A DNA stretch of 64,000 nucleotides from an uncultured Eubacteriales bacterium (GTDB taxonomy: Bacteria; Bacillota; Clostridia; TANB77; CAG-508), in NCBI GenBank assembly GCA_905203305.1, contig CAJKVH010000001.1:79069-143068 (forward strand). The letters run 5' to 3'. Under the pieces are notes generated by a model, which had not been told where the DNA came from, searched no databases, and worked only from the letters and a program-made list of their open reading frames with translations. Numbering within the stretch: the first letter of the stretch is position 1; the number at the start of each line of letters is the position of its first letter. Position numbers and translations under genes: made by a program. Below, piece after piece: positions 1-64,000 of the stretch.

Positions 1-489
1 TGCAAATGCTAATCCTATTGTATTATATTGCTCCTTAGGTTCTGTATATCCCATATGCCAACGAATTGCATATTTTTCTTCTGGTGAAAGTTTTATGTAT
101 TCTGTTATCATCATTACTGATTTTTCTCCATGTCCATAAGGAATTTGATCATCTACTGTATAATATGGTACTTTTTCCCATATTCCTAAGGCATTTTTTG
201 CATTTCTATAATCTATTTTATAAAAATTTGCTTTGCATAAATCATGTAATAAGGCTATTAATATTACAGATTCTGCTGGGGTTTTTATTTCTATACATGC
301 ATTTTTTACTTTTTCTTTTAATATTTCATATACTTTCAAACTGTGTTCTACTAGTCCATGTTCTCTGCTTCCATGAAAACGTGTGCTTGCTGGTGCATCA
401 AAAAAGTCTGTTTTGTTTATGAAGTCTATTAATTCTTCTATATTTTCTCTGTTTGTGCTTCTTAATAGTCTTATAAATTCTTCTTTCAT
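1..489 (-). CDS. HD-domain phosphohydrolase; ATG at 487-489, 3' end truncated by the window edge
   Basis: The minus-strand translation reads MKEEFIRLL...HGSREHGLVEHSLKV...LLHDLCKA, showing H..HD metal-binding motifs. Its start overlaps the sigH stop in an ATGA arrangement. Confidence 0.5.
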   Translation of the reverse strand, partial: MKEEFIRLLRSTNRENIEELIDFINKTDFFDAPASTRFHGSREHGLVEHSLKVYEILKEKVKNACIEIKTPAESVILIALLHDLCKANFYKIDYRNAKNALGIWEKVPYYTVDDQIPYGHGEKSVMMITEYIKLSPEEKYAIRWHMGYTEPKEQYNTIGLAFA

Positions 490-1151
490 TTGTCATTTTC
501 TCCTTCTTCTAATTTTTTCTTTATTTTTGCCGCTTTTTTTCTTACTCTTTGGATTGCTGTATCTACTGATTTTACTTTGCTTTCAAGTTTGTTTGCTATC
601 TCTAAATATGTTTCTCCATTTCTGTAATGAACTAGAACTTTTTTTTCAAAATCACTTAGACTGTCATCAATTGCTTTTTCTATAACTGTGTAATATTCTT
701 TTTTTGTTATTATGTCTAATGGATCTTCTCCTGTTTTTCTTGTGTCTAATATTTCCATAACTTCTGTATCATCATTTTCATCATATGCTCCCGAATTTAA
801 TGATAATGATGAATTTAGTGGAATGTGTTTTTGTCTATTTGAATTTTTTACAGCTGTTATCATTTGTCTTTCTATACATATTCCTGCAAATGTTTTAAAT
901 GAATTTTGTTTTTGCTCATCAAATGATTTTACTGCTTTATATAGTCCGATATAGCCCTCTTGTAGCATATCTTCTTTTTCTGCTCCTACCATGAAAAATT
1001 TATTTGCTTTCATTCCTACTATATCTTTATATCTATCTATTAAACAATCTAATGCTAAATTGTTTTTATTTTTGGATATTTCTTGTAGTAAATTTTCATC
1101 TGTCATTTGTTGGTATTTTTCTTCAAAAAAGTTCTGATTTATGTCTGACAT
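486..1151 (-). CDS. sigH: Sporulation sigma factor SigH-like (sigma-70 family)
   Basis: The protein is 221 aa and carries GYIGLYKAVKSFD and RQKHIPLNS motifs matching Bacillus SigH regions 2 to 4. Confidence 0.6.
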   Translation of the reverse strand: MSDINQNFFEEKYQQMTDENLLQEISKNKNNLALDCLIDRYKDIVGMKANKFFMVGAEKEDMLQEGYIGLYKAVKSFDEQKQNSFKTFAGICIERQMITAVKNSNRQKHIPLNSSLSLNSGAYDENDDTEVMEILDTRKTGEDPLDIITKKEYYTVIEKAIDDSLSDFEKKVLVHYRNGETYLEIANKLESKVKSVDTAIQRVRKKAAKIKKKLEEGENDK

Positions 1152-1193
1152 TTATTGCTCCTTTTGTTTTGTTATTTTCATAAAACAATTATA

Positions 1194-1985
1194 TTAATTA
1201 ATCGTAGTAAAGTCAAGGCTTCCTGTTAATTTTAAAATATTTTTTGCCTTATTTTCAAAATCTTTTTCTTCTTTTGTTATTCTAATCTTTGATGGTATTT
1301 TTTCGTCTTTGTTTTCCATATCATTTTTTGAAAGATATGTTTTTATTTTTTGTGCAACTGCCATGCCTGTGTTTATTAATGTAATATTGTTTGAAAATTC
1401 TTTTTTTATTATCTCATCATATATTGGATAATGTGTACATCCAAGAATTAATGTATCTACATTTTTTGTTTTAAATATTTCCATATATTCATGTACAGCT
1501 TCTATGCTTTCTTTTGACTTTGCCTTTCCTTCTTCTGCTATACTTGCTAGCAATGGGCAAGCCTTATTTACAACTTCTATATATGGCATTTCCTCTTTTA
1601 GGCTCTTTTCCCAAGCTCCGCTTCTTATTGTTCCTGTTGTTGCAATTACTCCAACCTTTTTTATACACATTTGTTTTACATAGTCTGCTGTTGGCTTAAT
1701 TATTCCAATTATTGGAATAGAAAATATTTCTTTCATTTCTTTTAAAGCTTGACTTGTTGCTGTGCCACATGCAATAACTACCATTTTTACATTTTGTGAT
1801 ATTAAATATTCTATGTTTTTCCTTGAATATTTTATAATTTCTTCTTTGCTTTTTTCTCCATAAGGGAAATTTAAGGTATCTCCTAAATATATAAAATTTT
1901 CTTTTGGCAGAACTTCTTCTAGTTTTTTTAATACTGTTAATCCACCTATTCCAGAGTCAAATACTCCTATTGGTCTTTTGTCCAT
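1194..1985 (-). CDS. murI: Glutamate racemase
   Basis: The protein is 263 aa with the motifs VFDSGIGGLTV, VIACGTAT and LGCTHYP. Confidence 0.85.
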   Translation of the reverse strand: MDKRPIGVFDSGIGGLTVLKKLEEVLPKENFIYLGDTLNFPYGEKSKEEIIKYSRKNIEYLISQNVKMVVIACGTATSQALKEMKEIFSIPIIGIIKPTADYVKQMCIKKVGVIATTGTIRSGAWEKSLKEEMPYIEVVNKACPLLASIAEEGKAKSKESIEAVHEYMEIFKTKNVDTLILGCTHYPIYDEIIKKEFSNNITLINTGMAVAQKIKTYLSKNDMENKDEKIPSKIRITKEEKDFENKAKNILKLTGSLDFTTIN

Positions 1986-2001
1986 TTTGTTTTCCTCTTT
2001 C

Positions 2002-3645
2002 TTATTTTACAATTTCATAAATCACAAAATTATTATCTGAATATATTTTATTATAATTTTCTGGTTCTGTTTCATCTATTATCATTCTAACTTTCGCGTT
2101 TTTGTATAAAATTACATGTGTTATTCCATATTTTTCAAATGTATTTCCATAATATTCACCTAAGTTTGATGTATTTATAAAATCCATAAATATGTCTTGT
2201 TTTCCGTTAAATTCTGGTGCATATAAGTCTGCTCTCGAATCTATAAACACTGGTATTCCTCTATATAGTAAGTAACTTCCATAGTTATATTCATTAAATA
2301 ATTTTATGTTTTTAACATCTAAATTTTCTAAGATCCAATCTGCTGCTTTTACAGGATATGAACTTTCACTTACATAACTATTATTTTTCTTTTTATCTAT
2401 AAATTTTAGTCCATAAATTACCGCTAAGATTGCAACTAATATTCCAATAACAGCTATTATTTGTTTTATTACAATATCAATTTTGTCTTTAGAATAAATT
2501 TTTATTGCTTCAGTTGTCATCCTATTTAGTATAATTGATCCTATTATTACAAACATTGTTGATTGTCTTTTTGATGAAAACATTAAATAAGTAAGCCCAC
2601 CAATCATAAATAAATCTGATAATCTGATTTTTACTTTTGTAAATGTTACAAGAGATAGTACAATTACTATTGTACACATAATAGGAATATTTTTTATAAG
2701 TGTTAATGGTAAATGTTCATTTATGTTATTTACTGTATTTCCTTGCATTGTTTTTATTAAGTATGTATACGGTGTTGTTCCAAGTGGTGTTAAAAATCCT
2801 GTTAAAGCACATATTGCCATTACTAAAATAAGCCATTTTACATTTTTATTTAGTTTCATTCTTATTTTGTATGGTTCTTCTTCTTCTATTACTTTTTTTA
2901 TTTTTTCATTACTTTCATAAATTTTATCTAATTCTTCTTGTGCTTTTTTTACCTTTTCTTCGTTTTTACATTTTTTTATTACATGTTTTTTGTATGCTAT
3001 TGTTCCTTTTCTATATACTACAACTTCGGCAATCAAACTTATTATATATTCTGCAATGTATGGAAGTGCTATTATAAATATAAAAGGCCAAACTGCTACA
3101 TGTAAATTTGCAATTAATATTGACGACAAAATTATTCCTATTGCATACTGGATTTTTTTAGGATTTTCTATGAATTTTTCTATAAAATATATTACCCATA
3201 CATATATTATAAATGTTAAAAGCTGTGCTCTTGCTGCTATATAGTCTTTTAGTAAATACATTGCTCCAATTGTTACTGCAAATGATATAATCTGATTTTT
3301 ATTTAATTTTTTATTTACAATATATATTGAAAATCCAAGTATTATGGACATTATACATACTGATAAATATATTCCTTTCCAACTTCCAATATTATATATT
3401 ATACTCATAAATACATCATATAACCAATGTGGATATGTATATGGTAAATCTTTATGCCACGAAAAATGATCCTTCATATCTATTCCATTTTCCATTATTA
3501 AGTTTCCAATTGATACTGTGTAAAATGTATCATTTTGTAATGTTTTTGGTGCTACACTAAAACTAAATAAAGCAATTAATATGGCTATAATAATTCCCAC
3601 AATTATATTTTTCTTTTCTTTTAATTTTTTTAATATTTCTTTCAT
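2002..3645 (-). CDS. Polytopic membrane protein with a C-terminal extracytoplasmic domain (glycosyltransferase/YfhO-like?)
   Basis: The 547-aa product has many predicted TM helices, a K/E-rich loop and a C-terminal soluble domain. Family assignment is uncertain. Confidence 0.35.
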   Translation of the reverse strand: MKEILKKLKEKKNIIVGIIIAILIALFSFSVAPKTLQNDTFYTVSIGNLIMENGIDMKDHFSWHKDLPYTYPHWLYDVFMSIIYNIGSWKGIYLSVCIMSIILGFSIYIVNKKLNKNQIISFAVTIGAMYLLKDYIAARAQLLTFIIYVWVIYFIEKFIENPKKIQYAIGIILSSILIANLHVAVWPFIFIIALPYIAEYIISLIAEVVVYRKGTIAYKKHVIKKCKNEEKVKKAQEELDKIYESNEKIKKVIEEEEPYKIRMKLNKNVKWLILVMAICALTGFLTPLGTTPYTYLIKTMQGNTVNNINEHLPLTLIKNIPIMCTIVIVLSLVTFTKVKIRLSDLFMIGGLTYLMFSSKRQSTMFVIIGSIILNRMTTEAIKIYSKDKIDIVIKQIIAVIGILVAILAVIYGLKFIDKKKNNSYVSESSYPVKAADWILENLDVKNIKLFNEYNYGSYLLYRGIPVFIDSRADLYAPEFNGKQDIFMDFINTSNLGEYYGNTFEKYGITHVILYKNAKVRMIIDETEPENYNKIYSDNNFVIYEIVK

Positions 3646-3717
3646 AGAAAAATCCTTTCTCCTTTAATTAGAAAATGATTTACACAAAAATCTCAGCTTT
3701 TGTGTAAATCTTTATTA

Positions 3718-4182
3718 TTATTTTTCGCTTGTTGAACCGAATCCGCCTTTTCTTACACCTGTTGCATTGTCATTATCTACAACTAAGTATTTAGAAAACA
3801 TTGCTTGTCCAATTGCATCTCCTTTTTTTATTACTAAATCTTCATCTTTTAAATTTATTAATGAAAACATTATATGTCCATCATTTGATTCGTTTTCATA
3901 GTAATCTCCATCTATTACTCCTACATTGTTTGATAACATTATTCCTTTTTTAGGAAATCCTGAACTTTTTGCAAATAAATATAACACTTCGTCTTCCATC
4001 ATATAAGCTTTTAAACCTGTTGCTACAAGTGTAGGTTTCATACCTTTTTTAAAACTTGGTACAACTACGTCTTCTGCCGCTTCTATATCATATGCTGCAG
4101 AACATCTTGTTTTTCTTTCTGGTAAATTTATTCCTTTATTTTCAAATCCTTTTGCAATTTCAAATCCTCTTACTTTTTCCAT
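3718..4182 (-). CDS. dut: dUTP diphosphatase
   Basis: The protein is 154 aa and carries the dUTPase motifs GVIDGDY and RKGGFGSTS. Confidence 0.8.
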   Translation of the reverse strand: MEKVRGFEIAKGFENKGINLPERKTRCSAAYDIEAAEDVVVPSFKKGMKPTLVATGLKAYMMEDEVLYLFAKSSGFPKKGIMLSNNVGVIDGDYYENESNDGHIMFSLINLKDEDLVIKKGDAIGQAMFSKYLVVDNDNATGVRKGGFGSTSEK

Positions 4183-4238
4183 TTTTCTTCTTTCCTTTCT
4201 TAATCTGTACTTTTTTCTTCTATTTTTTATACCAATAT

Positions 4239-5193
4239 TTAGAATTTGTCAACAATATTTTTAGCATCTAATCCATAATATTTAATTAATTCTTCTGCTT
4301 TTCCTGATCTTCCAAATTCGTCTTTTATTCCTATTCTTTCTAACTTTGCTGGATAATAATTTGTTAATACTTCTGAAATTGCAGATCCAAGGCCTCCTAT
4401 TATATTATGATCTTCTATTGATATTAATCTTTTTGTTTCTTTAGCGCATTTTATTATCATTTCTTCATCTATTGGTTTTATTGTATGAACATCTATAACT
4501 CTTACATATATTTTTTTCTTTTCTAATTCTTCTTTTGCCTTTATTGCTTCTGATACTACATCTCCTGTTGCAAATATTGTAGCATCAGTTCCCTCTCCTA
4601 TTTGAATCATTTTTCCGAATTCAAATTTCTGATTTTCTTCATATATTATAGGTGTTGCAAGCCTTGATAATCTTACATATACAGGGCCTACTTGTTTATA
4701 TGCTTCTTCTATTGCCCATTTTGTTTCTATATCATCTGATGGGCTTATTACTTTCATGTTTGGAAGAGTTCTCATCATACTTATATCTTCTAACATTTGA
4801 TGTGTTGCTCCATCTTCACCTACCGTTATTCCTGCATGTGTTGCACAAATTTTTACATCTAAGTTTGGATAACATATACTATTTCTTATTTGATCATAAC
4901 TTCTTCCTGCTGCAAATACCGCAAATGTACTTGCAAATGGCACTTTACCAGTTGATGCTAAACCGAGCAGCTGTGCTCATCATATTTGCTTCTGCTATTC
5001 CCATATCAAAAAATCTATCTGGATATTTCTTTGCAAAATTTATTGTTTTTGTAGCTGTTGCTAAATCTGCATCTAAAACTACAATATTGGGATATTTTTC
5101 TCCTATTTTTTCTAGTGTTTCTCCATAACTTTGCCTTGTGGCTTTTTTCTCATCTCTCATATTTTTTGTCCTTTCTAATCGACTTTTTTCCAT
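4239..5193 (-). pseudogene. Transketolase C-terminal subunit (pyrimidine-binding plus C-terminal domains), disrupted by a single +1 frameshift
   Basis: Two ORFs (4945..5193 and 4239..4943) join to read [31 protein letters not shown] if one extra C is removed at plus-strand ccg 4963-4965. Confidence 0.7.
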
Positions 5194-5777
5194 TCTCCTT
5201 TGAATTCATAGTAATATTCAGTTTTATCATCTATACAGTTCTTTTTATATGCTTCTTTTAAATATTTTTTATCTAGTATTTTTTCTAGCCCATTTTCTTT
5301 TAAATTTAAAAATACTTCTTCTAAAAAGTTCTCTATCTTGGGATTTACTATTATTCTTTTCTTTTCCTTTATCCAATATTCGTATTCTGAACTATTTGTC
5401 CAATTTTTTCCATTATATGTTATACTTGCAGATAATTTATCACATATCATCTCTGCCATATATTTATATGGTATTACTGGTGCAACCCCTTTGGTTCCTA
5501 AGTCTACCCAGTATTGTACATGATGTTTATTTCTTCCTTTATGGTGTAACCATGCTTTTGAATATCCATTTTCTTTCTTACATTTTGTAATTGGACTTAC
5601 TTTTCCATCATAGTATTTTACACTTTCCCAAAATTCATCATATGAAAATTTTGATAAATCATGCATAAGTCCCCTAAATGGTATTCCAAGTTTTACACTA
5701 AATTTAAAAACTAACCATTTATGTTTACTTACTAATTTAATGTGTTTAAAAAAATTTGATACAATATTTTTTGACAT
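5175..5777 (-). CDS. Hypothetical protein (His-rich, possible HD-type hydrolase)
   Basis: This is a 200-aa ORF with LMHDLSK and HHKGRNKHH motifs. No confident family was assigned. Confidence 0.3.
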   Translation of the reverse strand: MSKNIVSNFFKHIKLVSKHKWLVFKFSVKLGIPFRGLMHDLSKFSYDEFWESVKYYDGKVSPITKCKKENGYSKAWLHHKGRNKHHVQYWVDLGTKGVAPVIPYKYMAEMICDKLSASITYNGKNWTNSSEYEYWIKEKKRIIVNPKIENFLEEVFLNLKENGLEKILDKKYLKEAYKKNCIDDKTEYYYEFKGEWKKVD

Positions 5778-5917
5778 TTAAAAAACCTTCTTTTCTTACA
5801 TATATTTTTTTGAACTCTATCTATTAAACCACATTTTCTGCAATTTAGCAATGTTTTTGACTTTTTTATTTTTTGATGTTATAATTTTATTTGAATTTTT
5901 TTAAAGAGGTATTAAAT

Positions 5918-6376
5918 ATGTCTAGTAATACAAAATTAATTGCTAAAAATCCTAATGCATATCATAATTATGACATTGTGGATAAAATTGAATGTGGAAT
6001 TGTTTTAACTGGAACTGAAATAAAATCAATTCGAAAAGGAAAGGTTAATTTAAAAGATTCTTTTGCAAATATTAAAAACGGTGAATGTTTTGCAATTGGA
6101 ATTCATATTAGCCCTTATGAATTCGGAAATATTTTTAATAAAGATCCTTTGCGTGATAGAAAACTTTTACTTAATAGATCTGAAATTAATAAATTGATTG
6201 GTAAAGTTCAAACTAAAGGTTATTCTTTAGTTCCTATAAGTTTATATTTTAAAGGTAGCTTGGTTAAACTTGAACTTGGTATTGGTAAAGGAAAAAAATT
6301 GTATGATAAACGTGCTGATATTGCTAAAAAAGATGCTGAAAGACGTATGCAAATAGCTATGAAAGGGAACTATTAA
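5918..6376 (+). CDS. smpB: SsrA-binding protein SmpB
   Basis: The RBS AAAGAGG precedes the ATG at 5918. The sequence matches SmpB ([22 protein letters not shown]). The upstream ATG at 5891 lacks an RBS. Confidence 0.85.
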
Positions 6377-7371
6377 TGTTCTTCTCCTTCATAGCTTTGT
6401 TTTTTTTCTTTTTCTATAATCATTTTTTTATTTTTTCTTTCTTTAAAGCCATCTGTTTTTTCTAGCAGTTCATCTTTAAATAATTGTATATATGTTCTTT
6501 CTTCTTCTGAATATACATAATAAATTGGTTCGTCATTTGTTTTTATTTCTATAACAGATAAAACTTCTACTTCTTTTTCTTTTTCTTTTTCTTTATGTTT
6601 TATAAATTCGTATGTTTCAAATTTTTTGCTTTCAAATTTATCTAACACTGATGCTGAAAATAAATATTTATAAAATTTTTTCATTTCATCAGGTCCTGCT
6701 GTTTTATCTCTAAATTTTATCAGTTGACTTATGTAATATAGTTTATTTTTCAGTATTTCGTCTCTTGTTAAGTTTTCTGTTTCTATTCCTTTATCTTTTA
6801 AGAAATTTAAAAAATTATTTGTGTTTTTCACTTCATTTGATATTAGTTTAAATACATAGTCATTGTAATCATATCTTATAATTTTTAGTTTTTTATCTAT
6901 TTTTCTTAGCTCTTCACTTGACACTTTTTTTACATTTTTAGCTTCTTCATATAAATTTTTTTGTATCCCAAAAAATGCTGGTCTTAACCCATATTTACAG
7001 TTTTCTATATCTCCTACTATATTTACAAATATTGGGTTTTCTTCTTCATCATAAAAAATTAGTGCTGTATCATCTACATCTATTGTTCTTTTTACTTTTG
7101 ATTTTTTATATATTATTTTTGCTTTTATATTTAGTTCTTGTAATAATGCAAAATAAATTTTATTTATTGTACGGCATACAACTCTTGTATCCTCGTCTTT
7201 TCTTATGTCTATATCTTTATAATATATTTCTTCCATAATTTTAGGATCTTTTCCATAAGCAAATCTTTCGTCGTATGATACTATTTTACATATTCTATCA
7301 TACAAAAATCTTGCTTTTTCTATTATTGTCCAATTTTCATCCACTTCTTTTAATAAATCTATATACACCAT
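6373..7371 (-). CDS. Hypothetical protein
   Basis: This is a 332-aa ORF with coding-like composition and no recognisable motif. Confidence 0.35.
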
Positions 7372-7435
7372 TGTTGCCCTCCAAATAAAAGAACTTAGGC
7401 ATATATTATAACACGCCTAAGTCTTATTATCAACT

Positions 7436-7969
7436 TTATTTAGAAAATTCTACCCATCCAAAATTTTCAGTTACAGGATTGTTTGATTTTACTCTAACTC
7501 CTCCTTCAAAATCTCCGTCTTCAATTTTTTCAATTGATGTAGCATTTTTTGCTATTAGATCTTTTGAAGTAATATTTTTATCTTCATATCCTGTTCCATC
7601 ATAAGTTACTACATATACATCTCCATTTTCATATAGGTTTACTCTGTACATAGAGCTTCCCATAAATCCACTTGGAGATACTTGTTTTTTTACTTTTGTA
7701 GCATTTTCTTGATTTTCTGAATTTGATGTATTGTTTTTTGTTTCATTTGTTTTATTTAATGATGTATTCTCTTCATTCGAATCATTTTCCTCTACATCAT
7801 TTTTTAAAACTTCGTTTTCAACACTTATGTTTTCTGTTTCATTATTTTGGATTTCGTTATTTGCTTTTTCATTATTTTTTGATACATATACTTCTCCAAC
7901 TATTATTGCTATAATAATAATTGCAATTATAAAAATTATTTTTTTCTTCATAATCTTTTTTCCTATCAT
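7436..7969 (-). CDS. Hypothetical membrane-anchored or secreted protein with an N/E-rich low-complexity segment
   Basis: The product has an N-terminal TM or signal segment (IIFIIAIIIIAIIV) followed by an N/E-rich linker. Confidence 0.35.
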   Translation of the reverse strand: MIGKKIMKKKIIFIIAIIIIAIIVGEVYVSKNNEKANNEIQNNETENISVENEVLKNDVEENDSNEENTSLNKTNETKNNTSNSENQENATKVKKQVSPSGFMGSSMYRVNLYENGDVYVVTYDGTGYEDKNITSKDLIAKNATSIEKIEDGDFEGGVRVKSNNPVTENFGWVEFSK

Positions 7970-7998
7970 ATAATTTTATTGGGATTTTTCTTTGCATT

Positions 7999-8928
7999 TT
8001 ATGCTTTGTTACTTGAACCAAATACGTCTCTTATTTTATGTCTTACTGTTTCTGTTATTAAATCCCTTGCTGGAGTTAAATATTTACGAGGATCAAATGC
8101 TGCTGGATCTTCTACAAATACTTTTCTTATTCCTGCTGTCATAGCAAGTCTTAAATCTGTATCAACATTTATTTTAGAAACTCCTGATGTAGCTGCTGTG
8201 TGTAAGATTTCATCTGGAACACCTTTAGCTCCTGGGATATTTGCTCCATATTTATTACATTGTTCAACAAGTTCTGGTATTACTGTTGAAGCTCCATGAA
8301 GTACTATTGGAGTATTTGGGATTCTTTCCTTAACTTCTTTTAATATATCAAAACGAAGTTTTGCTTCTCCTTTGAATTTATATGCCCCATGGCTTGTACC
8401 AATAGCAATAGCTAAAGAATCACATCCTGTTTCTTTAACAAATCTTTCAGCATCTGCTGGATCTGTGTAAATTGCATCATTTGTATCAACTTTTACATCA
8501 TCTTCAATTCCTGCTAATTTACCAATTTCAGCTTCAACCATTACTCCTTTAGAATGAGCATATTCTACAACTTTTTTAGTTAATGCAACATTTTCTTCAA
8601 AACTATATTTAGATCCATCTATCATTACAGATGTAAATCCATTATCTATACACATTTTTGCAGTTTCAAAATCTGGACCATGATCTAAGTGAATTGCAAC
8701 TGGTATTTCTGGATGTTCTTCTGTAGCTGCTTCTACCATTTTCATTAAATAATTTATTCTAGCATATTTTATTGCACTTGATGATGCTTGTAAAATAACA
8801 GGTGATTTTTCAGCAGCTGCTGCATCTACTATAGCTTGTACTATTTCCATGTTATTTACATTAAATGCTCCTATTGCATAATTTTCTTTCATTGATTTTT
8901 CAAACATTTCCTTTGTTGTTACTAACAT
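7999..8928 (-). CDS. fba: Fructose-bisphosphate aldolase, class II
   Basis: The protein is 309 aa with the motifs AIHLDHG, GTSHGAYKF and VLHGAS. Confidence 0.85.
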   Translation of the reverse strand: MLVTTKEMFEKSMKENYAIGAFNVNNMEIVQAIVDAAAAEKSPVILQASSSAIKYARINYLMKMVEAATEEHPEIPVAIHLDHGPDFETAKMCIDNGFTSVMIDGSKYSFEENVALTKKVVEYAHSKGVMVEAEIGKLAGIEDDVKVDTNDAIYTDPADAERFVKETGCDSLAIAIGTSHGAYKFKGEAKLRFDILKEVKERIPNTPIVLHGASTVIPELVEQCNKYGANIPGAKGVPDEILHTAATSGVSKINVDTDLRLAMTAGIRKVFVEDPAAFDPRKYLTPARDLITETVRHKIRDVFGSSNKA

Positions 8929-8955
8929 AAATTCTACCTCCTAATTTTTTTCTTT

Positions 8956-8984
8956 ATTTTATTGCTAAAATTTCAAAATGTCAA
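8956..8984 (-). promoter_or_regulatory. Sigma-A-type promoter for fba (TTGACA, 17 nt, TAAAAT) directly abutting a REP cluster
   Basis: The minus-strand sequence reads TTGACAttttgaaattttagcaaTAAAAT, followed by the RBS AGGAGG and the fba ATG. Confidence 0.45.
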
Positions 8985-9083
8985 TCCCTAAATTTCCCAT
9001 TTGGGGACGGAGTTTTTTCCCATTTGGGGACGGAGTTTTTACGGGGAATTCCCATTTGGGGACGGAGTTTTTACGGGAATTTA
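8985..9083 (+). repeat. REP-like cluster A: 3 tandem about-31-bp units, core CCCATTTGGGGACGGAG
   Basis: The cores lie at 8996, 9019 and 9051. The cluster sits between the splB stop and the fba promoter. Confidence 0.85.
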
Positions 9084-10079
9084 GACAACATATTCTATTT
9101 TATTATTTGAAAAATACTTTTTCATTAGTTCTCTTAAGTATATTTCTGCTTCTTGCCTTACACATGTTTTATAAGCATATTTTCCATTTCCTCTACCTGT
9201 CATAATTTCTCTATCAAACAAATTTATTGCATTAGGAAACGCCTCTTCATTTATTTTTGTGTGCACATAGCTATATGTCATAAATATAATCTCAAAAAAA
9301 GCAGATTTCTTCGCCTTTTCTGACAATTCAACATTTAATTTTTTTATTAAATTTTGATACAATTCTTTCCAATTATCCACTAATATCACAGGTGCAATAA
9401 TTATTCCTATCTTGTATCCCGCTTCTGATAGCTTGTTTATAGCCTCTATTCTTTTATCTAACCTAGATGTTCCAAATTCAACTTTATTTATTATTTCTTC
9501 TGGATTCACACTCATCCTGATTATAATTTTACCATTATGATTTAAAGGCAAAATATCATCTACCATATCAAACTTAGTTGGAAGCGTAAGATATCCTTTT
9601 TTTGCATTTGAAAAATTTTCGATCGTCCAAACAAGATTATTTGTTATTGTGTTTTCTAAAATCAAATCACTATTACTTCCAATCTCAAAAGTCAATTCTT
9701 TATCATTATTATTTGCTGTTTTTATAATTTTTTCTAGCATTTGCTCTCTGTTTACAAACAATCTCAAATATGCACATTTATTATAGTTACACACTAAATA
9801 GCAATACATACACATTGCTGTACATCCTGACGATGTATATGGCACCAGAAAGTCTGATGTCTTGTGATTAGGAACAAATTTATGTGTTTTTCTTATTCCT
9901 ATTATTAAATTTTTCTTAAGTTTCGGAAATTCTGAATTTTCTTTTTTTCTTAATTCTTCAATGTTATTATGGTTTTGAATTATAACCTTTGATATATTTT
10001 CATATTGTTTTAATAACTTTTTTCCTAGCTCAAAATTCTCTATTTCTTTTTCATAATATATTTGATTTGGTATAAACAT
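9081..10079 (-). CDS. splB: Spore photoproduct lyase (radical SAM)
   Basis: The protein is 332 aa with a CxxxCxxC motif (CTAMCMYC). A GGAGGAGG RBS follows a REP unit immediately. Confidence 0.7.
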   Translation of the reverse strand: MFIPNQIYYEKEIENFELGKKLLKQYENISKVIIQNHNNIEELRKKENSEFPKLKKNLIIGIRKTHKFVPNHKTSDFLVPYTSSGCTAMCMYCYLVCNYNKCAYLRLFVNREQMLEKIIKTANNNDKELTFEIGSNSDLILENTITNNLVWTIENFSNAKKGYLTLPTKFDMVDDILPLNHNGKIIIRMSVNPEEIINKVEFGTSRLDKRIEAINKLSEAGYKIGIIIAPVILVDNWKELYQNLIKKLNVELSEKAKKSAFFEIIFMTYSYVHTKINEEAFPNAINLFDREIMTGRGNGKYAYKTCVRQEAEIYLRELMKKYFSNNKIEYVV

Positions 10080-10090
10080 TTTACCTCCTC

Positions 10091-10160
10091 CCTAAATTCC
10101 CATAAAAACTCCGTCCCCAAATGGGAATTCCCCGAAAATCTCCGTCCCCAAATGGGAATT
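10091..10160 (-). repeat. REP-like cluster B: 2 units in inverted orientation (CTCCGTCCCCAAATGGG on the plus strand)
   Basis: The cores lie at 10109 and 10139, between the spoIVB stop and the splB RBS. Confidence 0.85.
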
Positions 10161-11393
10161 AACGCATCTCTTTTAACATTATATCTCCAAATACTGCATA
10201 GCCTTGTGTAGGATCATTTATTAGTACATTCGTAACTGCTCCGAATGAACTTTCCGTTTTGAATTACAGGGCATCCACTCATTCCCTGTATTATGCCTCC
10301 TGTTTTTCCCAGAAGTTCTTCGTCTTTTACTTTTATTAGCATTGACTTATTATCTGTGTCATTGTTTATAAATATTTTCTCAATTTCGATTTTATATTCC
10401 TTTGGGGTTTGGGAGCTGTCTAAATTACAGTAAATTGTTGCATCTCCTAATGTTATTTCATCTCGTCTTGCTACTTCTATTTCCTTTGATAGATTCGCCT
10501 TTATTGCTGATAAGTTATTTACTGTTCCATATATCCCTAAACTGCTATTTTTATATATTGTTCCTATTGTTTTTTCATCATCAATTGTGCCTTGTATTTT
10601 TCCAGGGCTTCCGCTTTATTCCTTTTACTATTGATATTATTTTTGTTGTTAAAAATTCCCCATTTTGAATTTCTACAAGATCTCCTGTATCTGTATCTGT
10701 TATTCCATGTCCTAATGCTGCAAAATTTCCTGTTGATGGTTCGTAAAATGTTAGTGTTCCTATTCCTGCTGCACTATCTCTTACCCACAAACCAAGTTTA
10801 TAGCTACCATCTACATATTTTACGGGTGTTATTTTACAAGTTTTAGTTTCATTATTTCTTATATATTCTATCTCTAAATTTTTGTCTTTGTTTTTATTTA
10901 CTGTTTGTATTAAATTTTCTGTATCTGTTATCTCCGCTCCATTAATTTTGATAATTCTGTCTCCTTCTTCTATTCCAGAATTTTCATATGGTTTGTATTT
11001 TTTGTTGTCTGATCCTTTTATCTCTCCCATACCCACAACTAATACTCCATTTGTGTATAGTTTTAATCCTGATATTTGCCCTACTGGAATTACTGTTGTT
11101 CTATCGATAATACTAACTGATACTTCTTTTACATTAATCTTATTAAATAATTTGACATTTACTTTTACGTCATCATTTACATTTTCTGCCAAATCTTCTG
11201 CCAAATCTGATGAGGCTAAAACTGAATCACAATTTTTTTCTCCAATTTTTAATGATATTCCTAAAAAATTTCCAAGATTAATATTTTCCCCTGAATATAG
11301 GATTATATTATTTGGTATGCTATCTATTTTACAGCAATATATTAATAGACATAACAAAAAAGCAATAATAAATATTTTTCTGGTTTTCTTCAT
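10159..11393 (-). pseudogene. spoIVB: SpoIVB peptidase (S55 family), disrupted by two +1 frameshifts
   Basis: The N-terminal ORF 10581..11393 carries the PDZ region. The C-terminus GMSGCPVIQNGKFIGAVTNV...GYAVFGDIMLKEMR is recovered by deleting the C at plus-strand ccg 10611-13 and 10241-43. Confidence 0.7.
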
Positions 11394-11444
11394 TTTTTCA
11401 CCTTCAAAATTTATTATTGCTTATTTTTTTAATTTTATGCTTTT

Positions 11445-12455
11445 TTATTTACGTGCTTTTTCATCTAATGAATCTAAGTTGTCTAATGCTTTTCCTGTTC
11501 CTAATGCTACACATGATACTGTGTCTTGAGCTATCATTACATTTATTCCTGTTTTTTCTTGTAAAAGTTTATCTAATCCGTCTATTAAACATCCTCCACC
11601 TGTCATGTATATTCCTTTATCACTTATATCTGCTGCAAGCTCTGGTGGTGTTCTTTCTAATACAGAATGTACGGCATCTACTATCATAAGTGCTGGTTCT
11701 TGCAAAGCTTCTAACATTTCACTAGAATGAATTGTTACTGTTGTTGGAAGTCCTTGTGTTAAGTCTCTTCCTCTTACATCCATTTCAACATCTTGTATTT
11801 TTGGATATACACACCCAACATTTACTTTTAATTCTTCAGCTGTTCTTTCTCCTATTGCTAAATTGTATTTCTTTTTAATGTATTTTGCTACATATTCATC
11901 AAATTTATCTCCTGCTACCTTTATTGATGTACTAACTACAGATCCTCCAAGTGATATAACTGCTATATCTGTTGTTCCTCCACCAATATCTACTACCATA
12001 TTTCCACATGGTTTTGATATATCTATTCCTGCTCCTATTGCCGCTGCAATTGGCTCTTCTATTAAATATACTTTTCTTGCTCCTGCATTTGTTGCTGCAT
12101 CTATTACTGCTTTTTTCTCAACTTCAGTAACTCTTGATGGTATACATATCATTATTCTTGGTGCAAATAATGTTTTTCCACCAACTTTGTTTATGAAGTA
12201 TTTTAACATTTTTTCTGTTACTGTATAGTCTGATATTACTCCTTCTCTTAATGGTCTTGTTGCTACTATATTTCCTGGTGTTCTTCCAAGCATTCTTCTT
12301 GCTTCTTCTCCCACTGCTACAACCTCTCCAGTATTATTATCAACAGCCACTACTGATGGCTCACGTAGTACTATTCCTTTTCCCTTTACATATGCTATAA
12401 CTGTTGCTGTTCCTAGGTCTATTCCTATGTCTTGTCCCCATCCGAATTTAAACAT
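11445..12455 (-). CDS. mreB: Rod-shape-determining protein MreB/Mbl
   Basis: The protein is 336 aa with the actin-like motifs DLGTATV and DIGGGTTD. Confidence 0.8.
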   Translation of the reverse strand: MFKFGWGQDIGIDLGTATVIAYVKGKGIVLREPSVVAVDNNTGEVVAVGEEARRMLGRTPGNIVATRPLREGVISDYTVTEKMLKYFINKVGGKTLFAPRIMICIPSRVTEVEKKAVIDAATNAGARKVYLIEEPIAAAIGAGIDISKPCGNMVVDIGGGTTDIAVISLGGSVVSTSIKVAGDKFDEYVAKYIKKKYNLAIGERTAEELKVNVGCVYPKIQDVEMDVRGRDLTQGLPTTVTIHSSEMLEALQEPALMIVDAVHSVLERTPPELAADISDKGIYMTGGGCLIDGLDKLLQEKTGINVMIAQDTVSCVALGTGKALDNLDSLDEKARK

Positions 12456-12607
12456 TCTATATCCTTCTCCTTTGATTTATATTTGTTACATTATTGTTAC
12501 ATTTTGATTACGATTATATTACATTTTCAGCTTTTTATCAATAGTTTTTAGAAAAAATTTAGAGAATTTAGATTTCTTTTTTCTAAATTCTCCAATTAAA
12601 AATTTAA

Positions 12608-14044
12608 TTAAAAATGTTTACCTTTTTTCCTTGGTTTATTTGTTCTATAGTAATCATCTACTTCGTATTCACTTTTTGTTTCGTCTTGATTTTCTTCTTC
12701 ATCTTGTAATACATTTTTAGGATAAATCTCATTGCTCAAGTTTGTATCTTCTTCTTTTTTAGCTGCTTCTCTATTCACTCTGCTAAAGAAATCATCTTCA
12801 TCATTTAAGTTTATTCTTTCCTGATCTTCCTCATCGTATTCATATTTTTCATCATCTTCTTTTTTATATCTACGTCTTACAATTATAAATACAATTATAC
12901 CAATTATAATAAGTGCTACAACACCAAGTATTATATATCTTATCTTTTGTGCCTTTTTTTCTGCTTCACTTAATGTAGAATTTAAACCATCAACATCTGC
13001 ACTTGTTTTATTTACTGTAATTTGATATGTAGAATTTTGCTTTGTTTCTTCATTATAAACCAATATTGTTATTGTATTTTCACCATCTGTTAAATTTTCA
13101 TTTCCAACAATATCAACATTTACACTATGGTTTGCACCTTCTGTTTCTATATCTAAACTTGATACATCTCCACTTACATCTACTTTGTATTCATATACAT
13201 CAGGCGAAAATGTTGGATTTAATGTATATCCTTTTATATTTAAACTTTTTAAATCTGAACTTTTATTTTCATTGCTTGCTGATTCCGTAGTTGTGTTTTC
13301 TGTAGCTGTAGAATTTGTTTCATTTTTATTGTCTGATTCAGAATTTCCTTCTTCCCTTGTTACATTTATTGTATATGTTTTTTGTGTTCCATCTTCTGCT
13401 GTTACTACAACATTTAATGTATTTTTACCTACATTTAATTTTTGTGTTCCATTTCCTTTTATACTTGCTTTTTTATCTTGCGCTGTTGCATAAACTGTTA
13501 CTTTTTCTACATCATTTGGTACTGTTACATCATAAGATGTTTTGTTTGTTTTAAATCCTGTAAAGTCATTTGGCTTTATTCCTAAATTACTTAAATTTGT
13601 GTTGTTTGATTTTGTTGATGTTTTTGAATCATTTTGCTTGCTTGTGTCTTGTTTATTATTATTAGATGTACTAGATGATGAATTGCTTGAAACTTTTATA
13701 GTTCCTGCAGTTGCCCCTGTATATGGTGAACTTGTTGATGTATCTGCCATATCTGCTGCTGTTGCTGTAACTTTAACATTTCCTTCTCCATTTATTTTTA
13801 CTGTCACACTTGCTGAACCATCAACAAATATACTACTTTGCGATAAACTTGCATTCCCAGATACACTTAAATTAACTTTTCCAGCTACTCCATTTCCTGA
13901 TACTGTTGCAGTAACAGTATCTCCTACTTTAGCTTGTGAACTTGAAAAATTGATTGTTAAGTTTGCAGCTATAGCTTTTGGTGCAATTGCTATTATTAGT
14001 ACAATTGCTGATATTATACAAAATATACTTTTTCTTAAATTCAT
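12608..14044 (-). CDS. Cell-surface protein with Ig-like (cadherin-like) repeats, a C-terminal TM anchor and an acidic tail
   Basis: The product has a signal peptide, T/S/N-rich repeated beta-sandwich-like segments, a TM segment (IILGVVALIIIGIIVFII) and a D/E-rich C-terminus. Confidence 0.4.
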   Translation of the reverse strand: MNLRKSIFCIISAIVLIIAIAPKAIAANLTINFSSSQAKVGDTVTATVSGNGVAGKVNLSVSGNASLSQSSIFVDGSASVTVKINGEGNVKVTATAADMADTSTSSPYTGATAGTIKVSSNSSSSTSNNNKQDTSKQNDSKTSTKSNNTNLSNLGIKPNDFTGFKTNKTSYDVTVPNDVEKVTVYATAQDKKASIKGNGTQKLNVGKNTLNVVVTAEDGTQKTYTINVTREEGNSESDNKNETNSTATENTTTESASNENKSSDLKSLNIKGYTLNPTFSPDVYEYKVDVSGDVSSLDIETEGANHSVNVDIVGNENLTDGENTITILVYNEETKQNSTYQITVNKTSADVDGLNSTLSEAEKKAQKIRYIILGVVALIIIGIIVFIIVRRRYKKEDDEKYEYDEEDQERINLNDEDDFFSRVNREAAKKEEDTNLSNEIYPKNVLQDEEENQDETKSEYEVDDYYRTNKPRKKGKHF

Positions 14045-14071
14045 TTTTCTTCTCCTTTTGTTTTTCTATTA

Positions 14072-15652
14072 TTAAAATGATGTTATTGTTCCCATAATAT
14101 AATTTTTTACCATAACATAGTCACTTGCTGTTATCTTTCCATCATTATTTACATCTGCCGCCTTTTTTGCATTATCATCTAGTGATGTTGTCCCCATAAT
14201 TTGATTTTTTATTAAAACATAATCACTTGCTGTTATTTTTCCATCTGTGTTTACATCACCTTTTTTTACATCTTGCGAATTATTATTACTGCTATTATTA
14301 TTGTTATTTCCATTATCATTTGAAGAATTATTGCTATCTGAATGACTTCCATCTCCTCCAACAGAAATTAAATATTCTTTATACTTGCTTTCATAATCAT
14401 AAGTCGTTCTTGCAACATAACCTACTGTACCATCATTTTTTAGGACTTTATCCCAATATGTACCATTTACTTTTTTTGTTGCCCTTTCTAGTCTTGTTGC
14501 AATTTCTCCAAAATACAAAGAACCTATTGTTGAACCAGATCCCTCTTTACTTCTAATTCTTATACTTGGGTTTGCATTTATTTTTACTAAATCCGCTTCT
14601 ACAGCTTTACTTGAACTTGTTGTTGATGGTCTTGATGCTGTATTTGAAGGCATATTTTCATAAACTGGTATTATAAATGTATATTTATTGTCTGTTGCGT
14701 TTATGCTACTAAATGTTTTTCTTAATGTTGTTCCTTCATTTTGTGCTGCTAAAATATTTTGCATATATTGATGAGTATACATTTTTCCATCTGAATTTTC
14801 TACATCAAATTTTTGGAAATACATCGTATTTTGTCCTACTGAAATATAGTTTCTTGCAATTATTTCTATTCCACCATCTATTGATTTTTCTAGGCTTGTC
14901 CAGCCTAAGCTTTGAGCTTTTGCTAATCCATTTAGTATTACTTTTTCTTTGCTAGATCCTGATGCTCCTATATTAAATACATTATAAACTCCATAGTACT
15001 TACCATTATAACCTTGTCCTTTTGTTAATACTGTTCCATTTTTTCCTTGTTCTTGTATAATTCTAGCTGCTATGTAATATGGATTAACATTATGTTTTTT
15101 ACTTGCATTCATTATTTCATTTATACATGAATCATTATCTAAAAAGCTTCCACTTAACATTTGTTTTACTGTATCTTTTGAGTAATTGCTTTCATTTCCA
15201 TATGATAATTCTAAAAATTGAAATATATCTTGAGAATTAAGTGATGCCTTTGGATCCATCATATATCTTAATGCTGATTCTGATGCACATTTCCAACTTC
15301 CTGAATCATACGCTTTATCTCTACAATATCCACATATCCATTCACCTCTATAAGAAGTACTATCTGGTACTAAATTTTTTGGTGATTTTCCATGACCTGT
15401 ATATTCGTATGTTATTGCCTCATTCCAATCTATTCCTGTGTATAAAATTTTAAAGTTCCAATTTGGATGTTCTCTTTTTAATGCTTCTATTTTCTCTTTT
15501 ATTCCTGGATATTTTGAACTGTTTATTGAATTAATGTCTTCACTTACTTTTTGACTAGTTGCATTTACATTAAAATTAAATGAACTTAATGTTATACTTA
15601 TTAATATATTTATTATGACTAAAATTGATATTACTTTTATATTTTTCTTCAT
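14072..15652 (-). CDS. Secreted N-acetylglucosaminidase-family (GH73-like) cell-wall hydrolase with an SH3-like domain and tandem type I dockerin repeats
   Basis: The product has a signal peptide, a glucosaminidase-like motif (YYIAARIIQEQG) and a C-terminal duplicated segment DVNTDGKITASDYVLIKN / DVNNDGKITASDYVMVKN. Confidence 0.5.
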   Translation of the reverse strand: MKKNIKVISILVIINILISITLSSFNFNVNATSQKVSEDINSINSSKYPGIKEKIEALKREHPNWNFKILYTGIDWNEAITYEYTGHGKSPKNLVPDSTSYRGEWICGYCRDKAYDSGSWKCASESALRYMMDPKASLNSQDIFQFLELSYGNESNYSKDTVKQMLSGSFLDNDSCINEIMNASKKHNVNPYYIAARIIQEQGKNGTVLTKGQGYNGKYYGVYNVFNIGASGSSKEKVILNGLAKAQSLGWTSLEKSIDGGIEIIARNYISVGQNTMYFQKFDVENSDGKMYTHQYMQNILAAQNEGTTLRKTFSSINATDNKYTFIIPVYENMPSNTASRPSTTSSSKAVEADLVKINANPSIRIRSKEGSGSTIGSLYFGEIATRLERATKKVNGTYWDKVLKNDGTVGYVARTTYDYESKYKEYLISVGGDGSHSDSNNSSNDNGNNNNNSSNNNSQDVKKGDVNTDGKITASDYVLIKNQIMGTTSLDDNAKKAADVNNDGKITASDYVMVKNYIMGTITSF

Positions 15653-15815
15653 ATTTTCGTACCTTTCTTTTAGCTATAAAGCTAAATTTTTTCTTTTACT
15701 TCGTTTTTTATTTTTCCATCAATAGTATATCATTTTTGTATTTTATAAGTCAACAAATTTTAACAAAAAAGCCCTTTCTTATTAAACTTTTTGTCTAATA
15801 AGAAAAGACCTTATT

Positions 15816-16082
15816 TTATTTCTTTATTTTTAATAATATTGTTTCTAAATCAATCATTATTTGATTTTCTATTCTTTCGTATCCACATGCCATTGTTGTA
15901 TTTACATGTAATTCTCCATTTGTTGCTATTATATTTATAAATCCTGTTTTATAATCATATTCTAGTGTTGCTTTTTCTAATTTTACTTTTCCATCTATTC
16001 CTTTTTCGAATTCAAGTTCTATATTTTTATCTCTAAAATCTTCTAACATTTTATTTAATTCGTTTTCTCTGAATTTTGTCAT
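15816..16082 (-). CDS. Hypothetical small protein
   Basis: This is an 88-aa ORF followed by a hairpin at about 15770-15800. Confidence 0.3.
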   Translation of the reverse strand: MTKFRENELNKMLEDFRDKNIELEFEKGIDGKVKLEKATLEYDYKTGFINIIATNGELHVNTTMACGYERIENQIMIDLETILLKIKK

Positions 16083-16335
16083 ACCTTTTTTTCCTCTCTT
16101 TCTGTTTTATTATTATCATTTTGAAAATTTTATATTCATGCTAACTTAATAAGCTTTTAACTTCTTACCATAAATATTATTTAAACATCACCTCGAATCG
16201 CGAATTTTTGATTTTAGATTTCTTGAATAAATTTTTTTGATATAACTACTAATAATAGTAGCATATTCCCACTGCAAAATCCAGTAATTTTGAAAATAAA
16301 TAAAAAAAAGATCGCATAAGATACGACCTTTTTAC

Positions 16336-17751
16336 CTAAATATTTTTTATATTTCTTTTTTTGAACACTAAAATTGTTGGAATTAGCATTATTATAAAGT
16401 ATAGCAAACATATCGCGATTGAAAATGGTACATTTAATCCTTTCATTAATGGAAGTTTTCCGTACAAAAATTGTGTAAAATCCCAATTTGGTGTTACAAA
16501 GAATTTTAGCCATTTTACTTCATAATAACTTGCAATTTGGTTTATTATACTTGATGCCATATATCCCATAAGTGTAATTGTTATTGCAACTGCTGTATTA
16601 TTAAATAATGTACTTAATGCAAATGCAAGTGTTGCCATTAGTATATAAATTGGAAGCTTTCCTAGACCTATAATTAAAATATATTTTGCTATACTCATTT
16701 CCATTATCTTTCCAGTTGTATAATTATATACAACTGCTGGGATAGAAATAGAGTCAAATCCAAAGAATATTCCTCCAACTATAAACTGTAAAACAACTGT
16801 TATTATCATTGTAAATATTACTGTAATCATAACAGTAATGAATTTTGCTGCTAATATTTTTATTCTGCTATATGGTCTTACCAATAACAATTTTATTGTT
16901 CCTTTATTAAATTCATCACTTACAATTGCTCCACCTATTAATACAATTGTTATTATTATAAATAGTTCATATTTTGAAAATACATTTAACAAAAATGCTC
17001 TTGAGTTTGATGTATTAAATATGTCTTTATTGTTTTCTATGACATATCTATCTTTTTCAGCTATTTCCTTAGATTTTTGATATTGCAACTCTTCTTCATA
17101 AGTTTTATTATTTGTTTTTTCTAATTCATTTATTGTTATTTTGCTTTGCTCATATTCTAATAAAGCATTATTTTTGAAATTGTTTCCATATTCAACATTA
17201 TATTTTAATCTCATCTCTAAAACTTCTATTTGAAAATCCTGAGATTTGTCCTCTTGCCCCATCTCTTTTAATATTTCTTTATTTTGTTTTAAAGAGTCTA
17301 ATTCTTCTTGTGCAAATACTTTCCAATCATTTGTTTTTAATTTTTCTTGGAATTTATTTAATTCTTCTTTTGATTTTTCTAATGCATCATTATCTTTATT
17401 TTTGTATGTATATTCATTTATTTCTGATATATATTCTTTTCCCTTTTCTTGTATTAAAGCATATTGCCAAGAGTCTTTGTCATATTGTTTCATTAATTCA
17501 TATGTTTCTATATCTGTTTTATCACTTACATATATATCTACGTCTTCAGAACTTTCTGGATCTAAGTTTTTTAATTCTTCTTTTATTATATTTATATATT
17601 CTTCTGTGTAATAATTTGAATTTACAGATGTATATACATATTTACTCATTACATTTGATAGAACAATATAAGCTAAAATTACTATAAGAATTATGTAAAA
17701 GCTTTTCTTTTTTACAATTTTTATAATCTCATTTTTTACTAAATTATTCAA
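16336..17751 (-). CDS. ABC-2 type transporter permease with a large extracytoplasmic coiled-coil domain
   Basis: The product has an N-terminal TM helix, a long E/K-rich domain and about five C-terminal TM helices. It overlaps the ATPase gene by 8 nt. Confidence 0.55.
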   Translation of the reverse strand: MNNLVKNEIIKIVKKKSFYIILIVILAYIVLSNVMSKYVYTSVNSNYYTEEYINIIKEELKNLDPESSEDVDIYVSDKTDIETYELMKQYDKDSWQYALIQEKGKEYISEINEYTYKNKDNDALEKSKEELNKFQEKLKTNDWKVFAQEELDSLKQNKEILKEMGQEDKSQDFQIEVLEMRLKYNVEYGNNFKNNALLEYEQSKITINELEKTNNKTYEEELQYQKSKEIAEKDRYVIENNKDIFNTSNSRAFLLNVFSKYELFIIITIVLIGGAIVSDEFNKGTIKLLLVRPYSRIKILAAKFITVMITVIFTMIITVVLQFIVGGIFFGFDSISIPAVVYNYTTGKIMEMSIAKYILIIGLGKLPIYILMATLAFALSTLFNNTAVAITITLMGYMASSIINQIASYYEVKWLKFFVTPNWDFTQFLYGKLPLMKGLNVPFSIAICLLYFIIMLIPTILVFKKRNIKNI

Positions 17752-18667
17752 TTACATTCCCCCCTGTCTTTTTCAAAAACGCATCTTCTAAACTTAAAAT
17801 TTCTTCATTTACCATATATACTTTTTTATTTGATTTTACTAAATTTTCTACTATTTCAGGTATCTCTTCTTTTTTAGCTTGTATTCTAAATTTTAAATCT
17901 CCTATTTTCTCTATAGCTTTTTTTGTTATTTTTTCTATGTCTTCTAAATTGTCTACTTCGATAATATATGATTGTTCTACTTTTTTTACTTCTTTTATTG
18001 AACTAGTTTCTACAATTGTTCCATTTTTTATGATTGTTACTTTATTGCAAAAACTCTCTAGCTCTGATAAATTATGACTTGATATTACTATTGCCATTTT
18101 TTCTTTTTGGGCTAAATCTTTTATTAATTCTCTTAATTCTTTTATTCCTTCCGGATCTAACCCATTTGTTGGTTCATCTAAAATTAATAAGTTTGGCTTA
18201 TGTAATAAAGCTTGTGCTATTCCTAGTCTTTGCCTCATTCCTAATGAATATTTTGATACTTTGTCATTTATTCTTTGCTCTAATTTTACAAGTTTTACCA
18301 CTTCATCTATTCTTTTTTGGTCTACTTCTTTATACATGTTTTTTATTAATTTTAAGTTTTCATATCCACTTAAATACATGTATAAGTCTGGATTTTCTAC
18401 TATTGCTCCTACTTTTTCTATTGCTTTTTCGAAGTTTTTTTGTATGTCATATCCGTTTATTTCTACTTTTCCACTATCTATGCTTTGTAGTCCTAGTATT
18501 AATTTTATTGTTGTTGTTTTTCCCGCTCCATTTGGTCCTATAAATCCTAATATATCGCCTTTGTTTACTTCAAGTGATACTTTGTTTAGTATTGTTTTTT
18601 TGCCAAAATTTTTGCATAGTTCTTCACATTTTAAAATTACTTCACTCATTTTTCCCCTTCCTTTCAT
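17744..18667 (-). CDS. ABC transporter ATP-binding protein
   Basis: The protein carries Walker A GPNGAGKTT, the ABC signature LSLGMRQR and Walker B LLILDEP. Confidence 0.8.
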   Translation of the reverse strand: MKGRGKMSEVILKCEELCKNFGKKTILNKVSLEVNKGDILGFIGPNGAGKTTTIKLILGLQSIDSGKVEINGYDIQKNFEKAIEKVGAIVENPDLYMYLSGYENLKLIKNMYKEVDQKRIDEVVKLVKLEQRINDKVSKYSLGMRQRLGIAQALLHKPNLLILDEPTNGLDPEGIKELRELIKDLAQKEKMAIVISSHNLSELESFCNKVTIIKNGTIVETSSIKEVKKVEQSYIIEVDNLEDIEKITKKAIEKIGDLKFRIQAKKEEIPEIVENLVKSNKKVYMVNEEILSLEDAFLKKTGGNVIE

Positions 18668-18747
18668 ATTCTTAGTATACTCTATTTGATCTTTTTGTCA
18701 ATGAAATTAATAATTTCTTTAGATTTTAACGTTACTGTTGACTAAAA

Positions 18748-19131
18748 TTAGATTGTGACTTTAAATTTTTCATATTCACTATATAGACTAAGTGTACTTG
18801 AATTTTTTATTTCCATTTTAGGTATTAAATACATCTCTTTTTCTTTTGTTAATATAAAAATCAATTCTACATCTGTATTTTTTATTGTTTTATACGTTTT
18901 CCCACTTGTTCCTCCGCAGCTTTTTAACGCTACCTGATAATTTCCACCTTTTCCTATACATCCAGTTGATTTTACTTGAACTCTTTGCATAATACCGCTT
19001 CTTTCTACAATTAGATCATAATCTTGTGTGTCATTTAATGGAATTGAAACTGTATAACCATTTGTAGAAAAAAAAGCAATAGCCATACCTAATCCACTGT
19101 TACCTTTTTCTTTATTAGTTCTAAAATTCAT
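18748..19131 (-). CDS. Small PD-(D/E)xK nuclease, Hjc/resolvase-like
   Basis: The 127-aa product has a G-rich N-terminus followed by DYDLIVE...VQVKS, the pattern of Hjc-type PD-(D/E)xK endonucleases. It lies immediately downstream of the intron-containing tRNA. Confidence 0.4.
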   Translation of the reverse strand: MNFRTNKEKGNSGLGMAIAFFSTNGYTVSIPLNDTQDYDLIVERSGIMQRVQVKSTGCIGKGGNYQVALKSCGGTSGKTYKTIKNTDVELIFILTKEKEMYLIPKMEIKNSSTLSLYSEYEKFKVTI

Positions 19132-19149
19132 TTTATCACGTCCTTTATT

Positions 19150-19195
19150 CTTTATTTTAATACAAAAAAAGAGCTCACAAACTCGAAAGCCTGTA
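19150..19195 (-). terminator. Rho-independent terminator downstream of tRNA-Tyr
   Basis: In RNA sense the sequence AGCUUACAGGC...UUUGUGAGCU forms a stem, followed by UCUUUUUUUG. Confidence 0.45.
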
Positions 19196-19211
19196 AGCTA
19201 TTTTCAATATA

Positions 19212-19518
19212 TGGTGGGCAGAGATGGATTCGAACCATCGTACGCTCTCGCGGCCAGATTTCTTACTACTATAGTTTTCACTACCATTTTAAATGTTTGT
19301 AGTCTGGACTTTCTCTTTATCTCTTTTGAGATACCAGGTATAAAGTCTCTACACTCGGAAATTTCTTTCCTAGCTCGGGATTATCATCAGCCTAACCTGT
19401 TAAGACTTCCCCGAATTAGCCTAGTTATCATCATATAATCACTTATATGAGCTGCAAATTTAGGTGTTCGTTACCAAAGACCACAGTCTGGTGCCATTAA
19501 CCACTCGACCACCTGCCC
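19212..19518 (-). tRNA. tRNA-Tyr(GUA) interrupted by a group I intron (exons 19483..19518 and 19212..19261)
   Basis: The acceptor GGGCAGG pairs with TCTGCCC, followed by discriminator A and CCA. The gene has a D-arm, a T-arm GATGGTTCGAATCCATC and a long variable arm CCGCGAGAGCGTAC (class II). The anticodon stem CCAGA/TCTGG is split, and the loop CTGT|AAA gives anticodon GTA. Confidence 0.75.
19262..19482 (-). ncRNA. Group I intron (IC3-like, 221 nt) inside the tRNA-Tyr anticodon
   Basis: The core elements are P AATTCGGGGAAG, Q AATCCCGAGC, R GTGTAGAGACTTTA and S AGAGAAAGTCC. The 5' exon ends in U and the intron ends in G. The core closely resembles the Azoarcus tRNA-Ile intron (GUGUAGAGACU, AAUUCGG.GAA). 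Confidence 0.7.
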
Positions 19519-19546
19519 AAATATGCTTTCCTCAAGCACGTTTTTT

Positions 19547-19575
19547 ATTATAAATGTTAACACGAAATTTGTCAA
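19547..19575 (-). promoter_or_regulatory. Sigma-A-type promoter for tRNA-Tyr (TTGACA, 17 nt, TATAAT)
   Basis: The minus-strand sequence reads TTGACAaatttcgtgttaacattTATAAT, about 30 nt upstream of tRNA position +1. Confidence 0.5.
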
Positions 19576-19676
19576 TACTTTTTTTAAACTTTTTTTAATT
19601 TCTTGAACATATTTTTTAATAAAAAAGAATTAATGACTTTTACCTCATTAATTCCTTTATCTCTTCAAACTTATTT

Positions 19677-20504
19677 TTATAAATTATTTATTTCTTTTAT
19701 TGTTAAACCTGTTATATCTTTTATTGTTTTTGTATCAATTCCTTGTTCTTTCATCTTTTGGGCTATTTCTAATGTTTTCTTTTTTCCACCGTCATCTAAT
19801 CCTTTATCATACCCAGCATCCTCAATTGCCTTTTGATCCATAATATATTTTTCTCGTAATTCAGCAAGATATCTTTCTTTTCCATCTTGACTTATTTCTT
19901 CTAGTACTTTTTTGGCTTTTTTTATTTCTTTATTAGACATATCTATCACCTTCGAATCCTTTATAAATTTAACCCAAGGATCTAATGTTGAACCAGTTTT
20001 ATATTTCTCAAACTTGGGTAATTCTATTATATAAACTTCCATTGCATCTGTCAAGATAATGTTTCCATAGTCTTGTTCTCTAATATTCCATTTTGTCATA
20101 TATTTTTTAATTTCTTTTAAACTTTTGATTTCATAATCAGTTAATAAAATTGTGATAGACTTTTCTAATTTCGAATAATCTTGACCAGATGATAAGCTTT
20201 GAACATACATTTTACTACAATAAAATAGCACTCTTTTTTCTATGTTTTTCCTATCTACGACTTGCATCTCTATATCACAATTAATTGAATTATTAATTTT
20301 AGCTTTTATGTCTAATATTCCGATTTTATCGTCTAATACATCTTCTGGCAAAATGGTATTACAATCTAAAGTTACATCCGTTACCTCTTCTTTTAATATT
20401 GAACTTATAAAATTTTGTGTTATTGATTCATTTCCTTTGAATCCAAAAATTCGCTTGAATACATAATCTAGTTTTGGATTTAATAATTGTGTGTCTTTTA
20501 TAAT
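19677..20504 (-). CDS. Rpn/YhgA-like PD-(D/E)XK recombination-promoting nuclease (putative transposase family), with no ATG at the true N-terminus
   Basis: The stop-to-stop frame reads IIKDTQLLNPKLDYVFKRIFG...DDKIGILDIKAKI...CDIEMQ. Upstream of the first ATG (20351) lies a conserved N-terminus preceded by the RBS AAGGAG and ATT/ATA codons. Confidence 0.55.
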   Translation of the reverse strand: MIKDTQLLNPKLDYVFKRIFGFKGNESITQNFISSILKEEVTDVTLDCNTILPEDVLDDKIGILDIKAKINNSINCDIEMQVVDRKNIEKRVLFYCSKMYVQSLSSGQDYSKLEKSITILLTDYEIKSLKEIKKYMTKWNIREQDYGNIILTDAMEVYIIELPKFEKYKTGSTLDPWVKFIKDSKVIDMSNKEIKKAKKVLEEISQDGKERYLAELREKYIMDQKAIEDAGYDKGLDDGGKKKTLEIAQKMKEQGIDTKTIKDITGLTIKEINNL

Positions 20505-20761
20505 TTATCACTTCTCCTTTTGATTTTAATATTTTGAATTTAATATCTCTTTGATTTAAATAAGTTTGAAAAAATACTGATATATAATAGCACGTTTTTT
20601 GGGGCTTTTCAATAAAAAATATTAAATTCTTTCTAAAACGCAAAAGAATTAATAATTATTTTTGTTGTATAATAAATATTGAGGCAGAAAAACTTCACGT
20701 TTTTCCACCACAACTATTGACATTCAACAAATTCTTTTTTACAATACATTCTAATAAATTT

Positions 20762-21661
20762 CTAAAAAATCTGACTAGCCCCTATAATACCCGCATCATT
20801 TCCAAGTTTAGCAGCTCTAATTTCAATATTTTTTCTTTTATTAAATAACAAATTAGAATTAGTAAGCTTGTCTTTTAATTTATCTAGTAGCAAATAATCA
20901 TATCTTGCAAATCCCCCTCCAAGCACAATGCAATCTGGTTCAAATATATTTATAAGATTAGAAATTCCAATTGCTAAATCGCTAATATATTCATCTATTA
21001 TATCCAAAATCTCATCAATTGAATTATCTATTTTCTTTCTAAGTTCCGGACCTGGTATATCTCTTGAAATATTTAATCTTTCTATTACTTTATTCTTAAA
21101 AGCAAGTATTCCTCCATAAGTTTCAAAACAACCTTTTTTTCCACATCTACATGGCAAACCATTTTCTTTTATTATAATATGACCTAATTCATATCCTTCT
21201 GCAATATCACTTTGCATCAAAGAACCGTGGTATATATATGCTCCGCCTATTCCTGTTCCTAACGTTAAAAATATTATATTGTTATAATTTTTTATCTCTC
21301 CATATTTATATTCTGCTATTGCTGCACATTTTGCATCATTTTTTATATGTACAGATAGACCTGTTTTGTTTTCAAGTTCAGTCTTTATGTCATAATTTTC
21401 TGCTCCTAGATTTACTGATCTTAAAATCACACCATTTCTTATAGCTCCTGCCATACCTATTCCGAATTCTAATAATTCATATTTTTGTTTTAATTCTCTA
21501 ATTGTATCTACAATATATCTTATTGCAACTGGCAAAACGTTTTCTTTTTCTTTTGTTGTGAAGTCTTTTTCATATTGTTCTAGGATTTCTCCTTCATTAT
21601 TTACAACTCCTATTGCAACATGGCTTCCTCCTAAATCTATTCCTACATTTATATCTTTCAA
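20762..21661 (-). CDS. glcK: ROK-family glucokinase
   Basis: The protein is 299 aa with DLGGSHV, a glycine-rich motif and the CRCGKKGC zinc motif. Confidence 0.75.
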   Translation of the reverse strand: MKDINVGIDLGGSHVAIGVVNNEGEILEQYEKDFTTKEKENVLPVAIRYIVDTIRELKQKYELLEFGIGMAGAIRNGVILRSVNLGAENYDIKTELENKTGLSVHIKNDAKCAAIAEYKYGEIKNYNNIIFLTLGTGIGGAYIYHGSLMQSDIAEGYELGHIIIKENGLPCRCGKKGCFETYGGILAFKNKVIERLNISRDIPGPELRKKIDNSIDEILDIIDEYISDLAIGISNLINIFEPDCIVLGGGFARYDYLLLDKLKDKLTNSNLLFNKRKNIEIRAAKLGNDAGIIGASQIF

Positions 21662-21745
21662 ACTTAAACCTTCCTTTCTTAATTTAAGTATAAAGAGGAA
21701 AAGGTGTTTTCACCAATTCCTCTTCTTTTGTTTTTTCTATATATT

Positions 21746-23092
21746 TTATAAATATGCATCGAATAAGAAATTTCCCATGTAAACTTGTAGCATTGGTACA
21801 ACAACTACTATTACAAAGAATATTAAAATTACACCAACAATTGCATACATAACTTGTGGCAAAGTTTTCATTACTACTTCCATGGTATTATCTATATCAA
21901 TTTCCATATATTCAACTAATTTTTCCATCATTTCCGAAAGGTCTGTTTGCATACCTATTTTTAACATTTCTGTTATCATTGATGATGCTAATCCTGATCT
22001 TTCAAATGGCTCTATCCATGATTGTCCAATTAATATGTTTTTTAATGCATTTTCTATTATTGATAGCATTACATAGTTACTTACAACATTTTTACTAACA
22101 TCTAATGCTTCTTGTATTCTCATTCCATTTTTTAAGTTTAATAGCATTGCTTTCATTAATCTTGAAAAATCTAATGAGAATATTAACTTTCCAAAGATTG
22201 GCATTGTATATTTAAAATAATGATATCTATATTTTCCTTTAGGAGTCTGTACATATAAAACTATTGCTACAATAATTCCTGCAATTACCGCAGTCGGCAC
22301 TGGCCAATATTTCATCATTGCATTTACAACGCCCTGAAACCATATTGTTATTTTTGGCAGAGTAGAAGATGTTCCTACTTCTTCAAATACTTTTTCAACT
22401 TGTGGTAAAGCAAATAAAGTTCCAACAATTAGCATTACAATTAATAATACAAATTGAGCAATATTGGGAATTAATATTCCTTTTAATTTTTTTGTTATTT
22501 TAGCAGAATTATCTAAGTACTCGATTGCTTGAAGCAACGCATTTTCTAATGAACCTGAAAGTTCTCCAACTCTTATCATGTTTATATATATATATGGAAA
22601 TACATTTGAATAATATTCCATTGTTTTGTACATATAGTCTCCTGCTTCAACACCTGCTAAAATATCTTCTAATATTTCCACTAATGTTAAATTTTCTGTA
22701 CTATCTATTATTGTAGTTAATGCATGTACATTATTAAAATTTGCCTTTTTTAATAGATAAAAGTTTTGCGTAAATATTGATATATCTCTTTGAGTTACTT
22801 TGTCTTCTGTTCCAAGGTACATGTTAATTTTATCTTTCATAGAAAGTTTTCTTCTATTGTCATTTAAAATAACTGTTGTATTAACATTTTCCAAAACATC
22901 TTTTATATCTGAAACATTTCTTTTTTTTCTTTTTAAAATTTTGGTTCTTTTGGCTTTTCTTTGAACTATGGTAATTGGTTGTAAACCGTTTTCTTTTAAT
23001 TTTTTTACTAATGTTAATCTGTTTCCTTCTTCAACCTTATTTGAAACTATTTGTCCCTTATCAGATAAAGCCTTATAATAAAACGTTGCCAT
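21746..23092 (-). CDS. pilC: Type IV pilus assembly platform protein PilC (GspF family)
   Basis: The 448-aa product is a polytopic protein with duplicated GspF-like domains. Confidence 0.7.
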   Translation of the reverse strand: MATFYYKALSDKGQIVSNKVEEGNRLTLVKKLKENGLQPITIVQRKAKRTKILKRKKRNVSDIKDVLENVNTTVILNDNRRKLSMKDKINMYLGTEDKVTQRDISIFTQNFYLLKKANFNNVHALTTIIDSTENLTLVEILEDILAGVEAGDYMYKTMEYYSNVFPYIYINMIRVGELSGSLENALLQAIEYLDNSAKITKKLKGILIPNIAQFVLLIVMLIVGTLFALPQVEKVFEEVGTSSTLPKITIWFQGVVNAMMKYWPVPTAVIAGIIVAIVLYVQTPKGKYRYHYFKYTMPIFGKLIFSLDFSRLMKAMLLNLKNGMRIQEALDVSKNVVSNYVMLSIIENALKNILIGQSWIEPFERSGLASSMITEMLKIGMQTDLSEMMEKLVEYMEIDIDNTMEVVMKTLPQVMYAIVGVILIFFVIVVVVPMLQVYMGNFLFDAYL

Positions 23093-23149
23093 TAATTCAG
23101 TTTATGCTAGCAAATTAAAAGCTAACATATCCTCCTTTCTTGGGTATTT

Positions 23150-24298
23150 TTAATATCTCATGCCATTCATTCCATTTATGCTATTTATAGTATTTGCACC
23201 GCTATCTTTTTTTATTTTTAATTGCATTATTGTTCTATTTAATATTTCAATATTTTTCTCTTCTATTTGTGCTTTTGCTTGATCTAATGTTATTTTTCCA
23301 TCAACAAATTTTTCTGCTAATGAATTTATTAAACCTATACTTCCTTTGTCTGAGGCACTTTGTATTGCATCTTCAATTTCTGATACACTTATTTTTTCTT
23401 TTCTAATTATACCTGAAACTATGTTATCTACAACCATTACTTCTGGAATTAATACTAATTTTCCATCTGTTCCTGGTAATAATCTTTGTGATACAACAAG
23501 TTTTAGTATTGATGATAACATATATTTTATTTGTGCTTGATCTCTTACTTCATAGAAGTTTATCATTCTGTCTATTGTTTCTGCACATGATTTTGTGTGT
23601 AAAGTTCCTATAACCAAGTGACCAGATTCTGCCATTTCTATTCCTGCTTCCATTGTAACTTTATCCCTGATCTCTCCTATTACAAGGATATCGCAGTCCT
23701 CTCTTAATGAGTTTTTTACACCTTCATGGAAATTTAATGTATCTTTTCCAAGTCCGACTTCTTTTTGAACTATTAATGATTTTTTTGAATGATGTTTATA
23801 TTCTACTGGGTTTTCTAGTGTTAATATTTTTCTATTTTGATTTTCGTTTATATCATTTATTAAAGCATTTAATGTTGTTGTTTTACCAGAGTTTGTTTTA
23901 CCAGTAACTAAGATTAGTCCTTGTGGTTGATATGTCATTCTTCTAACAACATCTGGAACTCCTAAAGATTCATATGATGGTAATTTGTTTTTTATAATTC
24001 TTAATGTTGCAATTGGTATGCCATCTGTTGATGATATATTTACCCTGAAACGAAGGTCTGCATATTCAAGTAATGTATCTAGTCTTCTTGTTTCTTGGAA
24101 AACTTTATCAGCTTCAATATTTCCTTTTATTAGATAATCATATATTTCATTCATATCTTCTTCAGTTAATACATCAGCATTTTCTGATGGTATTAACTCC
24201 CTTGATATTCTTAGCATTGGCTTATTTTCAATAATGAAATGTATATCTGATGCATCTTTTTCAATTGCCTCGTCTAAAACTTTGTTAACATTAATCAT
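23150..24298 (-). CDS. pilT: Twitching-motility/retraction ATPase PilT
   Basis: The protein carries Walker A GKTNSGKTT, an Asp box and His box (GHLVIGTLHT). Confidence 0.75.
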   Translation of the reverse strand: MINVNKVLDEAIEKDASDIHFIIENKPMLRISRELIPSENADVLTEEDMNEIYDYLIKGNIEADKVFQETRRLDTLLEYADLRFRVNISSTDGIPIATLRIIKNKLPSYESLGVPDVVRRMTYQPQGLILVTGKTNSGKTTTLNALINDINENQNRKILTLENPVEYKHHSKKSLIVQKEVGLGKDTLNFHEGVKNSLREDCDILVIGEIRDKVTMEAGIEMAESGHLVIGTLHTKSCAETIDRMINFYEVRDQAQIKYMLSSILKLVVSQRLLPGTDGKLVLIPEVMVVDNIVSGIIRKEKISVSEIEDAIQSASDKGSIGLINSLAEKFVDGKITLDQAKAQIEEKNIEILNRTIMQLKIKKDSGANTINSINGMNGMRY

Positions 24299-24310
24299 TT
24301 GTTAATCCTC

Positions 24311-25960
24311 CTATAAACTATTAAATATTATTAATTTTTTGTTTAGTTCTTCTAAGTTTGTTTCACCTTTTAGAACTTTATTTATACCATCTACTATTAA
24401 TGGTCTATAGCTTTTTTCCATAGCTTTCTTTCTTATTTCGATACTTGATTTTCCTTCCATGATTAATTGTCTTAAATCTTCATCTATATTTAATACTTCA
24501 AATATACCTATTCTATCAAAATATCCAGAATTATTACATTTGTCACATCCTACAGAGTCATACGTTTTTACACCTTTTAAATCAAATTGATAATCATATT
24601 TTTCTCCAATTCTTTGAATTATTTCTTTTTCTCTTTCTGTAAATTCTCTTTCTCTTCTGCAATGTGGACAAATCTTTCTAAGTAATCTTTGTGATATTGT
24701 TGTTCCAACTGTACTTGCTATATCATAATCTGATAATCCCATTTTTCTTAATCTTGTAACTACCTCTACTGCATCAATTGTATGGATTGTAGATAAAACA
24801 TAGTGACCTGTTTGTCCTGCTTCTATTGCTATTTCTGCTGTTTCTTTATCTCTTATCTCTCCTAAAAGTATAACATCAGGATCTTGTCTTAAAATTGTTC
24901 TTAAACTATCTGCAAATCTTGTATTTTTATCTACTTCTATTTGGTTTAATCCTGGTATTCTTATTTCAACAGGATCTTCTATTGTTGTTATGTTTATATC
25001 GTCACTTTTTAAGTAATCTAATATTGAATAAAGTGTTGTTGTTTTACCTTCACCTGTTGGTGCAGCCATAATTGTTACACTATTTTTCTTATTTATTGCA
25101 TGGTTTAATTCTGTTTCACTATATGGAAATCCAAGTTCAAATATATTTTTTATACTTTCTGTCTTTTTAAGCATTCTTAAAACGAATTTTTCACCATAAA
25201 TGTTCTTTTGTGATGATACACGAATATTATAATCTGAATATAATAATATTCTACCATCTTGAGATTCTTGTTTTTCTTGATGCATATTTGAAATAGCTTT
25301 TAATCTTCCTATTATTTGAGATTGTTTTTCTTTTCCTATATTTGCCATTACAAATAATTGTCCATCTATTCTAAAACGCACTCTAACAGAGTCAACTTGT
25401 GGCTCTATATGAACATCTGATGCTCTTTTTTCTATTGCAAGTCTTATTATACTATCTACTAAGTCTGTTACAGAATCCGTTTCTTCTAAGTTTTCCATAA
25501 CAACTGTTGATACTTCTTCGAATCTTTTAAAATATTCATCTATATTTGTTTCAAATGCCATATATGGATCCATTACTAATCCTTTATTTAAAACAAGCAT
25601 TTTTACACTTTTTATATTATCTTTATTTCCATCAATATCTGCAAATGCTATTTTTATTTTTCCAGATTCTATATCAAATGGAATTGCTTTATAGCTTTTC
25701 ATCATATCTAGTGGAAGATATTCTGTTGGTTCAATTGTTATTTTACCATCTGTTAAATAAATTCCTTTTGTTCCTATTATATCTCCTATTTCTTCTGCAA
25801 GTGTATTTGGTTCTGCCTCTTTTAAGATATATAAAATATCTCCAAGTCTTTTATTTGGATGTTCATTTTGATATTTAAGAGCTCTTTCGATTGCTCCTCC
25901 ATCAACAATTTTCCTTCTTACTAATTCAATTCCTAATGGTTGTTTTCTTTTAATTTCCAT
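24311..25960 (-). CDS. pilB: Type IV pilus assembly ATPase PilB (GspE family)
   Basis: The 549-aa product carries Walker A APTGEGKTT, a tetracysteine motif CPHC...CDKC and GspE boxes. Confidence 0.8.
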   Translation of the reverse strand: MEIKRKQPLGIELVRRKIVDGGAIERALKYQNEHPNKRLGDILYILKEAEPNTLAEEIGDIIGTKGIYLTDGKITIEPTEYLPLDMMKSYKAIPFDIESGKIKIAFADIDGNKDNIKSVKMLVLNKGLVMDPYMAFETNIDEYFKRFEEVSTVVMENLEETDSVTDLVDSIIRLAIEKRASDVHIEPQVDSVRVRFRIDGQLFVMANIGKEKQSQIIGRLKAISNMHQEKQESQDGRILLYSDYNIRVSSQKNIYGEKFVLRMLKKTESIKNIFELGFPYSETELNHAINKKNSVTIMAAPTGEGKTTTLYSILDYLKSDDINITTIEDPVEIRIPGLNQIEVDKNTRFADSLRTILRQDPDVILLGEIRDKETAEIAIEAGQTGHYVLSTIHTIDAVEVVTRLRKMGLSDYDIASTVGTTISQRLLRKICPHCRREREFTEREKEIIQRIGEKYDYQFDLKGVKTYDSVGCDKCNNSGYFDRIGIFEVLNIDEDLRQLIMEGKSSIEIRKKAMEKSYRPLIVDGINKVLKGETNLEELNKKLIIFNSL

Positions 25961-25988
25961 AACTAACTTATCCTTTCTTTTGTTAAAA

Positions 25989-26450
25989 TTACATCTTTAC
26001 ACTTAAAGTTTTAGAAAAGTTTGCATCACCTATATTAAAATTTATGTCTATTTTTTTGTCATTATAGCTAAACGCTTTTACTGTTGAAACAGAAACTTTT
26101 TCACATAACAATATTTTTTTATCATTTTGATCATCTACATTTATATAATATATACTTTGATCTTGAATAATATATTGATGTTCTGTTCCGTCTTTAAACT
26201 TAAAAACTACACAATCTTTATCATTTGCTCCTGATTGTACATATATTAAATTATCTGAATTTGCATCTTTTGTTATATATGATAGGAATTTTGAAAACTG
26301 TTCTTCTGCACTTTGGCTAATTGTTACATCTTTTATATTTTTGTAAAAATATCCTGTAAAGTTTCCCATTAAAGCTATAACTATTACCAACCCTACTATA
26401 TAAATAACCAAAGATGTTAGTGTTACACCTCTATTAGATCTCAATTTCAA
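25989..26450 (-). CDS. Minor pilin or pseudopilin-like protein
   Basis: The N-terminus MKLRSNRG|VTLTSLVIYIVGLVIV is prepilin-like. Position 5 is Ser rather than Glu. Confidence 0.45.
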   Translation of the reverse strand: MKLRSNRGVTLTSLVIYIVGLVIVIALMGNFTGYFYKNIKDVTISQSAEEQFSKFLSYITKDANSDNLIYVQSGANDKDCVVFKFKDGTEHQYIIQDQSIYYINVDDQNDKKILLCEKVSVSTVKAFSYNDKKIDINFNIGDANFSKTLSVKM

Positions 26451-26464
26451 AGTTCCCTTTCTTT

Positions 26465-26953
26465 TTAATTATTTTGTACTTCCATTCCAATATCTATATC
26501 TTTTATTCTAGTTCCATTTGAATAAAAAACTCTTACTTTAACTTGTTTTATTAAATCTTCTGTTTTGCTACTATCTGGATAATAATTTTTTATTCCAAGT
26601 TGAATTTGATAGTGTTCATCATTTTCTCCTGTTGCTAAATAATATTTGTAATTATATCCTTCTTCTTCTTTTTCTGTATTTTTATATGATGATTCACTAT
26701 ATTTTTCTTTTAAGTCCGTATCTAGTTTTGTCCCACCTGCAACAACATCTTCATATTTTTCTGATTTTATAATCTCTAAAACATCTGTTGCAATTGATGT
26801 TGCTTTTGTTTTTCTTTTTACTTCTGCATTTGTTTTCCCGACATTATAAACTATACCAAATATTGTTGGAATAAATATTAATATAATGATCATTGATATA
26901 GAAATATCTATACCTGCAAAACCATTATTTTTCTTTAAGAATTTTTTCATCAT
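26465..26953 (-). CDS. Minor pilin-like protein
   Basis: The N-terminus KKNNG|FAGIDISISMIIILIF is prepilin-like with Asp at +5. Confidence 0.45.
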   Translation of the reverse strand: MMKKFLKKNNGFAGIDISISMIIILIFIPTIFGIVYNVGKTNAEVKRKTKATSIATDVLEIIKSEKYEDVVAGGTKLDTDLKEKYSESSYKNTEKEEEGYNYKYYLATGENDEHYQIQLGIKNYYPDSSKTEDLIKQVKVRVFYSNGTRIKDIDIGMEVQNN

Positions 26954-26960
26954 TGCTCCT

Positions 26961-27818
26961 TTATATATGATACATAAAGTATAAATTTCCTATAAATAGT
27001 ATTACATTTGTTATGCTAAATAAATACCCAAATTTACAAATTTCCAAAGTTATATCTTTTTGTTCTTTTCTAAATTTGTTTAAACTATTTTTTACATTAT
27101 AAATCATTTTTGTTAATATTATTGCTATAAAAACTATCAAAACTGATAATCCAGTAACTATCATTCCTGTATTTATTACCATTATTACTAATAGCATTAG
27201 TACCTCTAAAACATAACTTGATTTTGCCTTTTGTATTTGTGTTTCACTATCTATTATTAATAATATTATTAATGTGACTAAATACATCACATATCTATAA
27301 ATACTAGTTTCGCCCATTATACATAGATATATTATGTAGCTACATGATACCATCAATCCATAGTATAATACACTTCTTTCGATTTTTCTTGATTCTTTGT
27401 CTATTCCAGCTATTATAAATATTGCCACTAAATATAATGCTATAAATGCAAATTTTGCAATTGACTCTATACTTAAGTTATATGCATCTATTTTTAGGCA
27501 ATATGCAATTAATACAAATGCAATTCCTGATAAAAATTCTAGTATAAAATATCTTGGTCTTATTTTTTGTTTACAATTTTTACATTTTCCGCCTAATAGT
27601 ATATAACTTAATACTGGTATTAACTCAAAGAAACCTAATTTATGATTGCAATTAGGACAAAATGAGTGTGTTTTTACTATATCTATTTTTCTTGGTATTC
27701 TGTATACGGCTAGTGTATAAAAACTTCCGAATAGTGTCCCCATTATGAATATTATTATATATATAAATAAGTTCATTTGTTTCTTTTCCTTTTTTATTTT
27801 TAATAAAAGCATATGCAT
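26961..27818 (-). CDS. pilD: Prepilin peptidase (A24 family) PilD
   Basis: The N-terminal zinc motif is CPNC...CKNC. The product is a polytopic membrane protein. Confidence 0.7.
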   Translation of the reverse strand: MHMLLLKIKKEKKQMNLFIYIIIFIMGTLFGSFYTLAVYRIPRKIDIVKTHSFCPNCNHKLGFFELIPVLSYILLGGKCKNCKQKIRPRYFILEFLSGIAFVLIAYCLKIDAYNLSIESIAKFAFIALYLVAIFIIAGIDKESRKIERSVLYYGLMVSCSYIIYLCIMGETSIYRYVMYLVTLIILLIIDSETQIQKAKSSYVLEVLMLLVIMVINTGMIVTGLSVLIVFIAIILTKMIYNVKNSLNKFRKEQKDITLEICKFGYLFSITNVILFIGNLYFMYHI

Positions 27819-27851
27819 ATAGCATGCATATGCTTTTTATAATTCATTTTA

Positions 27852-28277
27852 TTAGTTCATTGCTCCCCAATTAATTGTAGAACCGTTTACTGTTCCTGTA
27901 ACTGTGTGTCCACTATATGTTATTGTTATATTTTTTGTTGAACTATCTCTTTCGATTGTAACATCAGTTCCAGCTTCAGTATTAGCTCTTTCTACTGCTT
28001 TTCCTACTGCAGTATCTTCTGTATCTGTTGTTGTTAAACCATATTCACTTGTTCCTCCAGCATATTTTACTGAATAGTAATCAGCTAAATAGTTACTTAC
28101 TGAAAGAGCTACTGTACTTTCTGCATCTCCTAATTTAGATTGCCAAGTAGCTTGGCTAGCTCTATTTAATATACCATTTTGTCCTGTTAACATAGCAATA
28201 GAAACTCCTGCTAAAATTAATAGAACTATAATAGTTACAACTAATGCAATAAGTGTTATACCTTTATTATTTTTCAT
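27852..28277 (-). CDS. pilA: Type IV major pilin-like protein PilA
   Basis: The sequence MKNNKG|ITLIALVVTIIVLLILAGV has a class III signal and a hydrophobic helix. It is followed by a Thr/Gly-rich globular domain. Position 5 is Ala instead of the usual Glu. Confidence 0.55.
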   Translation of the reverse strand: MKNNKGITLIALVVTIIVLLILAGVSIAMLTGQNGILNRASQATWQSKLGDAESTVALSVSNYLADYYSVKYAGGTSEYGLTTTDTEDTAVGKAVERANTEAGTDVTIERDSSTKNITITYSGHTVTGTVNGSTINWGAMN

Positions 28278-28365
28278 TAGTTTTCCCCCCTCTCTCTTTT
28301 GAATTATATATTTTTTTGTTTTATATATCAGCTGTTAAGCCGATATAATTTTAATATCAAATTAA

Positions 28366-28842
28366 TTATTTTGTACCATTTTTGTTATAAACGCTAGGTG
28401 CTGTACTTTCATTAGATTGATTTGGATTTTTTTGTTCATTATTTGTTTTATTGTTTTGACTATTATCACTACTGCTATCGCCACTATTTGAACCGCTATT
28501 ATTATCTCCATCATTTGATGTAGAACTTGATGCAGCCGCAAATGGATTAGATTTTCCTGGTACATACGTATTTATACTTTGATATCCAGTTAAATCACTT
28601 GCTGTTACTTCATATGTTAATATTACATCATCACTATCACTTTTTTTGTCTATATTATCTTCAAGTAAGTCTTTTACATCTTCTGAAGCTGTATATGTTA
28701 CAACCTCTGGTACTGCCTTTCTATTTGGAATATATTTATATAAACCAATAGCAAGAATTAACATAGTTATTAAACATACAAGTAGCATTATAATAATTTC
28801 CTTTATAACTTTTGCCATTTTATCCTCCTTAACGTGAAGCAT
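28366..28842 (-). CDS. PilO-like bitopic membrane protein with an S/N-rich tail
   Basis: The product has one TM helix, and its C-terminus is an N/S/D low-complexity region. Confidence 0.4.
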   Translation of the reverse strand: MLHVKEDKMAKVIKEIIIMLLVCLITMLILAIGLYKYIPNRKAVPEVVTYTASEDVKDLLEDNIDKKSDSDDVILTYEVTASDLTGYQSINTYVPGKSNPFAAASSSTSNDGDNNSGSNSGDSSSDNSQNNKTNNEQKNPNQSNESTAPSVYNKNGTK

Positions 28843-29596
28843 TTGTACTTGTTCCAGTTGTTCCCGTTGTATTTGTTCCCGCTGGTTGTGTTACTGTAGC
28901 TGAATTTGTAGTAGCACTTGAGTTTGAACTTGCTGTAGCATTTGAACTTGCACTCGTATTTGCTCCTCCTGCAGTATTGCTTGCTGAACTTTCTTGGTTA
29001 TTACTTGTTGTTTGGTCTAATGATCCAACTTTTATTGGAATTTCTTTGCAAGAAAATGTTGCTGTTAAACTATTTTCTGATGAAACTCCCATTTTAAATT
29101 CATCAATTTTGAATCCTAACTTTGAATCATTTTCTATATCATATATAAAATCTGTTATGCTTACATATTCTCCAGTAGTTGTGAAATTTAAATTATATAA
29201 ATTTGTACTTGAACCACTAGATACTAATTCTATTTTTATAACAACATTTTCATCTTTTGCATAATTCCCAAGTTTTGTCCATAAATAGTCAATATCATAA
29301 GTTTCAAGTTTTGAAACATAACTTGGATTTTGAGAATTTGATAATGCTGCTTGGTTTTCATATTCAGTTTTACTATCTTGTAATGTATTTGCTGTACGCT
29401 TTAAATTTGATTCTGTGTTGGTATATGTCACACTTATTACATTTGATAAGTCTGAAATCTTTTTTTCAACTTTGTTGTTTTCTTCGTCTAAGCCTTTTAT
29501 TCCTTGTATGTTAAATCTGCTTATACCATTTACCATAAAGAATGCAGAACCAATTAATAATAAACAAACTAATACACTTATTAAAATTTTTCTCAT
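28829..29596 (-). CDS. PilN/PilO-like bitopic membrane protein with a coiled coil and an S/T-rich tail
   Basis: The product has one TM helix (ISVLVCLLLIGSAFFMV), a coiled-coil segment and a T/S/A-rich C-terminus. Confidence 0.4.
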   Translation of the reverse strand: MRKILISVLVCLLLIGSAFFMVNGISRFNIQGIKGLDEENNKVEKKISDLSNVISVTYTNTESNLKRTANTLQDSKTEYENQAALSNSQNPSYVSKLETYDIDYLWTKLGNYAKDENVVIKIELVSSGSSTNLYNLNFTTTGEYVSITDFIYDIENDSKLGFKIDEFKMGVSSENSLTATFSCKEIPIKVGSLDQTTSNNQESSASNTAGGANTSASSNATASSNSSATTNSATVTQPAGTNTTGTTGTSTNASR

Positions 29597-31248
29597 GGTA
29601 ATTCTCCTTCTATTGTAACTGTTACTACATCCCCGCTTTTTTGACTGCTAGAAGAAACTACATTTCCTAGTATTCCATCTACTTTTATTTTAGCTATAAA
29701 GTAACCTAATTGATCATAATCACCAGCTTGTGCTATAATCGCAATTTTCTTTCCTGTTGTATTTTGTATTGATGTAAGTTGAACACCTTCTGGTATTATA
29801 TACATTATTTGATTTAGTAAATTTGGTATTGAGTTTTTCATTTCCGCAATATTACTTATTTTATCATTTATAGCCTTTAATTCTTCTGTTAAAGAATTAT
29901 ATTTTGTATTTTTGGTATTTAATGAATTTATATCTGTATTTATTTTTGCTATTTCTGAATTTTCTGATGCTATTAATCCATCAACATCTTGTGACTTTTT
30001 CTCCATTTGGTTAAATAGTATTTTCGAAAATGCAATAAAAATTATATTTATCAATAAAATTGCAACTAATGCCCTTATCAACATTGTTTCTGTTTTGTCT
30101 AGCTTTCCTTTGAATGATAAATCCATTGAAGAAAAGCTTGGCATTATTTTTTTTAGTTTGCTTTCTTTTTTAGGTTTTGAAGAACTTTCCTTTTTCTTTC
30201 CTAGTGATACATCTGCACTTAAAAGTTGTTTTAATTGATCCATAAAGTTCGGTTTTCTAAAGTTTAAAGATTGTATTCCCTCTCCTAAAGCTTGCATTGC
30301 TAATGATATAGCACTATTTACCTCAATATAATCTTTTATATTTATTTGTGCAACATTAACTTCTATTATACTTGGTTTTAATATTTTACAATCTGCTTCT
30401 GGTAAAAATTCTTGAAAATATAAATCAACATTATTTATTACAGATAATGTACCTGTTAAATAAACTGTAGAAATTTTTACTGGTGAATTTTCAACTATTT
30501 CTTTAACTTTTTGACTTATTTGATATAAAGTTGGTATTATATCTTCTAAATGTTGTTGTTCTTTTGAATCATCTATAACATTTGCCGTATATATTGTTGT
30601 TCCTTTACAAATTTCATATGCTTTGCTCATAGAGTTTTCTGTTCTGTTTATTTTTTCAAGAACTTCTTGACTACCATGATCTATTGTTTCTACATTGTAA
30701 ATTTGTCTATCATATATTGATGTAATTGTTGTTTTTTCTTCCATGTTTACAATCAATACATTTTCTTTTTTTTCAAATCCTGTTATACTTGCTATTGCCG
30801 TTCCAATAGGTACAATTCCAGCAAGGTTATGCTTTTCTAAGTATTGTTTTTGTTTATTTAATTCTATTTTATTTACAATAACTTGTATTGCTTTTATTTT
30901 TTCTCTATCTTCTACATTAGAAACTAAAGCATATCTTGTTTCAAATGCTTTTTGATTATATTTGTTTTCATCACAAAATGTTTCAAATTCTGTTTCAACT
31001 GTTTTTTGTATATCACTTTTTGACAATAGTGCAAAAATGTTGTAGTATAAATAACTTTCGTTTGCAAGATTTATTGATATTGGTGTATTAAAGCTATATG
31101 TTTCTTCAACTATCTTTTTTATTGTTTCATTTATATTATCAAAAAATCTTATTCCAAATGATTCTACTTTGAAAGCATTTTTATCTTTAGAAACTTTTGC
31201 ATATTTTATTAAATTGTTTTCTATATATATTCCTAAACAATTTTGCAT
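29593..31248 (-). CDS. pilM: Type IV pilus assembly protein PilM (actin-like ATPase) fused to a C-terminal TM and coiled-coil PilN-like region
   Basis: The N-terminal half is actin-like. The C-terminal part has a TM helix (IRALVAILLINIIFIAF) followed by a coiled coil. Confidence 0.55.
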   Translation of the reverse strand: MQNCLGIYIENNLIKYAKVSKDKNAFKVESFGIRFFDNINETIKKIVEETYSFNTPISINLANESYLYYNIFALLSKSDIQKTVETEFETFCDENKYNQKAFETRYALVSNVEDREKIKAIQVIVNKIELNKQKQYLEKHNLAGIVPIGTAIASITGFEKKENVLIVNMEEKTTITSIYDRQIYNVETIDHGSQEVLEKINRTENSMSKAYEICKGTTIYTANVIDDSKEQQHLEDIIPTLYQISQKVKEIVENSPVKISTVYLTGTLSVINNVDLYFQEFLPEADCKILKPSIIEVNVAQINIKDYIEVNSAISLAMQALGEGIQSLNFRKPNFMDQLKQLLSADVSLGKKKESSSKPKKESKLKKIMPSFSSMDLSFKGKLDKTETMLIRALVAILLINIIFIAFSKILFNQMEKKSQDVDGLIASENSEIAKINTDINSLNTKNTKYNSLTEELKAINDKISNIAEMKNSIPNLLNQIMYIIPEGVQLTSIQNTTGKKIAIIAQAGDYDQLGYFIAKIKVDGILGNVVSSSSQKSGDVVTVTIEGELP

Positions 31249-31445
31249 TTTTGACGCTCCTTGCTTTTATTCTCTTGTTTTTTTTTGTTATTCTATCTTT
31301 TTTTATTTTATATGTTTTCCTTTTTAAAATCAATACCTTTTCTTAAAATGTAATATAAATGTAATATTGATGTAATATTATCATTTTTTGTAATAAGTAT
31401 GTATATTTTTTATCTAATTGGATATTATATTTTTAGAATTTATTT

Positions 31446-31941
31446 GTGTCTTTTCAATCTTTTTATGTTAAAGACAAGAAAGGAATGAGATTATTTATGA
31501 ATAATCCATTAGATACCCAAAAAGATTATCAAGAATATGTAAATCAGAAGTCACCAAACTCCCCTATTTTTAAAAACTGCATTAATGCATTCTTAATAGG
31601 TGGTCTTATTTGTTCAATTGGTCAAATTATTTTTTCATTTTGTAAGTATAAAGGCTTAGATGAAACATCAAGCGGTACAATAGTTTCTATCACATTAATA
31701 GCAATTAGTGCATTTTTAACAGCTCTAAATATTTTTAATAAAATAGGAAAAATTGCAGGCGCCCGGATCTCTAGTTCCAATAACAGGTTTTGCCAACTCT
31801 ATTGTTGCTCCTGCCATGGAATATAAATCCGAAGGCTATATAATGGGAGTTGGAGCAAAAATGTTTACAGTTGCAGGCCCTGTTCTTGTTTACGGCATAT
31901 CCACCGCCATTTTAGTAGGGCTCATTTATTGGATATTCTAA
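31446..31941 (+). pseudogene. spoVAC: Stage V sporulation protein AC, with one +1 frameshift
   Basis: LIGGLICSIGQ...KIGKIAGA is followed in the +1 frame by GSLVPITGFANSIVAPAMEY. The extra base lies in gcgcccgga at about 31762-31766. The likely start is ATG 31485, which has an RBS. Confidence 0.7.
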
Positions 31942-32005
31942 ATTCCCATTTGGGGACGGAGTTTTTCGGGGATTTCCCATTTGGGGACGGAGTTTTCAGG
32001 GGAAA
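31941..32005 (+). repeat. REP-like cluster C: 2 tandem units between spoVAC and spoVAD
   Basis: The cores lie at 31945 and 31976. The unit is read through by the spurious N-terminal extension of ORF 31929..32738. Confidence 0.85.
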
Positions 32006-32039
32006 GTATATTATTTCTATATATTTGAAAGGATTTTTT

Positions 32040-33043
32040 ATGAAAAAATTAGGAAAGCAAACTATTAAATTTGATACACCTCCAACTATTTTAGAAACTG
32101 CCTGTATTGCAGGACCTAAAGAATCTGATGGCCCTCTTTCTAAATATTTTGATCAATGCCTAAGTGATGAAATGTGGGGAGAAAAAAGTTGGGAAAAGGC
32201 TGAAAGTAAAATTGTTAAACAAACTGTTAATACATTAATTTCTAAATCTGGTATTCCTAACAATAAAATAGAATATTGTTTTGCAGGCGATTTACTTAAT
32301 CAATGTATCTCTTCAAGTTTTGGATTAAGAGAATTAAATGTTCCATTTTACGGTATATTTGGTGCATGTTCAACATTTGTTGAAGGTATGCAGCTTGCTT
32401 CTATTTTTATTGAAGGTGGAATTAATTATGCAATTTGCAGTGCATCAAGTCATTTTTGTAGTTCAGAAAGGCAATTTAGATTTCCGTTAGAACTTGGAAA
32501 TCAAAGACCTCCTACTGCTCAATGGACCGTTACCGCTTGTGGTAGTGCTATGCTTGCAAAGTCTGGAGAAGGTCCTTATATAACTCATATTACTACTGGA
32601 AAAATCGTGGACATGGGAATAAAAGATGCCAATAACATGGGAGCTGCTATGGCACCTGCTGCATTTGATACTCTAATGACTCATTTTTCTGATACTGGTA
32701 GAAAACCTACTTACTATGATGCAATTATAACACGGTGACTTAGGTCATATTGGCAAAGATATTTTAATTGATTTATGTTCAAATGCGCGGTTATAATATA
32801 CGCTCTGTATATAATGATTGTGGTGTTCTTATCTTTGATCAGTCAACTCAAGATACTCATTCTGGAGGTAGTGGATGTGGCTGTTGTGCAAGCGTTTTTT
32901 CTGGATATTTATTTCAACAATTAAAAGCAAAAAAGCTTAACAAAATTCTGCTTATTGCAACAGGTGCTCTTATGAATTCTATGAGCTCTCAGCAAGGTGA
33001 ATCTATCCCAGGAATCGCTCAAGCTATATCTATTGAAAATTAG
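32040..33043 (+). pseudogene. spoVAD: Stage V sporulation protein AD, with two +1 frameshifts
   Basis: MKKLGKQTIKF... continues to AIIT, then GDLGHIGKDILIDLCSNA, then GYNIRSVYNDCGVLIFD. The extra C's are at 32733-35 (aca c ggt) and 32788-90 (gcg c ggt). Confidence 0.7.
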
Positions 33044-33058
33044 AAAGGATTTGATTTT

Positions 33059-33445
33059 ATGGATTTTTGGCAAAATTTTGATTGGATGCTTTTACTTAGA
33101 TGTTTTATTGTTGGTGGTCTTATTTGTGTTATTGGACAAATTTTAATAGATAAAACTAAACTTACATCAGCAAGAATTTTAGTTTTATTTGTTACAGTGG
33201 GTACAATTCTTGGCGGTTTAGGAATTTATCCCTATCTAGTTAAATTTGCCGGTTGTGGTGCAACTGTTCCTCTAACTGGTTTTGGAAACAATCTTGCTAA
33301 AGGCACTATTGAAGCAGTTAAAGATATGGGCTTTTTAGGTATTTTTATAGGCGGATTAAAAGCTAGTGCTGGTGGAATTGCTGCTGCTGTCTTTTTTGGC
33401 TACATTGCCTCATTAATTTCAAAGCCTAAAATGAAAAAACAATGA
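33059..33445 (+). CDS. spoVAEb: Stage V sporulation protein AE (SpoVAEb)
   Basis: The 128-aa product is a SpoVAC/SpoVAEb-type membrane protein (FIVGGLICVIGQ, TGFGNNLAKG). Confidence 0.7.
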   Translation: MDFWQNFDWMLLLRCFIVGGLICVIGQILIDKTKLTSARILVLFVTVGTILGGLGIYPYLVKFAGCGATVPLTGFGNNLAKGTIEAVKDMGFLGIFIGGLKASAGGIAAAVFFGYIASLISKPKMKKQ

Positions 33446-33450
33446 TTCAC

Positions 33451-33517
33451 ATTTCCCATTTGGGGACGGAGATTTTTTGGGAAATCCCCTAAAATCTCCG
33501 TCCCCAAATGGGAAAAA
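33451..33517. repeat. REP-like cluster D: a perfect inverted pair of units forming a 24-bp-stem hairpin; likely bidirectional terminator between spoVAEb and ftsZ
   Basis: The sequence is TCCCATTTGGGGACGGAGATTTT ttgggaaatcccc TAAAATCTCCGTCCCCAAATGGGA, placed between two convergent genes. Confidence 0.8.
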
Positions 33518-33568
33518 GAAAGAAAAGCTAGAACTTTAATTTCTTAGCTTTTCTTTTTTGATTATGTA

Positions 33569-34699
33569 TTATAAAGTTTTATTTTTATTTTTTCTTAAAA
33601 ATGATGGTATATCTAAATCATTTTGTGAAGAACTTAAATCTTGACTAGATGGAATAGAACTTACTTTCTTTTCCCATGGTTTATTTCCATTTGTTCCTAA
33701 TGAGTCAAGAATTGGAGATTTCATATCATCTGGTTGGTCAAAACCTGTAGCAATAACTGTTATCTTGATTTCGTCTTGCATTTCTGGATCTATAACTGTA
33801 CCAAAGATAATGTTTGCTTCAGGGTCTACACTGCGTTGAATTAATTCAGCAGCTGTATTTACTTCTTGTAAACCTAAATCTTCACCACCTGTTATATTAA
33901 TTATTACTCCTCTTGCACCTTCTATTGATGTTTCTAGTAATGGACTTTGAATCGCTTCTTTTGCAGCATCTTCTGCTTTGTTTTCACCTGATGCACGTCC
34001 TGTTCCCATGTGTGCCATTCCTGTATTTAACATGATTGTTTTTACATCTGCAAAATCTAGGTTAACTGTTCCTGTAACTGTAATTAAGTCTGAAATACCT
34101 TGTACACCTTGTCTTAAAACATCATCTGCCATTAAGAACGCTTCTGCCATTGATGTTTTTCTATCTATAATTTGTAGTAATTTGTCATTTGGTATTACTA
34201 TTAATGTGTCTACTTTTGATTTTAAACTTTCAATTCCACGTTCTGCTTGTGCTAAACGTTTCTTTCCTTCAAATGTGAATGGTTTTGTAACAACTCCTAT
34301 TGTTAATATTCCCATTTCTTTAGCTAAACCTGCAACTATTGGTGCGGCACCAGTTCCTGTTCCTCCACCCATTCCGCAAGTTACAAATACCATGTCTGCT
34401 CCTCTTAATACTTCTGAAAGCTCTGTTTTACTTTCTTCTGCTGATTGAGCTCCTACGTCAGGATTTGCCCCTGCTCCTAGTCCTCTTGTTATTTTTTCTC
34501 CTATTTGGATTTTTGTACTTGCTTTTGATTTTTGTAGAGCTTGTCTATCTGTGTTTACTGCTATAAAATCAACAGATTTTATTCCTTGGTCAAGCATTCT
34601 GTTTACAGCGTTGTTTCCTGCTCCTCCTACACCTATTACTTTTATTGTTGCTGTTCCGTCCATCATTGTTAAGTTGCTGTTATCGTCAATATCCATCAT
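33569..34699 (-). CDS. ftsZ: Cell division protein FtsZ
   Basis: The protein carries GGGTGTG and the tubulin signature, with a C-terminal DIPSFLR peptide. Confidence 0.9.
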
Positions 34700-34757
34700 A
34701 ATTTATTTTCCTCCTTAAATATGTATATATAGCATTTGTAACTTTTTGTTACGTATT

Positions 34758-35987
34758 TTAGCTATAAAAAAACTCTTTTATTCTTGAAATTACTGTTTTC
34801 CAAAAACTCTCTTTTGAATTTGTATCAATTTTACTTGATACTGATTTTGCAAAAGGTCTTGATGCTATATATCTTATTAGAGCATAACTTGTTCTGTATT
34901 CTGGTTTTACTGTACTTACTGCTCTTCCTGTTGATATTTTTACGGGAATATTTAGTGCTATTTTTCCTGCTACATCACTTTTGTTTATGTTTATTATGCC
35001 TTGACCTGTTAGTACTACATTGTTTATTCTTGATTTTAATCCTTGGTTTGTTATGTCTTTATTTATAATTGAAAATATTTCTTCAATTCTGGCTTCCATT
35101 ATTTCAATTAATTCTGAACTTTTTATGACTTTGCTTCTTGATTCGTCTGTACATGTATTTAACATTATTTCGTTGTCATTATCTATAAATGATTTTAATG
35201 CTAATCCATATTGTCTTTTTAATTTTTCAGCTTCTTGTTCTGATATACTTAGTACCAAAGCTATATCATGTGTTATGTTATTTCCACCTAGTGGAATTGT
35301 ATTTGTGTATTTAAATTCTTCTCCTTCAAACACTCCTATATCTGTGTTTTCAGCTCCTACATCTAATAACATAACATTGTCATATAATTCATTTTTGTCT
35401 AAAACCAAGTTTCTTTCTGCAAGTGCTACTGGAATAATTCCATCTATTTCTACTCCAGCTTTTTTAAATATACTTGTTAATTTTCTTATATAATCTTTTT
35501 CTGCAAGTATTACTTGTGCATTTACTGTAAATGATGAAGCAAAACTTCCTACTGGATCTGGTATTACTCTTCCATTATCTAATACTACCTGATTTATTGC
35601 TACATCTATTAATACTTTATTATCTGGTATTTCAATGTCTTTTACTTGCATTACAGCATTTTGTAAATCTCTTTGGGAAATCCCTGCAAATTTGTCCTTT
35701 ACTTCTTTTAGTACACTGTTTTGGACTATTGTTACATATTTTCCTGGAATAGTTACATAAGCTGAGTTTATTTTTAATTCTGTTTCTTCTTCTGCTTGTT
35801 CGATAGTTTTGGCAATACTTAAACTTATATCGTCTTCGTCAACTATCTTGCCTTTTTTTAATCCATTACATTTATGTGAGGTGCAACATATTATTTCTAT
35901 TTGTCCAAAGTTGTTTACTTCGCCAGCTCCTAAGCAAACTCTGGTTGTTCCAATGTCTATGCCCACTATGATATCTCCTATTGCCAA
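34758..35987 (-). CDS. ftsA: Cell division protein FtsA
   Basis: The 409-aa product is actin-like (DIGTTRV), in the ftsA-ftsZ arrangement. Confidence 0.85.
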   Translation of the reverse strand: MAIGDIIVGIDIGTTRVCLGAGEVNNFGQIEIICCTSHKCNGLKKGKIVDEDDISLSIAKTIEQAEEETELKINSAYVTIPGKYVTIVQNSVLKEVKDKFAGISQRDLQNAVMQVKDIEIPDNKVLIDVAINQVVLDNGRVIPDPVGSFASSFTVNAQVILAEKDYIRKLTSIFKKAGVEIDGIIPVALAERNLVLDKNELYDNVMLLDVGAENTDIGVFEGEEFKYTNTIPLGGNNITHDIALVLSISEQEAEKLKRQYGLALKSFIDNDNEIMLNTCTDESRSKVIKSSELIEIMEARIEEIFSIINKDITNQGLKSRINNVVLTGQGIININKSDVAGKIALNIPVKISTGRAVSTVKPEYRTSYALIRYIASRPFAKSVSSKIDTNSKESFWKTVISRIKEFFYS

Positions 35988-36151
35988 GATAATTCCTCCA
36001 TATTTTCAATTTAATTTTTTTCTAGGTTTATATATATTACATTTTCAGACAAATGTCAATAGAATTTGTTATATTTTTGTAATAAATTTGTAACAAATTC
36101 GTAACATATTTTTCCATAAAATGGAAAATATTTTTTCATTTTTATGGAGCC

Positions 36152-36547
36152 CTATTTTACTTCTTCTTGATTTTTATTAGCTTTTTTTGCTTTAAATTCT
36201 GCATATTTTTCTGACCATTTATCTATATAATATTTTCTGATAATTGTCAAATTTATAAACATTCTTCCAACAAAAACTACTATTGCTGCTAAATAAATAT
36301 CAACATTTAGTTTATTTCCTAAATATGTTAATAACATTGAAAGAATACTGTTACAGAAAAATCCTGATATAAATACTTTAAAATTAAATTCACCTTTTAA
36401 AGTTCCTGTTATTCCACCAAATACAGAATCAAGTGCTGCAATTATTGCAATTGCAAGATAACTTGAATATGAATAAGATATTATTGGTGCATTTATACCA
36501 ACAATTGCTCCTAATACGCATCCTATTAAAATAGCTATAAATAACAT
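36152..36547 (-). CDS. sbp: Small basic protein Sbp (DUF1290)
   Basis: The 131-aa membrane protein with a basic C-terminus sits between ylxX-like and ftsA, as in Bacillus. Confidence 0.5.
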   Translation of the reverse strand: MLFIAILIGCVLGAIVGINAPIISYSYSSYLAIAIIAALDSVFGGITGTLKGEFNFKVFISGFFCNSILSMLLTYLGNKLNVDIYLAAIVVFVGRMFINLTIIRKYYIDKWSEKYAEFKAKKANKNQEEVK

Positions 36548-36559
36548 TTTTCTACCTCC

Positions 36560-37306
36560 CTACTCACTATCTTTTTCATTTTCTTTTTCTTGCATATATT
36601 TTGTTTCAAAATCACCTGTGTATTTTGAAATTGTAACTTTTTTATTTCTGTCTATTTCTGCTTTTATTCCACTTGTATTTAATTGTTCTACATACCCGCC
36701 TTTTCCAAATAGGCTACTTTCTAGGTATGAACTATTTCCTATTGCTTTTATTTCATATGTATCTGTTCTTAAATATCTACTATTAATTTTTATTGACCCA
36801 CCAACATCTGCCATATCTGTTGTATTTACAATTCTTTCTCCATTTATAGATATTGCTTCTGCTCCTGCATCTTTTAGAGCATTTACAATATACACCAAAT
36901 CTATAGATGTTATTTCCGCAATTTCTTCATCTTCAGCAAGTTCGCTTTTCTCTTTTTTTCTTAGTGTAATTATTACACCTTCTCCTTCAACATCTGTTTT
37001 TCCAAGTTGCATATTTAAATTTTCAAGTTCTGTTTCTAAAGTTTCTTTTGTTTTTTCATCAGATGTCGTTTCCTCTCTATATGTTTGTAAAGTGTTTGCG
37101 GTTTCTTCAGATTTTGCCTTTGTTTCTTCATACTTTGTTTTCCAATTTGCAAGTTCTTGTCTTAATTCTGCTTCTTGCATCGAATCAATATTCGAATCTT
37201 GCGATTCTTGTACAACTTTAAATTGCATAAAAATTATCATCACAAGCAGAAAACAAACTATACCTATTGTTATAGTCATACTAATTTTTCCTTTTTTCAC
37301 TTTCAA
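36560..37306 (-). CDS. DUF881 (YlxX-like) division/sporulation-associated protein
   Basis: The product has an N-terminal TM helix, a coiled coil and a C-terminal GAEAISINGERIV motif. Confidence 0.55.
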   Translation of the reverse strand: MKVKKGKISMTITIGIVCFLLVMIIFMQFKVVQESQDSNIDSMQEAELRQELANWKTKYEETKAKSEETANTLQTYREETTSDEKTKETLETELENLNMQLGKTDVEGEGVIITLRKKEKSELAEDEEIAEITSIDLVYIVNALKDAGAEAISINGERIVNTTDMADVGGSIKINSRYLRTDTYEIKAIGNSSYLESSLFGKGGYVEQLNTSGIKAEIDRNKKVTISKYTGDFETKYMQEKENEKDSE

Positions 37307-37314
37307 AATCTCCT

Positions 37315-38028
37315 TTATTTAACATTTTTTGCATATTTGAAATTTGTTACACCAGTATATTTTGGTATTTCTAGATTTGTATTCTTTTTAAATTCAACTA
37401 TCTTTCCAGAATTGTTTTTAAAATATTCTAAAGTTGATCCTGGTCTATTTAGTGTTGATAATAATTCTATATATCCAATTGCAGAAATTTGTATTGGAGA
37501 ATTTATCTTTTTACCATTAACAACAATTACATTTCCATCACAAGATATTGCAGATGTCCCTACAATTCTTTCTCCATTTATTGCAATCGCTTCTGCTCCT
37601 GCATTTTTCATTTCATTTACAACCTGTAAAATATTTTCTGCATGAACTAAATAATTTGATTGATCAAGTGCACTAGGGTCTCCTTTTCCATCTGTTAATG
37701 TAACAGTAACTCCGCTTCCTGTTACAGATGTATTTCCTAAAACTAGGTTTGCTTTTTTTATTTGACTTTCCAAATCTTCAAGTTCAGAGTTATGGCTTGA
37801 TTTTCCCTCTCTTTCCTTTTCTAGCTCTTTTTCAGTTCTTTGAAGTGTTGCATATTCATTTTCATATTTTTCCTTCATTTTTAGAACTTGTGATTTTAAA
37901 TCATTTTGTTTTTGCGAACCAGACACAGTAGATCCATTATTGTTTACAGTATTTATTTGTATACATATTCCTATTGTTAAAATAAAACATACAATAGCAA
38001 GTATGATTGCTTCGACTTTTTTATTCAT
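37315..38028 (-). CDS. DUF881 (YlxW-like) protein
   Basis: This is a paralogue of the preceding gene with the same GAEAIAINGERIV motif. Confidence 0.55.
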   Translation of the reverse strand: MNKKVEAIILAIVCFILTIGICIQINTVNNNGSTVSGSQKQNDLKSQVLKMKEKYENEYATLQRTEKELEKEREGKSSHNSELEDLESQIKKANLVLGNTSVTGSGVTVTLTDGKGDPSALDQSNYLVHAENILQVVNEMKNAGAEAIAINGERIVGTSAISCDGNVIVVNGKKINSPIQISAIGYIELLSTLNRPGSTLEYFKNNSGKIVEFKKNTNLEIPKYTGVTNFKYAKNVK

Positions 38029-38058
38029 CCTACAATCTCCTTTCCTTTTAGTTTAAAA

Positions 38059-39171
38059 TTATTCTTCTCTAAAATATGGTTTAAATCCTGCACTTAAATC
38101 TCCATTTACAAATAAAGATCCTTTTTTTCCCTCTTCGTTTTCTAGCATTTTTTGTATATATAACATTTTATTTGTTAAATTTGAAGTATCTCCTATATTT
38201 ATCTTTTTGTTTTTACTTTCTAAATATAATACATAATTTGATTTATCTTCTGTATTTATTTCTGTTATTAAATTATCTATATTTATTGCTTTTGAAGCAT
38301 CTACTATTTTTATTATGTTATTGATTTTTTCTAAATCTTCTGTTTTTAATCTTTTTTCATTCATAAGTTCATCTTCTTTTGCAGATAAACCAACAATTAA
38401 AGGTATGCCTTCTTTTCTTTCTGATGAATTTTCTAATATATATCCATTTTTGTCAATATAAACATAACTATTTATTAAATTTGTTTGATATTTTATTTTT
38501 CTTTCTTCTACTGTTATTGCCACTTTTCCTGGTAATTTTCTTGATATTTTTACACTATCTATATATGAATTTTCTTTTATTCTTTCTTGAACTGAATTAT
38601 TAAATTTAAATATATTTTCTCCTTTTTTTAGTCTAGACAAACTTATAATTGTATTAGATGTAATTTGATTATTTCCATACACCTCAATATCTGTTATATT
38701 AAATATTGGTGCAGTTAATGCAAGTGCTATAATTACCCCTATTATAATTAATATACTAAAAAATCCAACTAATTTTTTGTTTATTTTTTTCTTCTTTTTT
38801 GTTTTTTTTCTTTTTAGTGCTTTATTTTTCGTGTTTTGTTCTTGTACATTTTTTGCAAACTTTTTCTTGTTTTTTTGAGCACGTTTTTTGTTTTTCTTTT
38901 TTCTTTTCTTTTCTTCTTTTGAATCCTCATCCATTGGAATTCCTAATACCATTTCACTATTGAAATTAAATATTTCATCATCATCAATATTTTCTTTTAT
39001 GCCATCTTTGCTTTCTAAATGTTTTCCTATATTTTTTCTTTTTTCAGCTTTTACATGGCTTTCTTTTCCGTTTATTCTTTTTGTTACAAATACTTTTTTT
39101 TCGCCTTTTGTTTCATTATCTATTTCTTCATCTGAAAAATATAAGGTTTTTCCATCTTTACTTATATTCAT
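38059..39171 (-). CDS. divIB: Cell division protein FtsQ/DivIB with a long K-rich cytoplasmic N-terminus
   Basis: The product has a TM helix, then a POTRA-like domain (DIEVYGNNQIT) and an FtsQ beta domain. The start MNISKDG has the RBS GAAGGTG. The longer ORF from 39246 adds an implausible N-terminus. Confidence 0.6.
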   Translation of the reverse strand: MNISKDGKTLYFSDEEIDNETKGEKKVFVTKRINGKESHVKAEKRKNIGKHLESKDGIKENIDDDEIFNFNSEMVLGIPMDEDSKEEKKRKKKNKKRAQKNKKKFAKNVQEQNTKNKALKRKKTKKKKKINKKLVGFFSILIIIGVIIALALTAPIFNITDIEVYGNNQITSNTIISLSRLKKGENIFKFNNSVQERIKENSYIDSVKISRKLPGKVAITVEERKIKYQTNLINSYVYIDKNGYILENSSERKEGIPLIVGLSAKEDELMNEKRLKTEDLEKINNIIKIVDASKAINIDNLITEINTEDKSNYVLYLESKNKKINIGDTSNLTNKMLYIQKMLENEEGKKGSLFVNGDLSAGFKPYFREE

Positions 39172-39270
39172 TTTTTCACCTTCTTTTGCGTATTTTATTT
39201 TACAATAAATGTAAAAAAATAGCAAGATTTTTCTTGCTATTTTCACATATTTTTCACTTATTTTTTTATT

Positions 39271-40710
39271 TTAATACTGTCTTCCCCATATTACAAATTT
39301 ATCTGCTTTTTTTCCACAGCATACACATGTATCTCCAACTACTTCTTTTTTAAATGGCATACATCTAGATTTAGCTCCTGTAAGTTCTTTTATTTTAGCT
39401 TCACATTCTTCACTTCCACACCACATAGCTTTTATAAATCCTTGTTCTTTTTCCATATTAGCCTTAAATTCTTCTAAGTTATGTGCTACAGTTGTTTTTG
39501 ATTCCATTCTTTCTTTGCATACATCGTACATGTTTTGTTGAATTTCTTCCATAAGATCAGCTATTTTCTTTTCTAATTCTTCTAATCTTACTGTTATTTT
39601 TTCGTTTGTATCACGTCTAACTACTACACATTCTCCATTTTCAATATCTCTTGGTCCCATTTCTATTCTAAGTGGTACACCTTTCATTTCCCAATCATTA
39701 AATTTATATCCTGGACTTACTTGATCTCTTAAATCCAGTTCCACTCTAAATTTATCTTTTAAAGAATTGTAAAGTTCTGTTGTTTTTTCTATAACTCCAT
39801 CTTTATGCATAGCAACTGGTACAATTACAGCTTGTATTGGTGCAACTCTTGGTGGTAATTTTAATCCTCTATTATCTCCATGTGCCATTATAATTGCTCC
39901 AATTAACCTTGTTGTTATTCCCCAAGATGTTTGATATGCATATTCTTGTTTTCCTTCTCTATTTTGGAATGTTACATTAAATGGTTTAGTGAAATTTTGA
40001 CCAAAGTAATGTGATGTTCCAGATTGAAGTGCTTTTCCATCATACATCATTGTTTCTATTGTGTATGTTTCTTCTGCTCCAGCAAATTTTTCTGATTCGG
40101 TTTTTATTCCTTTTATAACTGGTATTGCAAGTAAATTTTCTACAACATCTGCATATACATCTAACATTTGTAGTGTTCTTTCTTTTGCTTCTTTTGCTGT
40201 TTCATGAATAGTATGACCTTCTTGCCATAAAAATTCTCTTGAACGTAAAAATGGTCTTGTTTCTTTTTCCCATCTTAATACACTACACCATTGATTATAT
40301 ACATATGGTAAATCTCTCCATGATTTCAACCACTTTGAGTACATATTTGTTATTATTGTTTCTGATGTTGGTCTTATACATAGTCTTTCTTCTAATTCTT
40401 CTCCTCCAGCTTCTGTAACCCAAGCAACTTCTGGTGCAAATCCTTCTACATGTTCTTCTTCCTTTTTTAATAAGCTTTCAGGAATTAATACTGGAAAATA
40501 TGTATTTTTTACACCTGTTTCTTTAAATTTCTTATCTGCATAATTTTGTATATTTTCCCATATTTCATACCCATATGGTCTTATTGCAATGCATCCTTTT
40601 GTATCTGTATAATCTGCAAGTTCAGCTTTTAATACAATATCTGTATACCATCTTGCAAAATCCTCATCTATATTTGTTATTTCTTTTACAAAATTTTTAT
40701 TATCTCCCAT
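39271..40710 (-). CDS. proS: Proline--tRNA ligase (class II, archaeal/eukaryotic-type)
   Basis: The protein is 479 aa with class II motifs and a C-terminal zinc-binding CxxC. Confidence 0.85.
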
Positions 40711-40725
40711 AAATCTACTTCCTCT

Positions 40726-64000: not shown

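Follow-up and report, generated by a model that had tools for sequence, protein, structure and literature searches.

The locus considered here raises the question of how a tRNA-Tyr gene whose anticodon is interrupted by 221 nucleotides might still yield a tRNA, and of what the gene found just downstream has to do with the interruption. The reading we favour, to which we would give a probability of roughly 0.88, is that of a class II tRNA-Tyr(GUA) gene with its anticodon split between U35 and A36 by an ORF-less and presumably self-splicing group I intron, one of the small type known from bacterial tRNA genes (IC3-like). Coordinates given below are positions in the window, by which we mean the whole 64-kb stretch of DNA that was analysed, and all of the features discussed lie on its minus strand.

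Working through the gene in the direction of transcription, we see a sigma-70-type promoter that carries 12 of 12 consensus bases (TTGACA-17 nt-TATAAT; 19547..19575) and is the sole perfect example of its type in the region, followed by a leader of 28 nt (19546-19519) that connects the promoter to the tRNA. The 5' exon (36 nt; 19483..19518), located by ARAGORN in both spliced and unspliced sequence, provides the 5' strand of the acceptor stem, the D arm, the 5' strand of the anticodon stem, and loop residues C32, U33, G34 and U35; its last base is therefore a U (U-1). The 3' exon (50 nt; 19212..19261, also by ARAGORN) resumes with A36 and continues through the remainder of the anticodon arm, a long variable arm, the T arm and the 3' strand of the acceptor to A73 and an encoded CCA. 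When joined, the two exons are recognised by ARAGORN as an 86-nt, class II tRNA-Tyr(gta). Beyond the 3' end lies a hairpin and T run resembling an intrinsic terminator (19162..19199); it is the one such site in the region, where shuffled sequences would lead one to expect 0.4. Promoter, leader, gene and terminator together make up what is, by prediction, a stand-alone transcription unit. An earlier note on this DNA had proposed the same two exons (19518-19483 and 19261-19212), the same cloverleaf and the same 221-nt insert (19482-19262) dividing the anticodon GUA at 35/36. The exons prove correct to the base, by both the sequence and ARAGORN, the cloverleaf is as described, and ARAGORN in its intron mode, given no hint, reports the split gene as i(37,221) with the loop CUGU|AAA.

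Default searches overlook all of this. ARAGORN run with default settings over the 64-kb window reports no tRNA, the interrupted tRNA-Tyr included, and no other tRNA gene was found by ARAGORN within the window. Rfam run at gathering threshold gives no match in the window, and a sensitive Rfam scan of the whole window leaves the intron off its list, lost to the filters. We attribute these negative results to limits of the methods, and set them aside in favour of intron-mode ARAGORN and a local Rfam scan, in which Intron_gpI (RF00028) matches positions 19473-19286 across the entire model (1-253) with 35.3 bits and E = 2.2e-7 for a 551-nt search. The Rfam check suggested in the earlier note gives a match that is full-length, but falls below the gathering score of 50. 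Two classical cyanobacterial tRNA-Leu introns, scored in the same way, reach just 52.9 and 46.3 bits; the Rfam seeds are described as non-bacterial in the preprint of Williams (bioRxiv 10.1101/2020.01.27.920355), where a cut-off of about 20 bits is used. We read the sub-gathering score as a limit of the model and not of the intron. BLAST against plasmids returned nothing but short matches to the 3' end of the tRNA.

The intron itself (221 nt; 19262..19482) contains no ORF, and is defined by the Rfam match together with a covariation-supported model running from P1 to P10; intron nucleotide n corresponds to window position 19483-n. Starting from the 5' splice site, we find an internal guide sequence (IGS) of 8 nt, AUUUGCAG (19452..19459), that is complementary to the ligated exons; its reverse complement, CTGCAAAT, differs from the ligated junction, CTGTAAAT, solely at the wobble. 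The GCAG of the IGS pairs with exon CUGU to form a P1 of only 4 bp, with a U-1·G28 wobble at the splice site, and its AUUU pairs with AAAU of the 3' exon to form P10 (4 bp in the window). Across 53 homologues the U·G wobble and two further pairs of P1 are invariant, with the fourth (C-G) present in 51, as are three of the four pairs of P10. An extension of P1 by intron nucleotides 1-2 was considered and rejected, consistent covariation being absent. P2 then forms a hairpin of 8 bp with a GNRA-type GUGA loop (19431..19450), all eight pairs of which are changed on both sides in homologues. The 5' strand of P3 (CUAGG; 19420..19424) pairs with CCUGG at 19338-19334; three of its five pairs show compensatory changes, and copies from the Bacilli read, for example, CGUCG/CGACG and CAUCG/CGAUG.

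Continuing into the core, P4 (UCGGGG/UCCCGA) is wrapped around P5 and P5a (19375..19414) and holds the P and Q elements; its pairs form in 100% of cases, one of them with compensatory change, and within it P5 pair 78-99 covaries as UA/CG/AU and P5a contributes two covarying pairs. P6 and P6a (19353..19374) form a hairpin with a GAAA tetraloop, with compensatory changes at four of seven pairs. P7, which makes a pseudoknot with P3 and is presumed to be the helix that binds guanosine, combines a 5' strand located in the R element (G-(A bulge)-GACUU; 19343..19349) with a 3' strand located in the S element (AAGUCC; 19311-19306). This helix (G134-(A135)-GACUU/AAGUCC) is 100% paired and never varies, its 3' strand being partly fixed by the search pattern; its strings agree with the R and S elements of the classical tRNA introns as represented in the Williams seed alignment. 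The core as a whole resembles those of small bacterial tRNA introns such as that of Azoarcus, a likeness that the earlier note had drawn. In P8 (6 bp; 19318..19333) four of the six pairs show compensatory changes, U150-A165 to C-G among them, and because this pair covaries we prefer it to A58-U150, a candidate pair of P3 that it replaces. The three-way P9 domain (19266..19302) consists of P9 (CUAC/GUAG), P9a, with three covarying pairs, and P9b (UAGU-GAAA-ACUA), with one compensatory change (UAGC/GCUA); its sequence recurs in tRNA-Leu(UAA) introns and in group I introns that interrupt genes of phages, and it served as the pattern with which homologous introns were sought. The last nucleotide of the intron is the omega-G (G221; 19262..19262), a G in 55 of 55 tRNA-Tyr introns. 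The P, Q, R and S elements each occur once, in the canonical order that had been claimed for them (intron nt 66-77, 101-110, 129-142 and 167-177), and a minimum free energy (MFE) fold independently gives P2, P4, P5a, P6a, P7, P8, P9a and P9b.

Taken over the 53 homologous tRNA-Tyr introns, 97.2% of the cells assigned to pairs are indeed paired, versus 37-44% when the partners are slid; 30 pairs are changed on both sides (4-15 in the slid controls), and the covariation score is 0.212 (0.03-0.056 in the controls). Not one of 500 shuffles matches the real paired fraction, the both-side changes or the covariation score. Compensatory changes are found in every one of P2, P3, P5, P5a, P6a and P8, and all core helices from P3 to P8 can be drawn. 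The apparent invariance of P7, P9 and P9b is partly due to their having been fixed by the search pattern, and P1 and P4 hardly vary, so that covariation neither supports nor contradicts the latter two.

Homologous introns at the same site are carried by at least 54 other species-level genomes, all of them from uncultured animal-gut Clostridia or Bacilli; tRNA-Tyr introns account for 54 among the 120 genome matches listed for one intron motif, and CTGT|...G|AAAT is found in 55/55 of the tRNA-Tyr introns. The same gene, intron included, recurs with 98-100% identity on independent contigs from gut metagenomes. The exons of the relatives show compensatory changes of their own, in acceptor and T stems and across lineages. 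At one Bacilli locus (L179) the interrupted tRNA-Tyr sits within a tRNA cluster, Val-Thr-Tyr-Gln-Lys, and at two others (L154 and L204) Gln-Lys tRNA genes come after it; a second tRNA-Tyr is absent from every 8-kb relative locus examined. Independent contigs, homologues at the same site and covariation all argue that the intron is real and no product of chance. We judge the interrupted gene to be a conserved tRNA-Tyr gene that functions in a clade of uncultured Clostridia from animal guts, and the intron to be mostly inherited together with it. Two apparent results were rejected on inspection: the tRNA seemingly absent from strain L001 is separated at its 3' end from the endonuclease gene described below by an inserted mobilizable element that exceeds 10 kb, and the 'tRNA-Tyr(ata)' calls on viral contigs are tRNA-Leu(UAA), with the splice site placed 2 nt off by ARAGORN.

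We infer the chemistry of splicing as follows. In the precursor the IGS would pair with exon CUGU, forming P1 and placing the U·G wobble at the splice site; an external guanosine, held in P7, would then attack 3' of U35, after which the terminal omega-G would take the place of the external guanosine. P10, formed by AUUU and exon AAAU, would position the 3' exon, and ligation of the exons would release the 86-nt tRNA with the anticodon loop CUGUAAA. Splicing at 35/36 has been demonstrated experimentally for other tRNA introns (PMC13011429), and the tRNA-Tyr intron is predicted with high confidence to self-splice.

What is new in this analysis is the gene that follows, conserved beside tRNA-Tyr in most relatives. 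Starting 80 nt downstream of the tRNA, an intact reading frame (18748..19131) encodes a free-standing, PD-(D/E)XK endonuclease-like protein of 127 amino acids, assigned by Pfam to PF11645 (the I-Ssp6803I family) with a score of 66.8 bits, where the cut-off is 26.1. Its only relative in the PDB is 2ost_A (E = 6e-5), which we take to be I-Ssp6803I, a link that leans on PF11645 and the literature; across 19 relatives D39 and Q52-V-K54 do not vary, and identical residues are aligned in 2ost_A. The gene is under purifying selection (median dN/dS = 0.23). It occupies the same position at 31 of the 49 assessable loci ascertained through the intron, with 16 of the 49 having no such gene nearby; approached from the other side, an intron-bearing tRNA-Tyr lies directly upstream at 54 of the 65 metagenome loci that were ascertained through the endonuclease and extend far enough upstream. 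In all, the family is found beside or inside tRNA-Tyr genes at more than 90 loci. At L154 and L204, both from Bacilli MAGs, the gene is located inside the tRNA-Tyr intron, in the loop of P1; the ORF at L154 is 58% identical to the 127-aa protein, and each of the two intron-internal copies is nearest to the free-standing copy of its own lineage. The gene also adjoins intron-less tRNA-Tyr, at three metagenome loci and one viral locus. Among these, L278 has exons identical to those of intron-bearing alleles, and L279 and L310 show differences in the anticodon stem. On phage contigs members of the family adjoin tRNA-Tyr-like genes that have no intron, and on one (L349) a cassette of a tRNA-like gene and an endonuclease gene splits tRNA-Tyr in the anticodon loop; an 'endonuclease inside a 507-nt tRNA-Tyr intron' at this viral locus was discarded as an ARAGORN artefact, no ribozyme being present.

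Do the intron and this gene form a two-part homing system? Both the activity and the target of the protein we infer; the likeliest reading, about an even bet, is that it gives, or once gave, the ORF-less intron its mobility as a partner, with tRNA-Tyr genes as the site of its action. The more specific proposal of collaborative homing on a chromosomal tRNA gene, by the ORF-less intron and the free-standing PD-(D/E)XK gene downstream, we advance tentatively, at rather less than even odds. The layout expected of such a system, an ORF-less intron with an adjacent free-standing endonuclease gene at a single host gene, is that of the 31/49 and 54/65 loci above, and the loci can be placed in a series of putative stages: a tRNA-Tyr that lacks the intron and has only the endonuclease beside it (L278, L279, L310 and phage arrays), the endonuclease with an ORF-less intron (as in the window and in most relatives), the endonuclease captured into the P1 loop of the intron (L154 and L204), and the intron left alone after loss of the endonuclease (16 loci).

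The same loci can be read differently, with the PD-(D/E)XK gene as an independent, free-standing nuclease, selfish or domesticated, that homes to tRNA-Tyr or its 3' flank and whose co-occurrence with the intron is hitch-hiking; this too is a serious contender, albeit one that we would hesitate to back at even money. Intron and endonuclease, each present or absent, are found in all four combinations, at L278 the gene accompanies a tRNA-Tyr that has no intron and whose exons are those of the intron-bearing alleles, phage members of the family lie beside intron-less tRNA-Tyr-like genes, and a terminator lies between the tRNA and the endonuclease gene. Given the identity of the L278 exons, it is also hard to see the intron as protecting its host gene from the nuclease. 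Set against an independent nuclease are the frequency with which an intron-bearing tRNA-Tyr is found directly upstream when loci are ascertained through the endonuclease, the presence of the same family inside the same intron (L154 and L204), with the free-standing copy of its own lineage as nearest relative, and the occurrence of PF11645 relatives encoded within introns of tRNA-fMet and tRNA-Arg(UCU) (PMC13011429).

A further reading touches the splicing itself: the group I intron may be genuine but splice poorly alone, relying in vivo on a protein helper, a maturase role that the PD-(D/E)XK protein encoded next door may fill. Maturases are known among LAGLIDADG proteins, and PD-(D/E)XK proteins are not known to have this activity. 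A helper would account for the conserved adjacency of intron and endonuclease gene; P1, of 4 bp, is short and the intron AT-rich, purifying selection acts on the protein, which is kept beside the tRNA gene in most relatives, and some homing endonucleases do act as maturases as well (PMC3384342). We nevertheless consider this improbable, since 16 of the 49 intron-bearing loci that could be assessed lack the gene in their vicinity, the protein also adjoins intron-less tRNA-Tyr genes and occurs in phage tRNA arrays, and small tRNA introns of the same type self-splice in vitro (PMC13011429). That the insert is dead and the gene a pseudogene, with another tRNA-Tyr gene elsewhere in use, might be thought to follow from the sub-gathering Rfam score and a 64-kb window devoid of any other tRNA, but is very improbable given exons and intron conserved at 55 or more loci of different species, compensatory changes in tRNA stems and intron helices alike, an invariant U-1, omega-G and IGS, a perfect promoter upstream and a terminator downstream, an interrupted gene that fills the tRNA-Tyr slot of a tRNA operon at Bacilli loci, and 8-kb loci none of which holds a second tRNA-Tyr.

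Genomes of an entire clade of uncultured gut Clostridia and Bacilli may be scored as being without tRNA-Tyr, and, if the interrupted gene is the sole tRNA-Tyr gene, all decoding of tyrosine rests on a ribozyme. If two-part homing is true, tRNA introns in bacteria are more mobile than would appear from surveys in which endonuclease genes are sought inside introns alone. The conserved pairing of the intron with a free-standing I-Ssp6803I-family gene, together with the variants that have this gene inside the intron, offers a bacterial system in which to test how composite mobile introns arise from ORF-less introns and endonucleases.

How, then, does this intron compare with known systems? The earlier note was aware of no described tRNA-Tyr case, and of no 35/36 insertion in a Firmicute; neither claim to novelty survives. 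Williams (2020; bioRxiv 10.1101/2020.01.27.920355) expands the four classical bacterial tRNA intron classes to 21, and the seed alignment includes a row, 'Mba143.Tyr.4Ug', with which the window intron shares those features that define the class there: a tRNA-Tyr host, insertion after the fourth nucleotide of the anticodon loop (CUGU|...g|AAA, 35/36), U-1 and omega-G. An IGS ending UUGCAG is likewise common to both. The row differs in having a simple P9 hairpin where the window intron has its three-way P9 (CUAC...GUAG, with the GAAA hairpin), a domain seen also in the Ser.3Ug, Lys.4Ug and Leu.2Ug rows of the same alignment and in tRNA-Leu(UAA) introns. One Tyr(GUA) case at 35/36 is tabulated in a recent survey (mSystems 2026, PMC13011429), together with a single Bacillota_A intron at 35/36 across 4,934 complete genomes; our own scan finds the Tyr intron to be common in uncultured gut Clostridia and Bacilli, and the class to be far commoner in MAGs than complete-genome surveys suggest. 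The tRNA-Tyr intron is, in short, a real and ordinary member of a known, little-studied intron class.

Compared with the classical IC3 introns of Azoarcus tRNA-Ile(CAU) and cyanobacterial or plastid tRNA-Leu(UAA), the window intron is alike in its size (~200-250 nt), in having no ORF, in its location in the anticodon loop, in its R/S core (GUGUAGAGACU.../...AGUCC) and in the tetraloops of L2, L6a and L9b; it shares its 3' P9 domain with the tRNA-Leu(UAA) introns, which are found by the same pattern. Host tRNA and position differ (34/35 in Leu, 36/37 in Ile), and the window intron is AT-rich. Its subgroup we give as IC3-like, by resemblance of the R/S core and of the P9 domain. According to the same survey (PMC13011429), 81% of all bacterial tRNA introns are IC, whereas nearly all of those from Patescibacteria are IA. 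The Patescibacteria introns resemble ours in lying between the second and third anticodon bases and in being missed by standard annotation, and their self-splicing has been shown in vitro; they belong to another phylum, and their endonuclease genes are of the HNH family and located inside the intron.

For the downstream gene, the nearest parallel is I-Ssp6803I of the Synechocystis tRNA-fMet intron, with which it shares PF11645 and, in alignment, a conserved YDL...VQVK motif. The I-Ssp6803I target is given by Bonocora & Shub (2001) as the anticodon region of the tRNA gene, and the enzyme is a tetramer that recognises a 23-bp pseudo-palindrome (PMC3384342). The window gene differs in being free-standing, outside the intron and downstream of the tRNA, and in its association with tRNA-Tyr and not tRNA-fMet. 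Known cases of collaborative homing are found in protein-coding genes of phages and involve other nuclease families, in contrast to the bacterial chromosomal tRNA gene considered here, and L278 argues against a simple immunity based on the intron; the likeness lies in an ORF-less intron accompanied, beside the gene that it interrupts, by an endonuclease gene that is free-standing, and in the related loci with the endonuclease inside the intron, the end state that the model of collaborative homing predicts.

Read along the minus strand, the tRNA-Tyr gene falls into a 36-nt exon 1 (19518–19483) with CUGU at its 3′ end and a 50-nt exon 2 (19261–19212) that starts with AAAU and ends in ACCA, the two separated by 221 nt; on re-reading the minus strand of 19100–19650, the exon strings and coordinates of the earlier note proved exact. 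The halves join, as it had proposed, into a canonical cloverleaf: ARAGORN reports the spliced exons as an 86-nt tRNA-Tyr(gta), with G1-C72, A73, a D stem of 3 bp, an anticodon stem CCAGA/UCUGG, a long variable arm and a T arm GAUGG/CCAUC. Standard tRNA numbering places the intron between U35 and A36, and an intron-aware search of the kind that had been suggested recovers the split gene unaided (ARAGORN with introns allowed, i(37,221)). At default settings ARAGORN gives no match in the window, nor does Rfam at its gathering threshold, and for this reason a gene of this kind is usually overlooked.

Within the insert, a local sensitive Rfam scan finds a match to the full length of the Intron_gpI model (1–253) at 19473–19286; the Rfam check put forward earlier holds for extent and significance (E = 2.2e-7) but not for score, the 35.3 bits lying below the gathering score of 50. 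We give this shortfall little weight, since the same model gives two classical tRNA-Leu(UAA) introns of cyanobacteria 52.9 and 46.3 bits, and since, according to Williams 2020 (bioRxiv 10.1101/2020.01.27.920355), the Rfam seeds hold no bacterial sequence and a cut-off of ~20 bits was used. When phage genomes were searched by BLAST with the intron, all matches were group I introns, located in a capsid gene and an NrdD gene, both split, in a helicase gene (this intron with a GIY endonuclease) and in a ‘tRNA-Arg’ of 286 nt; with these the intron has a 3′ core in common, GTCCAGACNACAAA...GGTAGNGAAANCTATAG.

Working through our hand-built secondary-structure model from the 5′ end (minus strand; intron nt n being window position 19483 − n), AUUU 24–27 pairs with exon AAAU to form P10 (4 bp) and GCAG 28–31 with exon CUGU to form P1, including the wobble U-1·G28; this 8-nt guide sequence is complementary to the ligated junction at every base other than the U·G wobble. 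There follow P2 (33–52, loop GUGA), P3 (59–63/145–149), P4 (69–74/103–108), P5/P5a (78–99), P6/P6a (109–130, loop GAAA), P7 (134–140/172–177, with A135 bulged, in a pseudoknot with P3), P8 (150–165), a three-way P9 domain (181–217) with a GAAA loop in P9b, and omega-G at 221. The MFE fold (−50.3 kcal/mol, z = −1.98), which is unable to represent the P3/P7 pseudoknot, recovers P2, P4, P5a, P6a, P7, P8, P9a and P9b.

Scanning viral contigs and one genome per GTDB species with a 3′ core pattern gave at least 120 matches from each, and the 242 matches listed were passed to ARAGORN in intron mode for host tRNA. Among these listed matches, at least 54 are tRNA-Tyr(GUA) introns, every one from the genome collection and none viral, 66 lie in tRNA-Leu(UAA), and other hosts include Arg(UCU), Thr(UGU), Met(CAU) and Asn(GUU); 12 ‘Tyr(ata)’ calls were miscalled tRNA-Leu. 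The listed tRNA-Tyr introns are 215–248 nt long, plus two of 602 nt, and in 54 of 54 cases an insert ending in G lies between CTGT and AAAT; their carriers are MAGs labelled uncultured Clostridia, Clostridium sp., Eubacteriales, Bacilli and Faecousia, from the guts of human, ruminant, rabbit, chicken and mouse. The acceptor and T stems of the exons carry compensatory changes (GGGTAGG/CCTGCCC, GGACAGG/CCTGTCC, GGGGAGA/TCTCCCC).

Our model was then scored on a MAFFT alignment of 53 tRNA-Tyr introns, with partners slid by 1–3 columns and 500 shuffles as controls. Paired cells reach 97.2% (37–44% when slid), both-side changes occur in 30 pairs (4–15) and the covariation score is 0.212 (0.03–0.056); 0/500 shuffles were as high as the observed pairing and covariation values, a control that overstates significance because the sequences are related, the slid one being fairer. 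Compensatory pairs across the 53 introns are found in P2 (8/8), P3 (3/5), P8 (4/6), P6a (4) and P9a (3), with P1 and P4 nearly invariant and P7-3′, P9 and P9b fixed in the compared introns by the search pattern itself. Together with ARAGORN and the Intron_gpI match, this covariation supports the structural reading made earlier, and we put the probability that the insert is a group I intron splitting a class II tRNA-Tyr(GUA) gene, as a structural interpretation, at about 0.88.

A perfect promoter of its own, TTGACA-17-TATAAT (19575–19547, minus strand), precedes the gene, and a terminator-like hairpin (19199–19172, minus strand) follows it. Its surroundings are chromosomal (~28% GC), with type IV pilus genes, a ROK kinase and an Rpn-family gene upstream and an ABC transporter downstream. 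The Rpn-family gene, a PD-(D/E)XK_2 ‘transposase’ directly upstream of the tRNA promoter (19677–20351, minus strand), is strain-variable, being missing in related locus L006 and present as two ORFs in L004/L253. Loci of the same architecture occur on many human-gut metagenome contigs; the nearest species-representative genome among the matches listed, an uncultured Clostridia MAG (L177), shares 97.7% identity with the window over tRNA and intron, versus 81–83% in the flanks. Neither the 64-kb window nor the 20-kb loci from its species contain a further tRNA, and none of the 8-kb loci of relatives examined has a second tRNA-Tyr; in the Bacilli, locus L179 has a Val-Thr-Tyr-Gln-Lys operon whose Tyr gene is the interrupted one. 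In 39 related loci among the matches listed (e.g. L131–L244) a tRNA-Met(CAT) gene lies directly upstream of the interrupted gene, an arrangement typical of Clostridia-type loci and not found in the window's lineage.

Elsewhere in the window, a full-length ribosomal protein L20 leader-like match lies at 51420–51557 (minus strand; 42.3 bits, gathering 58.7, E = 6e-5), and two unrelated eukaryotic miRNA-precursor models match one ~70-nt stretch at 33446–33520 (minus strand; 43.5 and 38.6 bits); the stretch is probably repetitive or folds into a strong hairpin. GC skew, uniformly negative otherwise, changes sign locally at 32–34 kb and 52–54 kb (regions 30000–34000 and 52000–54000).

Starting 80 nt past the tRNA, a 127-aa endonuclease-like ORF (19131–18748, minus strand) matches PF11645 with 66.8 bits (cut-off 26.1); its sole PDB relative is 2ost_A, the structure of I-Ssp6803I, a homing endonuclease that belongs to the tRNA-fMet intron of Synechocystis. 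PF11645 genes are described within tRNA-fMet and tRNA-Arg(UCU) introns (PMC13011429), and in both 602-nt tRNA-Tyr introns (L154, L204) the P1 loop contains an ORF of 137 aa whose product shares 58% identity with the window protein (E = 3e-49). The nearest relative of these internal copies is the free-standing copy from their own Bacilli lineage (72% identity, against 53–63% for Clostridia copies). Among the matches listed, intron-ascertained loci carry the gene directly downstream on the same strand in 31 cases (gap mostly 56–110 nt) and inside the intron in 2; it is absent from 16, and 6 loci are truncated. Median dN/dS is 0.23 over 29 intact ORFs. Ascertained from the protein instead, 65 metagenome loci with sufficient upstream sequence have an intron-bearing tRNA-Tyr directly upstream in 54, an intron-less one in 3 and neither in 8, some of the last showing a mobile element or truncation at the tRNA 3′ end. 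The gene lies 68–83 nt past intron-less tRNA-Tyr(GUA) in three metagenome loci (L278, L279, L310) and one viral locus (L353); the exons of L278 are identical to those of intron-bearing alleles, and L279 and L310 show anticodon-stem differences. In L001 and L257/L258, from the window's species, a mobilizable element of >10 kb separates the tRNA-Tyr 3′ end from the endonuclease gene (~19212–19132 in the window); it encodes a serine recombinase, a relaxase, a NikA-like protein and TnpV, with cargo including DUF1016/YhcG and a 444-aa ORF, and likeness to the window restarts only at the final ~5 nt of the tRNA.

PF11645 genes also stand beside tRNA-Tyr-type anticodon stem-loops in phage contigs. 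Five IMG/VR contigs (L341, L342, L343, L346, L347) have relatives of 44–58% identity within phage tRNA arrays, often ending 8–80 nt upstream of such a stem-loop. In a sixth (L349, 2341–2932), an insert of ~500 nt, bordered by CTGTA repeats, separates two tRNA-Tyr halves within the anticodon loop; it contains a PF11645 gene and an unusual tRNA-Tyr-like gene but no ribozyme, and looks like an endonuclease cassette at the site occupied elsewhere by the intron. Of the viral motif matches listed (L011–L130), ~61/121 are group I introns in tRNA-Leu(UAA), with Arg(UCU), Asn(GUU), Met(CAU) and Phe(GAA) as other hosts; some of these contigs may be prophages or mis-binned, and a 2014 review placed all phage introns then known in protein-coding genes. 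Listed genome contigs (L131–L250) show the same 3′ core in Thr(UGU), Arg(UCU), Arg(CCU), Met(CAU), Ser(UGA) and other tRNA genes, the non-Tyr matches including Patescibacteria, Acidobacteriota, Gammaproteobacteria and cyanobacterial MAGs; 8 genome and 19 viral matches among those listed are without a recognisable tRNA.

The four host tRNAs named in the earlier note form only the classical list, and its suggestion that a tRNA-Tyr intron at 35/36 was new does not stand: later work extends the list to 21 classes of bacterial tRNA introns, ‘Tyr.4Ug’ among them (Williams 2020), and the 2026 mSystems survey (PMC13011429) reports Tyr(GUA) 35/36 and one Bacillota_A 35/36 intron, with splicing at 35/36 shown for Asn and Asp introns. 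The window intron thus joins an already known class as a new member. In the literature searched, we found no description of the commonness of the Tyr class in uncultured gut Clostridia/Bacilli, of a tRNA-Leu-type P9 domain in this Tyr lineage, or of a conserved free-standing PF11645 gene by tRNA-Tyr; what makes the locus of interest is mainly its association with an endonuclease gene and the ease with which annotation overlooks it.

These analyses establish how the locus is built, that it is conserved, that its intron helices covary and which families it matches; splicing itself would proceed by guanosine-initiated two-step transesterification, with P1 and P10 as guides, to yield the anticodon loop CUGUAAA. 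The endonuclease would be expressed at a low level, perhaps through terminator read-through, and its presumed substrate would be tRNA-Tyr genes. With intron-less loci also carrying the endonuclease gene, intron-based immunity can be only a candidate feature of the system. Compared with known systems, the window's lineage differs from the published Tyr seed (Tyr.4Ug) in having a tRNA-Leu-type P9 domain, and its pairing of an ORF-less intron with a free-standing endonuclease gene matches the model of ‘collaborative homing’ (reviewed in Hausner et al. 2014), whose predicted end state, relocation of the endonuclease gene to the intron, is seen in related loci.
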